Counted from the first letter of the stretch, positions 1 through 64,000 are shown. The stretch: 64,000 bases of DNA from Candidatus Omnitrophota bacterium (GCA_029564765.1 JAKQPK010000023.1:11479-75478); one strand, 5' to 3'. A program made the numbers and translations. Notes: generated from the sequence alone by a model not told the origin.

Positions 1-15
1 GCTTTATCATATCTT

Positions 16-1389
16 TTATGCCTTTTGCAAATATTCATCGATCTCTCTGGCCGCCTTCTTGCCTTGCGCGAGCGCCTGCACAAGCGGCATCACGCCCTGC
101 GTGACTCCGCCGGCAGCAAAAACACCTTTCAAGTTTGTCGCGCACTGATCTCTTTTCACGGCAAGACATCCTTGCTTGTTGACCTTTAATCCGCCACCCA
201 AGCGCGTAAACGACGTGTTCGCTTCGTAAAGCCCGCAAATAACGACCGTATCCGCGTCAATAATAAAATCCGAATCCTTGACTGGCATCAATATCCAGTC
301 CCCATCCTGATCAGCAAAATCAAGCCGCGCGCAGCGCACACCTGCAACAGCACCTGTTTTATCTTGCGTGATGTCCACAACTTTGGCAAAACCCTCCCAT
401 GTCAAGCCTTCCTCCTGAGCGAGTATCTTTTCTTCTTCCGGAAATGGCAGTTCATCATCGCTTCCTTCGTGCACGAACGTAACTTTTTTACCTAACCGTA
501 AAAGAAGCCGACCGCACTCCATCGCATCAAGACTGTTACCCATCACGATAACCTTTTGCCCCAAAAACGGTAGAACAGCCTTTGCAGGTTCATAACTGGA
601 CAAAAAATTCACACGGAACAACAATTCCTGGCCTGTGATCACACCTTTGATGCTGCGGTCCGCGGCTTGCGCGCCTGTTTCAAAACCAAGGCCTGTGGCG
701 ATCAAGACCGCTTGAAAATCATTGAGCAAAAACTCTGTGATCATCTGCTCCTGCCCGATCAAGGTGTTATGAACGTACGCTGTCCCCAGCGATCGCACAT
801 AATCGATCTCAGCGTCTAAAACTTTTCGCGGCAGATGAAAATCACACGCGGCATAACGCAGCATGCCGCCATTTTTATCCAGCGCGTCAAAAACTGTGAC
901 GCTATGGCCGTCCTCGATCAGGTTCGCGGCCGCCATCAATCCTGCCGGACCACTACCAATAACCGCGACTTTCTTAGCGCTCTTATTGCTCGCCTGCGCG
1001 TTAAAGATCTCTTGTAAACGAACATTACCCAGATCGAACGCCGCGCGCTCCAAACTCTTGATCGCGATCGGCTGACCGCCGTCTTTGCTAAAAATACACG
1101 CTTTTTCACATGGTGCTTCGCACAGTCGTCCGCAGATACCTGTAAGGCTATTGTCTTCGCGCAGCTTCTGAAGTGCTTTTGCAAGGTCTCCTTCACGGAT
1201 AAGGCGGATAAATCCTGGAATATCCACGCCCAAGGGACAAGCCTTCACGCATTCAGGCTGCGAACATTGCGGGCAACGCTGCGCTTGCAGCATGGCTTGT
1301 TTTTTATTAAAACTGAGGACGGCTTCCGAAAAATTCTTAATGCGCTTTGTCGCAGGCTGAACATTCATAGATGTTTTGTTATTCTTCAT
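16..1389 (-). CDS. NAD(P)H-dependent oxidoreductase large subunit, GltD/NfnB/SudA-like (glutamate synthase small-chain family)
   Basis: 457 aa; N-terminal Cys clusters (CPQC...CVKACP...C..LC..C) then two Rossmann GxGxxG/A motifs (VAVIGSGPAGL; VIVMG) typical of GltD-like proteins. ATGA start/stop overlap with the upstream subunit gene. Confidence 0.78.
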   Translation of the reverse strand: MKNNKTSMNVQPATKRIKNFSEAVLSFNKKQAMLQAQRCPQCSQPECVKACPLGVDIPGFIRLIREGDLAKALQKLREDNSLTGICGRLCEAPCEKACIFSKDGGQPIAIKSLERAAFDLGNVRLQEIFNAQASNKSAKKVAVIGSGPAGLMAAANLIEDGHSVTVFDALDKNGGMLRYAACDFHLPRKVLDAEIDYVRSLGTAYVHNTLIGQEQMITEFLLNDFQAVLIATGLGFETGAQAADRSIKGVITGQELLFRVNFLSSYEPAKAVLPFLGQKVIVMGNSLDAMECGRLLLRLGKKVTFVHEGSDDELPFPEEEKILAQEEGLTWEGFAKVVDITQDKTGAVAGVRCARLDFADQDGDWILMPVKDSDFIIDADTVVICGLYEANTSFTRLGGGLKVNKQGCLAVKRDQCATNLKGVFAAGGVTQGVMPLVQALAQGKKAAREIDEYLQKA

Positions 1390-2177
1390 ACGATACGGCT
1401 CTCTTCTTTTTTCTGATAAAAATCAAGATCAAAAACTTCTCCATCAAAAATACATCCTTGCGCGGACATCAAAACGTATTCCTTGCCCACCTTGACCTCA
1501 TCTGTCCCACAAAATCCGATACCACTTAAAGCGAAAGGCTTAACGATCACACTGACCTTGATCTTATGTTGACGGCACAAGGATACGACATCCTGCATGT
1601 TCGCGGTATCCGCAGCGACATAGACTTGGCTAATAGCATGCCCTGCGATCGCCTGAGATAACATATCAGCGACACTTCCTTTTTTGCCTGCCGATCCATC
1701 AGCTGTAACAACGAATGCGCTATGGCAGCTCACACGCATCGCCGGCTCAAGGATAATGGTTTTCCGTGTAGACGCGCTCAAGATGCCAAAAACCTTATTT
1801 CCTTTTTTCTGATAATGCCGGCATACAGGCAAGACCTGAGCGATACCAAGCTCGTGGCCGACACCGACGACGATTCCTTGTGCATCCTCAAGGACAGGAT
1901 CGCCCAAAGGCCCTAAGACCGCGTGAACCTCCTCGTTGATCGCAAACCCACCAAATGCCTTTTCTGATAATGTTCGTTCATTAAAAATAAGCGTGATGGC
2001 ATTTTTCTGGACACTGGCCTCAACGATGGGAAAAGCCAAGCACTGCGACCTCTCCGTTGGCATCACAACAACAAATTGTCCCGGCTTTGCCTTTTGAACG
2101 ATAGACGGAGCTACGATGTCCATGCGCTTGGTTTCAGGCGCGATAATTTGTTTACTTAAGACTCGAAATTCACTCAT
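1386..2177 (-). CDS. oxidoreductase FAD/NAD-binding electron-transfer subunit, NfnA/SudB/PyrK-like
   Basis: 263 aa; ferredoxin-NADP-reductase-like fold signatures. Immediately precedes and is translationally coupled (4-nt overlap) to the GltD-like subunit, the gene order seen in NfnAB/SudBA. Confidence 0.65.
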   Translation of the reverse strand: MSEFRVLSKQIIAPETKRMDIVAPSIVQKAKPGQFVVVMPTERSQCLAFPIVEASVQKNAITLIFNERTLSEKAFGGFAINEEVHAVLGPLGDPVLEDAQGIVVGVGHELGIAQVLPVCRHYQKKGNKVFGILSASTRKTIILEPAMRVSCHSAFVVTADGSAGKKGSVADMLSQAIAGHAISQVYVAADTANMQDVVSLCRQHKIKVSVIVKPFALSGIGFCGTDEVKVGKEYVLMSAQGCIFDGEVFDLDFYQKKEESRIV

Positions 2178-2947
2178 AATGGTAAGTTAAAGAATTTTTT
2201 GGCATTCGCGTTCAAAACGTCTGCCGCTTTTTTCTTGTCTAGACTTTTAAGTTTAGCATAAACGTCAAGCGTAAAGAATACATCTTTTGGCCCAGCCTTA
2301 AAACTTTTTTCTTCGCTTAAGCGATACACGACCGGCGTATCCGTCTCGATCATGGTCTGCTCAATGGGTGCGAACTTCATAGCCTCCTGAAGCTGCGGGC
2401 TATAAAAAAGCGCTGGCGTCGCCGAGACAAGATATCCGCTTGCCAAAATATCTTGTAGGACATCCAGCGGCCCGCTGTACCAGTGAAAAACCGCGCGCGT
2501 CATACCGGACGCTTTTACCATATCAAAACATTCCCGCCACGCTCCTCGGCTGTGAATGATAACAGGAAGGTCGAATTCTTTAGCCAAATCCAGCTGCGCT
2601 TGAAGCACTTCACACTGTTGTTTTTTGCGCTCATCGCTTTTCTTGACCATCGGATACCAATAATCAAGTCCAATTTCGCCGATCGCCACGGCCTCGCTTC
2701 TGTGCTCACGGATGAACTGAAGCGTTGGCTCAATTTGCGGTGTAATGATATTGCCGGGATGAATGCCAAACGCCAGGAAAATCTTTGGCATTTTCCACTC
2801 TTTGGCGAGTTTCAAATGGATCTTGTTCGCGGCCAAGTCAACGCCCGCGGCAATGACCGCGCAAACGCCCGCCTCTGCTGCCTCGCGCAATTGCGCCGGC
2901 GCGTCATCGGTATGATCTAAATGGGCGTGGGTGTCAAGAAGAGTCAT
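2174..2947 (-). CDS. tatD: TatD family metal-dependent DNase/hydrolase
   Basis: 257 aa; N-terminal LLDTHAHLD metal-binding motif plus internal EIGLDY and HSR motifs of TatD/YcfH. 4-nt overlap with the downstream gene. Confidence 0.85.
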   Translation of the reverse strand: MTLLDTHAHLDHTDDAPAQLREAAEAGVCAVIAAGVDLAANKIHLKLAKEWKMPKIFLAFGIHPGNIITPQIEPTLQFIREHRSEAVAIGEIGLDYWYPMVKKSDERKKQQCEVLQAQLDLAKEFDLPVIIHSRGAWRECFDMVKASGMTRAVFHWYSGPLDVLQDILASGYLVSATPALFYSPQLQEAMKFAPIEQTMIETDTPVVYRLSEEKSFKAGPKDVFFTLDVYAKLKSLDKKKAADVLNANAKKFFNLPL

Positions 2948-2983
2948 GGTTAAAATGAAGTATTAAATTTCTGTAACATTAAA

Positions 2984-3703
2984 TCAAAACGTAATCCATT
3001 CTTTCCTATGATTAACATTCATCCTTATAAGGTTGATTCTTTTGCCAAACAAGTTTTTCATCTGATCAAAAATTCCAGCGTCTATATTACATCCACAATA
3101 TACTTTTTTAATGCCACAATCTAAGTGGTAATGCTCCTTTTTCTGAATGACCCTAAATTCCTTTTCATATTTCCAATGAGCTAATTTTGTCGTTAAGGCA
3201 ATTAGAGATTGTTCGTTAGCTATTTTAGATTTAGGGCCATGAATTATTTCCGGCAAATCTTCTTTATAATCAACTTGAAATATTCGTCTTTTAGTATCCT
3301 TTGGAATTCGATGACGTTCTCTTCCCGGAGGTGTTTTTACCATCAGAACATCGTCATCAGGCACCTCTATTTCAATGGCTATTCCGGCACAGCTATCCGC
3401 ATAATGCGCCCAGAGAAGAACGTCATCATTTTTCTCTGAAAGGCAACAGATCCTCTTGTTTTTCACAAGAGTATTTATTTTCTCAGCCTTTGGATCTGAA
3501 CTTGAAGAACTTTCATATTCACCACGGACCAAAGACCCTGCTGGTGACTTCTCTCTTTTAATACCCGTCAGATATCTCAAGCTAAACATCCCCTCAAAAG
3601 GATCGTTTAACTTATCGATGCTTGCGCAATAAAGCCGCTTATTCAACAAAATATCGTACACGTGACCAAGATTACTTAAAGACTTATATTTATATAGTTT
3701 CAT
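2984..3703 (-). CDS. DUF2971 family protein
   Basis: 239 aa; signature elements of DUF2971: N-terminal LYKYKSL, LNDPFEG, ICCLSE...LLWAHYADSCAGIAIEI and C-terminal HWKYEKEFRV (EkEwR-like). Lies in an AT-rich stretch. Confidence 0.6.
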   Translation of the reverse strand: MKLYKYKSLSNLGHVYDILLNKRLYCASIDKLNDPFEGMFSLRYLTGIKREKSPAGSLVRGEYESSSSSDPKAEKINTLVKNKRICCLSEKNDDVLLWAHYADSCAGIAIEIEVPDDDVLMVKTPPGRERHRIPKDTKRRIFQVDYKEDLPEIIHGPKSKIANEQSLIALTTKLAHWKYEKEFRVIQKKEHYHLDCGIKKVYCGCNIDAGIFDQMKNLFGKRINLIRMNVNHRKEWITF

Positions 3704-3745
3704 TTTGTTGTGCCGGGTTGGAATCTAAAAACTCTAAACAACGCT

Positions 3746-5023
3746 CTACTGCCCTAGCAAGGTATTTTCTTCTTCATCCCAGGGACGTTCAGAAGTAGTT
3801 TCGTATTGGTCATGGGATTTGGGGTTGATATATCCGTTGCAAGTCTTATCATTGACTCTGATTTTTTTCTTAATCCATCCCAAGCGCATCATGCAGTCAG
3901 CAACGCGCCTCTGCCTGCCACGGTCGAAGTCAGAGGAGAAACCCTTCAAGCATTCTGTCCAAATATCAATGCTTCTTACCTTGGCCTTGCCGATAAGATA
4001 TTTCTCGATGGAGTCCTTCCAGCTATCAAAGGCATCAGGAGGACCTTGCACGTCTTCGGCATGCGAAAAAAGATATTCCAGAGCGATATTCCATTGCTTC
4101 TGTGTAGGATAATGGCTTAAAACAATCCCGCTGTTCAAAGCGCATTTTTGAATATTAATATATTTGATCAGCTTGTTATTTTTTATTGTTATTTGAGAAT
4201 CATTAATCACTAGAACCGATGTGTTTTTATCTTGCCTAAGTAATTTTACGATGCCAAAGGTATTGACAGCATTGACAGTATCCTCATCGCTCTGAAGACT
4301 TTCAGTTTTACATGAAGAAGGCAGAACATCTTCAGCATTTAAAAAAAGATGTTCAAGGGCACGATGCCATTCACCTTGCTCTGGAGAATGGCTCAGAACA
4401 ATCCCCTTGTTCAAAGCAGACTTCTGGATATTGCTGTATTTCATTATCTTATTATTTCTTATCTCAATTTCATGGCCATTTATTATCAAAATAGAAGTAT
4501 TATTACTTTTCTTCATGAGCTTTGTGATACCGAAGGTATTCACGTCAGCTTCTTCATCCTGAACAATATAAGATGCATCACCGGAAACTTTGACAGGAAT
4601 ATCTGTGATCCTGGAAAGCGAACCATCAGCATTATATCTAAAAAACTTTATTTCGGTCTCAGAAACAACAACGCCAAACAAAGCTCTCGCTACTGCAAGA
4701 TAGGAAACAAGTTGATGCTCAGTGTCCTTGTCCGCTTTTATCTTAATTTCAGCAATGATCAAGGGGGTTCTTTTATCGCTTAAAACTACGATGTCCGCGC
4801 GTTTCTTAGTGATGCCGATCTGGATAGGGTATTCTGTGATAACGGAAATAGGATCATAATTGTAATGCAAAACAAGCTTAACAAGAAACAACTGTCTCAC
4901 TACTTCCTCCGGCGTAGCCACTCGCTCGCTGGTGAAGTATTTGCTACAAATACTGCAAGCTCCTGAACCTTTTTCCGTTATAAGAATTCTGGACAAAAGG
5001 TCTGGTCGCATTGACCAAATCAT
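3746..5023 (-). CDS. HsdR-N-like PD-(D/E)xK nuclease-fold protein with two internal ~92-aa tandem repeats and a VirE/primase-C-like C-terminal tail
   Basis: 425 aa. The N-terminus (EYPIQIG...RADIVVL...PLIIAEIK) matches the type I restriction enzyme R-protein N-terminal (PD-D/ExK) domain pattern D...(E)xK. Residues ~156-233 and ~246-325 are two copies of the same unit (VNTFGI.KL....NTS.L.IN...I.I.NNK..KY.NIQK.ALN.GIVLSH.P.Q..W..ALE.LF..AEDV). The C-terminal RRVADCMMRLGWIKKKIRVNDKTCNGY resembles VapE/P4-primase C-terminal segments. AT-rich; SD aaggag upstream. Confidence 0.5.
   Translation of the reverse strand: MIWSMRPDLLSRILITEKGSGACSICSKYFTSERVATPEEVVRQLFLVKLVLHYNYDPISVITEYPIQIGITKKRADIVVLSDKRTPLIIAEIKIKADKDTEHQLVSYLAVARALFGVVVSETEIKFFRYNADGSLSRITDIPVKVSGDASYIVQDEEADVNTFGITKLMKKSNNTSILIINGHEIEIRNNKIMKYSNIQKSALNKGIVLSHSPEQGEWHRALEHLFLNAEDVLPSSCKTESLQSDEDTVNAVNTFGIVKLLRQDKNTSVLVINDSQITIKNNKLIKYINIQKCALNSGIVLSHYPTQKQWNIALEYLFSHAEDVQGPPDAFDSWKDSIEKYLIGKAKVRSIDIWTECLKGFSSDFDRGRQRRVADCMMRLGWIKKKIRVNDKTCNGYINPKSHDQYETTSERPWDEEENTLLGQ
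4049..4558 (-). repeat. in-frame ~276-nt tandem duplication inside the 3746..5023 CDS (two protein repeat units)
   Basis: Two collinear DNA segments (~4049-4288 and ~4325-4558) encode the two 80-92-aa repeat units; aligned stretches are visible at nucleotide level (e.g. ...aacaatcccgctgttcaaagcgcatttttgaatatt... vs ...aacaatccccttgttcaaagcagacttctggatatt...). Confidence 0.7.
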
Positions 5024-5052
5024 AAGACATATCTCCTTTTAATTTAATAAGA

Positions 5053-5070
5053 AACCCCTAAAACCTTTCT
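5053..5070 (-). promoter_or_regulatory. conserved upstream motif copy A (AGAAAGGTTTTAGGGGTT), 30 nt upstream of the 3746..5023 CDS start
   Basis: Gene-sense reading: ggcAGAAAGGTTTTAGGGGTTtcttattaaattaaaaGGAGATATgtcATG. Confidence 0.5.
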
Positions 5071-5072
5071 GC

Positions 5073-6044
5073 CTAAATCAACAAGTTCAAAATAACTTTG
5101 ATCAACAATTCTTTTTCTTCCGGCTTGCTCGCGGCAACCATAAGGGTCAAGGCGACCAACGCGTTGTCATCAATTCGCTTACTGCCGTCTTTGCGTAGAA
5201 GAATACCGTTTTTCTGCAAGAAACAGATAAAAAGTGCCGCCGCGATACGCTTGTTACCGTCAACAAAACTGTGGTTTTTTATAACGAAATACAATAAATG
5301 CGTAGCTTTTTCTTCGACCGTCGGATAAAGATCCTTTCCTCCAAACGTTTGATGGATAGCGTTGATGGAGCTTTGAAAACTCTTGTCCTTTTCCCGGCCA
5401 AAAAGCGGAAATTCCTTGAGCTGCTGTTTCATGGCCTGGATGATATTTTGAGCATGTTCATAAGTAAAAGCGAACCGAACTTGCCTTGTTCCCTTAGGGG
5501 AAGAAACCTTTTGATGATCGTAACCATCTAAAATATCAAGCGCGCGGCCATATTCTGCAATGACCTTGATCAACCCCTTAGTCTCATCGGATAGGCTATC
5601 AAGCTGGATGACGTTGCCTAAAAGCTTAATAGACCGCTGCAGTTCGAGATATTTATGTTCGGCAGTTTTCAACCGCTTTTCATTGATCGTATAGCCATCG
5701 ACCAAATGCTTCTTGAGCACCTTTGTGGCCCAGATACGGAAGCGGGTTCCATTCTTTGATTTGACACGGTATCCAACTGAGATAATGACATCGAGATTAT
5801 AGAAATTGGCTTCATAGGATTTCCCGTCAGAAGCAGTTATCCGGAATTTCCGGATAACTGCCTTTTTCGATAATTCTTGTTCCTTAAAAATATTCTGGAT
5901 GTGCTCATTGACAGTTCGCATGTTTCTACTAAATAACACAGCCATCTGTTTTTGGGTAAGCCAGACAGTCTCTTTTTCAAGATGAACTTTCAGGTCTTTG
6001 CCATACAAAACAACTTGACCCTTTGAAGCTTCATTGTTGATCAT
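5073..6044 (-). CDS. RhuM-family N-terminal domain fused to Fic/Doc-family domain (Doc-type motif)
   Basis: The table ORF runs to 6137, but the start is taken as ATG 6044 (MINNEASKGQVVLYGKDLKVHLEKETVWLTQKQMAVLF, a typical RhuM N-terminus) with a GGAG-type SD upstream. The C-terminal half carries HSFVDGNKRIAAALF, matching the Fic/Doc core HxFx(D/N)GNKR. Confidence 0.62.
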   Translation of the reverse strand: MINNEASKGQVVLYGKDLKVHLEKETVWLTQKQMAVLFSRNMRTVNEHIQNIFKEQELSKKAVIRKFRITASDGKSYEANFYNLDVIISVGYRVKSKNGTRFRIWATKVLKKHLVDGYTINEKRLKTAEHKYLELQRSIKLLGNVIQLDSLSDETKGLIKVIAEYGRALDILDGYDHQKVSSPKGTRQVRFAFTYEHAQNIIQAMKQQLKEFPLFGREKDKSFQSSINAIHQTFGGKDLYPTVEEKATHLLYFVIKNHSFVDGNKRIAAALFICFLQKNGILLRKDGSKRIDDNALVALTLMVAASKPEEKELLIKVILNLLI

Positions 6045-6060
6045 GTCAATATCTCCCCTC

Positions 6061-6079
6061 AACCCCCAAAAACCTTTCT
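6061..6079 (-). promoter_or_regulatory. conserved upstream motif copy B (AGAAAGGTTTTTGGGGGTT), 17 nt upstream of the RhuM-Doc start
   Basis: Gene-sense reading: gggAGAAAGGTTTTTGGGGGTTgaggGGAGATATtgacATG. Shares both the motif and the GGAGATAT SD-like block with copy A. Confidence 0.5.
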
Positions 6080-6081
6080 CC

Positions 6082-6525
6082 CTACCCTCTACTCTCCAAG
6101 ATGAAAGTGACGGGCCCGTCGTTAATGAGTGCCACATCCATCATGGCGCGGAATTGGCCGGTTTGAACCTTTTGGCCAGCGCTTTTAAGCGCATCGACAA
6201 ACGCGTTATAAAATTCTTCACCTTTTTGCGGATCCGCGGCCGCATCAAAAGAAGGGCGCCTGCCTTTTTCGCAGGCGCCCAAAAGTGTAAATTGCGAAAC
6301 GACCAAAAATTCCCCGCCGACTTCGGTAATAGAACAATTCATCTTGCCCTGAGCATCTTCAAAAATGCGAAGTTCAATAAGCTTTCTGACAAGATAGTTG
6401 ATATCATCTGCTGTGTCTTCTTTGGCAACGGCTAAAAAAACCAATAACCCTTTGCCGATACGGCCCACCACCTGGCCGCCCACCGTGACACTCGCCTCTT
6501 TGACCCTTTGCAAAACGATACGCAT
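6082..6525 (-). CDS. dtd: D-aminoacyl-tRNA deacylase
   Basis: 147 aa; MRIVLQRV start, SQFTL and NDGPVTF motifs characteristic of Dtd. Confidence 0.85.
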   Translation of the reverse strand: MRIVLQRVKEASVTVGGQVVGRIGKGLLVFLAVAKEDTADDINYLVRKLIELRIFEDAQGKMNCSITEVGGEFLVVSQFTLLGACEKGRRPSFDAAADPQKGEEFYNAFVDALKSAGQKVQTGQFRAMMDVALINDGPVTFILESRG

Positions 6526-6951
6526 AAATATTATTCCTTATATTTTTATTAAATGATTATAGGGTACTTACCCTTTCAGGTCAACACTGGCAAGGGAAGC
6601 GAGAAAATTGATAAAAATCAATGTATCCTCTTTGCGTAAGGCGTGCTGTCATTATCCCTCGCTCAAACATCCTTCGCTCGCCTGTCTTTTCCAAACAGCT
6701 GCGGAATACAGGCGGCTAAGGAAACTCGCGAACGGACAACGCCAGCACGCTCTCTGACCAGGGTAAGCGAAAAAAGATTATCTTTTTGAAGCAGGACGTT
6801 GTTGAGGTTTCACTGCTGGCGATAAAGTGAAACCGAAAAGTCGAGTAAATTTTTCACGCTGGGGAAAATTTACATTCCTGAGAAGAAAAGATAATCTTTT
6901 AAGACCCCGCGTCGTCCCGCCTAAGTGGGACTCCTGGGACAAATTCGCACG

Positions 6952-6990
6952 CTTAAGTTATGTCACCCAGAGAGGTATCCGTAACTTAAG
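6952..6990 (+). promoter_or_regulatory. 11-bp-stem inverted repeat upstream of the Hel308-like gene
   Basis: CTTAAGTTATG-N17-CGTAACTTAAG (one G-U pair), ~45 nt upstream of the ATG. A TTGACA-N17-TACAAG promoter-like sequence follows at ~7001-7029. Confidence 0.35.
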
Positions 6991-7035
6991 CGCTCATTTG
7001 ACACCCCTATTCTTTTGTGTTACAAGTAAGGACTT

Positions 7036-9228
7036 ATGTCCGATGTCCGCAAAACCTTACTGGAATACCAATTCCCCGAAAGCGTTATCGATGCCGTCAC
7101 TTCCAATGGCATAAAGAAATTCTATCCACCGCAGGCGCAAGCCATCAAGCACGGCGCCTTAGATGGCAAAAGCCTTCTTTTAGCAATTCCCACAGCTGCT
7201 GGAAAGACGTTTGTCGCTGAGCTATGCATGATCAAGTCCATCATCCAAAACGGCGGACGATGTCTTTATATTGCACCCTTAAAAGCTCTAGCGAGCGAGA
7301 AGTTTAACGATTTTCAGAAAAAATATGAGCCTTTAGGAATCCATGTCGGCATTGCAACAGGCGATCTGGATAGCCCCAGCAAAAGCTTGAATCGTTATCA
7401 AATATTGATCGCCACCGCCGAGAAAGTGGACGCGCTATTGCGTTCCCGCGCTAAATGGCTTATTGATAATCTTTCGGTTGTGGTCTTAGATGAAATTCAT
7501 TTCATCAACGATGAATCCCGCGGTCCAACGCTTGAAATTCTCACCGCGCGCATCAAACAGCTGAATCCTAACGTTCAGCTTCTTGCGCTGAGCGCTACGG
7601 TCAAGAACGCCAGCGAAATGGCGCAGTGGCTGAAGGCAGAATTCGTGGAAAGCACCTGGCGGCCCGTGCCGCTACGCGAAGGGGTTTATTTTAACGAAGA
7701 AATTGTTTTTGACGGGTTTGGCAGGAAGGCTATTCACGAAGACGAATTTCCAGATGACTTGACCAAACTGACGCTGGATACTTTGCGCGGCAAAGGACAA
7801 GTGTTGGTGTTTGTCAACAGCCGCCGCTCGGCGCAAGCCTCCGCGTTATTGCTTGCAAGCCCGGTGTCGGAGCTTCTCAAACCTAGCGAAAAAGAATTGC
7901 TCAAGGAGCTTTCACAACAAGTCGTCAAAGGAAGCGGTGAAGCGACAAAGATTTGCCGCAAGCTCTCTAATGTCTTAGAACACGGCGTTGCTTTTCACCA
8001 CGCGGGGCTTCGGCCAGAACAACGCAAGATCATTGAAGACGCGTTCCGTCAAAATTTGGTCCGTGTCATCTGCTCTACGCCAACGCTCGCGGCCGGAGTG
8101 AACCTCCCTGCCCAGCGCACTATCTTGCGCGACACCAAACGCTACGAATCAGGGCTTGGCGCCGCTTACATTCCGGTTTCCGAATACAAGCAATGTGCCG
8201 GACGTGCCGGACGGCCCGGCTACGATGATTTTGGTGAAGCGGTCATCATCGCGAAAACCTTTGCCGAGTCGCGGCTTCTCTTTGAACGCTACATTGAAGC
8301 CGCCCCTGAGCCTGTCATTTCTAAATTAGGAAGCGAATCGGCCTTGCGCATCCACATCTTGGCTTCTATTGCCGCCGGACACGTGCACGATATCAATGAG
8401 ATGTTTGAATTCATCTCGCATACATTTTTAGCCCACCAAAAACTCACGGGCAACTTGATCGAGCTTATCAGCAAGATCTTTGATTTCTTGGAAAAACACG
8501 GACTTATTGAAAAAAGCGGATTTCGGTATTTCGCAACAGCCTTTGGTCAATGTGTAAGCCGCCTGTACATTGACCCCATCACAGGCATTATGCTCCATCA
8601 AGGCCTCGCGAAAGCCCATCGGACCGGCGGATATTCGGCAACAGGATTATTACACCTTGTTGCCTGCTGCCCTGACGCGGAAAGGCTTGCGAGCATCACA
8701 AAATCTGACTATGAACAACTGGAAGGATTTATGTCTTCTTGTGGGGATGAATTTATCGTGACAGCGCAGGATTTTCCTGATCTGGAGGATTTCTTTTTTC
8801 AATTGCGTGTTCTAAAAACAACGCTTCTCTGGTCGCAATGGATCGATGAAACAAAAGAAGATGATCTCTGTGATCGTTTTAATGTCGGGCCAGGCGATAT
8901 TCACCGTCATGTAGAATCCGCGCAGTGGATCCTCTATGCAGCCTCCGTTATCGCTGAACTTTTTAAATTTAAACGCCTCACCTTCGCGACCGATGACCTC
9001 AAACGCCGCATCCAATACGGTATTCGCGAAGAACTCCTCGATCTTGTCCTCTTAAAAGGCGTAGGACGCATTCGCGCGCGCAATCTTTTCTCCAAAGGAT
9101 TTAAAAAGCTTTCTGATCTTCGCCTGGCACCCCTCGATGATATCGCCAGTGTCCCGCAGATCGGCAAGGCTCTTGCCAAGGATATCCTCAATCAAATTCA
9201 AAATTTCAAAGTCAAAAGTCAAAAATAA
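7036..9228 (+). CDS. Ski2/Hel308-family DEAD/DEAH-box DNA helicase
   Basis: 730 aa; Q-motif region (FYPPQAQAI), Walker A AIPTAAGKTFVAE, DEIH box (VVLDEIHFI), SAT, helicase C motifs (HHAGL, QCAGRAGRPG), and a C-terminal ratchet/HhH-like domain arrangement typical of Hel308. Confidence 0.8.
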   Translation: MSDVRKTLLEYQFPESVIDAVTSNGIKKFYPPQAQAIKHGALDGKSLLLAIPTAAGKTFVAELCMIKSIIQNGGRCLYIAPLKALASEKFNDFQKKYEPLGIHVGIATGDLDSPSKSLNRYQILIATAEKVDALLRSRAKWLIDNLSVVVLDEIHFINDESRGPTLEILTARIKQLNPNVQLLALSATVKNASEMAQWLKAEFVESTWRPVPLREGVYFNEEIVFDGFGRKAIHEDEFPDDLTKLTLDTLRGKGQVLVFVNSRRSAQASALLLASPVSELLKPSEKELLKELSQQVVKGSGEATKICRKLSNVLEHGVAFHHAGLRPEQRKIIEDAFRQNLVRVICSTPTLAAGVNLPAQRTILRDTKRYESGLGAAYIPVSEYKQCAGRAGRPGYDDFGEAVIIAKTFAESRLLFERYIEAAPEPVISKLGSESALRIHILASIAAGHVHDINEMFEFISHTFLAHQKLTGNLIELISKIFDFLEKHGLIEKSGFRYFATAFGQCVSRLYIDPITGIMLHQGLAKAHRTGGYSATGLLHLVACCPDAERLASITKSDYEQLEGFMSSCGDEFIVTAQDFPDLEDFFFQLRVLKTTLLWSQWIDETKEDDLCDRFNVGPGDIHRHVESAQWILYAASVIAELFKFKRLTFATDDLKRRIQYGIREELLDLVLLKGVGRIRARNLFSKGFKKLSDLRLAPLDDIASVPQIGKALAKDILNQIQNFKVKSQK

Positions 9229-9366
9229 AATCAAAAAGCAGATCAAGCTTTAAGATCCAAGATTCAAGAAAACAAAACGATCAAAATTGACTTCTTGCCA
9301 GTAAATTTATTATTTTTTTCCCGTCTTTTACCTTTTGAATTCTGACTTTTGAATCTTGACTTATTC

Positions 9367-10110
9367 TTATCGTTTGTGGTTAAGAAAGCGCGCGCTTTTC
9401 ATGTGCCGCTCAAGATGATAGACAAGAAAATTGTTGAGGATAAACTTGAGCTCTTTTTGGGTTAGAGCGGTAAGCCTAAGGCGTAGAATATTTTTCCATT
9501 CACCTTTTTCGATATGCACAAGCGACGCGATAGTCCCGCGTGAAACGTGTGTGGCGGCGTGATCATTACCATAACAGTTCTCACAAATAAGCCCGCCGAG
9601 CTTCATGCTAAAATGCATCTTCGGCGATATCTTAGCCTGGCAAACGACGCATGAATCCAAATACGGACGAAAACCCGACAACAACAAGATCTTGATCTGA
9701 AAGACATGCACAAGCTTGCTGACATCATCCGTATCCTCAAGGGTGTGAAGGTACCTTAACAGCAGATCATAGATCAGTTCGTTCTTTTCCTCCATTGGCA
9801 TAATGGAATCAACAAGCTCAAGGGCGTAGCTCGCCGCCAGAGTACGCTTGATGTCCTGACGGATCTTGAAAAAAAACGCCTTAAGATCGCACTGACCTAC
9901 CAAATGCAATTCCGCGTCACGGTGAAAATAATAGACGATATCATTAACGGAAAATTGATCGATGTTGCTACCGAATTTTTTGTGATCCTTGCGGATACCT
10001 TTAAGGACCCCCTTGATCTTGCCGTGATCACGGGTAAAGAAAGTCGCGATACGACTGGTTTCGCGAAAATCAAAACGTTTCAGGACGATACCTTCGGTTT
10101 TTAAGATCAT
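9367..10110 (-). CDS. recO: DNA repair protein RecO
   Basis: 247 aa; N-terminal OB-fold region (EGIVLKRFDFRETSRI) and a C-terminal Cys4 zinc motif (CVVC...CENC) typical of RecO. Last gene of the conserved phoH-pgpH-ybeY-recO block. Confidence 0.8.
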   Translation of the reverse strand: MILKTEGIVLKRFDFRETSRIATFFTRDHGKIKGVLKGIRKDHKKFGSNIDQFSVNDIVYYFHRDAELHLVGQCDLKAFFFKIRQDIKRTLAASYALELVDSIMPMEEKNELIYDLLLRYLHTLEDTDDVSKLVHVFQIKILLLSGFRPYLDSCVVCQAKISPKMHFSMKLGGLICENCYGNDHAATHVSRGTIASLVHIEKGEWKNILRLRLTALTQKELKFILNNFLVYHLERHMKSARFLNHKR

Positions 10111-10547
10111 TTCTTTTTTAGGCGGGCTAAAACGGCTTTTTCTTTGGCACGCATGCGCGTGATATCTTTGGCGCTATGGTCATCAAAACCCAACAGATGC
10201 AAGATGCCGTGAATGATATACAACAAAAGCTCATCAGAAACGGTCGTCTTGAAAACCTTCGATTGGCGCTTAGCGGTGTCCGCCGAGACGACCACCTCGC
10301 CATACAGACCATGGGCGCGCCCGATACAGCTTGAGGCCAAATTAAACGCGAGGACATCTGTTGCGTAATCGTGCTTTAAATATTTTTGGTTCAAAGATTT
10401 AATATGAGAGTCGCTGACGATCGCGATAGAAAGGTCCGCGGCGGCAATGCCTTCATGAGAAAGGAACTTCTTAACCTTGGCTGCTATCAGGTGAGGGCGT
10501 AAGGGAATTCGCGTCTGGAGGTTTCGAACGTCGATTTGCGTTTTCAT
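10107..10547 (-). CDS. ybeY: rRNA maturation endoribonuclease YbeY
   Basis: 146 aa; conserved H..HG.LHL.G.DH zinc-binding motif (HGILHLLGFDDH). Confidence 0.85.
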   Translation of the reverse strand: MKTQIDVRNLQTRIPLRPHLIAAKVKKFLSHEGIAAADLSIAIVSDSHIKSLNQKYLKHDYATDVLAFNLASSCIGRAHGLYGEVVVSADTAKRQSKVFKTTVSDELLLYIIHGILHLLGFDDHSAKDITRMRAKEKAVLARLKKK

Positions 10548-11937
10548 TCTTTCTCTCAGGATATTTAACGCGCGTATGATACATCGCGCTTAGAACGCGT
10601 GTGAACGTCATGCCGATCACTTCCAGGTCCTTAAGCGTCAAACTGCATTCATCCAGCTGACCGTCAATAAATTTATTGTTGATGATCTTACGTACGGTTT
10701 CATCGATACGCGGAGGGGTCGGCTCTTCCAGCGCACGACAAGCGCCTTCTACAGAATCCGCCAGCATCATAATGGCGGTTTCGCGGGTCTGAGGCTTTGG
10801 CCCTGGATAACGGAAAGTCTGCTCGTCGATCGCCTCCCCTTCCCGAGCTTCAGAGATCGCCTTTTGATAGAAATAATGCATCAAACTTTTTCCATGATGC
10901 TGCTGGACAAAATCAATGATCGCCGGATGAAAGTGATATTTTTTCGCGACCTCAACACCATTGATGACATGATTAAAAATGACCAGGCGGCTCATCGTTG
11001 GCTCAAGGTTATCATGTTTGCTGGACTCAAAGATCTGGTTCTCGACAAAATATTCCGGCTTGTCGATCTTGCCGATGTCATGGTAATACGAACCAACCCG
11101 GCACAAAAGAGCGTTGGCACCAACGGCGTTGGCAGCGATCTCAGCCAGATTGCCAACCAACAAGCTATGATGATATGTCCCAGGGGCCTCTAGGATCATC
11201 CGCTTCAATAAAGGATGGTTCAAGTCTGACAACTCCAAAAGGCTAAAATTCGTTATAACACCGAACAGATATTCAAAGACCTTCAGTGTGGCGATCACGA
11301 TCATAGCCGAGACCAGGCCGTTGATGAACAGCGGCCGAAAATAATCCAAAAGAAAATGACGGCTGAAGATGAAATCTGGGAAGGGATTCAAGAGCGTGAC
11401 ACAGAGGACCTGAAAAATACTGATAAAGAATCCCGCGTTGATCAGCTCGCTGCGCGTACGCGCGTTGCGAACCCTCAAAGCGCCAACGACGCTCGCGATA
11501 AAATAGATCACAGCGATATCGAGGCGATTGCCGGCGACCAACCCGGTCAGAATGCTAGCGGCAAAGGACATCAACAGCGCCAAGTAAAGATCATTATAAA
11601 GGATAATGACCAGAAGCCCAACCGCGGAAACCGGGATCAACAGATTGGAATAAAACGCGTACCGATTGGATGTGTACGCTAAGAAAAGAAGGATCGCGAG
11701 CAAAAATCCAAGGTTGAGAAAAAGGCGGTAATCGGACTTGCGCGCAAGAACACAATAGACACCTAAGACCAGCAAGAATAGCGGGATCGCCAAGGAGAGC
11801 TTGGCGATATAGCAAAACACGGTCAACGCCACGAATAAAACACTTAGAATGATGGCGTTAGCTATGCGTAAATTATTTAGAATTCGATTTTTCATACGCC
11901 TCAATAATGCGCTGAACAAGCTCATGGCGGACAACAT
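10471..11937 (-). CDS. 7TM-HD membrane phosphohydrolase (PgpH/YqfF-like HDIG protein)
   Basis: 488 aa; multiple N-terminal TM helices, then an HD domain (HHSLLVGNLAE...YYHDIGK). Conserved position between phoH and ybeY. 3' end overlaps ybeY by 77 nt and 5' end overlaps phoH, so exact ends are uncertain. Confidence 0.7.
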   Translation of the reverse strand: MLSAMSLFSALLRRMKNRILNNLRIANAIILSVLFVALTVFCYIAKLSLAIPLFLLVLGVYCVLARKSDYRLFLNLGFLLAILLFLAYTSNRYAFYSNLLIPVSAVGLLVIILYNDLYLALLMSFAASILTGLVAGNRLDIAVIYFIASVVGALRVRNARTRSELINAGFFISIFQVLCVTLLNPFPDFIFSRHFLLDYFRPLFINGLVSAMIVIATLKVFEYLFGVITNFSLLELSDLNHPLLKRMILEAPGTYHHSLLVGNLAEIAANAVGANALLCRVGSYYHDIGKIDKPEYFVENQIFESSKHDNLEPTMSRLVIFNHVINGVEVAKKYHFHPAIIDFVQQHHGKSLMHYFYQKAISEAREGEAIDEQTFRYPGPKPQTRETAIMMLADSVEGACRALEEPTPPRIDETVRKIINNKFIDGQLDECSLTLKDLEVIGMTFTRVLSAMYHTRVKYPERKNENANRRSKPPDANSLTPSPDSSQG

Positions 11938-12826
11938 CTTCGCCGGTCAAATAGACGAACTTTATCCCATCGACATCCTTCAGGATCTTCTCCGCGGAAA
12001 CAAGCCCAGGAAGCTCGCCCGCCGGTAAGTCGCTCTGCGTGATGTCGCCAGTAATAACAGCTTTGGAATCAAAGCCGAGACGGGTCAAGAACATCTTCAT
12101 TTGGTCCTTCGTGCAATTTTGCGCCTCATCCAGGATAACGAACGCGTCATTTAAGGTGCGTCCGCGCATGTAAGCCAGCGGAGCGACCTCGATGATGCCT
12201 TTTTCGGCATACTGATCGACCCTTTCGGCCTCGATCATGTCATAAAGCGCGTCATATAATGGACGCAAATATGGTGAAACTTTTTCCACCATATCGCCCG
12301 GCAAGAACCCTAAACTTTCTCCCGCCTCAATGGCAGGACGGGTCAAGATGATACGACGAACCAACCCTTTCTGAAGGGCGTTGACGGCCATCGCCATGGC
12401 CAAATATGTTTTTCCTGTGCCGGCAGGCCCAATACCAAAAACAATATCGCTCTTCTTGATGGTCTCAACGTATTCGACCTGGCCTTTGGTCTTAGGTGTA
12501 ACGACCGAACCTTTTTTGGCCGCGACAGGGATCTTGCGCTTTGAAAGGGTTTTAAAATCAAAGCCTTGACCTGGATCAGCCAAGCGTAAAGCATAGATAA
12601 TATCATAGCGCTTGACATCTTGGCCTTTCTGGACGAAATCCATCAAGTAGTCCATCAAGCCGGAAACGCGATCGATCTTCTCTTCACTGCCAACGACCCG
12701 AAGGCCTTCTTGGATACGAAAGATCTGGATCCCCAACTCATTCTCGATCAGCTTGAGGTTCTGATCGTATTTTCCGAAAATAAGCTGAAGGTCCTGATTA
12801 CTTGTCAGTTTAAGGATGCGCTCCAT
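11873..12826 (-). CDS. phoH: PhoH family ATPase
   Basis: 317 aa; Walker A GPAGTGKTYLAMAMAV and an N-terminal KH-like region; PhoH-like. Confidence 0.85.
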   Translation of the reverse strand: MERILKLTSNQDLQLIFGKYDQNLKLIENELGIQIFRIQEGLRVVGSEEKIDRVSGLMDYLMDFVQKGQDVKRYDIIYALRLADPGQGFDFKTLSKRKIPVAAKKGSVVTPKTKGQVEYVETIKKSDIVFGIGPAGTGKTYLAMAMAVNALQKGLVRRIILTRPAIEAGESLGFLPGDMVEKVSPYLRPLYDALYDMIEAERVDQYAEKGIIEVAPLAYMRGRTLNDAFVILDEAQNCTKDQMKMFLTRLGFDSKAVITGDITQSDLPAGELPGLVSAEKILKDVDGIKFVYLTGEDVVRHELVQRIIEAYEKSNSK

Positions 12827-12832
12827 ACGGCA

Positions 12833-13363
12833 TTAATTCTGCGGAACGCGAATGACTTTTCCTGGCTTGATACGATCAGGGTTCGTCAGAACGTCCTTGT
12901 TAACTTGGTAAATATCATTCCAGCGGCCATAGGTGCCGTAGAATTCTTTGGAGATCTTCTGCAGTGTATCCCCTTCTTTGATCTTATAATCGACAAAGGT
13001 CGCTTTTTTCTCAACGACAACAGGCTCTGGGGCATCCGGCAAAACGATCGCTCTTGGCTTGACCGTGCTGCGGGTTGTAAAATTTTGCTCCGTGTAGACC
13101 TCCGAAGAGACACTGCTTGTGTCCGTCTTGGTGGCGGTGTCGATCTTTTTAGGATTGGTCACGACTTCCAAAACATATGTTCGACGGGTTTGCTTGACAT
13201 CCCCACGGTCTGCTTGCGGGCATGCGCCTTGGATACATCCCGCATTGCCGGTCATCTCCTGATCAACGCGTCCACGATCCTGAACATAGGTCCTCATTGT
13301 GCAACTGGCCAAAAAACATGCCACGACAACGATCGCGATCCTTGCGAAAAGACGATTTAACAT
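12833..13363 (-). CDS. LysM domain lipoprotein
   Basis: 176 aa; signal peptide with lipobox (LASC) and a C-terminal LysM motif (DYKIKEGDTLQKISKEFYG...W..I...N). Confidence 0.6.
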   Translation of the reverse strand: MLNRLFARIAIVVVACFLASCTMRTYVQDRGRVDQEMTGNAGCIQGACPQADRGDVKQTRRTYVLEVVTNPKKIDTATKTDTSSVSSEVYTEQNFTTRSTVKPRAIVLPDAPEPVVVEKKATFVDYKIKEGDTLQKISKEFYGTYGRWNDIYQVNKDVLTNPDRIKPGKVIRVPQN

Positions 13364-14763
13364 TACTCTCCTCCTTTTTTATTAATAGAGATAATTCCCA
13401 ATTCTTTCAATTGCTTACTATCAACTTCCGCCGGGGCTTCTGTCAACAGACAACTTCCTTTTTGTGTCTTAGGAAAAGCGATCACATCACGGATCGAATC
13501 AAGGCCCAAAAGGATCGCGACTAATCGATCAATACCATACGCCACGCCGGCATGCGGTGGAGCCCCATAGCGAAAGGCCTTGAGCAAGAAACCAAAACGC
13601 TTCTCCGCCTCCGCTTCATCAAAACCTATTATATCAAATATTTTCTTCTGTACATCTTGTTTGTGAATACGTATCGATCCGCTACCGATCTCGCTGCCGT
13701 TTAAAACCAGATCATAAGACCTGGAACGGATCTTATCGAACTGTCCGCTTTCCAACAACGGTATATCCTCCTGACAAAATGACGTAAAAGGATGATGCTC
13801 GCTTTCCCAGCGCTTTTCTTCTTCATTATATTTAAAGAGCGGGAAATCCACAACCCAAAGAAAAGAAAATTCCTCGCCTTGCTTGCGGGTGTCAGGTTTG
13901 TCGCTTTTGTATTGGGCCATGGCTTGCGCGTGCGTCATGCGCGGGAACGGGATCGCGATATCAACGCCCTTCACCTCTTTCATGATCTTTTGAAAAAGCC
14001 GTTCGGTCAAGCTAAACACATCTTCCTCTGTCACGAACGACATCTCCATATCCAGTTGCGTAAATTCTGGCTGACGGTCCGCGCGCAGATCCTCGTCGCG
14101 AAAACATTTCACGATCTGGTAATATCGATCAAGGCCGGAAACCATCAAGATCTGCTTGAACAATTGCGGTGATTGCGGAAGCGCGAAGAAAGTTCCTGGA
14201 TTAAGCCGCGAAGGCACTAAAAAATCCCGCGCGCCTTCCGGTGTGGACTTGGTCAGGACAGGCGTTTCAACTTCTGTGAACTGCTCGGCGTTCAGAAATT
14301 GACGAATGCACGAACAGATCTGATGGCGAACTCGTAAGGCCTGCATGACCTTTTGCTTGCGCAGGTCCAGATAGCGGTACGCCAGGCGAAGTTCTTCCGA
14401 CGGCTCAGCGGCATTATCATCGATCTCGAACACAGGCACTTCTGAAACGTTCAATATCTCAAGCGCGGTCGCGCACAACTCAATGTCGCCTGTTGCGACA
14501 TCCGGATTGACGTTCTTATCAGGGCGCACATTTACCTTACCGGTAATACGGACAACGAATTCCGGGCCGAGTTTTTGCGCTTCATCATGCGCTTGTTTAC
14601 TTACCGACGGAACAAAAACGACCTGCGTGATGCCATAGCGATCTCGAATATCAATGAAGATCAATTTTCCATGATCCCGGCGCTTGTGCACCCAACCGCA
14701 CAGCGTGACCTCTTGATCCTTAAATGTTTTGTTTAATTCCCCGCAGGTGTGTGTTCTTAGCAT
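13363..14763 (-). CDS. aspS: aspartate--tRNA ligase, bacterial-type class II motifs but lacking the GAD insertion domain
   Basis: Start taken at MLRTHTCGEL (14763), the canonical AspRS start. Motif 2 is FRDEDLRADRQPEFTQLD and motif 3 is GAPPHAGVAYGIDRL. The sequence goes from SDKPD almost directly to WVVDFPLF, so the ~130-aa GAD insertion of E. coli-type AspRS is absent. Confidence 0.85.
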   Translation of the reverse strand: MLRTHTCGELNKTFKDQEVTLCGWVHKRRDHGKLIFIDIRDRYGITQVVFVPSVSKQAHDEAQKLGPEFVVRITGKVNVRPDKNVNPDVATGDIELCATALEILNVSEVPVFEIDDNAAEPSEELRLAYRYLDLRKQKVMQALRVRHQICSCIRQFLNAEQFTEVETPVLTKSTPEGARDFLVPSRLNPGTFFALPQSPQLFKQILMVSGLDRYYQIVKCFRDEDLRADRQPEFTQLDMEMSFVTEEDVFSLTERLFQKIMKEVKGVDIAIPFPRMTHAQAMAQYKSDKPDTRKQGEEFSFLWVVDFPLFKYNEEEKRWESEHHPFTSFCQEDIPLLESGQFDKIRSRSYDLVLNGSEIGSGSIRIHKQDVQKKIFDIIGFDEAEAEKRFGFLLKAFRYGAPPHAGVAYGIDRLVAILLGLDSIRDVIAFPKTQKGSCLLTEAPAEVDSKQLKELGIISINKKGGE

Positions 14764-14850
14764 AAATGAGCACCTTATCTTATAAAGCACAACGAACATC
14801 ACGTTTGCTGTGCGAATCTATTCCAACGCCTTAGGACATCGGAATAAATA

Positions 14851-16176
14851 TCATGTTAATACTAATTTCTTTATTTTCTCGACTATTTCTTCGCGTGAGA
14901 TCTTCTCTTGGCTGCCGGTCGTCATATCTTTGAGCGTGACGGCATTTTGATTCATTTCATCCTCACCCAGGATACAGACATAGCGCGCTGATAATTTATC
15001 CGCAAGGCGCATCTGACTTTTAAGGGATGCGGTCTTGTAGCTCATATCGCTTGCCAACCCTTGCTGCCTTAGCGTGTTCATGATCTGAAATGCACTCTCG
15101 AACGCTTTATCGTCGATAGGCGCAACAAAAACATCAACACCTCTAGCTTGAGGCTCTGGCACCGCTTGCCGTGCCAAGATAATACGTTCCATCCCCAATG
15201 AAAATCCTACCGCGTCAACACCTTCTGAGCCTCCAAGTTCTTGAACGAGCCCGTTATAGCGACCCCCAGCGCCTAAAGCATCCTGGCTTCCAAGGCTTGG
15301 GCTTGTGATCTCAAAAACAACCTGCGTATAATAATCCAAACCCCGCACCAAGGTCGGCACTTCCTGAAAAGAAACGCCCAAAAGACCCAAGGCCTTTTTG
15401 ACTTGCGCGTAATATTCCTGGGACTGCTGAGAAAGAAGCGAAACGCCAAGCTTCAAGCCTGCAACGATCTTTTGGCATTCCTGATTTTTACAATCGAGGA
15501 CGCGAAAAACATTGCGATCCAGCCTTTGCTGACATGTCGGACATAGTGACGCTTTTTGATCACCGATCATTTCACGCAAGACAGTGGACACGTTCTGTTT
15601 GTCCTCAAGAGAGCCAAGTGTGTTGATCTTTAAGACATGATCCTTAACGCCGAACGCTTTTAAAAGCGCGACGCTCAACCCCATGATCTCCGCGTCTAGA
15701 TAAGGCGACGCGCTATTAGGGCCTATAGCCTCAACACCGATCTGATAGAACTGACGTAATCTTCCCTTTTGCGGACGCTCGCCGCGGAACATCGGCCCTA
15801 TATAAAAAAGCTTTGTCAGGGCTTCTTTGCGATCAAGGCTATTCTCGATATAGGAGCGAACGACTGAAGCTGTTCCTTCTGGTCTTAATGAAAAGATCTT
15901 TGAGGATTGTCCGCTTTCCCCTTCACGCTGATTAGGCTGCAGGGTAAGCATTTGCTTTTGCACCACATCACTTGTTGCCCCCATGGAGCGAGCAAAAAGT
16001 TCTGTTTCTTCAAAAACGGGCGTACGGATCTCTTGATAATGATAAAGATCAAAAAGGGAGCGCGCCTTGGCCTCAATATCCTGCCATAAACGCACCTCTT
16101 GAGGCAGTATATCGGCGGTACCGCGCGGTAAAGAAAATTTATTCTGGTTGGCCATAAATAACTTTTGTATAGGCAC
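14851..16176 (-). CDS. hisS: histidine--tRNA ligase
   Basis: 441 aa; HisRS motifs (RGTADILP, FRGERPQKGRLRQFYQ, GGGRYDGLV-like GGRYNGLV). The start may be the GTG at 16176 or the ATG at 16155. Confidence 0.85.
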   Translation of the reverse strand: MPIQKLFMANQNKFSLPRGTADILPQEVRLWQDIEAKARSLFDLYHYQEIRTPVFEETELFARSMGATSDVVQKQMLTLQPNQREGESGQSSKIFSLRPEGTASVVRSYIENSLDRKEALTKLFYIGPMFRGERPQKGRLRQFYQIGVEAIGPNSASPYLDAEIMGLSVALLKAFGVKDHVLKINTLGSLEDKQNVSTVLREMIGDQKASLCPTCQQRLDRNVFRVLDCKNQECQKIVAGLKLGVSLLSQQSQEYYAQVKKALGLLGVSFQEVPTLVRGLDYYTQVVFEITSPSLGSQDALGAGGRYNGLVQELGGSEGVDAVGFSLGMERIILARQAVPEPQARGVDVFVAPIDDKAFESAFQIMNTLRQQGLASDMSYKTASLKSQMRLADKLSARYVCILGEDEMNQNAVTLKDMTTGSQEKISREEIVEKIKKLVLT

Positions 16177-16185
16177 AAGGGCGGA

Positions 16186-16212
16186 GTTCTCTCCGCCCTT
16201 GTGATCATGTTC
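16186..16212 (-). terminator. stable hairpin between HU gene and hisS (terminator/attenuator-like, no clear U-tract)
   Basis: CAAGGGCGGAG-ttctc-TCCGCCCTTG perfect 11-bp stem immediately downstream of the HU stop and abutting the hisS start. Confidence 0.4.
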
Positions 16213-16230
16213 AATTGTAATAAATCAAAG

Positions 16231-16503
16231 CTATTTAATTCTCATTTTCATTTCCAAGCCAGGCTTGAAAACGACGACTTTTCTCGGCGGGACAGGAACT
16301 CCTTCTCCGGTACGAGGGTTGCGTCCAAAACGGGCCTTGCGTTCTTTGATCTTGAACACGCCAAAATTACGCAACTCAACCTTCTCAGAGCGGATGAGGC
16401 TATCAATAATGGCGTCAAAGGTCTTTTGAACGACTTTCTTGACATCCACCTGCTTGATGCCGGTCATATCCGTGATCTTAAGGACAATGTCTTTTTTTGT
16501 CAT
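16231..16503 (-). CDS. HU/IHF family DNA-binding protein
   Basis: About 90 aa from MTKKDIV; RNPRTGE...PPRKVVVFKPG arm motif of HU/IHF. Confidence 0.8.
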   Translation of the reverse strand: MTKKDIVLKITDMTGIKQVDVKKVVQKTFDAIIDSLIRSEKVELRNFGVFKIKERKARFGRNPRTGEGVPVPPRKVVVFKPGLEMKMRIK

Positions 16504-16563
16504 TAATGTTACCTCCAAGTCCTAAGTATAGTATCAACAAGAGGTTATAGTGTCAAGGCAAAA

Positions 16564-19500
16564 TTAGACCTCTAAAGAGATCTTTTCCTCCCCCAAGATC
16601 TCTTTAAGATGGTCGATCAATGTTTCGCTTGGCTGAACAAAAAGGCTTTCTCCTACAAGGATCTGAACCCGCTTGTGCTCATTAGTGTTCAGATGCAGAT
16701 GCACAGGGATCTTTCCGGGAAAACGAGACAATCTGTCCTTGAGCGCTTCCATGGCTTTTTCATCTGTACCAGACAGATCAAGGCTGATATTTTTAATGGA
16801 TTGATATGCTTCTTTAACGCCACGGATCTCTGCGACAATGATTTTAGGGGCTTCTTCACGAAAACTGACACGTCCCCGCAAAACGACCACAGCGCCCTCC
16901 TTTAAATTGGCCGACACTTCTTGATAGGTCGATGGAAAAACAACAGCCTCGATCTCGCCTTCTAAGTCTTCGAACTTCAAGATAGCCATACGCTCGCCGG
17001 TCTTGCGCGTATTGGTCAGCTTGACATGGCTGATCAGGCCGATCAATTTTACTTCCTGACCTTCCGTGGCTTTCACAAGGTCCTTGGTCGAATAATCTGT
17101 AAACTCTTTGATCTCAGTTTGATAATGCGACAGAGGATGTCCTGTGATATAGAAGCCGAGAAGCTCTTTTTCATCCGAAAGGGTCTTCATTTTTGGCCAT
17201 TCTTCAATATCAGGATAGCTTTCAGCGTCTGTCTTAAAATCATCCATACCTTGCATGTCAAAGAACGAGAACTGTCCTGTGCTGCGTTCTTTTTGTGCCT
17301 GAGAGCCGGACTCCAAAGCTTTGTCCAAAACATCCATCATCTGGGAGCGGCGCAACCCAAAAGAATCGAACGCCCCGCATCGAATCAAACTTTCAATGAC
17401 CTTACGGTTGGCTGTGCGCAGGTCCACGCGCTTACAAAAATCAAAAATGTTCGCGAACGGCCCTTCCTTACGCTGTTCAACAATGGATTCAATGGCGGCC
17501 GCGCCGACATTCTTAACCGCAATGAGCCCAAAGCGGATCGCGCTCTCACCTTCGGCACTAAATTCTTTTTGGCTCGCGTTGATATCCGGCGGCATGATCT
17601 GAATGCCCATAGCCTCGGACTCTTTCACATATTCGACGATCTTGTCGGTGTTATCCTTTTCTGAGGTCAAAAGCGCGCACATGAATTCTGTTGGAAAATT
17701 GGCCTTCAGATAGGCGGTACGATAGGAGATCAACGCGTACGCGGCTGAATGACTGCGATTGAATCCATATCCGGAAAAATAATCAATGAGATCGAACAAG
17801 CGGTTGGCCAAAGGTTCCTTGATATTAGATGCCTTTTTGCACCCCGCGACAAAATCCGCGCGCGTCTTATCCATGACCTCCGTCTTCTTCTTGCTCATCG
17901 CGCTTCGCAAATGATCCGCTTGTGTCATCGTGAATCCCGCCAGATCGCTTGCGATCCTCATAACTTGCTCTTGAAAAATAATAATGCCATAAGTATCTTT
18001 AAGGATCGGTTCAAGCTTAGGATGATCGTAGCGGATCTGCTGGCCTTCACGTTTACGCCGGATATAATCTTCCAACATGCCGCTTCCAATAGGCCCAGGA
18101 CGGTAAAGCGCTAAAATAGACACTAGATCCTCGAACTGGTTCGGCTTGATACGCTTTAAAAGGTCTCGCATCCCCGAACTTTCCAATTGAAAAATACCAA
18201 AACTGTTCGCCTGGCCAAGGAGCTCATACGTTTTCACATCGTCCAGCGACGCGTTGTTGACATCCACATCCACACCCTTGATGGCCTTGACGAGCTTCAC
18301 GGTCTTGTCAATAACGGTCAAGGTCTTAAGCCCCAGAAAATCCATCTTCAAAAGCCCGATCTTAGCGATCCCGTTCATATCATAGCCGGTCGTGATCTGA
18401 TCGTCGCTTGTCTTAAAAAGCGGCACATGTTCGGTCAAAGGCTTATCCGAGATCACAACGCCCGCCGCGTGCACAGAGGCATGGCGATTGAGGCCTTCAA
18501 GGACCTTGGCGGTCTCGATCAATTTCGCGACCTGTTCACTTTGGTCGCAAAGTTCCCTCAACTGCGGCTCACGCTTTAAGGATTCTTCGATGGTGATCTT
18601 AAGTTCGTTGGGAATTAACTTCGCGATCTTGTCCACATCCGGATACGGCATGCTCATAACGCGCCCGACATCGCGGATGGCTGCGCGCGCCTGCATCGTT
18701 CCAAAAGTAATGATCTGCGCCACAGAATCTTTGCCGTATTTGTTGGTAACGTATTCAATGACCTCCGGACGTCGTTCATAGCAGAAATCAATATCAATAT
18801 CAGGCATCCCCAGACGGTCAGGATTCAGAAAGCGCTCGAATAAGAGCCCATAACGCAACGGATTCAAGTCCGTGATCCCTAGAAGATAACTGACCAAACT
18901 TCCAGCCGCTGACCCTCGGCCAGGGCCAACGGGGATCCCATTCTGCTTCGCGAAATGGATAAAATCCCACACGATCAAAAAGTAACTGATAAATCCCATT
19001 TTTTTGATAATGGCTAGTTCGTGCGTGAGGCGCTGTTCAATATCAGGAGTTACCTCTTTAAAACGCTTCTTCAATCCTTCCTGGCACAAATGCAATAGAT
19101 ATTCATCCTTGGGCTGGCCTGTGGGAATATCATAACGAGGCAAGTGGATCTTTTTGAAATCAAGTTCGAGGTTACATTTTTCAGCGATCTCGACCGTACG
19201 CGTGACAGCGTCAGGCGCGTAGGAAAAAGCCTTTTTCATCTCTTCCGGGCTTTTAAAATAAAATTCATCACTGGACATGCGCATACGATTGGGATCATCC
19301 AATGTCGTCTGCGTTTGCACGCAAAGAAGCGCTTCATGGGCGGCAGCTTGCGGACGCTCGAGATAATGGACATCGTTGGTGGCAACTAAGGGAATATTCA
19401 ATTCCTTGCTGATCTTGATCAGTCCTTCGTTGACCGGTTTTTGCTCAGGGATGCCGTTTTCCATGATCTCTAAATAAAAATTGCCCTTGCCAAAGATCTG

Positions 19501-19998
19501 CTCAAGTTCATCTGCCGCCTTCAAGGCCGCGTTGTATCCTTCATTACGCAACGTCCAAGCGACTTCCCCTTTTAGACAAGCGGATGTTGCCAGAAGCCCC
19601 TGTGCATGGCGCGACAAGATCTCTTTATCCATCCTTGGCTTGTAATAAAATCCTTCCAGATACGCCGCGGAAACAAGCTTTAAGAGATTGCGGTAGCCCT
19701 GCTCATCTTTGGCAAAAAGGACAAGATGCGAAATACCTCTTTTACCCTGCGCGGGGCTTTTATCAAATCGGCTACCCGGAGCGATATAGCATTCACATCC
19801 GATGATTGGCTTGACACCGGCTTTGACCGCCGCCTGATAGAATTCAATAGCGCCAAAGATATTCCCATGGTCCGCGATCGCTAAAGCGGGCATGCGGTAT
19901 TCAACAGCTTTTTTTAAAAGTTCAGGGATACGGCAAGCGCCGTCTAAGAGGCTGTACTGCGTGTGGACATGGAGGTGGACGAAATCAGTATGGTACAT
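16564..19998 (-). CDS. dnaE: DNA polymerase III alpha subunit
   Basis: 1144 aa; PHP domain start FVHLHVHTQYSLLDG, polymerase core, and a C-terminal OB fold. Confidence 0.9.
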   Translation of the reverse strand: MYHTDFVHLHVHTQYSLLDGACRIPELLKKAVEYRMPALAIADHGNIFGAIEFYQAAVKAGVKPIIGCECYIAPGSRFDKSPAQGKRGISHLVLFAKDEQGYRNLLKLVSAAYLEGFYYKPRMDKEILSRHAQGLLATSACLKGEVAWTLRNEGYNAALKAADELEQIFGKGNFYLEIMENGIPEQKPVNEGLIKISKELNIPLVATNDVHYLERPQAAAHEALLCVQTQTTLDDPNRMRMSSDEFYFKSPEEMKKAFSYAPDAVTRTVEIAEKCNLELDFKKIHLPRYDIPTGQPKDEYLLHLCQEGLKKRFKEVTPDIEQRLTHELAIIKKMGFISYFLIVWDFIHFAKQNGIPVGPGRGSAAGSLVSYLLGITDLNPLRYGLLFERFLNPDRLGMPDIDIDFCYERRPEVIEYVTNKYGKDSVAQIITFGTMQARAAIRDVGRVMSMPYPDVDKIAKLIPNELKITIEESLKREPQLRELCDQSEQVAKLIETAKVLEGLNRHASVHAAGVVISDKPLTEHVPLFKTSDDQITTGYDMNGIAKIGLLKMDFLGLKTLTVIDKTVKLVKAIKGVDVDVNNASLDDVKTYELLGQANSFGIFQLESSGMRDLLKRIKPNQFEDLVSILALYRPGPIGSGMLEDYIRRKREGQQIRYDHPKLEPILKDTYGIIIFQEQVMRIASDLAGFTMTQADHLRSAMSKKKTEVMDKTRADFVAGCKKASNIKEPLANRLFDLIDYFSGYGFNRSHSAAYALISYRTAYLKANFPTEFMCALLTSEKDNTDKIVEYVKESEAMGIQIMPPDINASQKEFSAEGESAIRFGLIAVKNVGAAAIESIVEQRKEGPFANIFDFCKRVDLRTANRKVIESLIRCGAFDSFGLRRSQMMDVLDKALESGSQAQKERSTGQFSFFDMQGMDDFKTDAESYPDIEEWPKMKTLSDEKELLGFYITGHPLSHYQTEIKEFTDYSTKDLVKATEGQEVKLIGLISHVKLTNTRKTGERMAILKFEDLEGEIEAVVFPSTYQEVSANLKEGAVVVLRGRVSFREEAPKIIVAEIRGVKEAYQSIKNISLDLSGTDEKAMEALKDRLSRFPGKIPVHLHLNTNEHKRVQILVGESLFVQPSETLIDHLKEILGEEKISLEV

Positions 19999-20181
19999 GT
20001 TTTAGGCCAAGGATTACGCTCCCTGGGTTTAATGAATACAAAAAATCAAATAAATATGATTACAGAGATTTTCAAATGGTTCAGAAGATTAAAAAATAAT
20101 GATGGATCGTTAAAATATTTTTCAATCGTTGTAATGTTTCTTTCAATCTCTGCGATCTTGCTTAATCACTGCAATCAATCT

Positions 20182-21726
20182 TTATTCCCATTCGATCGTG
20201 GCCGGAGGCTTTGAGCTGATATCATAAACAACACGATTGACACCCGGTACTTCATTGATGACACGGTTCGCGATACGGCCCAGAAGATCATGTGGTAAAT
20301 GGACCCAATCCGCGGTCATACCATCAACACTGTTAACGCAACGGATCGCCGCTACGTTCTCATACGTACGCTGATCGCCCATAACGCCAACGGATTTGAT
20401 CGGCAACAAAATAGCGAATGACTGCCAGACCTGTTCATAAAGCCCAGCTTTTCGGATCTCTTCCAGGACCCTTTCATCTACTTCACGCAAGATATCCAGC
20501 CTTTCCTTTGTGACTTCGCCAACGATACGAATGGCTAAACCAGGACCAGGGAACGGCTGGCGCTTGATGATCGTGTCCGGAACACCTAAATGTTTTCCGA
20601 TCTGACGAACTTCATCCTTAAAGAGCTCACGAAAAGGTTCTACGAGCTTAAGCTTCATTGTTTTCGGCAATCCACCAACGTTGTGATGGCTCTTGATCGT
20701 GGCCGATGGGCCTCCGATCGGTGAAAAAGACTCAATGACATCTGGATACAATGTCCCTTGGCCCAAGAATTCAAAACTCTTGCTGCGGCTAGCGGCCTCC
20801 TGAAAGACCTTGATGAATTCATCGCCGATGATCTTGCGTTTTTGCTCAGGATCCGTGACGTTCTTTAACCTCTGCAAGAATCTTTTTTGCGCGTCCACGC
20901 ACACTAAATTCATCTTAAAGTTCGTCTTGAACGTTTTCTCGACAGAAGCGACCTCATTCTTACGCAGCACCCCGTTGTCAACAAAGATACAATGCAAATT
21001 CTTGCCAATCGCCTGATGCAGCAAGACAGCCGCGACCGATGAATCAACGCCGCCGCTTAAGCCCATGACGACCTTTTTATCTTTAACGGTCTCGCGGATC
21101 TCTTTGATCTTTTCCTTGATGAATTTGTCCATGGTCCAGCGGGCCAAACATCCGCAGACCTGAAAAACAAAATTGGTCAACAGCTGTGTCCCGCGCTGAG
21201 TATGAACAACTTCGGGGTGGAACTGAACACCATAAATTTTCTTCTGAGGATTAGCGATCGCCGCGTTGGGCGTTGAGAGCGTGTGCGCGATAGAACGGAA
21301 TCCCGCGGGGAGTTTTTTGATCTCATCACCATGGCTCATCCAGGATGTAATGTTACTCGGCAGATTATAAAAAATATCTTTAGGGCTATCGATAAAAAGT
21401 TCCGCGCGCCCGTATTCTCGCTCCTGGGTCTTGACAACCTTGCCTCCATGCATATGGGTGATAAGCTGGGCACCGTAACAAACACCTAAGATCGGCAGTT
21501 TCAGCTTGAAAATATCCTTGTGCGGTAAAGGTGCTCCTTTATCATAAACGCTCATCGGACCGCCTGAGAAGATAAGACCTTTGGGATTGATCTTGGCGAT
21601 CTCCTCCGGGGTGATATTGTACGCAACGATCTTGCTAAAAACCTTGCTTTCGCGGACCCTGCGGGCGATCAGCTGCGTGTACTGCGACCCAAAGTCCAAA
21701 ACCAAAATGATGTCTTTACTTCTCAT
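20182..21726 (-). CDS. guaA: GMP synthase (glutamine-hydrolysing)
   Basis: 514 aa; class I GATase N-terminus ([20 protein letters not shown]; G.CYG catalytic Cys), ATP-PPase SGGVDSSV motif, C-terminal dimerisation domain ending ...TIEWE. Confidence 0.9.
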
Positions 21727-21803
21727 GTCTTCAACCGCCTTTTCGTGGTTCGCGCTATGAGTTTTGCGCTTTGACTTTTAACTTCTTTTTTCTGAATTCT
21801 AAA

Positions 21804-22964
21804 TTATTTTCCCATGCCGATACGCTGGCCGATCTGGAACACCTTTCCCTCGGTCTGGATCGAAGGAGCGATGATGATCTCAACGTCCTGCATTTCCTTG
21901 ATGTTGCTCGCGCCCAATGATCCCATAGATGTGCGAAGAGCGCCGACTAAATTCTGTGAACCGTCATCCACCTGTGCCGGCCCTAATAGGATCTGCTTAA
22001 GCGTTCCTGTGGTGCCGACTTTTACGCGCGTTCCACGAGGAAGATTGGCATTCGATGTCGCCATGCCCCAGTGATAACCGCGTCCCGGAGCTTCTTGCGC
22101 TTTGGCAAATGCAGAACCGACCATGACCGCGTCCCCGCCTGCGGCAAAGGCTTTGCAGATCTCGCCGCCAATACGCATGCCTCCATCGGTAATGATCGGA
22201 ATATAGCGGCCTGTTCTCTTATAAAAATGATCTCGCGCTGCCGCGCAGTCAACGGTAGAAGTGATCTGAGGAACGCCGATACCTAAAACGCCGCGCGTGG
22301 TGCATGCAGCGCCTGGCCCAACCCCAACAAGCAGGCCAGCGATCCCCTCCTCCATAAGCTCCAAGGCCACCTCATAGGTGACCGCGTTGCCTAAAATAAC
22401 AGGGGTTTTCATTTCTTCACAAAAATTCTTGATATCTAAGACTTTGTATTCCGTGGAAACATGTTTGACCGTCGCGACTGTGGATTGGACCACAAAGACG
22501 TCGCAACCGGCTTCTTGGGCAATGGCGCCAAAACGTTTGGCGTTCTGCGGGATACAGCTGACGAAGGCTGGGACCTTGCCTTTTTTGATCTCATCTACTC
22601 GTTTGGCGATCAATTTTTCTTGAATGGGAGGAAGATACAGATCTTGCAAAAGTTTGGTGGCGTGCTCAGGTGTGGCATCCGCGATCTGCTTTAAGACTTC
22701 ATTAGGATTTTCATATCGGGTTTGAACACCGTCGAGGTTAAGGACCGCGATACCGCCGAGCTTTCCCATCGCGACCGCGAAATCAACACTCACCACCCCA
22801 TCCATGGCCGCGGCCATGATCGGGACCTTGAACTTCATCTTGTCTAAAGCCCAGCTGATATCAACTTCGTTAGGGTTAACGGTTTGACGGCCAGGAACTA
22901 AGGCGATCTCATCAAAACCATAGCATCGTCTTGCTCTGCGTTCGATTCCAATCCACTCTGCCAT
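21804..22964 (-). CDS. IMP dehydrogenase-family protein lacking the CBS/Bateman subdomain
   Basis: Start taken at MAEWIG (22964), preceded by a gaaggagg SD 8 nt upstream; the table ORF extends to 23021. Catalytic loop GVGPGAACTTRGV with the IMPDH Cys is present. There is no ~120-aa CBS pair between the N-terminal barrel strands. Adjacent to guaA. Confidence 0.72.
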   Translation of the reverse strand: MAEWIGIERRARRCYGFDEIALVPGRQTVNPNEVDISWALDKMKFKVPIMAAAMDGVVSVDFAVAMGKLGGIAVLNLDGVQTRYENPNEVLKQIADATPEHATKLLQDLYLPPIQEKLIAKRVDEIKKGKVPAFVSCIPQNAKRFGAIAQEAGCDVFVVQSTVATVKHVSTEYKVLDIKNFCEEMKTPVILGNAVTYEVALELMEEGIAGLLVGVGPGAACTTRGVLGIGVPQITSTVDCAAARDHFYKRTGRYIPIITDGGMRIGGEICKAFAAGGDAVMVGSAFAKAQEAPGRGYHWGMATSNANLPRGTRVKVGTTGTLKQILLGPAQVDDGSQNLVGALRTSMGSLGASNIKEMQDVEIIIAPSIQTEGKVFQIGQRIGMGK

Positions 22965-23028
22965 GAAACTACCTCCTTCAATGAACACTTGACTTACGTC
23001 TCCGTCGGTGACGTAAGTCAACCGTGTG

Positions 23029-23062
23029 AATTAATCCCGTGCGGCTGCGGCCTAGCAGCCGA
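23029..23062 (-). promoter_or_regulatory. perfect 11-bp inverted repeat in the leader of the guaB-like/guaA operon (operator or RNA hairpin)
   Basis: TTGACTTACGT-N10-ACGTAAGTCAA, upstream of the SD-supported start at 22964. A second hairpin, cggctgc-ggccta-gcagccg, lies 15 nt further upstream. Confidence 0.4.
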
Positions 23063-23145
23063 ACAGGGAGTCTACCTTAAATGTCAATTTTACGATAAAA
23101 AGTGAATAATACAATATACTTATATAGTATAAAAATGTCAATGAT

Positions 23146-23177
23146 AAAAAAGGTGATGGCTGTAAACAGCCATCACC
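23146..23177 (-). terminator. rho-independent terminator after the secreted-protein gene
   Basis: Perfect hairpin GGTGATGGCTG-taaa-CAGCCATCACC followed on the minus strand by a T6 run; 50 nt downstream of the stop at 23228. Confidence 0.75.
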
Positions 23178-23227
23178 TTTCCTTTATCCATTCCTTTTTG
23201 ACATTTTCAGCTTCTTTTACCAAAAAA

Positions 23228-23977
23228 TCACGGGGTCAGCCCCTCTTTAGCGGAAGGAGATATCCAATCTAAGTCGTGACCTTTCTGAAGCTGTTCTTTA
23301 TAAAGCTCTATTTGCTTGGCCCGATCCTCTATCCAGCAATTTGCCTGCTGGTCTCTTATGTAAACCCAAAACCTGCTTTCTCCGCCAATATTACCATAAC
23401 CCCAAAAGTTCCAACCACCCTCATTTGTATCTTGAGGCCAGCTGTCGCCAAAGAATTTCTGCCCGCTCATCTCCTTGACCCATCTCCCATCGTGAAACTC
23501 AGCCATACGATACCCAGGCCCAAATTGACGGCTACATAGGTCATTGGCCTGATCAAGGCTTGTAAGCGTATTTCCAACAACAGGGGGTGTGAGCTGAAGT
23601 TCTCCTTCAAGCCAGCCGCGGTAAGATTCTTTTACCCAGCTATGATCTGAACCATCAAGTTCATATCCCGGTCTTGGGGCTCCTGTCTTTTTTACGCACA
23701 GAATAGGCAACGCCCTGCTGCACGGGGTGTCGCCTACATACGCATTGCATGAACCCTCAAATTCAGTGCTTGGTTTTCCATGACAGCCTACCAGGTCAAT
23801 GCCAAAACGGTCATCATGTCTTTCCTTCCCCCAGGTAAGCCCGAACTTCTCACCGGCATCATCCTGGAAAGGATCGTCCAAAATCTCTCTCTGACAAAAC
23901 CCATTGATCGCATACGATAAGGACAAAAACAAAGAAATAATGAGTAGAAACGTGATCTTTTGTTCAAATTTTCCCAT
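23228..23977 (-). CDS. secreted Cys-containing hypothetical protein
   Basis: 249 aa; N-terminal signal peptide (ITFLLIISLFLSLSYA), several Cys, Trp-rich C-terminal half (WNFWGYGN). No family recognised. Followed by a strong terminator. Confidence 0.4.
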   Translation of the reverse strand: MGKFEQKITFLLIISLFLSLSYAINGFCQREILDDPFQDDAGEKFGLTWGKERHDDRFGIDLVGCHGKPSTEFEGSCNAYVGDTPCSRALPILCVKKTGAPRPGYELDGSDHSWVKESYRGWLEGELQLTPPVVGNTLTSLDQANDLCSRQFGPGYRMAEFHDGRWVKEMSGQKFFGDSWPQDTNEGGWNFWGYGNIGGESRFWVYIRDQQANCWIEDRAKQIELYKEQLQKGHDLDWISPSAKEGLTP

Positions 23978-24018
23978 TCGTACGCCTCCTTTTTTACCGC
24001 AACCGACAGCGATAAAAA

Positions 24019-24315
24019 CTATTTGTATTCACAAAGATAGGCCGCGTCTTCGGTCGTCTTGACCTTAAAAACAGATTTGGCTGGAACATCAAAAGATGAT
24101 CCCGCGCCAAAATCTTCCCATTCTTCGTATGCTGGCAGATAAACAGACATCATGCCGGCGATAACCGTCATGGCCTCCGGGCCATCAGTATTAAATTCAT
24201 ACTCACCCGGTTCAATAACACCCACGGTTTTCTTACCCTCAGCTGAATTAACGACCAACGACTTGACCTTCCCTTCAAAATACTCATTGACTGTAACCAC
24301 GACTATGACCCCCAT
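24019..24315 (-). CDS. ppnP: pyrimidine/purine nucleoside phosphorylase PpnP (YaiE/UPF0345/DUF1255 family)
   Basis: 98 aa; close motif agreement with E. coli YaiE (NEYFEGKVKS..., GEYEF.T...E.MTVI.G, C-terminal YLCEY). Confidence 0.7.
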   Translation of the reverse strand: MGVIVVVTVNEYFEGKVKSLVVNSAEGKKTVGVIEPGEYEFNTDGPEAMTVIAGMMSVYLPAYEEWEDFGAGSSFDVPAKSVFKVKTTEDAAYLCEYK

Positions 24316-24439
24316 TTAAATTGATTATAACAATACCCAACACCTTAAATTATTGTACTGATTGAATGAAAAAAATCCAGAGGAAAAATTAACTGAGGCC
24401 ATAACTTACGGAGCAACAGCGCTCGTAAGTTATCCAGCC

Positions 24440-24561
24440 GAACTTATTTCGAGCCAAAGGCGAGGAGCAAATGAGCGCCAAATTGTTCATGCGAACTTAT
24501 TTCGAGCCGAAGGCGAGAAGCAAATGTGCACCCAGATCCACTGGCGAGGAGCCAGTGAGCA
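24440..24561 (+). repeat. non-coding direct repeat, 53-bp period, two full ~39-bp copies plus a partial third
   Basis: gaacttatttcgagccaaaggcgaggagcaaatgagcgc (24440-24478) and gaacttatttcgagccgaaggcgagaagcaaatgtgcac (24493-24531), then gcgaggagccagtgagcac. Preceded by hairpin taacttacg-N13-cgtaagtta (24402-24432). Period is not a multiple of 3 and no ORF is maintained. Confidence 0.6.
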
Positions 24562-24626
24562 CACAAGTTGAAAAGAAAAGATTGGGACACTTCTATCAAA
24601 ACCCCTTATCCGCCAACGGTTTATTT

Positions 24627-24647
24627 AGAAACGTTCTAGGGTTTTTT
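24627..24647 (+). promoter_or_regulatory. conserved motif variant copy D (AGAAACGTTCTAGGGTTTTTT) inside the non-coding stretch
   Basis: Plus-strand copy, 19/21 identical to copy C. A weaker relative, gggggAGAAAGTTCTAAGC, sits at 24941-24960. Confidence 0.4.
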
Positions 24648-25082
24648 CCGCTAACCTTTTATTCACAAACAACGAACAACGGTAACAACGAAAATGTGCC
24701 AGGCACTTTTTAGTGTAAATCAGCTGATAGGCAGAAGGTTAAAGCTATTTCACCTTAACCCAGAAACGGAAATATTTAGCCTTTACAGGATAAATCGTCT
24801 TCCCATTCCTAATGATGTACCGGCAGAATACCAAGCGGCATCCCGGACGGTATTCACATTGTCCAGCCATATGCTGACCCTCCTTTCTAGCGAAGGTTTT
24901 CTCACCTCCAAGCCCATTTTGTAATTTTCAAAAAGGGGCTGGGGGAGAAAGTTCTAAGCTAAAATAGAAGATCATCAAAAGGACGACCCATCTGCCTATC
25001 AGCAATATTCAAAGAACTCCGAATTCCAGGGACACGTACAAAATTAATTAGGTACGTATCCCCTGACTCCTTGTAAGAATTT

Positions 25083-26339
25083 TTATCGAAAACTTGTTAT
25101 TTCATTAAATATTTCAATTGCAAAATTATCGGTCATTCCGGCAATGAAATCAATAACAGATTGTGTATAGCTTCCTTTGTCTGCCAAAACATACAATATT
25201 TCATTATTATATTTATTTCCTAAACTACGAAACTTTGGATACGACATTGGCCAGCTCCTAAGGTCCGACCGTCCCTTTATCCACGCCAAGAAATTTCTTT
25301 GCAATATTGGATAAACTTTTAGACTTTTTTTGATGCTCTCGTATGAATCTCTTTGCGCATAAGCCCTCATCAAAACCTCAAAAACTAACTCTATAACAAG
25401 CTTCGCATACTTTTTATACGCTTGCAATCTTTCGCTGCTATAGATATTTCTATAGTTGTACTCGGTCAAAGAAGTCATTACTTTTGAATACTTTTCTGTG
25501 AACCGTATGCCATTTTCTGGGCTGCTAGCTCTACATAAATCAATGATAAATCCATGCATTAAAGCTGTGTTGCTTATCTCGCGAATTTTTTCTTTTTTTC
25601 CAACTATATCATTAACTATGGCTTTTAATTCTTTGAGCTGCTGTTTCCTTAAAATATCTAACCGCACAGCATCTTCAATGTCTCTGCCTATATATGCAAT
25701 TCGATCGGATATCTTTACTACGCATCCCTCCCATGTAAAAGGAGTAAATAACCCTTTTTCTTGGATAGTCGCCAAATCTATTGCTTGTTCTCTTGGATAA
25801 ATCGTATTTCCTCTATCTTCCCCACAATGCAGCAAGATTCCGTCTCTCACTGCATAGGTTAACAATAAATTCTGGAAAACATCATTTTGATCAGGCAAAA
25901 TTTCAATTTGATCAGCAAATCGTAAACTATTTCGTTCATGCCAAAATTTAGCGCTCAATTTATCTTTAGTAATTTCCTCTAATACTTCTTCACCAGCATG
26001 ACCAAAAGGAGCGTGCCCAAGATCATGACCCAAAGCTATTGCATTAGTTAATTCAGTGTTTAAGCCAAGAAAATTAGCAATTGTATAACTGACAGCAACA
26101 ACATGATTAACATGCTCAATCCTGGTACAAATATGGTCGTTTTTTGTAGCAAAAAAAACTTGTGTTTTATGCTTTAATCTCCGAAAAGCCGTACAGTGAA
26201 GTATCCGATTATAATCTCGCGCAAATTCGCTTCTTATCTCTGGATCGCGTGAATACAATGAATGCTGTCGCTTAATAGCATTTTCCCATTTTCTATTTTT
26301 CTCATACATTCTGACAGAAAAAAATGAGTCTTTTCCCAT
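25083..26339 (-). CDS. dGTP triphosphohydrolase-family HD-domain protein, divergent second paralog
   Basis: 418 aa; motifs (RILHCTAFRRLKHKTQVF, HVNHVVAVS, GHDLGHAPFGHAGEEVLEE) are collinear with the canonical dgt-like gene at 43009..44214. Sits in an AT-rich segment. Has the conserved upstream motif and a GAGG SD. Confidence 0.72.
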   Translation of the reverse strand: MGKDSFFSVRMYEKNRKWENAIKRQHSLYSRDPEIRSEFARDYNRILHCTAFRRLKHKTQVFFATKNDHICTRIEHVNHVVAVSYTIANFLGLNTELTNAIALGHDLGHAPFGHAGEEVLEEITKDKLSAKFWHERNSLRFADQIEILPDQNDVFQNLLLTYAVRDGILLHCGEDRGNTIYPREQAIDLATIQEKGLFTPFTWEGCVVKISDRIAYIGRDIEDAVRLDILRKQQLKELKAIVNDIVGKKEKIREISNTALMHGFIIDLCRASSPENGIRFTEKYSKVMTSLTEYNYRNIYSSERLQAYKKYAKLVIELVFEVLMRAYAQRDSYESIKKSLKVYPILQRNFLAWIKGRSDLRSWPMSYPKFRSLGNKYNNEILYVLADKGSYTQSVIDFIAGMTDNFAIEIFNEITSFR

Positions 26340-26356
26340 ACAAAAACCTCATAAAA

Positions 26357-26372
26357 ACCCCAAAACGTTTCT
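26357..26372 (-). promoter_or_regulatory. conserved upstream motif copy C (AGAAACGTTTTGGGGTT), 18 nt upstream of the dGTPase-paralog start
   Basis: Gene-sense reading: gatAGAAACGTTTTGGGGTTtttatGAGGtttttgtATG, within the 34-nt gap between the ORF6N and dGTPase-paralog genes. Confidence 0.5.
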
Positions 26373-26373
26373 A

Positions 26374-26871
26374 TCAAAATCCAAGCTTACCCTTGGGCTT
26401 TTGCGGCTCTTCGAATAGATTTTTCAAAGCACTAAATACTACTTGAAATTGCTTGTCGTATTTCCTTTCCATCTCTTCGATTTTACGCCTGATATTAACA
26501 TTTGTTAAAGACATCCGGCGTAATTGGGTAAATGCGCGCATGATTTGAATGTTGACAGCGATCGCCCTATCGCTACTTAATACTCCCGAAAGCATCGCAA
26601 CGCCTTGCTCGGTAAAAGCTAAAGGCAAGTGGGGCGAAAATTTTAAGAATTTGAGGTGGTCGCAAATTGCGACCACCTCTTCTTTTTCTTTATTCGTTAA
26701 CTGGAACATAAAATCTTCCGGGAATCGTTTTTTGTTCCTTTTTACCTGCTCGTTGAGCCGTTTTGTTTGCACGCCATACAATAAAGCCAAATCGCTATCC
26801 ATCATGACTTTTTTGCCCCGAATGAAGAATATCTTGCTGGTGATAGCCTCAGCTGAAATTAAATTAGGCAT
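26374..26871 (-). CDS. ORF6N (KilA-N-related) domain protein
   Basis: 165 aa; IFFIRGKKVMMDSDLALLYGVQTKRLNEQVKRNKKRFPEDFMFQLT matches the ORF6N domain consensus. AT-rich. Confidence 0.62.
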   Translation of the reverse strand: MPNLISAEAITSKIFFIRGKKVMMDSDLALLYGVQTKRLNEQVKRNKKRFPEDFMFQLTNKEKEEVVAICDHLKFLKFSPHLPLAFTEQGVAMLSGVLSSDRAIAVNIQIMRAFTQLRRMSLTNVNIRRKIEEMERKYDKQFQVVFSALKNLFEEPQKPKGKLGF

Positions 26872-27054
26872 GACTGTTCTTCCTTCCCGCAGGATACGCT
26901 TCTGAGCTGAAAAAATAAGATTTCACGGATACATACACCGTTAGTCAGATATCTACTGCCAGACTTTTAGCTAATTTGATATATACCACTCACGTGTGTG
27001 GATGTCAAGAAATTTCCCCAGGTAGCCTCTAAATGTCTTGATCATTTATTGCTT

Positions 27055-27092
27055 CTCCAAAACAAAAGTGCCCCGACGATTTGTCGGGGCAC
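27055..27092 (-). terminator. rho-independent terminator downstream of groEL
   Basis: GC-rich hairpin GTGCCCCGAC-loop-GTCGGGGCAC followed on the minus strand by TTTTGTTTT. A second AT-richer hairpin (ttattccgacatttgtcggaataa, 27196-27219) lies closer to the stop. Confidence 0.7.
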
Positions 27093-27227
27093 TTATTAGT
27101 TACGCTTGTTTTGTAGATAGACGATTCAAGATGTTTTGCCTTTCTTAAAGGAGATCCCGCGGCTACTTGTCTGCCTTCGGCAGAAAAGCAGCCTGGGATA
27201 ATTTATTCCGACATTTGTCGGAATAAA

Positions 27228-28895
<1,668 letters not shown>

Positions 28896-28917
28896 CTAAG
28901 ACAGGTTAAATGGTAAA

Positions 28918-29226
28918 TTATTTCTTGCCTTTTTCAACATTGATAACAGCTAACACATCTTCTTCGCGCATGATCAAAAGATCTTCGCCGTCCTTGGTCT
29001 TGATCTCTGTGCCGCTATATTTTCCGTAGAGCACGCGATCGCCTTTCTTTAATTCTAAAGCCTGGACATTGCCGTTCTCAAGGACCTTGCCTTTGCCGAC
29101 AGCAACGACTTCGCCCTCTTGAGGCTTTTCCTTCGCTGTGTCTGGAAGGATGATACCGCCCTTGGTCTTTTCTTCAGCCGCCAGCGGTCGCACAATAACT
29201 CTGTCGCCCAATGGTTGAATGTTCAT
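28918..29226 (-). CDS. groES: co-chaperonin GroES
   Basis: 102 aa; [12 protein letters not shown]...KTKGGIILP motifs. CIRCE operator upstream. Confidence 0.9.
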
Positions 29227-29269
29227 TCCTCTACCTCCTTGATTGTGTTGTTAAGTGTTGAACTTGCGG

Positions 29270-29296
29270 TTAGCACTCTTAATTTACGAGTGCTAA
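29270..29296 (-). promoter_or_regulatory. CIRCE operator (HrcA binding site) upstream of groES
   Basis: Exact TTAGCACTC-N9-GAGTGCTAA inverted repeat, 44 nt upstream of the groES start. Confidence 0.9.
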
Positions 29297-29324
29297 ATAT
29301 ACAAAAAAATTTTTTTGTTGTCAA
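29296..29324 (-). promoter_or_regulatory. sigma-70-type promoter of groES-groEL
   Basis: On the minus strand: TTGACA - 17 nt - TATATT, immediately upstream of and abutting CIRCE. Confidence 0.7.
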
Positions 29325-29330
29325 GTTTTT

Positions 29331-30698
29331 TTATGCCCATGGCAAAAAATAACGCACGGCATGGCAATATAAAAAGGAAAAAATATTTAGCCCGATCAAG
29401 AACAAAGAACAGGCCAGCACGATAACGCCCGCGCGCAAATACGGACGCGCGAACTGAATGATCCCGACGGAAAAGATTACCGCGATAGGCGCGATCACAG
29501 GATACAGATAGCGGCCTTGCGGCTGGTATTTGATCATCATGACATACGCGATAATGGATACGATCTCCAGCGCGATCGCCAACCACAAAAAAGGAAACGT
29601 ATGTCCTGGAAAGCCGATCTTTTTTTGCGCGGACCCTACCCCAGCCCCAACAATCCCGGCCGCCAGCAACCCTCCCGAAAGAATATACAATAACCGCGGC
29701 AGTTGAATCGTCATCCAGCCAAACACACCCCAGAATGATGAATAGCAAAAATACAAAAGATATCCAACGCTCCAACGATAACCTGCTTGGTTGAGAAAAG
29801 AAAAAATATCGCGCTCGACAACAAAAGCCGGCGCCTGCGCCAGAAATTCTTTTAACCGCTGTGTGTATGCAGCATATCCGAAAAGATCCCCGTACAAAAC
29901 AGCGTTACGCACAAAAAACCATCCACTAGCCACCAGACAGACAGCGCCAGCGATCGCTAAAAAACGCCAGCGCCTTTCACGAGGCAGAGAAAAAAGAAGG
30001 AACAAAATACTCGCCGCGATAACGCTGTAGCCAGATATCTTTGATAAGATACCACACCCCAGCCCCGCCCCCAAAGCGATCGCCGCGCGCGCGGACCAGC
30101 GCGTATCCAGCGCGTAAAACCAAAGCCTGACGATCAAGGTCGCGATAAAGGCGGTGATGATATCCGGATTCATATAAGCGCTTAAAAAAGTGAATTGCGG
30201 TAAGAATGCGACGAATATAGTGGATAACTTTTGGAATGCTCGGTCGTCGGGGCGCAGCTTCTTCGCGATATCGTAAACCAGCAAGACGATCCCAACGGCA
30301 CACAGCGCGGATAAAAATCTGGCAAAATAAAAAATTGGGACCCCAGGAAAGAAATGGCCAAATTTTAAGAACATACCCATAAGGATATGCGGGCCGCAAG
30401 GCCACATCATATAGACAGGTTTTAGTTCGTACAAAAAAATGTTCTGGAACATACCCGACTGCTGATGATACGCGACAAGCTCATCAGTAATAGGAAGGCG
30501 TGTGGCGATCGATGAAAAATAAAAATCTTGATCCAGAGGTAAGACCGGGATACGGTTGCGCGCGGCCACAAAAGCAGCCAGGCGATAATGATCATATTCA
30601 TCTGGAGCGCCATTAAAGGGAATAGAGAATATCCACACGAGGCTGTTGAGAAAAACAGCGCCGATGACAACAAGGATAAAGATATCAATCTTTGGTCG
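29331..30698 (-). CDS. polytopic membrane glycosyltransferase, GT39/ArnT/PMT-like
   Basis: About 455 aa; many TM helices with a DE-containing first loop (NGAPDEYDHYRL). Start uncertain: the table ORF runs to 30809 and overlaps coaX by 125 nt; the GTG at ~30698 is a guess. Confidence 0.5.
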   Translation of the reverse strand, partial: RPKIDIFILVVIGAVFLNSLVWIFSIPFNGAPDEYDHYRLAAFVAARNRIPVLPLDQDFYFSSIATRLPITDELVAYHQQSGMFQNIFLYELKPVYMMWPCGPHILMGMFLKFGHFFPGVPIFYFARFLSALCAVGIVLLVYDIAKKLRPDDRAFQKLSTIFVAFLPQFTFLSAYMNPDIITAFIATLIVRLWFYALDTRWSARAAIALGAGLGCGILSKISGYSVIAASILFLLFSLPRERRWRFLAIAGAVCLVASGWFFVRNAVLYGDLFGYAAYTQRLKEFLAQAPAFVVERDIFSFLNQAGYRWSVGYLLYFCYSSFWGVFGWMTIQLPRLLYILSGGLLAAGIVGAGVGSAQKKIGFPGHTFPFLWLAIALEIVSIIAYVMMIKYQPQGRYLYPVIAPIAVIFSVGIIQFARPYLRAGVIVLACSLFLIGLNIFSFLYCHAVRYFLPWA

Positions 30699-31470
30699 CA
30701 CAGAAGGCCAGCAGCAATCCTTTAAGGACGAGGTCAGGTTCGAATTTATCAACACAGCGCTTAAGCGATGTTCCCATAAAGTTCCCATAGCCGCCCGTGA
30801 GGATGACAATGGCGCGCCGTGAGAATTTTTTCTTCATCTTGGCAACAAGGCCTTCGATGAGCGCGGTGTAGCCATGGAACATACCGCTTAAAATACTTTC
30901 CTGCGTGTTACGGCCGATCAAATAGGATGGCTTTTGGATCTTGACTTGCGGCAACAAGGCCGTATGCTCTGCTAACGCCCTCAAAGACAAACGGATGCCG
31001 GGCACAATGACTCCCCCTTCATACGCGCCTTGCGCGCAGACAACATCCATGGTCAGCGCTGTTCCAAAATCGATGACGATCGACGGAGATCCGTAAAGCA
31101 TTTTGGCGGCGTACGCGCACGCCAACCGGTCTTGGCCGACCTGGCGGGCCGCGCGATAATTATTCTTGATCGGAATACGCAGATTTTTTCCAGCGACAAG
31201 GACCTTTCCTTGAAATGAACGCGCGAAAACTTTTTGCACAAGCCTTAAGGCAGATGGTACAACACTGCAAACAAGAACAACAGACAGCTTTGGATATTTT
31301 CGTTGTAAGACATGAAGCATTTTTTCCACGTGGCGGCTAAAAAGCTTTTGGCTCACGCTGGTTTCGATCCTGTGACGGTCCACGGCACGCGCTCCTTTAA
31401 AAACGACAAAGGAGGTCATCGTGTTCCCGATGTCGGCCGTTAAGATATATGTTTCCTGTGATGTGAACAT
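30685..31470 (-). CDS. coaX: type III pantothenate kinase
   Basis: 261 aa; ILTADIGNT N-terminal motif and DFGTA..MD / ILTGG motifs of the Bvg accessory factor/CoaX family. Confidence 0.8.
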   Translation of the reverse strand: MFTSQETYILTADIGNTMTSFVVFKGARAVDRHRIETSVSQKLFSRHVEKMLHVLQRKYPKLSVVLVCSVVPSALRLVQKVFARSFQGKVLVAGKNLRIPIKNNYRAARQVGQDRLACAYAAKMLYGSPSIVIDFGTALTMDVVCAQGAYEGGVIVPGIRLSLRALAEHTALLPQVKIQKPSYLIGRNTQESILSGMFHGYTALIEGLVAKMKKKFSRRAIVILTGGYGNFMGTSLKRCVDKFEPDLVLKGLLLAFCATKD

Positions 31471-33209
31471 TAGAGTTTCTCTAAAGCTGTTTTGGCTGCT
31501 TCAAAGCGCGGCTCGATCTTCAAGGCTCGCGTGAACATATCCCGTGCTGCGCTTACCTTCCCCTGTTTCTGGTAAACCAAACCCATTCCATAATAAAGCC
31601 AAAAGTAGTTTTTGTCCATATCTTGCCCGGCCTGAAAATAAGCCAGGGCTTTTTCGTGTTCTCCCAGAAAATGGTGAGTGACACCCAAATTATAATAATG
31701 GGACACGCTATTTTGATCCAGCCGAAAGGCGCTAGAAAATTCGATAAGAGCCAAGTCGTGTTGACCCATTAGACCATAAAGCGTCCCTATGGCACTGTGA
31801 AGAGCGATCTTTTGCGCATCAGGCCTTTGAAGCGCCTGACGATAGGCCTCAAGAGCTTTGTCATAATAAGCACTTCCATGATACGCGTAAGCATCGCCTA
31901 GGTAGTGGAATGGCTTAGCGCTTCGAGGTGTTTTCTGGCAAGTATCCGACCATAGGGTCACATCGTTGCGCCAAATATAATTGCGTGACGCGGAAGCCTG
32001 TCCATACAACCCTAAGACAAGAACAAGCCCTATCCCTAAAATCATCTGCTCTTGGCGCGCGTCGTGCTTCGATAAGCGCTTAGAAGCCTCCACGATCACC
32101 CATGCCAAAAAAAAGCAAAAGGAAACTGAAGGAAGGTACATGAACCTTTCCGCGAACAATCCCCCGATCGGAATGATGTTTGAGATCATAAAACTGGTGA
32201 TGAAGAAAAAAAGAGCGAAGAATGATGCCAAACGGTAACGCTTGGCCATCGTTATCGCGAAAGACAAAATACTGCCGACAATGAAAAAGGACAGGAAGAT
32301 CTCCACAGCCGAAAGCGTTTCTGGCTGCGGCAAAAGATAAAAAGCTGACAAGCGAAAAGGATAGATCAGGATCCAAAAATAATTTAGAAATGTTTTCGCG
32401 AACATAGCCACTTGGGCCAGGACCCCGCCATCAGAAATGATGTTAAATCCTAGATTCAAATGCCAAAAACCTAATGCCGCGGCTTTCTGCATCACAAAAA
32501 CTCGAGCTGCTATATAGCAGGCTGCCGGCAGCACGAACCACGCGTACCGCATCAATCGACGCGCCAGATCCCTGAAACGAAATTCCGCGATAAAGTAAAG
32601 ATCGTAAAGCACAAAAATAGCCGGCAATACGATCGCTTCTTCCTTGGCAAAGATCGCGAGAAAACAAAAAACAACAGAAAATAAAAAATATTTCTTATCT
32701 CCAGTCTTGGTACTCTGCAGAAAGAACCAAAACGACAACAATGATAAAAAAGACGCCAGGACACCCATATAATTAAAGATCGGCGCAACCGCTTCTACAT
32801 GAATGGGGTGGACCGCGAAAATAAGCGCTGTTATCAAGCCTGTTTTTTTGCTCAAGGCCATCTGACTGATCAAAAGAAAAACAAGAAATGTAGTCCCCAG
32901 ATGCAAAAGCAGACTGGTCAAATGCAATCCAAAAGTGTTCAACCCCCAGAGCTGATACATCAACATCAAAAAAAGCATCGACACCGGACGATAATAGCCG
33001 CTGGGCTTGGCGATCGGTGTCACGACCGCGACATCACTGGTCAAGACCTCCGGCAGATTCGAGAAATTGCGGATAAACTCATTATCCTTGATCAAATAAT
33101 GGTCATCATAAACAAAGCCATTAGAAAGCGCGTTGCCAAATACCACGAAGACCGCAACAGCCAAGATCCCTAGGTATACCCAATTATTTTTTGCGTTCCA
33201 CATGCCCAT
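31470..33209 (-). CDS. membrane protein with N-terminal PMT/TMTC-like multi-TM domain and C-terminal TPR repeats
   Basis: About 580 aa from MGMWNAK (the table ORF starts at 33296 and overlaps uvrB). FVYDDHYLIKDN motif, then ~10 TM helices. C-terminal TPR-like repeats (YLGDAYAYHG..., YNLGVTHHFLGE..., YGMGLVYQKQGK). Confidence 0.55.
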   Translation of the reverse strand: MGMWNAKNNWVYLGILAVAVFVVFGNALSNGFVYDDHYLIKDNEFIRNFSNLPEVLTSDVAVVTPIAKPSGYYRPVSMLFLMLMYQLWGLNTFGLHLTSLLLHLGTTFLVFLLISQMALSKKTGLITALIFAVHPIHVEAVAPIFNYMGVLASFLSLLSFWFFLQSTKTGDKKYFLFSVVFCFLAIFAKEEAIVLPAIFVLYDLYFIAEFRFRDLARRLMRYAWFVLPAACYIAARVFVMQKAAALGFWHLNLGFNIISDGGVLAQVAMFAKTFLNYFWILIYPFRLSAFYLLPQPETLSAVEIFLSFFIVGSILSFAITMAKRYRLASFFALFFFITSFMISNIIPIGGLFAERFMYLPSVSFCFFLAWVIVEASKRLSKHDARQEQMILGIGLVLVLGLYGQASASRNYIWRNDVTLWSDTCQKTPRSAKPFHYLGDAYAYHGSAYYDKALEAYRQALQRPDAQKIALHSAIGTLYGLMGQHDLALIEFSSAFRLDQNSVSHYYNLGVTHHFLGEHEKALAYFQAGQDMDKNYFWLYYGMGLVYQKQGKVSAARDMFTRALKIEPRFEAAKTALEKL

Positions 33210-35169
33210 ATTTTTTGAGCTCCGTGATCTTATCCCGCAGAAGGGCCGCTTTTTCAAACAATAAATTACGTGCCGCAAGCTCCATGTCGCGCTCAAGATC
33301 TACGATCAATTCTTGCAAAGCCCTTTCTTCGCCATCTTGTCCGACAACTTCATCGACGATCTCATCGGCTTTACTGTACTGCTCGATCCCCTGACGGATC
33401 GCCTTCTGGATGGTTTGCGGCGTGATCTTGTGCGTCTCATTATACGCCAACTGAATGGCGCGGCGGCGTTCGCATTCTTGGATCGTAGCCTTCATAGCCG
33501 CGGAGATCTTGTCCGCGTACATAATGACCATGCCGTTGACATGACGCGCGGCTCGTCCTGAAACCTGGATCAAAGATGTCTGGGACCGCAAAAAACCTTC
33601 TTTATCCGCGTCCAAGATCGCGACTAGCGAAACCTCCGGAAGATCAAGGCCTTCACGTAATAGATTAACCCCAACCAAGCAATCAAAATTCTTCATGCGT
33701 AAATTTTGCAGGATCTTAGCGCGATCAATGGTCTCAATATCGCAATGCATATACTTAACCTTGATCTTTTGCTTCTCGAGATACGCCGCCAAATCCTCGG
33801 CCATTCGCTTGGTCATCGTGGTCACCAACGCGCGTTCGCTTTTTTTGACACGCTGCTTGATCTCGCGAACCAGATCGCTAACCTGGTCCTTACTGGAGCG
33901 AACACTGATCGGCGGATCCACGATCCCTGTTGGCCGGATGATCTGCTCAACGATATGGTCCTTACTTTCCTTGCGTTCAAACGGACCTGGCGTTGCTGAC
34001 ACATAAATACGCTGGCCGATCGCGCCTTGGATCTCCGGGAATCTCAAGGGGCGGTTATCCAAGCAAGACGGCAGGCGGAATCCATGCTCGACCAAGGTTT
34101 GCTTACGCGCTCTATCGCCTTCGTACATGCCGTTAAGTTGAGGGATCGTTACATGCGATTCATCGATGATCGTCAAAAAATCCTTCGGGAAATAATCGAT
34201 CAGCGTGAATGGACGGCTTCCCGATGGACGCCCTGATAAGGGGCGAGAATAATTCTCGATGCCGTGGCAATAACCCACCTCTCGCAGCATCTCCATGTCA
34301 TAGCGTGTCCGCGATTCCAATCGCTGCGCCTCAACGAGCTTTCCCTTTGCTTTCAAAAACGCTACATGCTCTTGCAATTCTTTATCGATCAGGGTAATGC
34401 CACTCTCGATCGTCTGCGAAGGCATAATAAAATGCTTAGCAGGATAAATAGCGATCTTTTCCAGGCTGACCAAGACCTTTCCCGATACAGGATCGATCTG
34501 GGCGATACGCTCAACCTTGTCCCCAAAGAATTCCACCCTGACCGCGTCCCGTCGGTAAGCCGGAAAAATCTCGACAACATCCCCGCGCACGCGAAATTTT
34601 CCCCGCGTCAGCTCATAATCATTGCGCTCATATTGAATATCCAAAAGCTGGCGTAACGCCTCATCGCGGTCCAAGGCCTGGCCTTTTTCGAGCCAAAGCA
34701 ATAATTCTTTGTAATCATCCGGAGAACCTAGGTTGTAGATACACGAAACGCTTGCCACGATGATCACATCCCGCCGCGTGATCAGCGATGTGGTCGCGGC
34801 TAAACGCAATTGGTCCAACTGGTCGTTGATCGAGGCATCTTTTTCGATATAAACGTCTGTTTGGGGGATATACGCTTCCGGCTGATAATAATCATAGTAG
34901 CTGACAAAGTATTCGACAGCATTATCCGGAAAGAACTCCTTAAATTCGCCGTATAGCTGGGCTGCTAGGGTTTTGTTGTGGGAGATCACCAATGTCGGAC
35001 GGTTCACGGCTTCAATGACATTCGCGAGCGTGAATGTCTTACCGCTTCCGGTCACTCCCAGCAGGATCTGGGCAGAGATATCCTGGCGAAGATGGGCAAC
35101 GATCTGCTGCGCGGCTTTTTGCTGTTCGTCAACAGGCTTAAAAGGACTTTTTAAGACAAAACGATTCAT
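33184..35169 (-). CDS. uvrB: excinuclease ABC subunit B
   Basis: 661 aa; Walker A GVTGSGKT, DESH box (IIDESHVTIPQ), helicase motifs, and a C-terminal UVR domain (ALLRDKITELKK). Confidence 0.9.
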   Translation of the reverse strand: MNRFVLKSPFKPVDEQQKAAQQIVAHLRQDISAQILLGVTGSGKTFTLANVIEAVNRPTLVISHNKTLAAQLYGEFKEFFPDNAVEYFVSYYDYYQPEAYIPQTDVYIEKDASINDQLDQLRLAATTSLITRRDVIIVASVSCIYNLGSPDDYKELLLWLEKGQALDRDEALRQLLDIQYERNDYELTRGKFRVRGDVVEIFPAYRRDAVRVEFFGDKVERIAQIDPVSGKVLVSLEKIAIYPAKHFIMPSQTIESGITLIDKELQEHVAFLKAKGKLVEAQRLESRTRYDMEMLREVGYCHGIENYSRPLSGRPSGSRPFTLIDYFPKDFLTIIDESHVTIPQLNGMYEGDRARKQTLVEHGFRLPSCLDNRPLRFPEIQGAIGQRIYVSATPGPFERKESKDHIVEQIIRPTGIVDPPISVRSSKDQVSDLVREIKQRVKKSERALVTTMTKRMAEDLAAYLEKQKIKVKYMHCDIETIDRAKILQNLRMKNFDCLVGVNLLREGLDLPEVSLVAILDADKEGFLRSQTSLIQVSGRAARHVNGMVIMYADKISAAMKATIQECERRRAIQLAYNETHKITPQTIQKAIRQGIEQYSKADEIVDEVVGQDGEERALQELIVDLERDMELAARNLLFEKAALLRDKITELKKYGHVERKK

Positions 35170-35195
35170 GCCGCAACGATCTTTCGCACGACCTC

Positions 35196-35672
35196 TTACA
35201 ACTTTGCGTTCGTGCTGTTAATGGACTTCTCGATCTCGGCGAACACTTTTTGAACAAGCCCGTCATTCTTATAGCTTTCCATGTTCTTGATCGCCACGGA
35301 AAGAACGGAATAATAACGGACCTCGATCTCAACTTTTTCATTGTTTTCTTTGATCAGAACGTTGAGCATCGTATAGCGGGAGCTTAAAAACATAGATGTC
35401 TGGCGCACATTCGTGAACAAGATCACTTGATGGGGTTGAGCCTCCGCGGCCGCTTTATCACTCTCAAAAACAACAGGATTAACCTCTCGCGTGATCTTCC
35501 AGCCAAGCCGTTCAAGCGCGTGTGTCGTCGCGGTCACGGCCTTGTCATAGCTCGTATAAAATTCCTGACGATAAGGGTTCTTGTCTTTAAGATATTGAGG
35601 CATCTGGACCGTTATACATCCTGCCAAAACTAATGTGCTGATCAGCATCAACGAATGAATATGTCTTTTCAT
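35196..35672 (-). CDS. lipoprotein, hypothetical
   Basis: 158 aa; signal peptide plus lipobox (LVLAGC); no recognised domain. Confidence 0.4.
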   Translation of the reverse strand: MKRHIHSLMLISTLVLAGCITVQMPQYLKDKNPYRQEFYTSYDKAVTATTHALERLGWKITREVNPVVFESDKAAAEAQPHQVILFTNVRQTSMFLSSRYTMLNVLIKENNEKVEIEVRYYSVLSVAIKNMESYKNDGLVQKVFAEIEKSINSTNAKL

Positions 35673-35683
35673 AGAAAATCCTC

Positions 35684-35995
35684 CTAACAGATTTTACCGT
35701 GTTTATAGGGACGGTTTTTATTCTTTTCGGTCTTTTTAATGATCTCCTGGGCGATATCGATCTTTAATCCACCGCAGAGATCGAACAAACGGATAAAGGT
35801 GTCCGCGATCTCCTCTTTAAAGTTCGCGCCATCTTGCACGCGATAGGATTCCATGGCTTCCGCAAGCTCGGTAACGATCAGCATCAGGGCTTCGCCTAAA
35901 TTCCTCTTTTCATCCCAAAAACCCTTTTCTACCGCGATATTGTGGCACAGGGATGCCCATTCGTCCAAGGTCAATGTTCTCAATTCCTTTGTCAT
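35684..35995 (-). CDS. MazG-like nucleotide pyrophosphohydrolase (all-alpha NTP-PPase) domain protein
   Basis: 103 aa; EW...IAVEKGFWDE...ALMLIVTELAEAMES pattern of small MazG/NTP-PPase proteins (E.E.E/D metal ligands). Confidence 0.5.
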   Translation of the reverse strand: MTKELRTLTLDEWASLCHNIAVEKGFWDEKRNLGEALMLIVTELAEAMESYRVQDGANFKEEIADTFIRLFDLCGGLKIDIAQEIIKKTEKNKNRPYKHGKIC

Positions 35996-36008
35996 CTTTT
36001 TTCTCGTT

Positions 36009-36674
36009 TCAATGATTTGTTATGAACGCCGCCATGTCTTGCGCGAGCGGGGCTTGTACATGCGCATCTTTTTTGGTGATCGGATGACGCCATGCCAGCG
36101 AAGCGGCATGCAAAGCTGTTCGACGGAATTTCAGGTCAAAATCTTTCGCGAATGCGTATTTGCGCTCTCCCAGCAAAGGATGACCGATCATACTAAAATG
36201 GATACGGATCTGATTGCTGCGGCCGGTCTTAATAAAGACTTCAACGATGCTGTAGCCGGTCTTTTGCTTTAAGACGCGGTATTCTGTGATCGCCGTTTTC
36301 GGCCTAGCAAAGCGATCATGCCGCCTTTCATCAAAGCTCATGACAGGACGATCGATCACGCCCTGCTGTTGGCGCATTCTTCCATGCGCAAAAGCGATAT
36401 ATTGTTTTTTCACAGAACGTCCACGAAACGCATCCATCATCAACTGCTGATTTCTTTTTCCACGGGCAAAAAGGATCACGCCAGAAGTATCACGATCTAG
36501 ACGATGACAGGGATACAGGGCGCCTTCTCCGGCCTGAGGGGGGCACTGCTGGTTGACGATCTCGGTCAATGTTTTCTTTTCATCAGGGGCAGGGACAACC
36601 AAAAGTCCGGCGGGTTTATCAAAAACATAATACCATGGATCTTGATACAAAATATCGACCGGCTTCACTCCCAA
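36009..36674 (-). CDS. RluA-family pseudouridine synthase
   Basis: 221 aa; catalytic HRLDRDTSGVILFAR motif; no S4 domain, so RluA/TruC-like. Confidence 0.8.
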   Translation of the reverse strand: MGVKPVDILYQDPWYYVFDKPAGLLVVPAPDEKKTLTEIVNQQCPPQAGEGALYPCHRLDRDTSGVILFARGKRNQQLMMDAFRGRSVKKQYIAFAHGRMRQQQGVIDRPVMSFDERRHDRFARPKTAITEYRVLKQKTGYSIVEVFIKTGRSNQIRIHFSMIGHPLLGERKYAFAKDFDLKFRRTALHAASLAWRHPITKKDAHVQAPLAQDMAAFITNH

Positions 36675-36703
36675 TCCCCTTTAAACATCCAGCAGGATGA
36701 TCC

Positions 36704-36879
36704 TATCCTGATGCCTGCGGCGTATCGCGGTCCTCATCCTCGAACTGCGCCTGCAAAACATCAACAATATAATTCAATTTCTTAATGATAATGATCGGAA
36801 ACACGACCAACCATACCTGGAATGCCAAAGACAAAATAGCCTGAAAATACGTTATGGATACTGTCAAATTGCTTTCCAT
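36704..36879 (-). CDS. possible small membrane protein (58 aa)
   Basis: Hand-translated ORF MESNLTVSITYFQAILSLAFQVWLVVFPIIIIKKLNYIVDVLQAQFEDEDRDTPQASG, below the table cutoff. One predicted TM helix. No SD check possible; speculative. Confidence 0.2.
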
Positions 36880-36907
36880 GTCAGATCATCTTTCGGTTTA
36901 GGAGCGC

Positions 36908-37279
36908 TCAGCTTGAAGTTTGATGCTCAAGAAGGGTCGAGATATATTCCGCGATCACCTTCTTATCGCGGTCCTGCACATCATTGAAGTAAATGGCGAC
37001 ATTGAAATTATTTTGCTGAGGGTAAGGCTCAGTGCGGACAACAACGCCTGAACAAGAAACTTTTTTCGTGGATAACTTATTATTGCGCCTGAGCGGCAAA
37101 AGAAGCTGCACCTTAAGCTTAGTCATGGGCTCTAAATACTGACTGACCGTACAATAAGCCCCAGAACAGCTTAAATTCTTGCTTTCTGTTACGATATCAA
37201 AATCTTCACTAGATATCTTAAGCGGAATATTATTCTCGATGCGAGGACTTCGTCGTCTTTCCTTGCTCGACATGATCAA
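36908..37279 (-). CDS. PilZ domain protein (c-di-GMP receptor-like)
   Basis: 123 aa; RRSPRIE (RxxxR) and NLSCSGAY (D/NxSxxG) c-di-GMP binding motifs. Confidence 0.6.
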   Translation of the reverse strand: MIMSSKERRRSPRIENNIPLKISSEDFDIVTESKNLSCSGAYCTVSQYLEPMTKLKVQLLLPLRRNNKLSTKKVSCSGVVVRTEPYPQQNNFNVAIYFNDVQDRDKKVIAEYISTLLEHQTSS

Positions 37280-37296
37280 AACTTTACCTCTTTAAT

Positions 37297-37474
37297 TACT
37301 TATTGTTCTCTTGGCCTTCATCCTGCTTGGCTTGTTGCGCCTTTGCCCAGCAGTTCTTATTGCAATAATAATGGCCGTTACGATAATAACGCTTTGCCTT
37401 CTTTAAAGCCTTCTTGCAGGCCGGACAATTCTTAACAACCTCTACCTCTTGGGGTGCAGCTGCTTCATTTGCCA
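37297..37474 (-). CDS. possible small zinc-ribbon protein (59 aa)
   Basis: Hand-translated ORF MANEAAAPQEVEVVKNCPACKKALKKAKRYYRNGHYYCNKNCWAKAQQAKQDEGQENNK between the two PilZ genes. CPAC...C..NC resembles YHS/TRASH-type metal-binding ribbons. Below the 60-aa table cutoff. Confidence 0.3.
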
Positions 37475-37529
37475 TGGTACAATTGTACTCCTTTCTTCAT
37501 AAAAATCACGAAAATTCTTATATTTGAGA

Positions 37530-37886
37530 TTATTTTATCTGATTTGATATCACGAACTTACGGATATTTTGCTGCTGGTCATCGCCCTGGGTCGCGAACT
37601 CGATACCGAGCTGATAGCGGTCAGATGAGGGAACTCGGTGCGACCAAGCGACATGCCCTTTCATAGAGAACACCTGAGATCCTTGGGTCAAGCGGAATTC
37701 AAACGCCATAGGCGTATAAGGCCTCACAAAATTTTCAAAATTGATCCGTAAACCACCCTCACTAATATCCTTTGCCAAGCACCCTCCGCTTTCTGGAGAT
37801 CCAGAGAAGTGAAATGATATAGGCTCTCGAAAGTCTATTCTTGGGTATTTACGTCTTTCGCTATTATTGCTCTCTGAAGAAAACAT
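37530..37886 (-). CDS. PilZ domain protein (c-di-GMP receptor-like)
   Basis: 118 aa; RRKYPRID (RxxxR) and DISEGGLRI (DxSxxG) motifs. Confidence 0.6.
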   Translation of the reverse strand: MFSSESNNSERRKYPRIDFREPISFHFSGSPESGGCLAKDISEGGLRINFENFVRPYTPMAFEFRLTQGSQVFSMKGHVAWSHRVPSSDRYQLGIEFATQGDDQQQNIRKFVISNQIK

Positions 37887-38013
37887 GCCACTTTCCCTTG
37901 TTAAAAGGTCCCGTGGCTAATAAAAGTATAACATAATTTATTTTACTGACAACGACTTTTATTCTCTTTTTAATGCCTTTACCAAAGATACACCTCATGT
38001 TATAATTTGCACC

Positions 38014-38814
38014 ATGTATAAAGAATTTTACGGGCTTAAAGAAAACCCGTTCAATGTCACTTCTGATCCATCTTTTTTCTTTTCCAGCACGTATCACGCC
38101 GAGGCATTCTCTCATTTGGTCTATGGGATCCAACAGCGCAAGGGTATCATCTTGATCACAGGTGAGATCGGAACAGGAAAAACTACACTTTGTCGGGCAC
38201 TCCTAAACCGCCTTGACCAGCAAACGAGGACAGCGTTCATCCTCTACCCCAATTTCTCTGAAGTCCAGCTCTTGCAGATGGTTATAAAAGATTTCGGGAT
38301 CCAAACAAGCTCCAGCAATAAAGCGGCTATCATCAACGCCTTAAATGAATTTTTACTAGGGGAAACGAACAAAGGCCACAATGTTGTTTTGATCATTGAT
38401 GAGGCTCAAAACCTTAAAGCCAGCCAGCTTGAACAGATCCGCCTTTTATCGAACCTTGAGACCGAAAAAGAAAAACTTCTTCAAATCATCCTTGTTGGAC
38501 AACCAGAATTATGTGAAAAACTAAGGCTTCCCTCCTTGCGGCAGCTGAACCAGCGCATCACCATTCGCAACCATATCAAACCTTTAGAAAAAAAAGAGCT
38601 CAAAGGCTACATCCAGCACCGCCTTCACATCGCCGGCGCGCAAAAGGACGTATTGTTCACGGATGAAGCCTTAGAGGAGATCTTTCTTTGCTCCATGGGT
38701 ACTCCCCGGCTAATTAACATTATCTGTGATCGGGCACTTTTGGCAGGGTTTGTCGCTGAGACATGGACGATCGACTACAATATCATCAAGAAATGTATTG
38801 AGGAAATCACCTAG
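38014..38814 (+). CDS. ExeA/GspA/MshM-like AAA ATPase
   Basis: 266 aa; FYGLKENPF N-terminus, Walker A GEIGTGKTT, Walker B VLIIDEAQNL, LQIILVGQPEL - the ExeA-family (PF13401-type) pattern. Confidence 0.7.
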   Translation: MYKEFYGLKENPFNVTSDPSFFFSSTYHAEAFSHLVYGIQQRKGIILITGEIGTGKTTLCRALLNRLDQQTRTAFILYPNFSEVQLLQMVIKDFGIQTSSSNKAAIINALNEFLLGETNKGHNVVLIIDEAQNLKASQLEQIRLLSNLETEKEKLLQIILVGQPELCEKLRLPSLRQLNQRITIRNHIKPLEKKELKGYIQHRLHIAGAQKDVLFTDEALEEIFLCSMGTPRLINIICDRALLAGFVAETWTIDYNIIKKCIEEIT

Positions 38815-38815
38815 T

Positions 38816-39322
38816 ATGAGCATTATTAATGATGCTTTAAAAAAAACACAGCAAAATTTTGAACATCGAAAAAGAGTCTTAGTTCCAGGAAGCGGCACTG
38901 AGAAAACAACAGGAAAGTTCTCTGAGATCACAGGCGCGATCATCATCGCAAGCTTCATGGCCTCTTTGCTGGTCTTTACTCTTGCTTTCTTTTTTGCCCC
39001 CAAGGAAAAAAAGGTCATTCTTCCAGCTACCCCAGAAGACAAGGACATAACAACCGCTTCATTCACGCCTCCAACATCCTCTGTTGGTCCTCTTTCCGTA
39101 CCAAAGATCATAGCTAAAGATCCAGACCCCAAGAACCAAGTCGCTGGCTTAACGCTTAACGGGATCGTACAAATGGGTGAAGGCTATGTTGCTTTGATCA
39201 ACAACCGCATCCTCAAGGAAGGCGATAGGATCGACAATAAAAAGATCTTGGGGATCTATAGCGATCACGTGAAAGTTTTTTATGATGGAGATGTTGTGAT
39301 CCTGAGGCGGGAAAAATTCTAG
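38816..39322 (+). CDS. membrane-anchored GspB/GspC/PilP-like protein
   Basis: 168 aa from MSIINDALKK (ATGA-type coupling with the ExeA-like stop). One TM helix. C-terminal beta-rich segment (LTLNGIVQMGEGYVALINNRILKEGDRI...VKVFYDGDVVIL) resembles the GspC HR / PilP domain. Confidence 0.4.
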   Translation: MSIINDALKKTQQNFEHRKRVLVPGSGTEKTTGKFSEITGAIIIASFMASLLVFTLAFFFAPKEKKVILPATPEDKDITTASFTPPTSSVGPLSVPKIIAKDPDPKNQVAGLTLNGIVQMGEGYVALINNRILKEGDRIDNKKILGIYSDHVKVFYDGDVVILRREKF

Positions 39323-40407
39323 GCGCTTACCTGACGGATCGCGCGTTCAATAAGAGCGCAAGGGATCCCCTCGCGCACCGTGGCCCTGCCCAATCCCTGC
39401 AGCAGAACAAATCGGTTCTTTTTTGAGATATTCTTTTTATCATGTGCCGCGGCGTTCATGATAGCGCGCGCGCTGACACCTTTTATGACCGATGGTAATC
39501 CAGCGGCTGTCAAAAGTCGTTCAAGCTGTTGGTGGTCGCTTTCTGAAAGTAATCCTCTTTGCACCGATAAATAAGCCGCCATGCGCATACCTAAAGCGAC
39601 CGCTTCACCGTGCTGATAGCGTCCGTATCGACAAGCCGTCTCAATACCATGCCCTAGGGTATGGCCGAAATTCAATATCGTTCGCACGCCAAGGACTTCT
39701 CTCTCATCTTTAACGACAATACGTGCTTTGATCGCGCTGCAACGCGCCACGACGTATTCCAAGGCCTGCGCATCACGCGATAAGATCCTAAAAAGATTTT
39801 TCTCGATGAACCGCAACAAAGAACAATCACAGATCGCGCCATACTTGATCGCCTCTGCCAAACCATTGCGCAACTGGCGATCGCTCAATGACCCTAAGGT
39901 CATAATATCGCTGAGCACAAAACGTGGCTGATAGAACGCGCCGACCAGATTCTTGCCGGCAGGCAGATCGATAGCTGTTTTTCCACCGATCGCGGAATCA
40001 ATCTGGGCTAAAAACGTTGTTGGGACCTGGACGAGCGCAACGCCACGCTTGTAGATCGCCGCGACAAAACCAGCAACATCACCGACCACGCCACCGCCCA
40101 AGGCAACAATGAATACCTTGCGCCCGACATCAAATTTGGCGATCTTGGCGATCAGCTCAAACGCTGTCTTTTGGGATTTGCTTTTTTCCGTATCCGCCAC
40201 ATCCAAGAAAGTCGCACTGATACTGCTGGACGCCAATACCCTCTTAAGCCGTGAGCCATAAAGCCCACGCACCACTGGATTACTGATAACGATCGCGTCG
40301 GATCCTATGCGGGCGTCCTTGGCCATGCGTCCCAGCATGGACAAAGCGCCTGAACCGACAACGATCGGATAACTTCTTTCTTTTAAAGCAACGCTGATCT
40401 TTTTCAT
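39319..40407 (-). CDS. aroB: 3-dehydroquinate synthase
   Basis: Start taken at MKKISV; NAD-binding GGGVVGDVAGFVAA, and metal/substrate motifs of DHQS. Confidence 0.85.
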   Translation of the reverse strand: MKKISVALKERSYPIVVGSGALSMLGRMAKDARIGSDAIVISNPVVRGLYGSRLKRVLASSSISATFLDVADTEKSKSQKTAFELIAKIAKFDVGRKVFIVALGGGVVGDVAGFVAAIYKRGVALVQVPTTFLAQIDSAIGGKTAIDLPAGKNLVGAFYQPRFVLSDIMTLGSLSDRQLRNGLAEAIKYGAICDCSLLRFIEKNLFRILSRDAQALEYVVARCSAIKARIVVKDEREVLGVRTILNFGHTLGHGIETACRYGRYQHGEAVALGMRMAAYLSVQRGLLSESDHQQLERLLTAAGLPSVIKGVSARAIMNAAAHDKKNISKKNRFVLLQGLGRATVREGIPCALIERAIRQVSA

Positions 40408-40418
40408 ATGATCACTTT

Positions 40419-41027
40419 CTATGAAACACCAAGTAGGCGCCCTAGCAGGCGCACCACAGGCCAAAGAATATAATCAAGGATGCGAAAATATAATAACAAA
40501 AAAATGATGATCATGCCATACCTCTCTATTTGCGCGTAAGAACGCGCTAAAGAGTAAGGCAGGATCCCCATGACAAAACGTGATCCATCCAACGGCGGGA
40601 TGGGTAGCAAATTAAAAACAGCTAAAACCAAATTGATCACAACGCCCGTTTGTAGAACATAGTTCATGTTGCTAGAAAAAGGAAGGCGCAATAACAAGGC
40701 CGCAACTGCGGCTAAGGCCAGATTAACCAGAGGCCCGGACAGGCCCACCCATATCATGTCTTGCTTGGGATTTCTTAGCGCCATAAAATTAACCGGGACA
40801 GGTTTAGCCCACCCCAAAACGATCGGTGACCTCATAAAAAGAAGAAGAGCCGGCACAACAATAGTCCCGATCGGATCGATGTGCGGCAAGGGATTGAGCG
40901 TTAATCGCCCCGCAAGTTTAGCTGTGGAATCTCCTAAGCGGTATGCAACCCAACCATGCGCACATTCATGCAGGATAACAGAAAAGAATAAGATAAATGG
41001 GATCGCTAATAGGTGATAAATGTCCAT
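40419..41027 (-). CDS. M50 family (site-2 protease-like) membrane metalloprotease
   Basis: 202 aa; HExxH in a TM helix (LHECAHGW) and a downstream LDG motif (PIPPLDGSRF). Confidence 0.7.
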   Translation of the reverse strand: MDIYHLLAIPFILFFSVILHECAHGWVAYRLGDSTAKLAGRLTLNPLPHIDPIGTIVVPALLLFMRSPIVLGWAKPVPVNFMALRNPKQDMIWVGLSGPLVNLALAAVAALLLRLPFSSNMNYVLQTGVVINLVLAVFNLLPIPPLDGSRFVMGILPYSLARSYAQIERYGMIIIFLLLYFRILDYILWPVVRLLGRLLGVS

Positions 41028-41076
41028 GAGGCGATAGCTATTCCCGAACGAGGGCTTACAAGAAATGATCTAAAAA

Positions 41077-41307
41077 CTACTTTGCTTTCGACTCAGCCCC
41101 TGCAGCTGCGGCAGGTGTTTCAGCTTTGGCGGCCTTTGTTTTCTTGGTCTTGATCTTCAGGATCTTGGTCTTGGGCAAACCTGTTACAGATTGATTATCT
41201 TGCCATTTGCCTTTTTTCATCAAGCCCTTAATGCGCTGAATACGCGAAAGAACTGTTTTCTGTTGAGCGCCAGCTGTGTCGATCTTTAATGATGGATGAA
41301 TGGACAT
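41077..41307 (-). CDS. small basic protein with Lys/Ala-rich histone-like tail
   Basis: 76 aa; conserved-looking core (TVLSRIQRIKGLMKKGKW) then KIKTKKTKAAKAETPAAAAGAESKAK. Family not recognised. Confidence 0.35.
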   Translation of the reverse strand: MSIHPSLKIDTAGAQQKTVLSRIQRIKGLMKKGKWQDNQSVTGLPKTKILKIKTKKTKAAKAETPAAAAGAESKAK

Positions 41308-41308
41308 G

Positions 41309-41905
41309 TTATAATCTCCTTACTAAACAATCTTTGTATTTATCTTTGAGCTTCCCTAAAAAAGTTTTAGCGGCCTGAGAATCGACAAAGCGGCCAACAC
41401 AGACAATGATATGCTTGCCCTTAGAAACAACGAATGTTTCATATCCTTTTTTCTCTAAGGCGGCGGCTTCTTTTTCCGCGTACTTCTTAGATACAAACGA
41501 CGCAAGCTGTATCGTATAAAAGTTTTGCGGAGCCTCGACTAGAGCTTGAGGCATTTTGTCTTCAGGAGCACTAGCTGTTTCCCGAACGTCAGCAACGGAA
41601 GCCGCTGGTATCTGAGGCTGGATCGCTTTCCTTTTTTCTACCGGCTGATCAGCTACGACTGGTTGAACTGCGATCTTGCGCGCGACTGCCACAGGCTGAG
41701 CAGAAGCAACACGTTTTCCTTTCTCAACACCGACAGAGAAAGATACGATAATAGCGAGAAAGATAAAAACAGTCAAGACAATAATATTTTCCGCGCTCAA
41801 TGTCACATTCGACAAGATAAAACGCGATACAGCCGATTCGGATGATGATTTTCGATCGGCATTCGAAAACAATTCAAATTGATCTTGTTTATAATTAATA
41901 TCCAT
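41309..41905 (-). CDS. SPOR domain membrane protein (cell-division/peptidoglycan-binding)
   Basis: 198 aa; one TM helix; C-terminal SPOR-like fold pattern (YTIQLASF.....A...A..L...G....VV..G.HIIVCVGRF). Confidence 0.6.
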   Translation of the reverse strand: MDINYKQDQFELFSNADRKSSSESAVSRFILSNVTLSAENIIVLTVFIFLAIIVSFSVGVEKGKRVASAQPVAVARKIAVQPVVADQPVEKRKAIQPQIPAASVADVRETASAPEDKMPQALVEAPQNFYTIQLASFVSKKYAEKEAAALEKKGYETFVVSKGKHIIVCVGRFVDSQAAKTFLGKLKDKYKDCLVRRL

Positions 41906-41920
41906 AAATGTATTATAAGG

Positions 41921-43003
41921 TTATGAGCCTATCATGCTCAAGTATTTTCTAAATTTTGTTTGAGAACACAGCTCACAAAATACCTTAACGACCTTCGGGT
42001 CGAACTGCGTCCCGCTCTTTTTCAGGATCTCTTGCCTCATGCGCGGCAATGAGACTTTTCGCTTGTAAGGCCGCTGGACCATCATAGCTTCTGCGGCATC
42101 AACCACAGCCATCACGCGCGCACCCAAAGGGATCTCCTCCGCGCAAAGCCCCGATGGATAACCTTTGCCATCGTAACGTTCATGATGATACAAAATAATC
42201 GGAAGGACAGGCTTTAAGAACGCAACAGGCTTGATCAATTCAACACTTTTCTCAGGATGCCGACGGATCTCTCTGAATTCAGCAGGTGTCAATCGCCCTT
42301 GCTTGCGTAAAATATGATGCGGAATGTCAATGGAGCCAGCATCATGCAAGATGCTCGCATATTCTAGGGCCGCAATATCTTTTTCGTTCATTCCCATTTC
42401 TTGAGCCAGAGATTGCACGATCTTGTAATATGCCGGCGCGTGCTGACAAAATTCTTTCACGCCTTGCTTCGCGAAAAACTTTCCCATAGATCGAATACTA
42501 TCAAGAATGACCTTCTGCTGGAGCTCTTGCAATTGCAAATTACGCACAGCGATAACGACCTCTTCCGCAAGAACAGTTAACACTTCCCTGTCAAAATCCT
42601 CGAATGGTTTCTGTGCCGGCTTACGCCTCATAAAAATGGCACCGATGTTCTCCTCGCTGACAAGAGGTAGGCCGATAAATCTCTCGCGAATAATGGTCGC
42701 GCCCTTGACCACGCTGCGCTCGTCCTTGGTTGCCTTGGCCAGATCGGCTTTGCGCTCATAAAGAATATTGATCTTGCCGTTAAAAACAGCGATCAACTTT
42801 AAATGTTTTCCCCTGTCATCTAAGACGTGAACACACGACGAACTAGCGCCCACCAGCTGGCAGATAATGCGCGTGAGACGGATCAAAAGCTCCTTGGTGC
42901 TATATGTGGAGTTGACCAAGCGGTAGACCATGTGGACCGCAGCGATGACACGCTTGTATTTTTCTTTTGAAGAAATATTATATTTGATTCTATGAGGGCT
43001 CAT
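41921..43003 (-). CDS. GAF domain-containing HD-GYP phosphodiesterase
   Basis: 360 aa; HD (ILHDAG), YHHERYDGKGYP (GYP) motif. Predicted c-di-GMP hydrolase. Confidence 0.7.
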   Translation of the reverse strand: MSPHRIKYNISSKEKYKRVIAAVHMVYRLVNSTYSTKELLIRLTRIICQLVGASSSCVHVLDDRGKHLKLIAVFNGKINILYERKADLAKATKDERSVVKGATIIRERFIGLPLVSEENIGAIFMRRKPAQKPFEDFDREVLTVLAEEVVIAVRNLQLQELQQKVILDSIRSMGKFFAKQGVKEFCQHAPAYYKIVQSLAQEMGMNEKDIAALEYASILHDAGSIDIPHHILRKQGRLTPAEFREIRRHPEKSVELIKPVAFLKPVLPIILYHHERYDGKGYPSGLCAEEIPLGARVMAVVDAAEAMMVQRPYKRKVSLPRMRQEILKKSGTQFDPKVVKVFCELCSQTKFRKYLSMIGS

Positions 43004-43008
43004 AAGTT

Positions 43009-44214
43009 TTACGAAAGTTTTTGATATTCTTCCAAAGCCACACGATCCGTCATGTCAGCGATGAAATCACAGATAATCTCTTTTTCTGTTTCTTTAGAAT
43101 ATTTTTTATCTGGATCATAAATGTCATACGGGAGCTGACGAGGGTTGCTACTGTAGATATCGAACAGCCGGTGGATCACACGCTTGGCCTTTGTGGTCAT
43201 GCGCTCAACCAGGTAGTGATGATACAGCTTTTTATTTAGGATCTGCTGGAGTTCATCGCGCTCCTGCGCCATCACAGCGCTGAACTTTATCGAGAAATCG
43301 CTGGTCTTTTTAACATCATTAACGGAACCGAAATGATGCTGCGTGATCTCCTTATCAGAAGTCTCAAGAAGGTCCTTAACTTGAATATCGATCAAGGTCT
43401 TGACGATCAAATTCCGCTCTAAGGCTTCATTGCCAATCGGTGTCGACGGCTGAAGGCCAGCGATCGTCCTTGACCATAAGGCGCTCGCGCTAAGATCCTC
43501 TTTACGAATATATCCGGAAGCCAACCCATCATCAATATCATGATTGAGATATGCTAGCTCATCGGCAACGTTGACGATCTGCGCTTCCAAGGTCGGGAAT
43601 TCATTGAGCGACTGATCGCCTAGTGATGGTGCGTCATAGGTCGTTTTATGCTTGAGAATGCCAACAAGCACTTCCCGTGTTAGATTCAACCCATCAAAGG
43701 CCGGATAGCGTTTTTCCTTAGTAACGATCTCAAAGCTTCTCTTGTTATGATTAAACCCCTTGCTTGTTTTGGCCTGAGAGATAAAACGCAAGAATTCATC
43801 AATCTTATTCCCACTCATGATCTCATCCAGCGCCTTTTCTCCAGCGTGTCCAAAAGGAGGATGGCCAAGATCATGCGCTAAGGCGATCGCCTCGATCAGG
43901 TCCTCATTGAGCATCAAGCTGCGGCCGATCGTGCGAGCGATCTGAGCCACCTCGATCGTATGCGTAAGTCGTGTACGATAATAGTCCCCTTCGAAGATCG
44001 GGAAAACTTGAGTTTTGTATTCGAGGTTACGAAAAGCGCGCAAATGAACGATGCGGTCACGGTCCCTCTGGTAGCATGTGCGGGTCGGATGGCCCGGCTC
44101 TGCAAAAAAACGGCCAGCCGAATCCTTGCTGTGCATCGCATAAGGGGCTAAAACAACATCCTCAAGCTTTTCGATTTCTTCTCTGGTCCTCACGACATAG
44201 CTCCTTAAAGACAA
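43009..44214 (-). CDS. dgt: dGTP triphosphohydrolase-like protein (canonical paralog)
   Basis: 401 aa; RDRDRIVHLRAFRNLEYKTQVF, THTIEVAQI, AHDLGHPPFGHAGE motifs of the Dgt subfamily. GC content like the core genes. Confidence 0.8.
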   Translation of the reverse strand: MSLRSYVVRTREEIEKLEDVVLAPYAMHSKDSAGRFFAEPGHPTRTCYQRDRDRIVHLRAFRNLEYKTQVFPIFEGDYYRTRLTHTIEVAQIARTIGRSLMLNEDLIEAIALAHDLGHPPFGHAGEKALDEIMSGNKIDEFLRFISQAKTSKGFNHNKRSFEIVTKEKRYPAFDGLNLTREVLVGILKHKTTYDAPSLGDQSLNEFPTLEAQIVNVADELAYLNHDIDDGLASGYIRKEDLSASALWSRTIAGLQPSTPIGNEALERNLIVKTLIDIQVKDLLETSDKEITQHHFGSVNDVKKTSDFSIKFSAVMAQERDELQQILNKKLYHHYLVERMTTKAKRVIHRLFDIYSSNPRQLPYDIYDPDKKYSKETEKEIICDFIADMTDRVALEEYQKLS

Positions 44215-44668
44215 CGGTCATTGATTGCGAAATAACCTTAGTGCCCGCAGTGACGGGCATAAAATTAACATCCCCTTTCCACCGAGGAACAATGTGAATG
44301 TGAAAATGGTTCGGAAATCCTGCTCCAGCTAAACGACCAACATTGATCCCAATATTATACCCTTGGGGCTTTAAAACCTTATCCAAAAGAGCCTGAGCGT
44401 ATTCTAGCGTGTCTAAAAGATCTTGCTTTTCAAATTTCGTAAGTTTTCTTAATTCTCCAACATGGCGGTACGGGATCACCATCGCATGTCCATTGTTGTA
44501 TGGAAAAATATTTAAGACAGCGAAGCAATGTTGGCTGCGCTTGAAGATAAGGTTCTTCTTATCCTTTTGTTCAGAGTGGATACGACAAAAAACGCATCCC
44601 TTCTTTTTTTGATCGATCGCCGTGACATACGCGCTGCGCCATGGAGCCCAAAGACGTTTATTGTTCAT
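44162..44668 (-). CDS. HIT family (histidine triad) protein, GalT/Ap4A-phosphorylase-like
   Basis: 168 aa; N-terminal WAPWR.Y motif and histidine triad FHIHIVPR. Confidence 0.7.
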   Translation of the reverse strand: MNNKRLWAPWRSAYVTAIDQKKKGCVFCRIHSEQKDKKNLIFKRSQHCFAVLNIFPYNNGHAMVIPYRHVGELRKLTKFEKQDLLDTLEYAQALLDKVLKPQGYNIGINVGRLAGAGFPNHFHIHIVPRWKGDVNFMPVTAGTKVISQSMTVVFKELCREDQRRNRKA

Positions 44669-45140
44669 CGATCCTCACGATCGTGGCTGTGATCTTATCG
44701 GTAATATCCAAAATGCCGTATGAGCGGTACGGCGCAAACACCGTATCGGTAATGCTCCCAGGATTAAAAAAAAGAACGCTCCCGATCTTTTCATTAAAAG
44801 GATGATGCGAATGGCCAAAAACAACAGCATCAACCTTCTGGTCCTTGAATTCTTTTTGAACACAAGCTAACAAACGGTCCGGATGCCCTTCTCCGTGGAA
44901 AACTCCGATCGTGAAAGCTCCACAACGGATCAACTGCGTACGCGCAAGCTGTCCACGAAGCTTCCCATCATCCATATTACCATGCACAGCTTTGATCTCG
45001 TTAATTTTCTGGAGCTGGCGCAAAGATTCTTCGCAGCAGATATCACCGGCATGGATAATAAAATCCATCTTCTTAAGGTCCGCGACCGCAGAAGTAGGGA
45101 TCGGACGTGAATGCGTGTCTGAAATAACCCCGATCCTCAT
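44658..45140 (-). CDS. YfcE/MJ0936-family metallophosphoesterase
   Basis: 160 aa; MRIGVISDTH, GDI, GNMD, GHSH metal-ligand motifs. Confidence 0.75.
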   Translation of the reverse strand: MRIGVISDTHSRPIPTSAVADLKKMDFIIHAGDICCEESLRQLQKINEIKAVHGNMDDGKLRGQLARTQLIRCGAFTIGVFHGEGHPDRLLACVQKEFKDQKVDAVVFGHSHHPFNEKIGSVLFFNPGSITDTVFAPYRSYGILDITDKITATIVRIDEQ

Positions 45141-46768
45141 AGCGCGATGTATGGTTTATTGTACATGTTCAACAAGAAATTAAGCTCCTTTTCATCCCAG
45201 ATCCACATGCGTTCCTGAAGCGCTCGCAAACGTAAAGGATTCCCGAGATCCCTTAAAGAGATAATGACCTGTTTACGCGGCTTCCCCTCGACCTTTTTGA
45301 TCTCATCAAGCAAGGCGTTCATATCGTTCTCCGACAGGTCTTTGTCATGCAGCATCACGATCCATGGCCCATCAGGAGCATAGGCCTTGATGACATCCAT
45401 TTCTGCTGTCGGCGACATGGCCATCCTTGTCGATTTAAACTTCTCAAAAGACGACAGACGATAGCGACGGCCATGCACATGGAACGTTTCGTCATTAAAA
45501 CAGCTGAGCAGCTCGATCACGCGCACTGAGAGATCCTTTTGTGATGCCAAATGAAAGGCATTAACGTTATGCGCAAATTCTTCACGGAACAAGATCCTCT
45601 CTTGCTGGGGATCAAAGCCGACAAAATTTAAGCGACGCTTGAGGATGTACTTGATCCAATAACGGAACAATTTGTCTTTTAAATAATAAAATCTTCCGCT
45701 GCGCTCAACGAGCCCTAACTCGATCAGATGTGACAACTTTTGCTTGATGATAATCTTTTTTCTGCGTTCGTGAACGCAAACGATCTCATCAAGGCTGTTC
45801 TTTTGCTCTGCCAAGGCGATCAACAAGCGCAGCGTTGCTTCATCGTCTTTCGGCCAGGACAAGCTTTCGACTAGGATCTCAAAATGACGGCTCAAGACAC
45901 CCCAGCGGTTAAAGATCGTGTTCTCTACAGCGTAGGACAAAAACGGCAAAAAGATCTCGGCTTGGCGGTGAAGCTGGCACAACTGGTTTAGCTGAGAGAT
46001 CAAAATGTTAAGGTACAGCGGATGCCCACCGGTAAAATCAACTAAGAAATTTTTTAGCTGATCTTTGATCTGAAAATCCTTTAAATGACTCTCCATAAAC
46101 TCCTTGCTGGTCTTCATGGAGAATGGTTCAACGTCGACGATCTCAAAATGACCAAACAAAAGCGACAATTTTTCAGTGAGGATCTTGCGCGCAACTTCCT
46201 GTAAGGAGCTTGCCATGAAATAAAGGCATCGTTTTTGGGTCATGATCCTCTTGCCAAGCTCCTGAAAAGCTTCATCAATATCCAAATGATCCAAATAATG
46301 GAATTCATCAAAAAGAATAACGCAGAACTTGCTCGTTTCAAGCGTGAAGATCTCCGGCAGCGACACCAAATGCTCATAAGCCTCAACAAAACGTTTTTTC
46401 TCGCTGAGAGCCTGGACCTGCTTGATGGCGGCAAAGGTTTGGGGCAGGCGATGTTGCGTGGTCTCTAACAATAAAGCTAGGTCATGATGCAGCGCAAGGT
46501 TCTCGCTTTTCGCGAAATTGTACAGAAGGCTTGTTATAAAATTGGTAGCCAGATACGGAAAATCTTTTCCCTTGAAATTAACATAAACAACGATCAAATC
46601 CTTGTCATCAAGATCGTGAATAAATTTCTGAAGCAAGGACGTCTTGCCGATATGCTCCGGGCCGATGAAGGCAACGTTCTGACGATAGCCGTCCTTGAGG
46701 TCCAAGACGCGTTTTTTTAGAAGGCCTAAGACTTCCTGTCGCCCAAAAAAATTCTTATCAATATCCAT
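45137..46768 (-). CDS. ATP-binding protein, archaeal-ATPase (PF01637)-like with C-terminal extension
   Basis: 543 aa; FFGRQEVLGLL...VAFIGPEHIGKTSLL (Walker A), Walker B-like ILFDEF. Remainder unassigned (DUF234-like region possible). Confidence 0.5.
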   Translation of the reverse strand: MDIDKNFFGRQEVLGLLKKRVLDLKDGYRQNVAFIGPEHIGKTSLLQKFIHDLDDKDLIVVYVNFKGKDFPYLATNFITSLLYNFAKSENLALHHDLALLLETTQHRLPQTFAAIKQVQALSEKKRFVEAYEHLVSLPEIFTLETSKFCVILFDEFHYLDHLDIDEAFQELGKRIMTQKRCLYFMASSLQEVARKILTEKLSLLFGHFEIVDVEPFSMKTSKEFMESHLKDFQIKDQLKNFLVDFTGGHPLYLNILISQLNQLCQLHRQAEIFLPFLSYAVENTIFNRWGVLSRHFEILVESLSWPKDDEATLRLLIALAEQKNSLDEIVCVHERRKKIIIKQKLSHLIELGLVERSGRFYYLKDKLFRYWIKYILKRRLNFVGFDPQQERILFREEFAHNVNAFHLASQKDLSVRVIELLSCFNDETFHVHGRRYRLSSFEKFKSTRMAMSPTAEMDVIKAYAPDGPWIVMLHDKDLSENDMNALLDEIKKVEGKPRKQVIISLRDLGNPLRLRALQERMWIWDEKELNFLLNMYNKPYIAL

Positions 46769-46780
46769 ACCCTTGACCTT

Positions 46781-47437
46781 TTATGGCAAAAAATACAATG
46801 GATTCTTCGCTATAGAATCCTTTCGGATCTCAAAATGTAAGGACGCCAAACTGCTATGGCCCGAAGCAAGCGCTATAGCTGTCTGTGACGTCACATGTTC
46901 ACCAACGGAAACCAACAGTTTGGCGTTATCCGCATAAACGGTTTGATAACCATCTCCGTGACTAACGATCAGTGTCGGGCCATACCCGATCAAATGGTCC
47001 GCGAAAACAACCTCCCCTCCTCTGGAAGGGAACACCTGCTGATCAGGCTCAGACTTGATATCGATCCCATTGTTCACGCCAAATCTTGATTTTGGATCCC
47101 CAAAAAAAGAGACGACCTTCCCGCGGATCGGCCATTTAAAATCATCGTCACTAAAAGCTTCTTCACGAGAAACGACGGATCTTTCAGTAGTTGCCTGGGG
47201 AATAAAGATGAGCTGATTCTGCTGAATATGCGCGGCATCTGGAATGCTATTGGCTCTTACTATCTCCTCGACGCTAATGCCATACGCCTGGGAGATACGC
47301 CATAAGGTTTCTTTCGGCTTGACCTTATGATAAATGCCCGCTGGCCGCTTAAACGCCTCAGTGCGCATAGCTTCATGAGGCGTTGCGCAACCAGAAAGTA
47401 TAAAACTTGCTACAACGATCCCAGCAAGAAAAGATCT
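46781..47437 (-). CDS. LysM domain-containing M23 family peptidase (NlpD-like lipoprotein)
   Basis: Start taken at MRSFLAG so the CDS does not run through the tRNA. Lipobox LSGC, LysM (YHKVKPKETLWRISQAYGISVEEIVRAN), and M23 motifs (GIDIK, HLHFEI). Confidence 0.7.
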   Translation of the reverse strand, partial: RSFLAGIVVASFILSGCATPHEAMRTEAFKRPAGIYHKVKPKETLWRISQAYGISVEEIVRANSIPDAAHIQQNQLIFIPQATTERSVVSREEAFSDDDFKWPIRGKVVSFFGDPKSRFGVNNGIDIKSEPDQQVFPSRGGEVVFADHLIGYGPTLIVSHGDGYQTVYADNAKLLVSVGEHVTSQTAIALASGHSSLASLHFEIRKDSIAKNPLYFLP

Positions 47438-47465
47438 CATTATTATGACCATAGTAATAAATACG

Positions 47466-47537
<72 letters not shown>

Positions 47538-47541
47538 AATA

Positions 47542-47964
47542 TTATAAATTTCTTCCCAAAATCTTTTGTTCTAACGAGTAAATTCGATAACGTATTTCTT
47601 TACAAGAAGCGGAACTCTTCCGATCCGCCAACTTCAAAAACTCCTCAAGGACCCGCACCGATTCCTTCACGCGCTGTGAATTCGCCCAAAAAATGTCCTT
47701 CACGGTCTTGCGCGTGAGCTCCGGCTTTGTTGTGATGGTCCGCCCAACATCATGACGGCTATCACGTACAGCAACCAAACAATGTTTAAATGCTAAAGAA
47801 CCTACACCTGACAAAGCATGCCGCAACGTTTTATATTGTCGCGCTAAACAGGGATCGTCCAGGACAAACCGTGTAATATCTTCGCAGACCCTTAACCCTT
47901 CTTTCGCTCGATTAAAATTCGCATCTAAAACACGTAAAACTTTCTTTTCGGCTACAAGGCGCAT
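47542..47964 (-). CDS. hypothetical protein (possibly ThiE-related small protein family)
   Basis: 140 aa; LRVLDANFNRAKEGLRV...ITRF motif that I associate with short thiamine-phosphate-synthase-related proteins. Assignment uncertain. Confidence 0.3.
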   Translation of the reverse strand: MRLVAEKKVLRVLDANFNRAKEGLRVCEDITRFVLDDPCLARQYKTLRHALSGVGSLAFKHCLVAVRDSRHDVGRTITTKPELTRKTVKDIFWANSQRVKESVRVLEEFLKLADRKSSASCKEIRYRIYSLEQKILGRNL

Positions 47965-48440
47965 TGCGTTCGGATCTTATTAATAATGTTCGTTGTCGAA
48001 AAGCCAGGGATATATCTTACAAGCTGTACACGGCCACCGCGTGCCTTCACAATATCCTCCCCGACAACGGTTTTGTTTTTCCAATCCGCACCTTTTACCA
48101 AGATATCTGGCTGCACGGCTTGGATAACCTGATAAGGAGTAGGATCAGAAAATATCGTCACATAATCCACGCAGGCCAAAGCGGCTAAAACACGAGCCCG
48201 CGCTTTCTGGGGCTGGATAGGGCGTCCCGCGGATTTGATACGGCGGACGGATCGGTCGCTATTAAGCCCAACGACCAAAATGTTATCTTTTGATTTAATC
48301 TTCTCTAAATAGCTAACATGCCCAAGATGCATGAGATCAAAGCACCCATTCGTAAAGACGATCTTCTTGCCCGCTTTGCGCGAAACGACGATCTTCTTTT
48401 TAAGCACAGCAAGCGATACGATCTTATATTCTGTTTTCAT
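47952..48440 (-). CDS. D-glycero-beta-D-manno-heptose 1-phosphate adenylyltransferase (RfaE domain II-like cytidylyltransferase)
   Basis: Start taken at MKTEYK; FTNGCFDLMHLGH nucleotidyltransferase motif. Confidence 0.75.
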   Translation of the reverse strand: MKTEYKIVSLAVLKKKIVVSRKAGKKIVFTNGCFDLMHLGHVSYLEKIKSKDNILVVGLNSDRSVRRIKSAGRPIQPQKARARVLAALACVDYVTIFSDPTPYQVIQAVQPDILVKGADWKNKTVVGEDIVKARGGRVQLVRYIPGFSTTNIINKIRTQCAL

Positions 48441-49009
48441 GATGCCTGAAAATAGTCCTCGATTAGCTCGCAAAGGATGTGCGCTAAACAACTGTGTGCT
48501 TCTTGCACACGCGCGGTATTCCGGGAGGGAACGATCAAGCTGATATCCGTCAGCTTAGCGACCTGGCCCCCATCGTTGCCGGTCAAAGAGATCGTCTTCA
48601 TTCCGATCTTTTTCGCGGCTTTGATCCCCTCAACAACATTCTTGGAATTCCCGCTGGTCGACAACCCCACCGCAATGTCCTCGGATCGACCGAGGCCTTC
48701 GATCTGCCTAGAGAAAATAATATCGAATGAATAATCATTACCAAGCGCTGTAATGATCGACGTATCCGTGGAAAGCGCGATCGCGGCTAAAGATCTGCGC
48801 TCTCTCTGGAATCGACCGATGAATTCCGCGGCAACATGCTGACTATCTGCCGCTGAACCACCATTGCCAAACAAAAGGATCTTGCCTCCCTTTTCCAACG
48901 ACTGGATCATGGCCTTGGCCGCGTGCTCGATCTGCAAACTATTACACGCTAACGTTTGGCGTTTTACCTCTATTGATTCATTGAAGATCCGCTGAATATT
49001 GTCTTGCAT
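48437..49009 (-). CDS. gmhA: phosphoheptose isomerase (SIS domain)
   Basis: 190 aa; GNGGSAADSQH SIS motif. Confidence 0.85.
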   Translation of the reverse strand: MQDNIQRIFNESIEVKRQTLACNSLQIEHAAKAMIQSLEKGGKILLFGNGGSAADSQHVAAEFIGRFQRERRSLAAIALSTDTSIITALGNDYSFDIIFSRQIEGLGRSEDIAVGLSTSGNSKNVVEGIKAAKKIGMKTISLTGNDGGQVAKLTDISLIVPSRNTARVQEAHSCLAHILCELIEDYFQAS

Positions 49010-49018
49010 ACCCTTACC

Positions 49019-50041
49019 TTATTCCGCAAAAAAAACACGGGCCATTTCGTACATGCCCATGTCGATCGTTTTACGTTTTTCGATAGCTGCCGCGATAGGG
49101 ACAGATTGGATCATATTGTTGTGAAGGCTGACCATGTAGCCAAAGCGCTCCTCCTTGATAAGCTCAACAGCGCCAACGCCAAAACGAGTACCGATCAGGC
49201 GATCATACGCGGAGGGCGTCCCTCCCCGCTGAATATATCCTAAAACGCTCACACGAGTTTCATAGCCTGTTTTTTGTTCTATCGCCTGAGCGATCATCTC
49301 CCCGATCCCGCCAAAACTATGCCCACAATCGACTTTCTCGCGGAATTCTGGATGATCCTTACAGTGAACCCCTTCGGCTACAACAATGATCGTAAATGTC
49401 TTGCCTCTTTTATGCCGACTATGGATCGCATCGCACACCTCTTGAATTCCAATAGGTATTTCTGGGACCAAGATAATATCCGCTCCGCCAGCAATCCCTG
49501 ATTCCAAGGCAACCCAGCCTGTATGTCTTCCCATAACCTCAATGACCATGATTCGATGATGACTTTCAGCGGTCGTATGCAAACGGTCGATGCACTCCGT
49601 GGCTATGTTGACCGCGGTGTCAAAACCAAAAGCGTAATCCGTACCTGATAATGAGTTGTCAATCGACTTTGGCACACCGATCACTTTCATGATCTTCTTT
49701 TTATAAAACTCTAGCGCAACGCGCAGTGTTTCTTCTCCCCCAATGACGATCATGGCATCAATGCCGCTACGCTTATAATTCTCAGCAATCTTTCGTATCT
49801 GCTCGGGATCGTCCAAAGGATTGATACGACTTGTCCCCAAAATCGTTCCACCACGATCAAGAATACCAGAAATTGCCTTGGGATCAATGACCTTCATATC
49901 ATTGTCGATCAGTCCAAGCCATCCATTCTTGATGCCAGTGACGACATAACCTTCTTGAATACCTTTACGCACAACAGCACGGATCACAGAATTGAGCCCA
50001 GGACAATCTGCTCCACCGGTTAGGATACCAATCTTTCGCAT
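49019..50041 (-). CDS. pfkA: 6-phosphofructokinase
   Basis: 340 aa; GILTGGADCPGLN and MVIEVMGR motifs. Confidence 0.85.
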   Translation of the reverse strand: MRKIGILTGGADCPGLNSVIRAVVRKGIQEGYVVTGIKNGWLGLIDNDMKVIDPKAISGILDRGGTILGTSRINPLDDPEQIRKIAENYKRSGIDAMIVIGGEETLRVALEFYKKKIMKVIGVPKSIDNSLSGTDYAFGFDTAVNIATECIDRLHTTAESHHRIMVIEVMGRHTGWVALESGIAGGADIILVPEIPIGIQEVCDAIHSRHKRGKTFTIIVVAEGVHCKDHPEFREKVDCGHSFGGIGEMIAQAIEQKTGYETRVSVLGYIQRGGTPSAYDRLIGTRFGVGAVELIKEERFGYMVSLHNNMIQSVPIAAAIEKRKTIDMGMYEMARVFFAE

Positions 50042-50059
50042 ATCAATGCTCCTGTGATG

Positions 50060-50671
50060 TTATTTGCGGTATCCTTTGAATGGAACGCTCATATCAGAAA
50101 AATCCTTTCGGTCAGATTCAGAGCCAGAAGAATCTTTTTCAGATTGCGTCATGATCTTGGTGATATGGATCCTGACGATCACATTTTCTTCGAGGCCAAG
50201 GATCTCTTGAATGCGGCTTTTTACCAAGTCTTGGATGCGTGATGTCATGTCAGGAATATTGCTTTCTGCCTTAAGAACAAGCCGACATGTCACGTCAATG
50301 CCTTTTTTAGTCGCTCTCACGGATGATCTTACCTCTTTGACCTCTGAAACCCGCAAGACAGTTCTTTTGATCATATCTTCCAGTGCCACCAGCGAGATCG
50401 TGACACGTCCTGACGGATTTTCAAAAGCAATAGTACGCTCTTTTTGTTGCACCCCTAAAATAATACGAGAAAACAAAAAACCAACAAGAACAGCTGTCAC
50501 GCTGACAATAATGATCGCGATACAAATATTCCTACTCTGGTAGGCAATATTCAAAAAATAAGTCAATTCTTCGAACTTAATGCGATGAACCGCAAATGAA
50601 ACAGCCACCGCCGCAACAAATGTAATGATGGCTAAATAAAAGAACATCGCGATATGTGTTAGGACTCTCAT
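50060..50671 (-). CDS. Asp23-family membrane anchor protein (AmaP-like)
   Basis: 203 aa; N-terminal TM helices followed by an Asp23/Gls24-like domain (VALEDMIKRTVLRVSEV). Overlaps the next gene by 4 nt. Confidence 0.5.
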   Translation of the reverse strand: MRVLTHIAMFFYLAIITFVAAVAVSFAVHRIKFEELTYFLNIAYQSRNICIAIIIVSVTAVLVGFLFSRIILGVQQKERTIAFENPSGRVTISLVALEDMIKRTVLRVSEVKEVRSSVRATKKGIDVTCRLVLKAESNIPDMTSRIQDLVKSRIQEILGLEENVIVRIHITKIMTQSEKDSSGSESDRKDFSDMSVPFKGYRK

Positions 50672-51027
50672 TGCTCGATCCCTCCTTTGATGCCTTGAAT
50701 ATTAATATGGATGTCTTTGAGTTGAATATCCGTCATCCTTTCAACGGTATCACGAATGGCTTCTTGCAAATAACGTGATGCTTCTGGAATATTGATGCCT
50801 AAGCGGGCGCACACTCTCGCCTCAACGCTAACCTCGTTATCACGATCGATCTTAACATCGATCGCAAAATTCTTTTGAGGGGCGAACAACTTAAGGAATC
50901 GCTGGCCTAGATGATCCGCCGCCAAAGACATGCCTTCTGTTTCTTGCACGACAGATGCTACGATATCGGCCAGAGCTCTTTTATGAATATGGATGGACCC
51001 GTAATCGATTTTTTGCTCTTCGCGCAT
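50668..51027 (-). CDS. Asp23/Gls24 family envelope stress protein
   Basis: 119 aa; ALADIVASVVQETEGM motif typical of alkaline shock protein 23. Confidence 0.7.
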   Translation of the reverse strand: MREEQKIDYGSIHIHKRALADIVASVVQETEGMSLAADHLGQRFLKLFAPQKNFAIDVKIDRDNEVSVEARVCARLGINIPEASRYLQEAIRDTVERMTDIQLKDIHINIQGIKGGIEQ

Positions 51028-51052
51028 CAGGATGTCTCCTTATTAGATAGGA

Positions 51053-52414
51053 TTATTTTGGAATTTCGTGGTCTGGCTTTATTAAATGCTCAAGAAAGTG
51101 AGTGTTGACATTGCCTTCCAGGAATAACGGATGCTGAAGTATTTGCTTATGAAAGTTGATAGTTGTCTTGATAGGCGCAACATAAAACTCATCAAGCGCG
51201 CGCATCATGATCTTAATGGCTTCTGTTCGGGTTTTGGCATGCACAATAAGCTTGGCGACCATTGAATCATAGAATGGGCTGATCACATAATTCTGATAAA
51301 TATGCGTGTCCACTCTAACGCCTGGGCCTCCAGGAAGATTCAGTTCTTCAACCTTCCCAGGGCAAGGCATAAAATTATTGGCAGGGTCTTCCGCGTTGAT
51401 GCGGCATTCAATAGCTGCTCCCTGGATCTTAACGTCCTCCTGCTTGATCTTAAGCTTTTCGCCTGAGGCAACGCGAATTTGTTCTTTAACAATGTCAACA
51501 CCTGTGATCATCTCGGTCACAGGATGCTCGACTTGAACACGGGTGTTCATTTCCATAAAATAAAAGGACCCATCTCCGTCAAGCAAAAACTCTATGGTTC
51601 CAGCACCGCGATAGTTTACTGCTTTAGCCCCACGGACCGCGAGCTCTCCCATTTTCTTACGTAATGAGGCGCTTAGCGCAGGCGAAGGAGCCTCCTCCAA
51701 AAGTTTTTGATGACGCCTCTGAATACTGCAATCCCTCTCACCAAGATGAATAATATTGCCATGATGATCGGCTAGGATCTGGATCTCAATATGACGCGGA
51801 TTGGTAATATATTTCTCGATATAAACATCAGGGTTCCCAAAGCTTGCTTCCGCTTCTCGCTGGGCCATAGTCAGAGAGCTAACCAAGGTCACATCATTAT
51901 GACAGACCCGCATACCTTTGCCCCCACCGCCCGCTGTTGCCTTAATAATCACAGGATATTTGATCTTTTTCGCGAGTTTCAGGGCTTCATCTTTACTCTT
52001 AATGATCGACTCACCGCCTGGCGTGACTGGAAGGCCAGCCTTGACCATCACGGTTCTTGCGGTCACTTTATCTCCCATGGAGCGCATCGCCTCAGGCGTA
52101 GGCCCGATAAAAGCGATATGGCATGATTCGCAGATCTCCGCAAAATGAGGATTTTCAGCTAAAAAGCCATACCCAGGATGAATGGCCTCGACATTAGTGA
52201 TCTCAGCTGCTGAAATAATGGCGGGAATATTAAGATAGCTTTCTTTGCTGGCCGCGCGACCGATACACACAGCCTCATCAGCGAACTGCACATGAAGTGA
52301 AGTACGATCAGCTTCGGAATAGACAGCGACCGTAGCAATGCCAAGCTCTTTACATGCGCGTATGATGCGAAGAGCGATCTCCCCTCGGTTAGCTATAAGG
52401 ATCTTTGAGAACAT
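51053..52414 (-). CDS. accC: acetyl-CoA carboxylase biotin carboxylase subunit
   Basis: 453 aa; [14 protein letters not shown] start, ATP-grasp motifs. Confidence 0.9.
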
Positions 52415-52418
52415 ATGA

Positions 52419-52889
52419 TTAGACCGGCTCGATCACGAACAACACTGTGCCAAATTCAACAGGCTCAGCATTGTCGACTTTAATATCAACGACTTTTCCG
52501 CGAACATCAGACTTGATCTCGTTCATAAGCTTCATGGCTTCAAGGATACACACAACCTGGCCGACTTCAATGACCTGCCCAACATCCACAAAAGACGGAG
52601 CGTCCGGCGATGGGGCGCGATAAAACGTCCCGACCATAGGAGCTTTGATCTCTTTAAGGCCTTTTCCTGAAGGGGCTTCTGGCCTCACAACTTCTGGGGT
52701 CTGATTTGACGCCGGGACAGGGGCTGCTACGGAAGGACGATATTCTACCGCGGGTGAAGACATAACAACAGGGGCCCCTAAAGGACCTTTTTTGATCTTC
52801 AGTTTTGACCCTTCCCGTTCGACCTCGACTTCCATGAGGTCATTCTCATTCATCAGAGTGACGATTTCTTTGATCTCTTTCAAATTCAT
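52419..52889 (-). CDS. accB: acetyl-CoA carboxylase biotin carboxyl carrier protein
   Basis: 156 aa; biotinylation motif EAMKLMNEI. Confidence 0.85.
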
Positions 52890-53452
52890 TTTCGTATCCT
52901 CTCGACATAAACACCGTTTCTTGTGTCAACCTTGATCCATTCCCCTGACTCAACAAATAAAGGCACTTGAACATCAGCGCCCGAGTCGATCTTCGCTGGC
53001 TTTGTTCCTGAGCGGGCTGAATCTCCTTTGAGGCCTGGTTCGGTTTCAACTACTTGCGCCTCAATAAAATTAGGGAGCTCGACCTTCTGGATGCGCCCTT
53101 CATACAAAAGACCCTTCACAACAAGATTATCCTGAAGATATTTAATATCGTTACCGATAAGATCCTGTGTAACAGCGACTTCTTCATAGGTTGTTTGGTC
53201 CATGAAATGCAAATCAGTGCCTGACTTATAAAGATATTGAAAATAGCGTTCTTCCAGGAAAACTTCATCCAATCGTTCAGAACTTTTAAATGTCCGCTCG
53301 ATAACAAGATTGGTTTTCAGGTTACGAAGACGCACGCGAACAAAAGCGCTACCTTTTCCAGGCTTTACATGACTATACTCATTAACAACATAAATATTGC
53401 CATCAACGCGAAGGCCTAAACCTGCGGTGATTTCGTTGATCGTGATTGCCAT
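52886..53452 (-). CDS. efp: elongation factor P
   Basis: 188 aa; KPGKGSAFVR motif with the modifiable Lys. Confidence 0.9.
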   Translation of the reverse strand: MAITINEITAGLGLRVDGNIYVVNEYSHVKPGKGSAFVRVRLRNLKTNLVIERTFKSSERLDEVFLEERYFQYLYKSGTDLHFMDQTTYEEVAVTQDLIGNDIKYLQDNLVVKGLLYEGRIQKVELPNFIEAQVVETEPGLKGDSARSGTKPAKIDSGADVQVPLFVESGEWIKVDTRNGVYVERIRK

Positions 53453-53478
53453 TTTATTATTTCTTTAAATATTTATAT

Positions 53479-54528
53479 TTATATTAAACCACTTAAAACC
53501 TTGGCTCCCTGAGAAGTCACAAGGACCATGTCTTCGATACGGACACCAAATCGACCTGGGATATATACTCCGGGTTCAACGGTCAACACCATTCCTTTTT
53601 CTAAAACGGAAGGGCTGCGAGGAGACAATCCCGGCTTTTCATGCACTTCCAACCCTATACCGTGCCCAAGAGAATGGCTAAAATACGCACCTAACTTCTT
53701 TTCCTTCAGGAAGTTTCGCGCACAACTGTCTACATCCTTGGCGAGAACCCCTGGCTTGATCTGGGCGATCGCTAAACGCTGCGCCTGAGCGACAGCTTCG
53801 CAAACTTCCCTCACAAGATGCGGTATTTTACCCAAAAAGAACATACGTGTCAAGTCAGACTTATAGCCATTGACCTCTATCCCCATATCGACGAGAACAA
53901 GGTCATTCTTTTTGATCTTTCGATCCGAAATACGTGCGTGCGGAAGACAAGAATTCGGACCTGAAGCTATGATGGGTGGAAAAGAAAAGATCTGCTGGTG
54001 CCTGAGGACAAAACGCTCAAGCTTTTCTAGGATCTGGTGTTCTGCTTGACCCGGGCGAATGATCGTTTTAAGATATTGATAGCATTCATTATGAAAACAA
54101 AGGGCTTTTCTGATCGCGGCGACCTCATTCTCCCGCTTAACAGCCCTGATATTTTCAATAAGCCCTTGCGTACCGATCAACCTAACTTTACGGGTCAAGG
54201 CCTTCTTGAGCCTGCGAAACGAGACAACAACAAGATGGCGTTCATCGAAACCCAAAGAATGCACTTTCCTCTTGGATACCAGATCTGCCACAGAATCAAA
54301 AGCGCTCTTTTTACATTCAACCACATTGATGCGGCCAAAATGACGCCTGGCATCCAGGCTGTAGCGGCTGTCCGTCAGATAATAGACATGTCGAGGCAAG
54401 ATCAAAAGCCACGACTCCTGACAGGGATAGCCTGTTAGATACCTGATATTCACATCGTCTGTGACAAGAAAAGCGTCAATTGAATATTTGGCGAAAGAAA
54501 GCCTTAATTTCTGGAGGGAAGCGTTCAA
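53479..54528 (-). CDS. M24 family Xaa-Pro aminopeptidase
   Basis: 349 aa; creatinase-N-like N-terminus, and M24 metal ligands in DLVLVDMG...HSLGHGIG...EPG context. Confidence 0.8.
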
Positions 54529-54965
54529 TTCTTAATAGACTCTAATATTGCTTGGAGGCCTAAAACATAGCTATAGGGACCGAATCCGCAGATCTGCCCT
54601 CTGCACACTGCTGAAATAAGCGATGTTTGACGGAATTCCTCTCTGGAATAGATATTCGACAGATGGATCTCAACAGCTGGAAGGTTAATGGCGGCAATCG
54701 CATCGCGAATAGCCACGCTTGTGTGAGTATACGCGGCAGGATTAATGAGCACAGCCTCAAAACCCTGAGCAGGAGCTTTGCCAATAGTATCAACGATCTC
54801 CCCCTCATGATTCGTCTGAACGATCTCGAGGCTTACCTTATTTTCCTTAGCAAATTCCTGAAGCATTCGATTGATCTCATCTAATGTCATTTTTCCATAA
54901 ACATTTGTCTCACGCATCCCCAGAAGATCAAGATTAGGTCCGTGGATCACAAGTATCTTTTTCAT
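54525..54965 (-). CDS. aroQ: type II 3-dehydroquinate dehydratase
   Basis: Start at [16 protein letters not shown]; HEGE and [16 protein letters not shown] motifs. Confidence 0.85.
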
Positions 54966-55134
54966 AAAAACCATCCTTTTGTTTGCTAATTTTCTGACTA
55001 GGCATTAACGCCACAATATCTTGATTAAAGCTATATTCTTTCTGGCACTTGTTGCACTGTAGCTTATCCTCTCTCATCGTCAACTGATCCTGACAGCCAG
55101 GACAAGCAAGCGCATCAAGAAATTCTTCGTTCAT
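54934..55134 (-). CDS. Trm112 family protein
   Basis: 66 aa; LACPGCQ...L.C..C...Y pattern. Short overlap with the aroQ start. Confidence 0.55.
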
Positions 55135-55140
55135 TACTCC

Positions 55141-55434
55141 TTACGTCTTTTCTGGAACATCTTTAACATATTTCAGTTGTAACTCATAGATAGAAGAGTC
55201 CAAGAGCCCTTCTTCTGCCTGTGAAACATTGCCCTTGGTCTTATCTCGTAGCAAAATGAGGGTATCGATCAGCAGTTTCGCCTGCTCCAGGTTCTTTTCT
55301 TTCTTTCCGCTGAGGGGATTTTCGATCTCTCCTAAGAAAACCATAGCCTGAAAGGCTAAACTGGCGATATACCCAAAAAAATCTAATGTTGGGGGCTGAG
55401 AGTTTTCTTGCGCAAAAACATTCGTCTGATCCAT
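55141..55434 (-). CDS. DUF1844 domain protein
   Basis: 97 aa; FFGYIASLAFQAMVFLGE motif typical of DUF1844. Confidence 0.45.
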   Translation of the reverse strand: MDQTNVFAQENSQPPTLDFFGYIASLAFQAMVFLGEIENPLSGKKEKNLEQAKLLIDTLILLRDKTKGNVSQAEEGLLDSSIYELQLKYVKDVPEKT

Positions 55435-55485
55435 AGCATGTAGAATAACATCGCTTATATATTATGTCAACAAAACCGCCAAAAC

Positions 55486-56160
55486 TTACTCGACCTCGTA
55501 AGAAATGATAACATTAAAAGATAATTCCGGATACTGCAGGTCCGATGGAAATGGAGGGAATGGATTTGATTCTTCAATGCTGCGCATACTGATCTGCCGC
55601 AAATACTGATTAGCGCGGGTTCTCTCTTCGATGATCTTGATCCGCTTAAGCGAGCCTTGCGAATCAAGCATAAAGGTCAGATATACTTCTCCTGACTCAA
55701 ATCTTTCATAATTGGCATATGCACGGTCCCGAATACGGCTGCGGACAATTTGATAATAGTTAATGTAAACGGGATTGTTGATCTGCTGGGCCTCTACGGC
55801 AGGGACGCTTACTTTTCTTTTTTGAGGTTTCTGGTTAACGACCTTGGCTTTTTGTCCTTGATGCAGAAAATCATCAGACAGTTTAGACATGTCTTTCATA
55901 AAAGATGAAATACTCTTTTGCTCCTGCAAAGAAGCCTTAGCTGCCTGCAAAAGATCGACCTTCATCCCCTTCACAGGTGCAGGCGTAGTGTCCGGAATCT
56001 TTTTTTCTAACTTGATCCCAGGATAAACAACCTCGATCATCTTGACGGTCTTCGCCTTAAGCCGCATCTGCGCATATGACATGTTCCACAGAACGCCAAT
56101 ATGAATAAGAAGTGAAACGATCAGGGTATAAGTAAAGATCCTATTTTCCATAGATTTCAA
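55486..56160 (-). CDS. TonB C-terminal domain-like membrane protein
   Basis: 224 aa; N-terminal TM anchor, Pro/Lys linker, C-terminal TonB-like segment (YP..S........VIISYEV). Confidence 0.5.
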   Translation of the reverse strand: MKSMENRIFTYTLIVSLLIHIGVLWNMSYAQMRLKAKTVKMIEVVYPGIKLEKKIPDTTPAPVKGMKVDLLQAAKASLQEQKSISSFMKDMSKLSDDFLHQGQKAKVVNQKPQKRKVSVPAVEAQQINNPVYINYYQIVRSRIRDRAYANYERFESGEVYLTFMLDSQGSLKRIKIIEERTRANQYLRQISMRSIEESNPFPPFPSDLQYPELSFNVIISYEVE

Positions 56161-56163
56161 GAC

Positions 56164-56841
56164 CTATCGCTTAGGCCCAGAGGCCAACAACTCCTTAATG
56201 ATGTAGCGCAGAAAACGAAGCGTGTCGCGGAAAGGATTGATCTTGCTTAATTCATCGCGGTAGATCGTTTGGATAGGAACAGCGTGGATCTTAAATCCAT
56301 GACGACTGGCTTGAATGAGGACCTCTGTCTCGATCTCAAATTCTGCGGACTGCAACGTCATGGATCTTAAAACATCGATCCCGATGTAGCGGAATCCACA
56401 CTGAGAATCTGGGACTTTCTGGCCGCAAAGCAATGAAATGGTCCATGACATAAAATGATTGACGAGAAAACGTAACCAAGGCATACGGCGACAATTAGAC
56501 ATGCGGTTTCCGCTGATCACAGAATCCGGGTATTCTTGAGCCTTACGCAGGAACACGTCAACATCCTCGATCGCGTGCTGTCCATCTCCGTCCATGGCGA
56601 TCACACCATCAAAACCACGTCCGACAGCATGCGCAAATCCGTCCCTAAGCGAAAGCCCTTTACCCTGTTTGCAGGGATGCGTGATCACTACCGCGCCTTT
56701 CTCTCGAGCGATATCCCCCGAATGATCCACTGAGCCATCGTCAATAACGACCACATCCCATCCGCGACCTTTCACCTGCTCGACAATACGTCCGATCGCG
56801 CGCGATTCATTAAAGACGGGGATGATGATGCATATTTTCAT
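56164..56841 (-). CDS. GT2 family glycosyltransferase (polyprenol-phosphate sugar synthase-like)
   Basis: Start at MKICIIIPVFNE; DDGSVD and DGDGQH motifs. Confidence 0.75.
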   Translation of the reverse strand: MKICIIIPVFNESRAIGRIVEQVKGRGWDVVVIDDGSVDHSGDIAREKGAVVITHPCKQGKGLSLRDGFAHAVGRGFDGVIAMDGDGQHAIEDVDVFLRKAQEYPDSVISGNRMSNCRRMPWLRFLVNHFMSWTISLLCGQKVPDSQCGFRYIGIDVLRSMTLQSAEFEIETEVLIQASRHGFKIHAVPIQTIYRDELSKINPFRDTLRFLRYIIKELLASGPKR

Positions 56842-56842
56842 A

Positions 56843-57703
56843 TTAGTCGATCCAAAATTTCTGGAACATATACCATTGTGTGGGATTCCGGCGAATAGCG
56901 CCTTCAATGATCTTGACACATTCCCGTAAAATTTCTTTTTCTGTTTGTTCTGTTGGGCTTTCAGGGGGATAGATCGGTGGTTCGATCGTTAACGTGAAAT
57001 GATCATTTTCTTCACGCGTAAGGAACGCTGGAATGATCGCGGCCCCTGTCTTTAAAGCGAACGCGGCTGGTCCTTTAGGGATACGTGTTTTCTTTCCAAA
57101 AAAGTCCATGATCTCCCCAGTGGCGTTAAAATCCCTATCTCCCAGCAAAGCGACCAGGCGGTTACCCCGTAGGCCACGAATACATTCACGGATCGCAACG
57201 TTGTTTGGGACAATGGTCAGGCCTTGCGATTGACGCTGCTCGTTAAAAAGATTGTTCACAGAACGCTCTTTGTGCGGCAAGGCAACCGCAATCAAAGGAT
57301 ATCCCAAACGGCTGATGATAAATCCTCCCAGCTCCCAATTCCCGACGTGCGCCGTTAAGACTATAGCACCCTTGCCCTTCTTGAGAACTTGCGGTAAGTA
57401 TTCTAAATTCTTAATCACTACGTTCTTTTCGATATACGCTTTGTCAATTTTTCCTGTAACATAAAAAAAATCGATCAGATATTTCGCGAAATCCCTGAAA
57501 ACCTGCCGCGAAAGCCTCGCTAATTCATCATCAGCAACCGGAGCCGGAAGAATGACTCGCAAATTATTCTTAACGCATCGCCTGTCACGCGCAGAAAGAT
57601 AATAATGGATATCCGAAAGAAAACCCGCGACCTGATAACTTAATCGCAGCGGAAGATTCTGTACGAGGAACTGTCCAAGCTTATAAAGATAATACTGGAT
57701 CAT
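56843..57703 (-). CDS. lysophospholipid/lipid A acyltransferase family protein (LpxL/HtrB-like)
   Basis: 286 aa; H(x4)NWE motif (AHVGNWELGG). Confidence 0.65.
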   Translation of the reverse strand: MIQYYLYKLGQFLVQNLPLRLSYQVAGFLSDIHYYLSARDRRCVKNNLRVILPAPVADDELARLSRQVFRDFAKYLIDFFYVTGKIDKAYIEKNVVIKNLEYLPQVLKKGKGAIVLTAHVGNWELGGFIISRLGYPLIAVALPHKERSVNNLFNEQRQSQGLTIVPNNVAIRECIRGLRGNRLVALLGDRDFNATGEIMDFFGKKTRIPKGPAAFALKTGAAIIPAFLTREENDHFTLTIEPPIYPPESPTEQTEKEILRECVKIIEGAIRRNPTQWYMFQKFWID

Positions 57704-58818
57704 GATTCAAGTGCAAGTTTCGCGATGTCAATAGCGGCATTCGGCTTGCCATGCGCCTTGGCAGATTGACGCATGTCATGAAGCCTTTCAGGCGATTCTA
57801 AAAGCCTGCGAACGCTATCGCCGATCGCTGCAAGATCGTTAACTTGAACGGCAACGCCTTTCTTAAGCAATAGCTCGGTATTGCGTGCTTCCTGTCCTGG
57901 AATAGGATTAACAATGACCATAGGCAATCCTTTAACAAGACATTCAGCAGTTGTCATGCCCCCTGGCTTAGTGATCACGAAACTCGCTATCTCCATCAAC
58001 TCATGCACATTATCAACATATGATAACGGCATAACTTTTTGTCCATGCGGAAACTTTATCATCTTGATGATCTTCAATGTCTTTTTGTTAATGCCGGTCA
58101 AAATGATAAGCTGAAAAGGATTCTTGAGTTGTGCCAACGCTTTTACGATCGTCTTAATAGGCCCCAGGCCATGGCCTCCGCCCATCACAAGGATGACCGG
58201 AGTATCTAGATCAAGCCCTAAAGATCCTGCGACACGCGCTTTATCTGCTGAAGAAGCGAACTTAGGGTCAGCGGGAATACCATAAACTTTAATACGCTCT
58301 TTGCTGATACCTTCTTGCACAAGACGATAAGCTGCCTCTTGGGTCGGAACGATATAATAATCAACTTCCCCATGAACCCAGTAGTGATGTGGCGCGAAAT
58401 CTGTCAGGACGCCGATCAATTTAACGGGATACTTATAGCGTTTTTTAAAATCCCCGACCATCCCGCAAGGAAAAGCCTGGGAACAAATGACGACTTCGGG
58501 ATTGAACTTCTTGAAAAGTTTTGCCAATCTGGCGTGGCGAGAATTGTTGAGGATTTTCTTTATGGTCCCTGTTTTTTTGATCACGCGAGGGTTATCATAA
58601 AGATATTCCCATATCTTGGGGCGCCGCTTGATAATATTCATGTAGATAGCATTAGCGATCTTCTCCAGCACAGGATAGACATAGGCGAATCCGTTAATGT
58701 TCATCGTTTCGACATCAGGACGAATGATCCTCAGCGCATTTTCGATCGCGACTGTCGCGCGGTGATGTCCCGAAGTGCGCGTAATATGCATCAAAAGAAC
58801 TCTTGGATGATTGCTCAC
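57700..58818 (-). CDS. GT28-family diacylglycerol glycosyltransferase (MGDG synthase/UgtP-like)
   Basis: 372 aa; MGDG-synthase-like N-domain and a C-terminal GT-B motif (ITKPGGMTTAECLVKGLPMVI). Confidence 0.7.
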   Translation of the reverse strand: MSNHPRVLLMHITRTSGHHRATVAIENALRIIRPDVETMNINGFAYVYPVLEKIANAIYMNIIKRRPKIWEYLYDNPRVIKKTGTIKKILNNSRHARLAKLFKKFNPEVVICSQAFPCGMVGDFKKRYKYPVKLIGVLTDFAPHHYWVHGEVDYYIVPTQEAAYRLVQEGISKERIKVYGIPADPKFASSADKARVAGSLGLDLDTPVILVMGGGHGLGPIKTIVKALAQLKNPFQLIILTGINKKTLKIIKMIKFPHGQKVMPLSYVDNVHELMEIASFVITKPGGMTTAECLVKGLPMVIVNPIPGQEARNTELLLKKGVAVQVNDLAAIGDSVRRLLESPERLHDMRQSAKAHGKPNAAIDIAKLALES

Positions 58819-59054
58819 AGGTCCTCAACGATGGCGACAGCCTGACCAATGGACGCTTCTTGGCCAGCTGGCACTAAAATTGTTCTTAAGATACATTTTT
58901 TTTCACAAGGCACATTGAACAAAGCTTTATCCGCCTCAAGCTCAAAAAAGTCTTCTCCCTGAGACACAACATCCTCTGGCTTGTAATGCCATTCGGCAAT
59001 GGTCACTTTGTCGATACCGTCGCCCAGAAAAGGCACTTTAATTTCTTTTGTCAT
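58815..59054 (-). CDS. lipoyl/biotinyl attachment domain protein
   Basis: 79 aa; ELEADKA motif in a single hybrid-barrel domain. Overlaps lipB by 17 nt. Confidence 0.5.
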   Translation of the reverse strand: MTKEIKVPFLGDGIDKVTIAEWHYKPEDVVSQGEDFFELEADKALFNVPCEKKCILRTILVPAGQEASIGQAVAIVEDL

Positions 59055-59697
59055 GGCAGATATCCATCATTTTCAGGTCAAACTTTTTAGCCAGCTGATC
59101 AAGGATCTCTTGCTTAACCAAGTCCATTGAAGCATCAGCCTTAAGCTCGCGAGCAATGGAGGTCATGGTCACATCAAGGCCGCACGGCTTGACCAAAGAG
59201 AAAGGACTCAAGTCTGTGCTGACGTTCAGACCGATCCCGTGATACGTAACCCACTTCTTAACTCCGATCCCTATTGAGGCGATCTTTTTTTCTCTGACAA
59301 AAACGCCTGTATAGCCGTTAAGTCTATTAGCCACTATACCAAAATATTTCAATAAATCAATAACGACATCCTCGAGTTTATAAAGAAATCTTTTTAGGTC
59401 GCGCAAAGGCTCTTTAAGAAAGAAAATAGGATAGGCGATCAACTGTCCAGGCCCGTGGAACGTCACATCCCCTCCTCGGTCCGTTCGCAGGATATCAATG
59501 CCTTGCTGACGGATCGATCCCGGGTCTAATAACGACCCACCTTCCCGCGCTAAGCGACCCAAGGTAAAGACAGGCCTGTGCTCGCAAAGGATAACAGTAG
59601 GGATACGTTCATCAAGGACCTTGCGAACAGTTTGCTGTTGGATGTGATAGGCAGAGAGGAAATCTATGAGCCCTAGATCTATGATATGACACTGCAT
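59038..59697 (-). CDS. lipB: octanoyltransferase
   Basis: 219 aa; RGGDVTFHGPGQ motif and catalytic Cys region (KPCGL). Confidence 0.85.
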   Translation of the reverse strand: MQCHIIDLGLIDFLSAYHIQQQTVRKVLDERIPTVILCEHRPVFTLGRLAREGGSLLDPGSIRQQGIDILRTDRGGDVTFHGPGQLIAYPIFFLKEPLRDLKRFLYKLEDVVIDLLKYFGIVANRLNGYTGVFVREKKIASIGIGVKKWVTYHGIGLNVSTDLSPFSLVKPCGLDVTMTSIARELKADASMDLVKQEILDQLAKKFDLKMMDICHDKRN

Positions 59698-59748
59698 AAA
59701 CGGATCAAAAATTGGGCAACAAATTCTTGGAACAGGGTTTCAGTGAGA

Positions 59749-60843
59749 TCAAAATGATTTCAGCTTTTGGCAGATCGCGTCCGCCATCTCTTGGGTACCG
59801 ACGGCTGAAGGATCATCACGGTTAGGCTTCAGGTCATAGGTGACGAATCGGCCCTCCTTGATGACTTCTCGCACAGCGCGCTCAAGTTTTTGAGCGGCAG
59901 CCGTCTCCCCTAAATGATCAAGCATCAATGCTCCAGAGAGAATGGTCGCTGTCGGGTTGACCTTATTTTTTCCAGTATATTTCGGAGCAGAACCATGGAC
60001 AGGTTCAAATAAGGCGACAGTATCCCCGATGTTGGCGCCTGGGGCGACGCCTAACCCTCCAGCCAAGCCAGCGCAAAGATCCGAAATAATATCGCCGTAT
60101 AAATTAGGCAAGACCAAAACATCAAAGTTAGAAGCTCTCTGCACGAGCTGCATCGTCATATTATCAACGATCACATCTTCAAAAGCAACACGTCCTGCGT
60201 ATTCTTGCGCGATCGCGCGACCTGTCTGCAAAAAAAGCCCATCAGTAAACTTCATAATGTTCGCTTTATGTACGAGGGTCACTTTCTTGCGCCCATGCTT
60301 AACGGCATAATCAAATGCAAAACGAATAATGCGCTCTGACGCGTAAATAGAAATTGGCTTGATCGAAATGGCGGAATCTTGACGGATCTTCTTGGGTTGC
60401 AAATTGTTGATCTCTTGGATCAAATGCAAAGCATTCTGGCTCCCTTTCTCGAACTCGACTCCCATATAGAGATCTTCCGTGTTTTCCCGAAAAATAACAA
60501 GGTCCAAGGCTTTATCCTTACCCTGGGATCCTTCAAAGTATTTTGCGGGACGAACACAAGCAAAAAGGTCCAACTCTTGCCGCAACTGAACATTGACAGA
60601 GCGGAACCCAGTCCCGACGGGAGTAACGATAGGTCCTTTAATGGCAACCTTGTTACGCCTAACGGATTCAATGGCTTGCGGAGGAAGAGGTGTGCCGTAT
60701 TGCTTGATAGCAGGCTCTCCAACCGCTTGCTCTTCCCAGTCAATACGGACGCCTGTGGTATCAATACACCGACGCATCGCCCACGCAACTTCTGGGCCAA
60801 TACCATCACCTGGAAGCAATGTCACTTTATAACTCATAAACAT
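59749..60843 (-). CDS. isocitrate/isopropylmalate dehydrogenase family protein (NAD-IDH or LeuB-like)
   Basis: 364 aa; LLPGDGIGPEV N-terminus and NLYGDIISD motif. Subfamily not resolvable by eye. Confidence 0.75.
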   Translation of the reverse strand: MFMSYKVTLLPGDGIGPEVAWAMRRCIDTTGVRIDWEEQAVGEPAIKQYGTPLPPQAIESVRRNKVAIKGPIVTPVGTGFRSVNVQLRQELDLFACVRPAKYFEGSQGKDKALDLVIFRENTEDLYMGVEFEKGSQNALHLIQEINNLQPKKIRQDSAISIKPISIYASERIIRFAFDYAVKHGRKKVTLVHKANIMKFTDGLFLQTGRAIAQEYAGRVAFEDVIVDNMTMQLVQRASNFDVLVLPNLYGDIISDLCAGLAGGLGVAPGANIGDTVALFEPVHGSAPKYTGKNKVNPTATILSGALMLDHLGETAAAQKLERAVREVIKEGRFVTYDLKPNRDDPSAVGTQEMADAICQKLKSF

Positions 60844-60849
60844 CCTTCA

Positions 60850-61914
60850 TTACTGAACGAGACGCTGAAATTCTTCGGGATTCTTTGCGTTATTAACCGC
60901 TTCTTCGTAGGAAATAATACCGGCCTGATATAGCTCTTGAAGAGATTTATCCATGGTCTTCATGCCATAGCGATGGCCTGTCTGGATGGCTGTTGGAAGC
61001 TGCTCGATGGCTTGCTCTCGGATCAAATGACGGATCCCTGGCGTTGCTACCATGACTTCAGAAGCCAGGATCCTTCCTGTGCCATCTTTGCGCGGAAGAA
61101 GTCTCTGCGAAACGACTCCTGCTAGACAGGAAGAAAGCTGGATCTTCACTTGCTCCTGCTGATGAGGAGGAAAAACGTCTACGATGCGTTCGATCGTCTG
61201 GGGAGCGTCAGGGGTATGCAACGTTGCCAATACAAGGTGTCCTGTCTCAGCAGCTGTTAAGGCCGTCGAGATCGTTTCGAGATCGCGCATTTCTCCAACT
61301 ACAATAACATCAGGATCTTGGCGCAAACAGCGTTTTAAGGCCTCAGAAAAAGAATGTGTATCGCTGAAGACTTCGCGCTGTTTAATGATAGATTTCTTGT
61401 TGTAGTGAATATACTCAATAGGATCCTCAATGCAAATGATCAAGTTCGCCTTCTGATTATTGATCAGATCGATCATGGCTGCCAATGTTGTCGTCTTTCC
61501 CATTCCGGTTGGGCCCGTGACAAGGACAAGCCCATCTTTCTTGAGGGCAAAATCACGTACAGCATTCGGAAGCCCCAGCTCTTCGATAGACGGCAGGAAT
61601 AAGGGAATGCGGCGCAAAGCGATCTCAACAGATCCTCGCTGCATATGCACATTCGCGCGAAAACGGTCTACACCTGGAAGTGCGATAGAAAAATCTAGCT
61701 CTAACTTCTTTTCGAATTGCTCTTTTTGGTCATCAGTAAGGAGACTGTAGATCATTTTCTTTAAAAAATCACGATCCATGGGATCTTGCTTCACAAGTGA
61801 TAGCTGACCGTTGATACGTAAGACTGGAGGGGTATCGTCTGTTAAATGCAGATCAGACGCATTGCGCTCACTTGTCAAGATCAATAAATCGCGGATATCT
61901 ACAGGTTTTGTCAT
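60850..61914 (-). CDS. pilT: type IV pilus retraction ATPase PilT
   Basis: Start at MTKPVDIRDLL (the table ORF extends to 62064). Walker A GPTGMGKTT, Asp box, His box, and AIRHLIRE-like C-terminal motif (GIRHLIRE). Confidence 0.85.
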   Translation of the reverse strand: MTKPVDIRDLLILTSERNASDLHLTDDTPPVLRINGQLSLVKQDPMDRDFLKKMIYSLLTDDQKEQFEKKLELDFSIALPGVDRFRANVHMQRGSVEIALRRIPLFLPSIEELGLPNAVRDFALKKDGLVLVTGPTGMGKTTTLAAMIDLINNQKANLIICIEDPIEYIHYNKKSIIKQREVFSDTHSFSEALKRCLRQDPDVIVVGEMRDLETISTALTAAETGHLVLATLHTPDAPQTIERIVDVFPPHQQEQVKIQLSSCLAGVVSQRLLPRKDGTGRILASEVMVATPGIRHLIREQAIEQLPTAIQTGHRYGMKTMDKSLQELYQAGIISYEEAVNNAKNPEEFQRLVQ

Positions 61915-61918
61915 AAGG

Positions 61919-63094
61919 TCATCCTCTTTGATTGTTTTGGAACCATTCCGCAAGTCGTCTTGTGCCCTCTTCAATACGTTCCATCGACGTCGCAAAGCCC
62001 AAGCGAATATAGTCATCGGCGCCGAAACTTGAGCCCGGGATGCAGGCGACATCCTTTTCATCAAGCACTTTCTTAGCGATAGTATCAGAATCTAACCCGG
62101 TCTTGCTGATATTACAAAAAACATAAAAGGCTCCCTCAGGATAGATATAATCGATCTGGGGTATCTGATCTAAACACTTAACAATAAAATCCCTTCTTTT
62201 TCGGAACTCTTCCTTCATCGCGTTCAGAGTACTTTCATCCGCATTTAAAGCTGCCAAGGCAGCGGCCTGGCTGATCGATGTTGGATTGGACGTGGAATGA
62301 TCTTGGATCTTAGCGACACTCTGGGCGATCTCTTTGGAGGCGCCCAGATAACCAATCCGCCATCCAGTCATGGCATAAGCTTTAGAGACACCATTCACGG
62401 TCACCGTTAGGTTATAAATATCCTTACCCAATGATCCTATAGAAACAAATGGTTCATTCGCGTAGCATAATTTCTCGTAGATCTCATCGCTGACCACAAC
62501 GATATTACGCTTCACGCAGACTGCCGCAATGGACTCAAGCTCTTTGCGCGTATAAACAGTCCCCGTCGGATTGGAAGGAGAATTAATAATAAGGACTTTT
62601 GTACTTGGAGAAATATTTTCTTCGAGCTGGCGAGCCGTGATCTTAAATTTTGTTTTTTCACAAGTTTCTAGGATCTTAGGCGTGGCCCCGGCAAGCTTGA
62701 CCATTTCTGGATAACTCACCCAAAAAGGAGCGGGTATCAAGACCTCATCTCCCGCGTCAACGAGTGCCTGCATGAGCGTATAAAGCGAATGTTTGGCTCC
62801 GCAGGAAACAACGATCTGATCCTTAGGATTGTAGCTGAGCTGATTATCGCGCTGAAATTTATTGGCGATAGCTTGTCGAAGCTCGATCGTACCACTGCTA
62901 GGAGTGTACTTGGTCAGGCCATTTTGGATGGCATCGATCGCGGCTTTCTTAATAAAATCTGGCGTGTCAAAATCGGGCTCACCAGCAGCAAAGCTCACCA
63001 CATCATGCCCCTGGGCTTTCAATTCTTTAGCCCTAGCTGTGATCGCTAAGGTTGTTGACCCAACCGTATTCTTCGCACGGAAAGAAACAGGCAT
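61919..63094 (-). CDS. class I pyridoxal-phosphate aminotransferase (aspartate aminotransferase-like)
   Basis: 391 aa; NPTG, PLP lysine motif SKAYAMTGWRIGY. Confidence 0.85.
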   Translation of the reverse strand: MPVSFRAKNTVGSTTLAITARAKELKAQGHDVVSFAAGEPDFDTPDFIKKAAIDAIQNGLTKYTPSSGTIELRQAIANKFQRDNQLSYNPKDQIVVSCGAKHSLYTLMQALVDAGDEVLIPAPFWVSYPEMVKLAGATPKILETCEKTKFKITARQLEENISPSTKVLIINSPSNPTGTVYTRKELESIAAVCVKRNIVVVSDEIYEKLCYANEPFVSIGSLGKDIYNLTVTVNGVSKAYAMTGWRIGYLGASKEIAQSVAKIQDHSTSNPTSISQAAALAALNADESTLNAMKEEFRKRRDFIVKCLDQIPQIDYIYPEGAFYVFCNISKTGLDSDTIAKKVLDEKDVACIPGSSFGADDYIRLGFATSMERIEEGTRRLAEWFQNNQRG

Positions 63095-63102
63095 AAATAT
63101 TC

Positions 63103-63702
63103 CTATTCGGGTTTCTTATTGCGGAATATATTCTTAATAACACCAGAAGCAGGTTTCACGGACTTTTCTCTGGCGACCCTTGGTGTCTTCTTGTCATCTT
63201 TTTTATCACGATGACTTTCTTTCTTCTTGGGATCGACAGCGTCCTTATCTTTGACCTCTTCGCGAATGACTGCGTCTGTGGCGAAAGGCTCTTTTTTATC
63301 CTTTGATGTCTTTTTGTCTGAAGGTTTAACGGTTTCTTTAGCGATCTTTTCCGTTAGTTCTAAAAGAACAAGGCTGGCATTATCTCCACGACGATTAACT
63401 CCTAAACGAATAATGCGGGTGTATCCTCCAGCACGATCTTTAAATTGCTTCGCGATCTCATTAAAAAGACGGCTAACGAGTTTATGATCACAAAGGATCG
63501 CAAAGGCCCGGCGCTTAGCAGCGAGCGTTCCTTCCTTACCCATTGTGATGATGCGATCAACGAGCTTGCGAGCTTCCTTAGCGCGAGATTCCGTCGTCTG
63601 AATGCGCTGATGAATCAGAACGGACTTCGCGATATCGCGGACCGTTGCAGCACGCCACATTGTTCTGCGCCCAAAGGCTTTTCCAGATTTTCCGTGTCTC
63701 AT
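63103..63702 (-). CDS. rplQ: 50S ribosomal protein L17 with Lys/Asp-rich C-terminal extension
   Basis: 199 aa; N-terminal ~120 aa are canonical L17 (MRHGKSGKAFGRRT...GGYTRIIRLG.RRGD). About 75-aa charged tail. Confidence 0.9.
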   Translation of the reverse strand: MRHGKSGKAFGRRTMWRAATVRDIAKSVLIHQRIQTTESRAKEARKLVDRIITMGKEGTLAAKRRAFAILCDHKLVSRLFNEIAKQFKDRAGGYTRIIRLGVNRRGDNASLVLLELTEKIAKETVKPSDKKTSKDKKEPFATDAVIREEVKDKDAVDPKKKESHRDKKDDKKTPRVAREKSVKPASGVIKNIFRNKKPE

Positions 63703-63708
63703 AGACTC

Positions 63709-64000
63709 TTATGCTTCCTTTTGTCTAAGTTTTTTTGCGTCAATTTTCATGCCTAGCTCAAGACCCATGGCTTTCAGGATCTCGTCGATCTCAGTAAGAG
63801 ACTTCTTGCCGAAGTTGCGGAAGCCTAAAAGCTCCGCTTCACTCTTGCGAACCAGATCTGCGATCGTCTTGATGTTTGATTCACGTAAGCAATTGGAGCT
63901 TCGAACAGAAAGTTCCAGTTCAGAGATCGGCAAACGTAATTTTTCATAAAGAGCTTTCTCCTCAGCGGAGATCTCTTCCTCTTCTTCCTCTTCTTCTGGC
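63709..64000 (-). CDS. rpoA: DNA-directed RNA polymerase alpha subunit, C-terminal part (gene continues past window end)
   Basis: Alpha-CTD motif [10 protein letters not shown]...I.DL; reading frame open to the window edge. Classical rpoA-rplQ order. Confidence 0.8.

Follow-up and report, generated by a model that had tools for sequence, protein, structure and literature searches.

The stretch between groEL and ppnP in the genome of a Candidatus Omnitrophota bacterium (GCA_029564765.1), analyzed here within a 64,000-nucleotide window (the whole stretch of DNA under study), is a turnover hotspot of this Omnitrophota lineage that appears to hold two independently acquired modules. One is a compact ORF6N module, and the other a 1,748-bp segment (24626-26373) with a 21-nt inverted repeat at its ends, the sole gene of which encodes a foreign, AT-rich HD enzyme of the Dgt/SAMHD1 superfamily. 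Judging from its sequence, this enzyme is a predicted dNTPase, acquired and accessory. The reading that we favor, and to which we give an even chance, is that the enzyme functions in this hotspot as a stand-alone accessory effector of nucleotide depletion that would limit phage DNA replication; such stand-alone defense is plausible but unproven. The features of the locus are the following.

24019..24315, minus strand: ppnP, the core flank of the hotspot (Pfam Ppnp, E 1.6e-33), syntenic in the closest sister genome, L180

24427..24560: tandem repeat of 53 nt (two copies and part of a third), located beyond the insertion in the ancestral spacer proximal to ppnP

24626..24646, plus strand: reverse (inverted) junction motif, forming the right boundary of the insertion

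24647..25082: 3' non-coding part of the segment bounded by the inverted repeat, 436 nt

25083-26339, minus strand: enzyme gene, intact, encoding a Dgt-family HD phosphohydrolase of 418 aa

26353..26373, minus strand: forward junction motif TAGAAACGTTTTGGGGTTTTT, which directly follows the stop codon of ORF6N and forms the left boundary of the insertion

26374-26871, minus strand: ORF6N gene, encoding 165 aa, 34 nt upstream of the enzyme gene

26378..26909, minus strand: ORF6N module, that is, the ORF6N gene with 38 nt upstream (Pfam ORF6N, E 8e-31)

26653..26679: perfect palindrome with a 12-bp stem inside the ORF6N coding sequence, 100% conserved in the genomes L168-L170

27066..27094, minus strand: strong intrinsic terminator after groEL, a 12-bp stem that includes 8 GC pairs and precedes a T-run

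The enzyme and ORF6N genes are flanked by groEL on one side and by ppnP on the other, and the terminator after groEL separates this variable region from groESL transcription. When both ORFs and the spacer between them (26340-26373) were re-called, the gene coordinates and the 34-nt gap of a preliminary description of this DNA were reproduced. The enzyme gene has a GC content of 0.352 and a GC3 of 0.291 (z = -3.4), the minimum among the 59 window ORFs of at least 120 aa, whereas the ORF6N gene is of normal composition (GC 0.408, GC3 0.476, z = -0.3). Because the ORF6N GC3 is normal and that of the enzyme gene is the lowest, the foreign composition is a property of the enzyme gene only; the compositional difference previously attributed to the island as a whole thus stands for the enzyme gene but not for its neighbor. 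Searches of the 768-nt spacer between the enzyme gene and ppnP (tblastn, tblastx, and Pfam at E up to 1) detected no gene remnant, and the locus has no Rfam match, either at the gathering threshold or at E up to 1; a weak terminator-like hairpin is present on the minus strand at 24969-24989, within the 3' non-coding part of the segment. The 53-nt tandem repeat closer to ppnP is partly common to L180.

Comparison with L180 delimits the insertion. The two genomes share groEL and ppnP-guaB-guaA at 92-95% nucleotide identity, and the content between these flanks differs: homology ends at the groEL stop codon (27227) and resumes at the reverse motif copy (24626..24646), and the site in L180 is occupied by an unrelated 145-aa gene, with the enzyme gene absent (flank identity 94.7% and 92.5%). 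The enzyme gene is also absent from the same site in L168-L170, and in L168 the stop codon of ORF6N is the exact point at which homology is lost. Sister genomes carry IS elements or unrelated cargo in the hotspot; the IS elements that adjoin ORF6N in L168 and L170 are devoid of motif-like ends. The conserved flanks around different content confirm the insertion between ppnP and groEL noticed earlier, and the foreign GC3, the absence from sister sites and the variability of the hotspot bear out the earlier suggestion that the gene is a horizontally acquired, accessory paralog.

The inverted repeat that bounds the segment matches at 19/21 positions and is unique in the window; in its 21-nt form, the forward motif ends 13 nt ahead of the enzyme start codon. 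Two further forward copies belong to the first AT-rich island.

5056..5070, minus strand: forward copy that precedes the HSDR_N_2 gene (3746-5023)

6065..6079, minus strand: forward copy that directly follows the stop codon of dtd and precedes the RhuM-Fic gene (5073-6044)

The pattern AGAAASGTTYTDGGG occurs in four copies in the 64 kb, against 0.12 expected, and 4/4 fall within the two AT-rich islands, in agreement with the island-specific upstream motif of the preliminary description. The genes that the additional forward copies precede, 20 kb from the enzyme segment, are defense candidates; the RhuM-Fic gene corresponds to PADLOC PDC-S23 (E 4e-129), and the gene after HSDR_N_2 is a DUF2971 gene (PDC-S31). 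A possible degenerate motif copy upstream of the DUF2971 gene, seen by eye, is not counted because the profile search did not recover it. Around the alternative cargo gene of L180, the profile built from the motif copies detects an additional reverse copy and a forward copy that matches weakly. The possibility that the motif is a structured element or terminator was considered and rejected (fold z-scores of -0.8 to +0.5, no common structure), as was its occurrence in viral contigs, where 26 single hits, approximately the number estimated by chance, and no multi-copy contigs were found. The flanks of the segment show no sign of a target-site duplication.

The enzyme is a member of the Dgt/dNTP triphosphohydrolase family (TIGR01353; Pfam HD, E 1.4e-7, and HD_assoc), although it passes the TIGR01353 cutoff marginally, with 152.4 bits vs 152.35, compared to 158-173 bits for other members of its clade. 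The ALGHDLGHAPFGHAGEE motif is present, the GHDLGHAPFGHAGE motif can be read directly in the sequence, and positions H76, H105, D106, H114 and D212, the metal-binding and catalytic ones, are invariant in an alignment of 29 clade sequences, so both HD catalytic motifs are intact, as had been noted before. Residue E117 is, as we presume from motif comparison with E. coli Dgt, the Glu of the HE dyad. The AF2 model of the enzyme (pLDDT 89, pTM 0.90) finds its top PDB match in the Thermus thermophilus dNTPase (2dqb, TM 0.65-0.77). Because the H..HD..D metal site and the HE dyad are intact and the fold resembles that of TT1383, the enzyme is predicted to convert dNTP to deoxynucleoside and triphosphate. 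Its regulation is probably allosteric, via nucleotide levels, by analogy with characterized members of the family.

The window encodes another dGTPase-family protein, which provides the reference for a resident enzyme of this lineage.

43009..44214, minus strand: core (housekeeping-type) dgt paralog (NF002326, 414 bits vs a cutoff of 390; GC3 0.53)

This gene is located in a co-directional run with gaps of at most 15 nt and has HIT, Metallophos_2 and GAF-HD_5 genes as operon neighbors; the characterization of the second paralog as core-like and part of a tight operon is therefore accurate. The core protein and the island enzyme are only 29% identical, which, along with the lowest GC3 of the 59 ORFs, fits the earlier portrayal of the island paralog as divergent and AT-rich, and in the phylogenetic comparison that the preliminary description had proposed, the island enzyme falls outside the group formed by the Dgt native to this lineage. 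The core paralog is nearer than the island enzyme to Sp-dGTPase, CloA and the octameric Vibrio dGTPase (Vdg), and its match to TT1383 (E 1e-78) is far closer. The PADLOC dGTPase model also gives the core paralog a higher score, 297 bits vs 177. Because the housekeeping gene scores higher here, HMM-based 'dGTPase defence' calls cannot separate housekeeping from accessory copies, a caution that applies to the method in general.

The enzyme belongs to an uncharacterized clade of ~408-aa proteins, for which the nearest characterized protein is Thermus TT1383. Identity to its best homologs is no higher than 61%, those of named origin derive from Negativicutes, Clostridia and Desulfobulbaceae, and in the tree it groups with P0002 and P0003. 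It passes none of the equivalogs NF002326-NF002330, NF002829, NF002205 and NF003429, the best of these being NF002327 (241 bits vs a cutoff of 393; 218-242 bits for the whole ~408-aa clade), and scores far below the cutoffs of the anti-phage dGTPase models NF041026 (111 bits vs 400) and NF003701 (92 bits vs 383); by these profile scores, it is outside the validated anti-phage dGTPase families. A phage origin of either gene was considered and rejected: the phage collection contains no close relative of the enzyme (best 35% identity) or of the ORF6N protein (best 56% identity, a partial match), and IMG/VR yields only two matches, distant and partial.

The genomic contexts of the closest homologs of the enzyme, examined at only nine loci, bear on a role in defense. 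P0002 adjoins a DUF3644 gene that corresponds to PDC-S19 (E 2e-147), P0005 (59% identity to the enzyme) is inside a type I restriction-modification (R-M) operon, and compositionally foreign copies are found beside Phd/ParE and a transposase in L087 and beside ToxN in L112. The foreign-composition copies of the clade are mostly located beside R-M, toxin-antitoxin (TA) or defense-candidate (PDC) genes. It was inside type I R-M operons that defensive dGTPases were first noticed by Tal et al. (bioRxiv 10.1101/2021.04.26.441389). We count in favor of defense both this association of the sub-lineage of the enzyme and the junction motif that it shares with the defense-candidate genes RhuM-Fic and HSDR_N_2. 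Counted against it are the failure of the anti-phage models, the higher rank of the housekeeping paralog under the PADLOC model, and the generally native composition and ordinary surroundings of the clade.

The latter observations carry the strongest alternative, which we consider less probable than defense but a serious contender, namely, that the enzyme serves dNTP-pool homeostasis or salvage in the ordinary way, like those resident in Clostridia, Negativicutes and Bacteroidales, and was horizontally acquired without any immune role. Across 59 clade loci, the GC3 of the gene follows that of the host (median difference -0.002, z below -1.5 in only 10%), so most clade members look like native, housekeeping genes. 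Among the 150 genes that are no more than two positions away, in either direction, in 41 species genomes, housekeeping and nucleotide-metabolism functions dominate, including thymidylate kinase, YfbR-like proteins, guanylate kinase and deaminases, and defense genes are rare; clustering of the genes up to four positions on either side at 41 loci revealed no conserved neighborhood. Close relatives recurrently have a YfbR-like 5'-deoxynucleotidase as their partner, a combination suggestive of nucleotide catabolism; dGTPase-YfbR operons are present in P0007, P0009, P0012 and P0013, some of them beside dnaE and SepF. Furthermore, the nearest solved structure is that of the non-defense enzyme TT1383, and distant homologs of Sp-dGTPase co-localize with defense genes in only ~10% of the cases (bioRxiv 10.1101/2021.04.26.441389). 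Under this metabolic interpretation, the location next to ppnP-guaB-guaA would be incidental or mildly useful, because the deoxynucleoside products would be substrates of PpnP. However, a canonical dgt above the equivalog cutoff is already present in the genome, the island copy lacks a YfbR partner and even a degraded remnant of one, the hotspot is occupied in sister genomes by IS elements or by cargo unrelated to the enzyme, the junction motif is common to defense-candidate genes, and, elsewhere, it is next to R-M, TA or PDC genes that the foreign-composition copies are mostly found.

Another possibility is that the two island genes form a single defense unit in which the ORF6N protein serves as a sensor, regulator or decoy of the dNTPase, as the preliminary description had proposed. 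Co-orientation, the short spacer without a convincing terminator, the DNA-binding type of the ORF6N domain, and the partly palindromic junction motif between the genes, a candidate operator, are all compatible with such a system, which we nevertheless regard as improbable. Using tblastn, no match to the ORF6N protein was detected within the 8-10 kb flanks at any of 165 other loci of enzyme relatives (80 from genomes, 80 among the metagenome matches listed, which do not include the closest enzyme relatives, and 5 further loci). Conserved linkage, on which the preliminary description itself had made the pairing depend, was accordingly found at 0/165 loci, and the lack of co-occurrence largely refutes the two-gene system. 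In addition, the enzyme and ORF6N differ in composition and phylogenetic origin, and a sister lineage has ORF6N at the same site without the enzyme, with homology stopping at the ORF6N stop codon.

The ORF6N gene has a history of its own. Pfam detects only the ORF6N domain in the 165-aa protein, which has hundreds of homologs at 65-93% identity, all of the named ones from Omnitrophota, so that the gene is an Omnitrophota-restricted one of the DNA-binding-domain type. It is 87% identical at the nucleotide level to its counterparts in L168-L170, vs 80% for groEL, and its homologs have unrelated neighbors, among them IS elements, glutamate synthase, HipBA and SIR2; the gene is probably mobile. 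The earlier label 'phage-type' is not demonstrably appropriate for this chromosomal/mobilome family. Because the AF2 model of the protein is too poor (pLDDT 50, pTM 0.28), it was not used for a fold search. The ORF6N module appears to circulate within Omnitrophota and alone constitutes a single-gene PADLOC candidate (PDC-S05), with a full-length match of the protein to the model PDLC04856 (E 1.4e-62, positions 3-167/177).

The last alternative, that the enzyme gene is an inert passenger of a mobile cassette in decay and currently does nothing for the host, is highly improbable: the 436-nt 3' region without recognizable content, the lack of a detectable transposase or integrase in the 1,748-bp segment, and the presence of both inverted-repeat ends at only one cassette of the window are in line with it, but the ORF is intact, all clade-invariant residues are kept, the sequence is identical in independent samples, and the start codon is preceded by a good ribosome-binding site.

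Nucleotide depletion by a stand-alone enzyme can be combined with the organization of the islands into a broader and rather speculative proposal that we consider unlikely, though worth stating. The ~25-nt motif GATTTAGnTAGAAA[C/G]GTTyTrGGGkTTTT would serve, in this Omnitrophota lineage, as the site at which cassettes of a hitherto undescribed system recombine or insert, and the mobile sub-lineage of the ~408-aa clade would be a new stand-alone nucleotide-depletion defense. Forward motif copies mark the junction right after a resident stop codon and just ahead of each foreign gene, and inverted copies mark the far end of the hotspot, in the window and in L180; single defense-type genes would be swapped in and out of fixed chromosomal sites, an integron-like function without attC structure. 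Motif-bounded turnover of single genes at the groEL-ppnP and dtd sites might then reflect a cassette-exchange mechanism across Omnitrophota. If the enzyme indeed defends against phages, nucleotide-depletion immunity would extend to a large uncharacterized branch of Dgt and reach Omnitrophota, a candidate phylum with an almost unknown immune repertoire.

Among characterized proteins, TT1383 of T. thermophilus HB8 (PDB 2dqb) is the top match of the enzyme both in sequence (E 1.6e-36) and in structure. The two proteins have in common the HD catalytic core and the C-terminal HD_assoc helices, but the identity is only 26-28%, the sequence match covers mainly residues 35-240, and TT1383 is a resident housekeeping enzyme whereas the window enzyme is island-borne. 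With the Sp-dGTPase family (NF041026/NF003701; PDB 9p8w; Tal et al.), the enzyme shares the superfamily and the predicted chemistry, and the embedding of some close relatives in type I R-M operons is an Sp-dGTPase-like arrangement. However, identity to Sp-dGTPase is ~17% in the structural alignment, the sequence match is limited to the N-terminal 90-100 residues, and the enzyme is below the threshold of at least 45% identity to Sp-dGTPase that defines the defense-enriched set of Tal et al. Clover, which consists of the dNTPase CloA and the nucleotidyltransferase CloB (PMC12265719), and Vdg (PMC13519002) employ HD dNTPases as effectors of nucleotide-depletion immunity, as proposed here, and both are allosterically regulated by nucleotides. 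The similarity of the enzyme to either is weak (CloA, E ~1e-12 over ~100 residues; Vdg, 61 bits), and unlike CloA, which is accompanied by the Pol-beta-type CloB, the window enzyme has no such partner, its neighbors being ORF6N and, across the ORF-poor 768-nt spacer, ppnP.

The ORF6N protein matches the PDC-S05 model end to end but carries the ORF6N domain only; one PDC-S05 representative, with a Virulence_RhuM domain, reduces plating of T7 and T5 ~1000-fold in E. coli (bioRxiv 10.1101/2024.09.26.614923). As for the organization of the islands, attC sites are imperfect hairpins of ~55-140 nt, whereas the window motif is ~25 nt long, resides in 34-49 nt linkers, and has neither an attC-like fold nor an Rfam match; no integrase or transposase was identified in the annotated regions (islands, hotspot flanks, core dgt operon), and the motif copies form two separate mini-arrays rather than one array. 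Nevertheless, like integron cassettes, CALINs, which are attC clusters devoid of an integron integrase, and mobile insertion cassettes, the islands of the window contain single, promoterless-looking genes with a short repeated site after the preceding stop codon. Defense-type cargo is reported for sedentary integrons (bioRxiv 10.1101/2024.07.02.601686), and the cargo here is likewise of the defense type; in mobile insertion cassettes, which have no transposase of their own, an inverted repeat bounds the passenger gene, as it does at the dNTPase segment of the window.

A second, AT-rich gene of the Dgt family is present beside an ORF6N gene in the interval between groEL and ppnP, as the preliminary description reported, and its coordinates, spacing and motif statements for this locus are all correct on re-reading. 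Every gene of the locus is encoded on the minus strand, in the following order:

27228-28880, minus strand: groES and groEL
27094-27066, minus strand: strong terminator after groEL
26374-26871, minus strand: ORF6N gene
34-nt spacer between the ORF6N gene and the enzyme gene
25083-26339, minus strand: 418-aa HD/HD_assoc protein (the enzyme)
768-nt ORF-poor spacer between the enzyme gene and ppnP
24019-24315, minus strand: ppnP, followed by a 249-aa unknown gene, guaB and guaA

The active site residues H76, H105, D106, H114 and D212 are invariant in an alignment of 29 relatives; E117, assigned by comparing motifs with those of E. coli Dgt, presumably completes the HE dyad. The window is part of a Candidatus Omnitrophota metagenome-assembled genome; the database record of the enzyme is that of an Omnitrophota protein, and an identical sequence is found on a 252-kb JGI contig. 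The enzyme is an accessory dNTP triphosphohydrolase, probably active, that was acquired and is located in a variable hotspot. Among the 59 ORFs of at least 120 aa in the window (mean GC3 0.494, standard deviation 0.060), the enzyme gene ranks last in GC3 (0.291; z = -3.4), and the values for the ORF6N gene (0.476; z = -0.3) and for the core paralog, dgt (43009-44214, minus strand; 0.530), are ordinary. The proposed foreign, AT-rich island is thus borne out for the enzyme gene, the only compositionally foreign member of the pair, and not for ORF6N; therefore, the two genes do not form one compositional island.

In the closest sister genome, L180 (GCA_964486675.1), which is 94.7% identical to the window at the nucleotide level from uvrB through groES-groEL and 92.5% identical across ppnP-guaB-guaA, homology is lost at the groEL stop codon and regained at window position 24645, and the sole content of the interval is an unrelated gene for a 145-aa protein. 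This gene (L180 8825-9262) is AT-rich (GC 0.37 vs 0.47 in the flanks), encodes a lipoprotein-like N-terminus and has no match in Pfam or PADLOC. In another, less closely related sister lineage (L168-L170; 80% identity in groEL), ORF6N occupies the equivalent site with 87% identity, homology with the window stops precisely at the ORF6N stop codon, and the contigs break downstream, in IS transposase genes. The groEL-ppnP interval is therefore a hotspot of turnover, for which at least three alternative contents are seen, and the ORF6N gene and the enzyme gene arrived by separate acquisitions. A 53-nt tandem direct repeat (24427-24560; two copies 83% identical and a partial third) is located approximately 110-245 nt upstream of ppnP, in the spacer's ancestral portion; it is partly common to L180 and has no match in Rfam.

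The least expected feature is a motif-bounded cassette architecture that is common to both AT-rich islands and L180. A 21-nt motif copy (26373-26353) starts immediately past the ORF6N stop codon, and an inverted copy, identical in 19 of 21 positions, is located at 24626-24646; together, they bracket 1,748 bp, made up of the enzyme gene and a 436-nt non-coding stretch. Four copies of the core pattern, AGAAASGTTYTDGGG, are present in the window, compared to 0.12 expected; the other two are located in the first AT-rich island (2984-6079), which consists of three successive defense-candidate genes:

5073-6044: RhuM-Fic, a full-length match to the PADLOC candidate PDC-S23 (E 4e-129); the true start probably is the ATG at 6044, not 6137
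3746-5023: HSDR_N_2-domain protein
2984-3703: DUF2971, the next gene, matching PDC-S31

The first two of these genes are each preceded by the motif right past the preceding stop codon, that of the core gene dtd and that of the RhuM-Fic gene, respectively. In L180, a weak forward copy is located before the 145-aa cargo gene and three reverse copies after it. Folding revealed no RNA-structure signal in the motif, there was no match in Rfam, and matches in viral contigs were at about the chance level. The motif marks the edges of foreign, mostly defense-type, single-gene insertions.

The ORF6N protein has hundreds of homologs (65-93% identity); all the named ones are from Omnitrophota, and many are located on contigs of 1-2 kb. 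Because, in addition, ORF6N is more conserved than groEL between the window and L168 (87% vs 80% nucleotide identity), recent exchange within Omnitrophota, with repeat-like or variable flanks, is suggested. Neighbors of the homologs vary (IS elements, glutamate synthase, HipBA/SIR2); in another Omnitrophota genome (L173-L175 5466-6504), two tandem ORF6N genes are flanked by a HipBA toxin-antitoxin module and a SIR2-domain gene. The coding sequence of ORF6N contains a perfect palindrome with a 12-bp stem (GAGGTGGTCGCAAATTGCGACCACCTC; 26653-26679), which L168-L170 retain with 100% identity. The gene is an end-to-end match to PDC-S05, and one RhuM-type PDC-S05 gene protects E. coli against T7 and T5 (bioRxiv 10.1101/2024.09.26.614923). 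A recent preprint describes heavy gene flow from chromosomes to mobile elements in Omnitrophota and an element with paired KilA-N/ORF6N genes. Co-transcription of ORF6N with the enzyme gene is possible because no convincing terminator was found between them. Nevertheless, the functional partnership proposed earlier is not supported: no ORF6N gene is located near any of 165 further loci that encode enzyme relatives, and the most plausible reading of the pairing is that the two genes reached the same hotspot independently.

The original interpretation is supported in part. The acquired enzyme is 29% identical to the core paralog, which clears the NCBIfam equivalog NF002326 (414 bits vs the cutoff of 390) and belongs to a tight co-directional run (41309-47515: M23/LysM peptidase, AAA ATPase, Metallophos_2, HIT, Dgt, GAF-HD_5, SPOR protein) rich in nucleotide phosphohydrolases. 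The enzyme falls below the cutoff of every NCBIfam equivalog model, clears only the broad TIGR01353 subfamily, marginally (152.4 vs 152.35), and does not reach the cutoff of the anti-phage dGTPase model (111 vs 400 bits); its relatives, a large clade of ~408-aa proteins, behave alike (218-242 bits on NF002327). The confident AF2 model (pLDDT 89, pTM 0.90) is closest to the Thermus dNTPase TT1383; next come Sp-dGTPase (anti-phage), CloA and E. coli Dgt (16-19% identity). Sp-dGTPase, CloA and Vdg are closer in sequence to the housekeeping paralog than to the enzyme, and the PADLOC dGTPase model also scores the paralog higher; therefore, a match of this type is not evidence of a defense role.

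The clade as a whole is mostly not defensive. The 150 neighbors up to two positions away from a clade gene, in 41 genomes each representing a species, have mainly housekeeping or nucleotide-metabolism functions; restriction-modification or candidate systems occur among them only sporadically. The GC3 of clade genes tracks that of the host (median difference -0.002; 59 loci). A YfbR-like 5'-deoxynucleotidase gene directly follows the enzyme homolog in four of the seven closest relatives (55-61% identity), compared to 6 of all 81 clade loci. This arrangement, with the YfbR-like HD gene following in 10-35 nt (L087 7001-8824, L178 640-2453, L179 7001-8842, L181 90-1913), recurs in Negativicutes-type relatives; acting together, the two products would turn dNTPs and dNMPs into deoxynucleosides. 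The main rival to a defense role is that the enzyme is a common enzyme of nucleotide-pool metabolism that came in by horizontal transfer, a reading that we consider less likely.

A mobile minority of the clade differs from the rest. The enzyme groups with P0002 and P0003; P0002, the closest homolog (61% identity), is the last gene of a cluster (L085 1742-7873) that encodes Ogg-HhH, a fusion of PfkB and nucleoside 2-deoxyribosyltransferase, QueC and a nitroreductase-like protein, and is followed by DUF3644 (PDC-S19). This cluster could represent a pathway for 7-deazapurine deoxynucleosides or, alternatively, one related to immunity. Another relative, P0005, is located within a type I R-M operon. 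Of the other copies with low GC3 relative to the host, one adjoins Phd/ParE and a transposase (L087), one (L112 7938-10716; GC3 z = -3.4) is followed by genes for a TetR regulator and then a ToxN type III toxin, and one (L181) has no defense genes among its neighbors. The best single explanation of the enzyme, at roughly even chances, is that it would function as a stand-alone nucleotide-depletion defense. The homologs of Sp-dGTPase show the same split: defense co-localization was 53% for close homologs and 10% for distant ones, and the original clue to defense was embedding in type I R-M operons (Tal et al., bioRxiv 10.1101/2021.04.26.441389).
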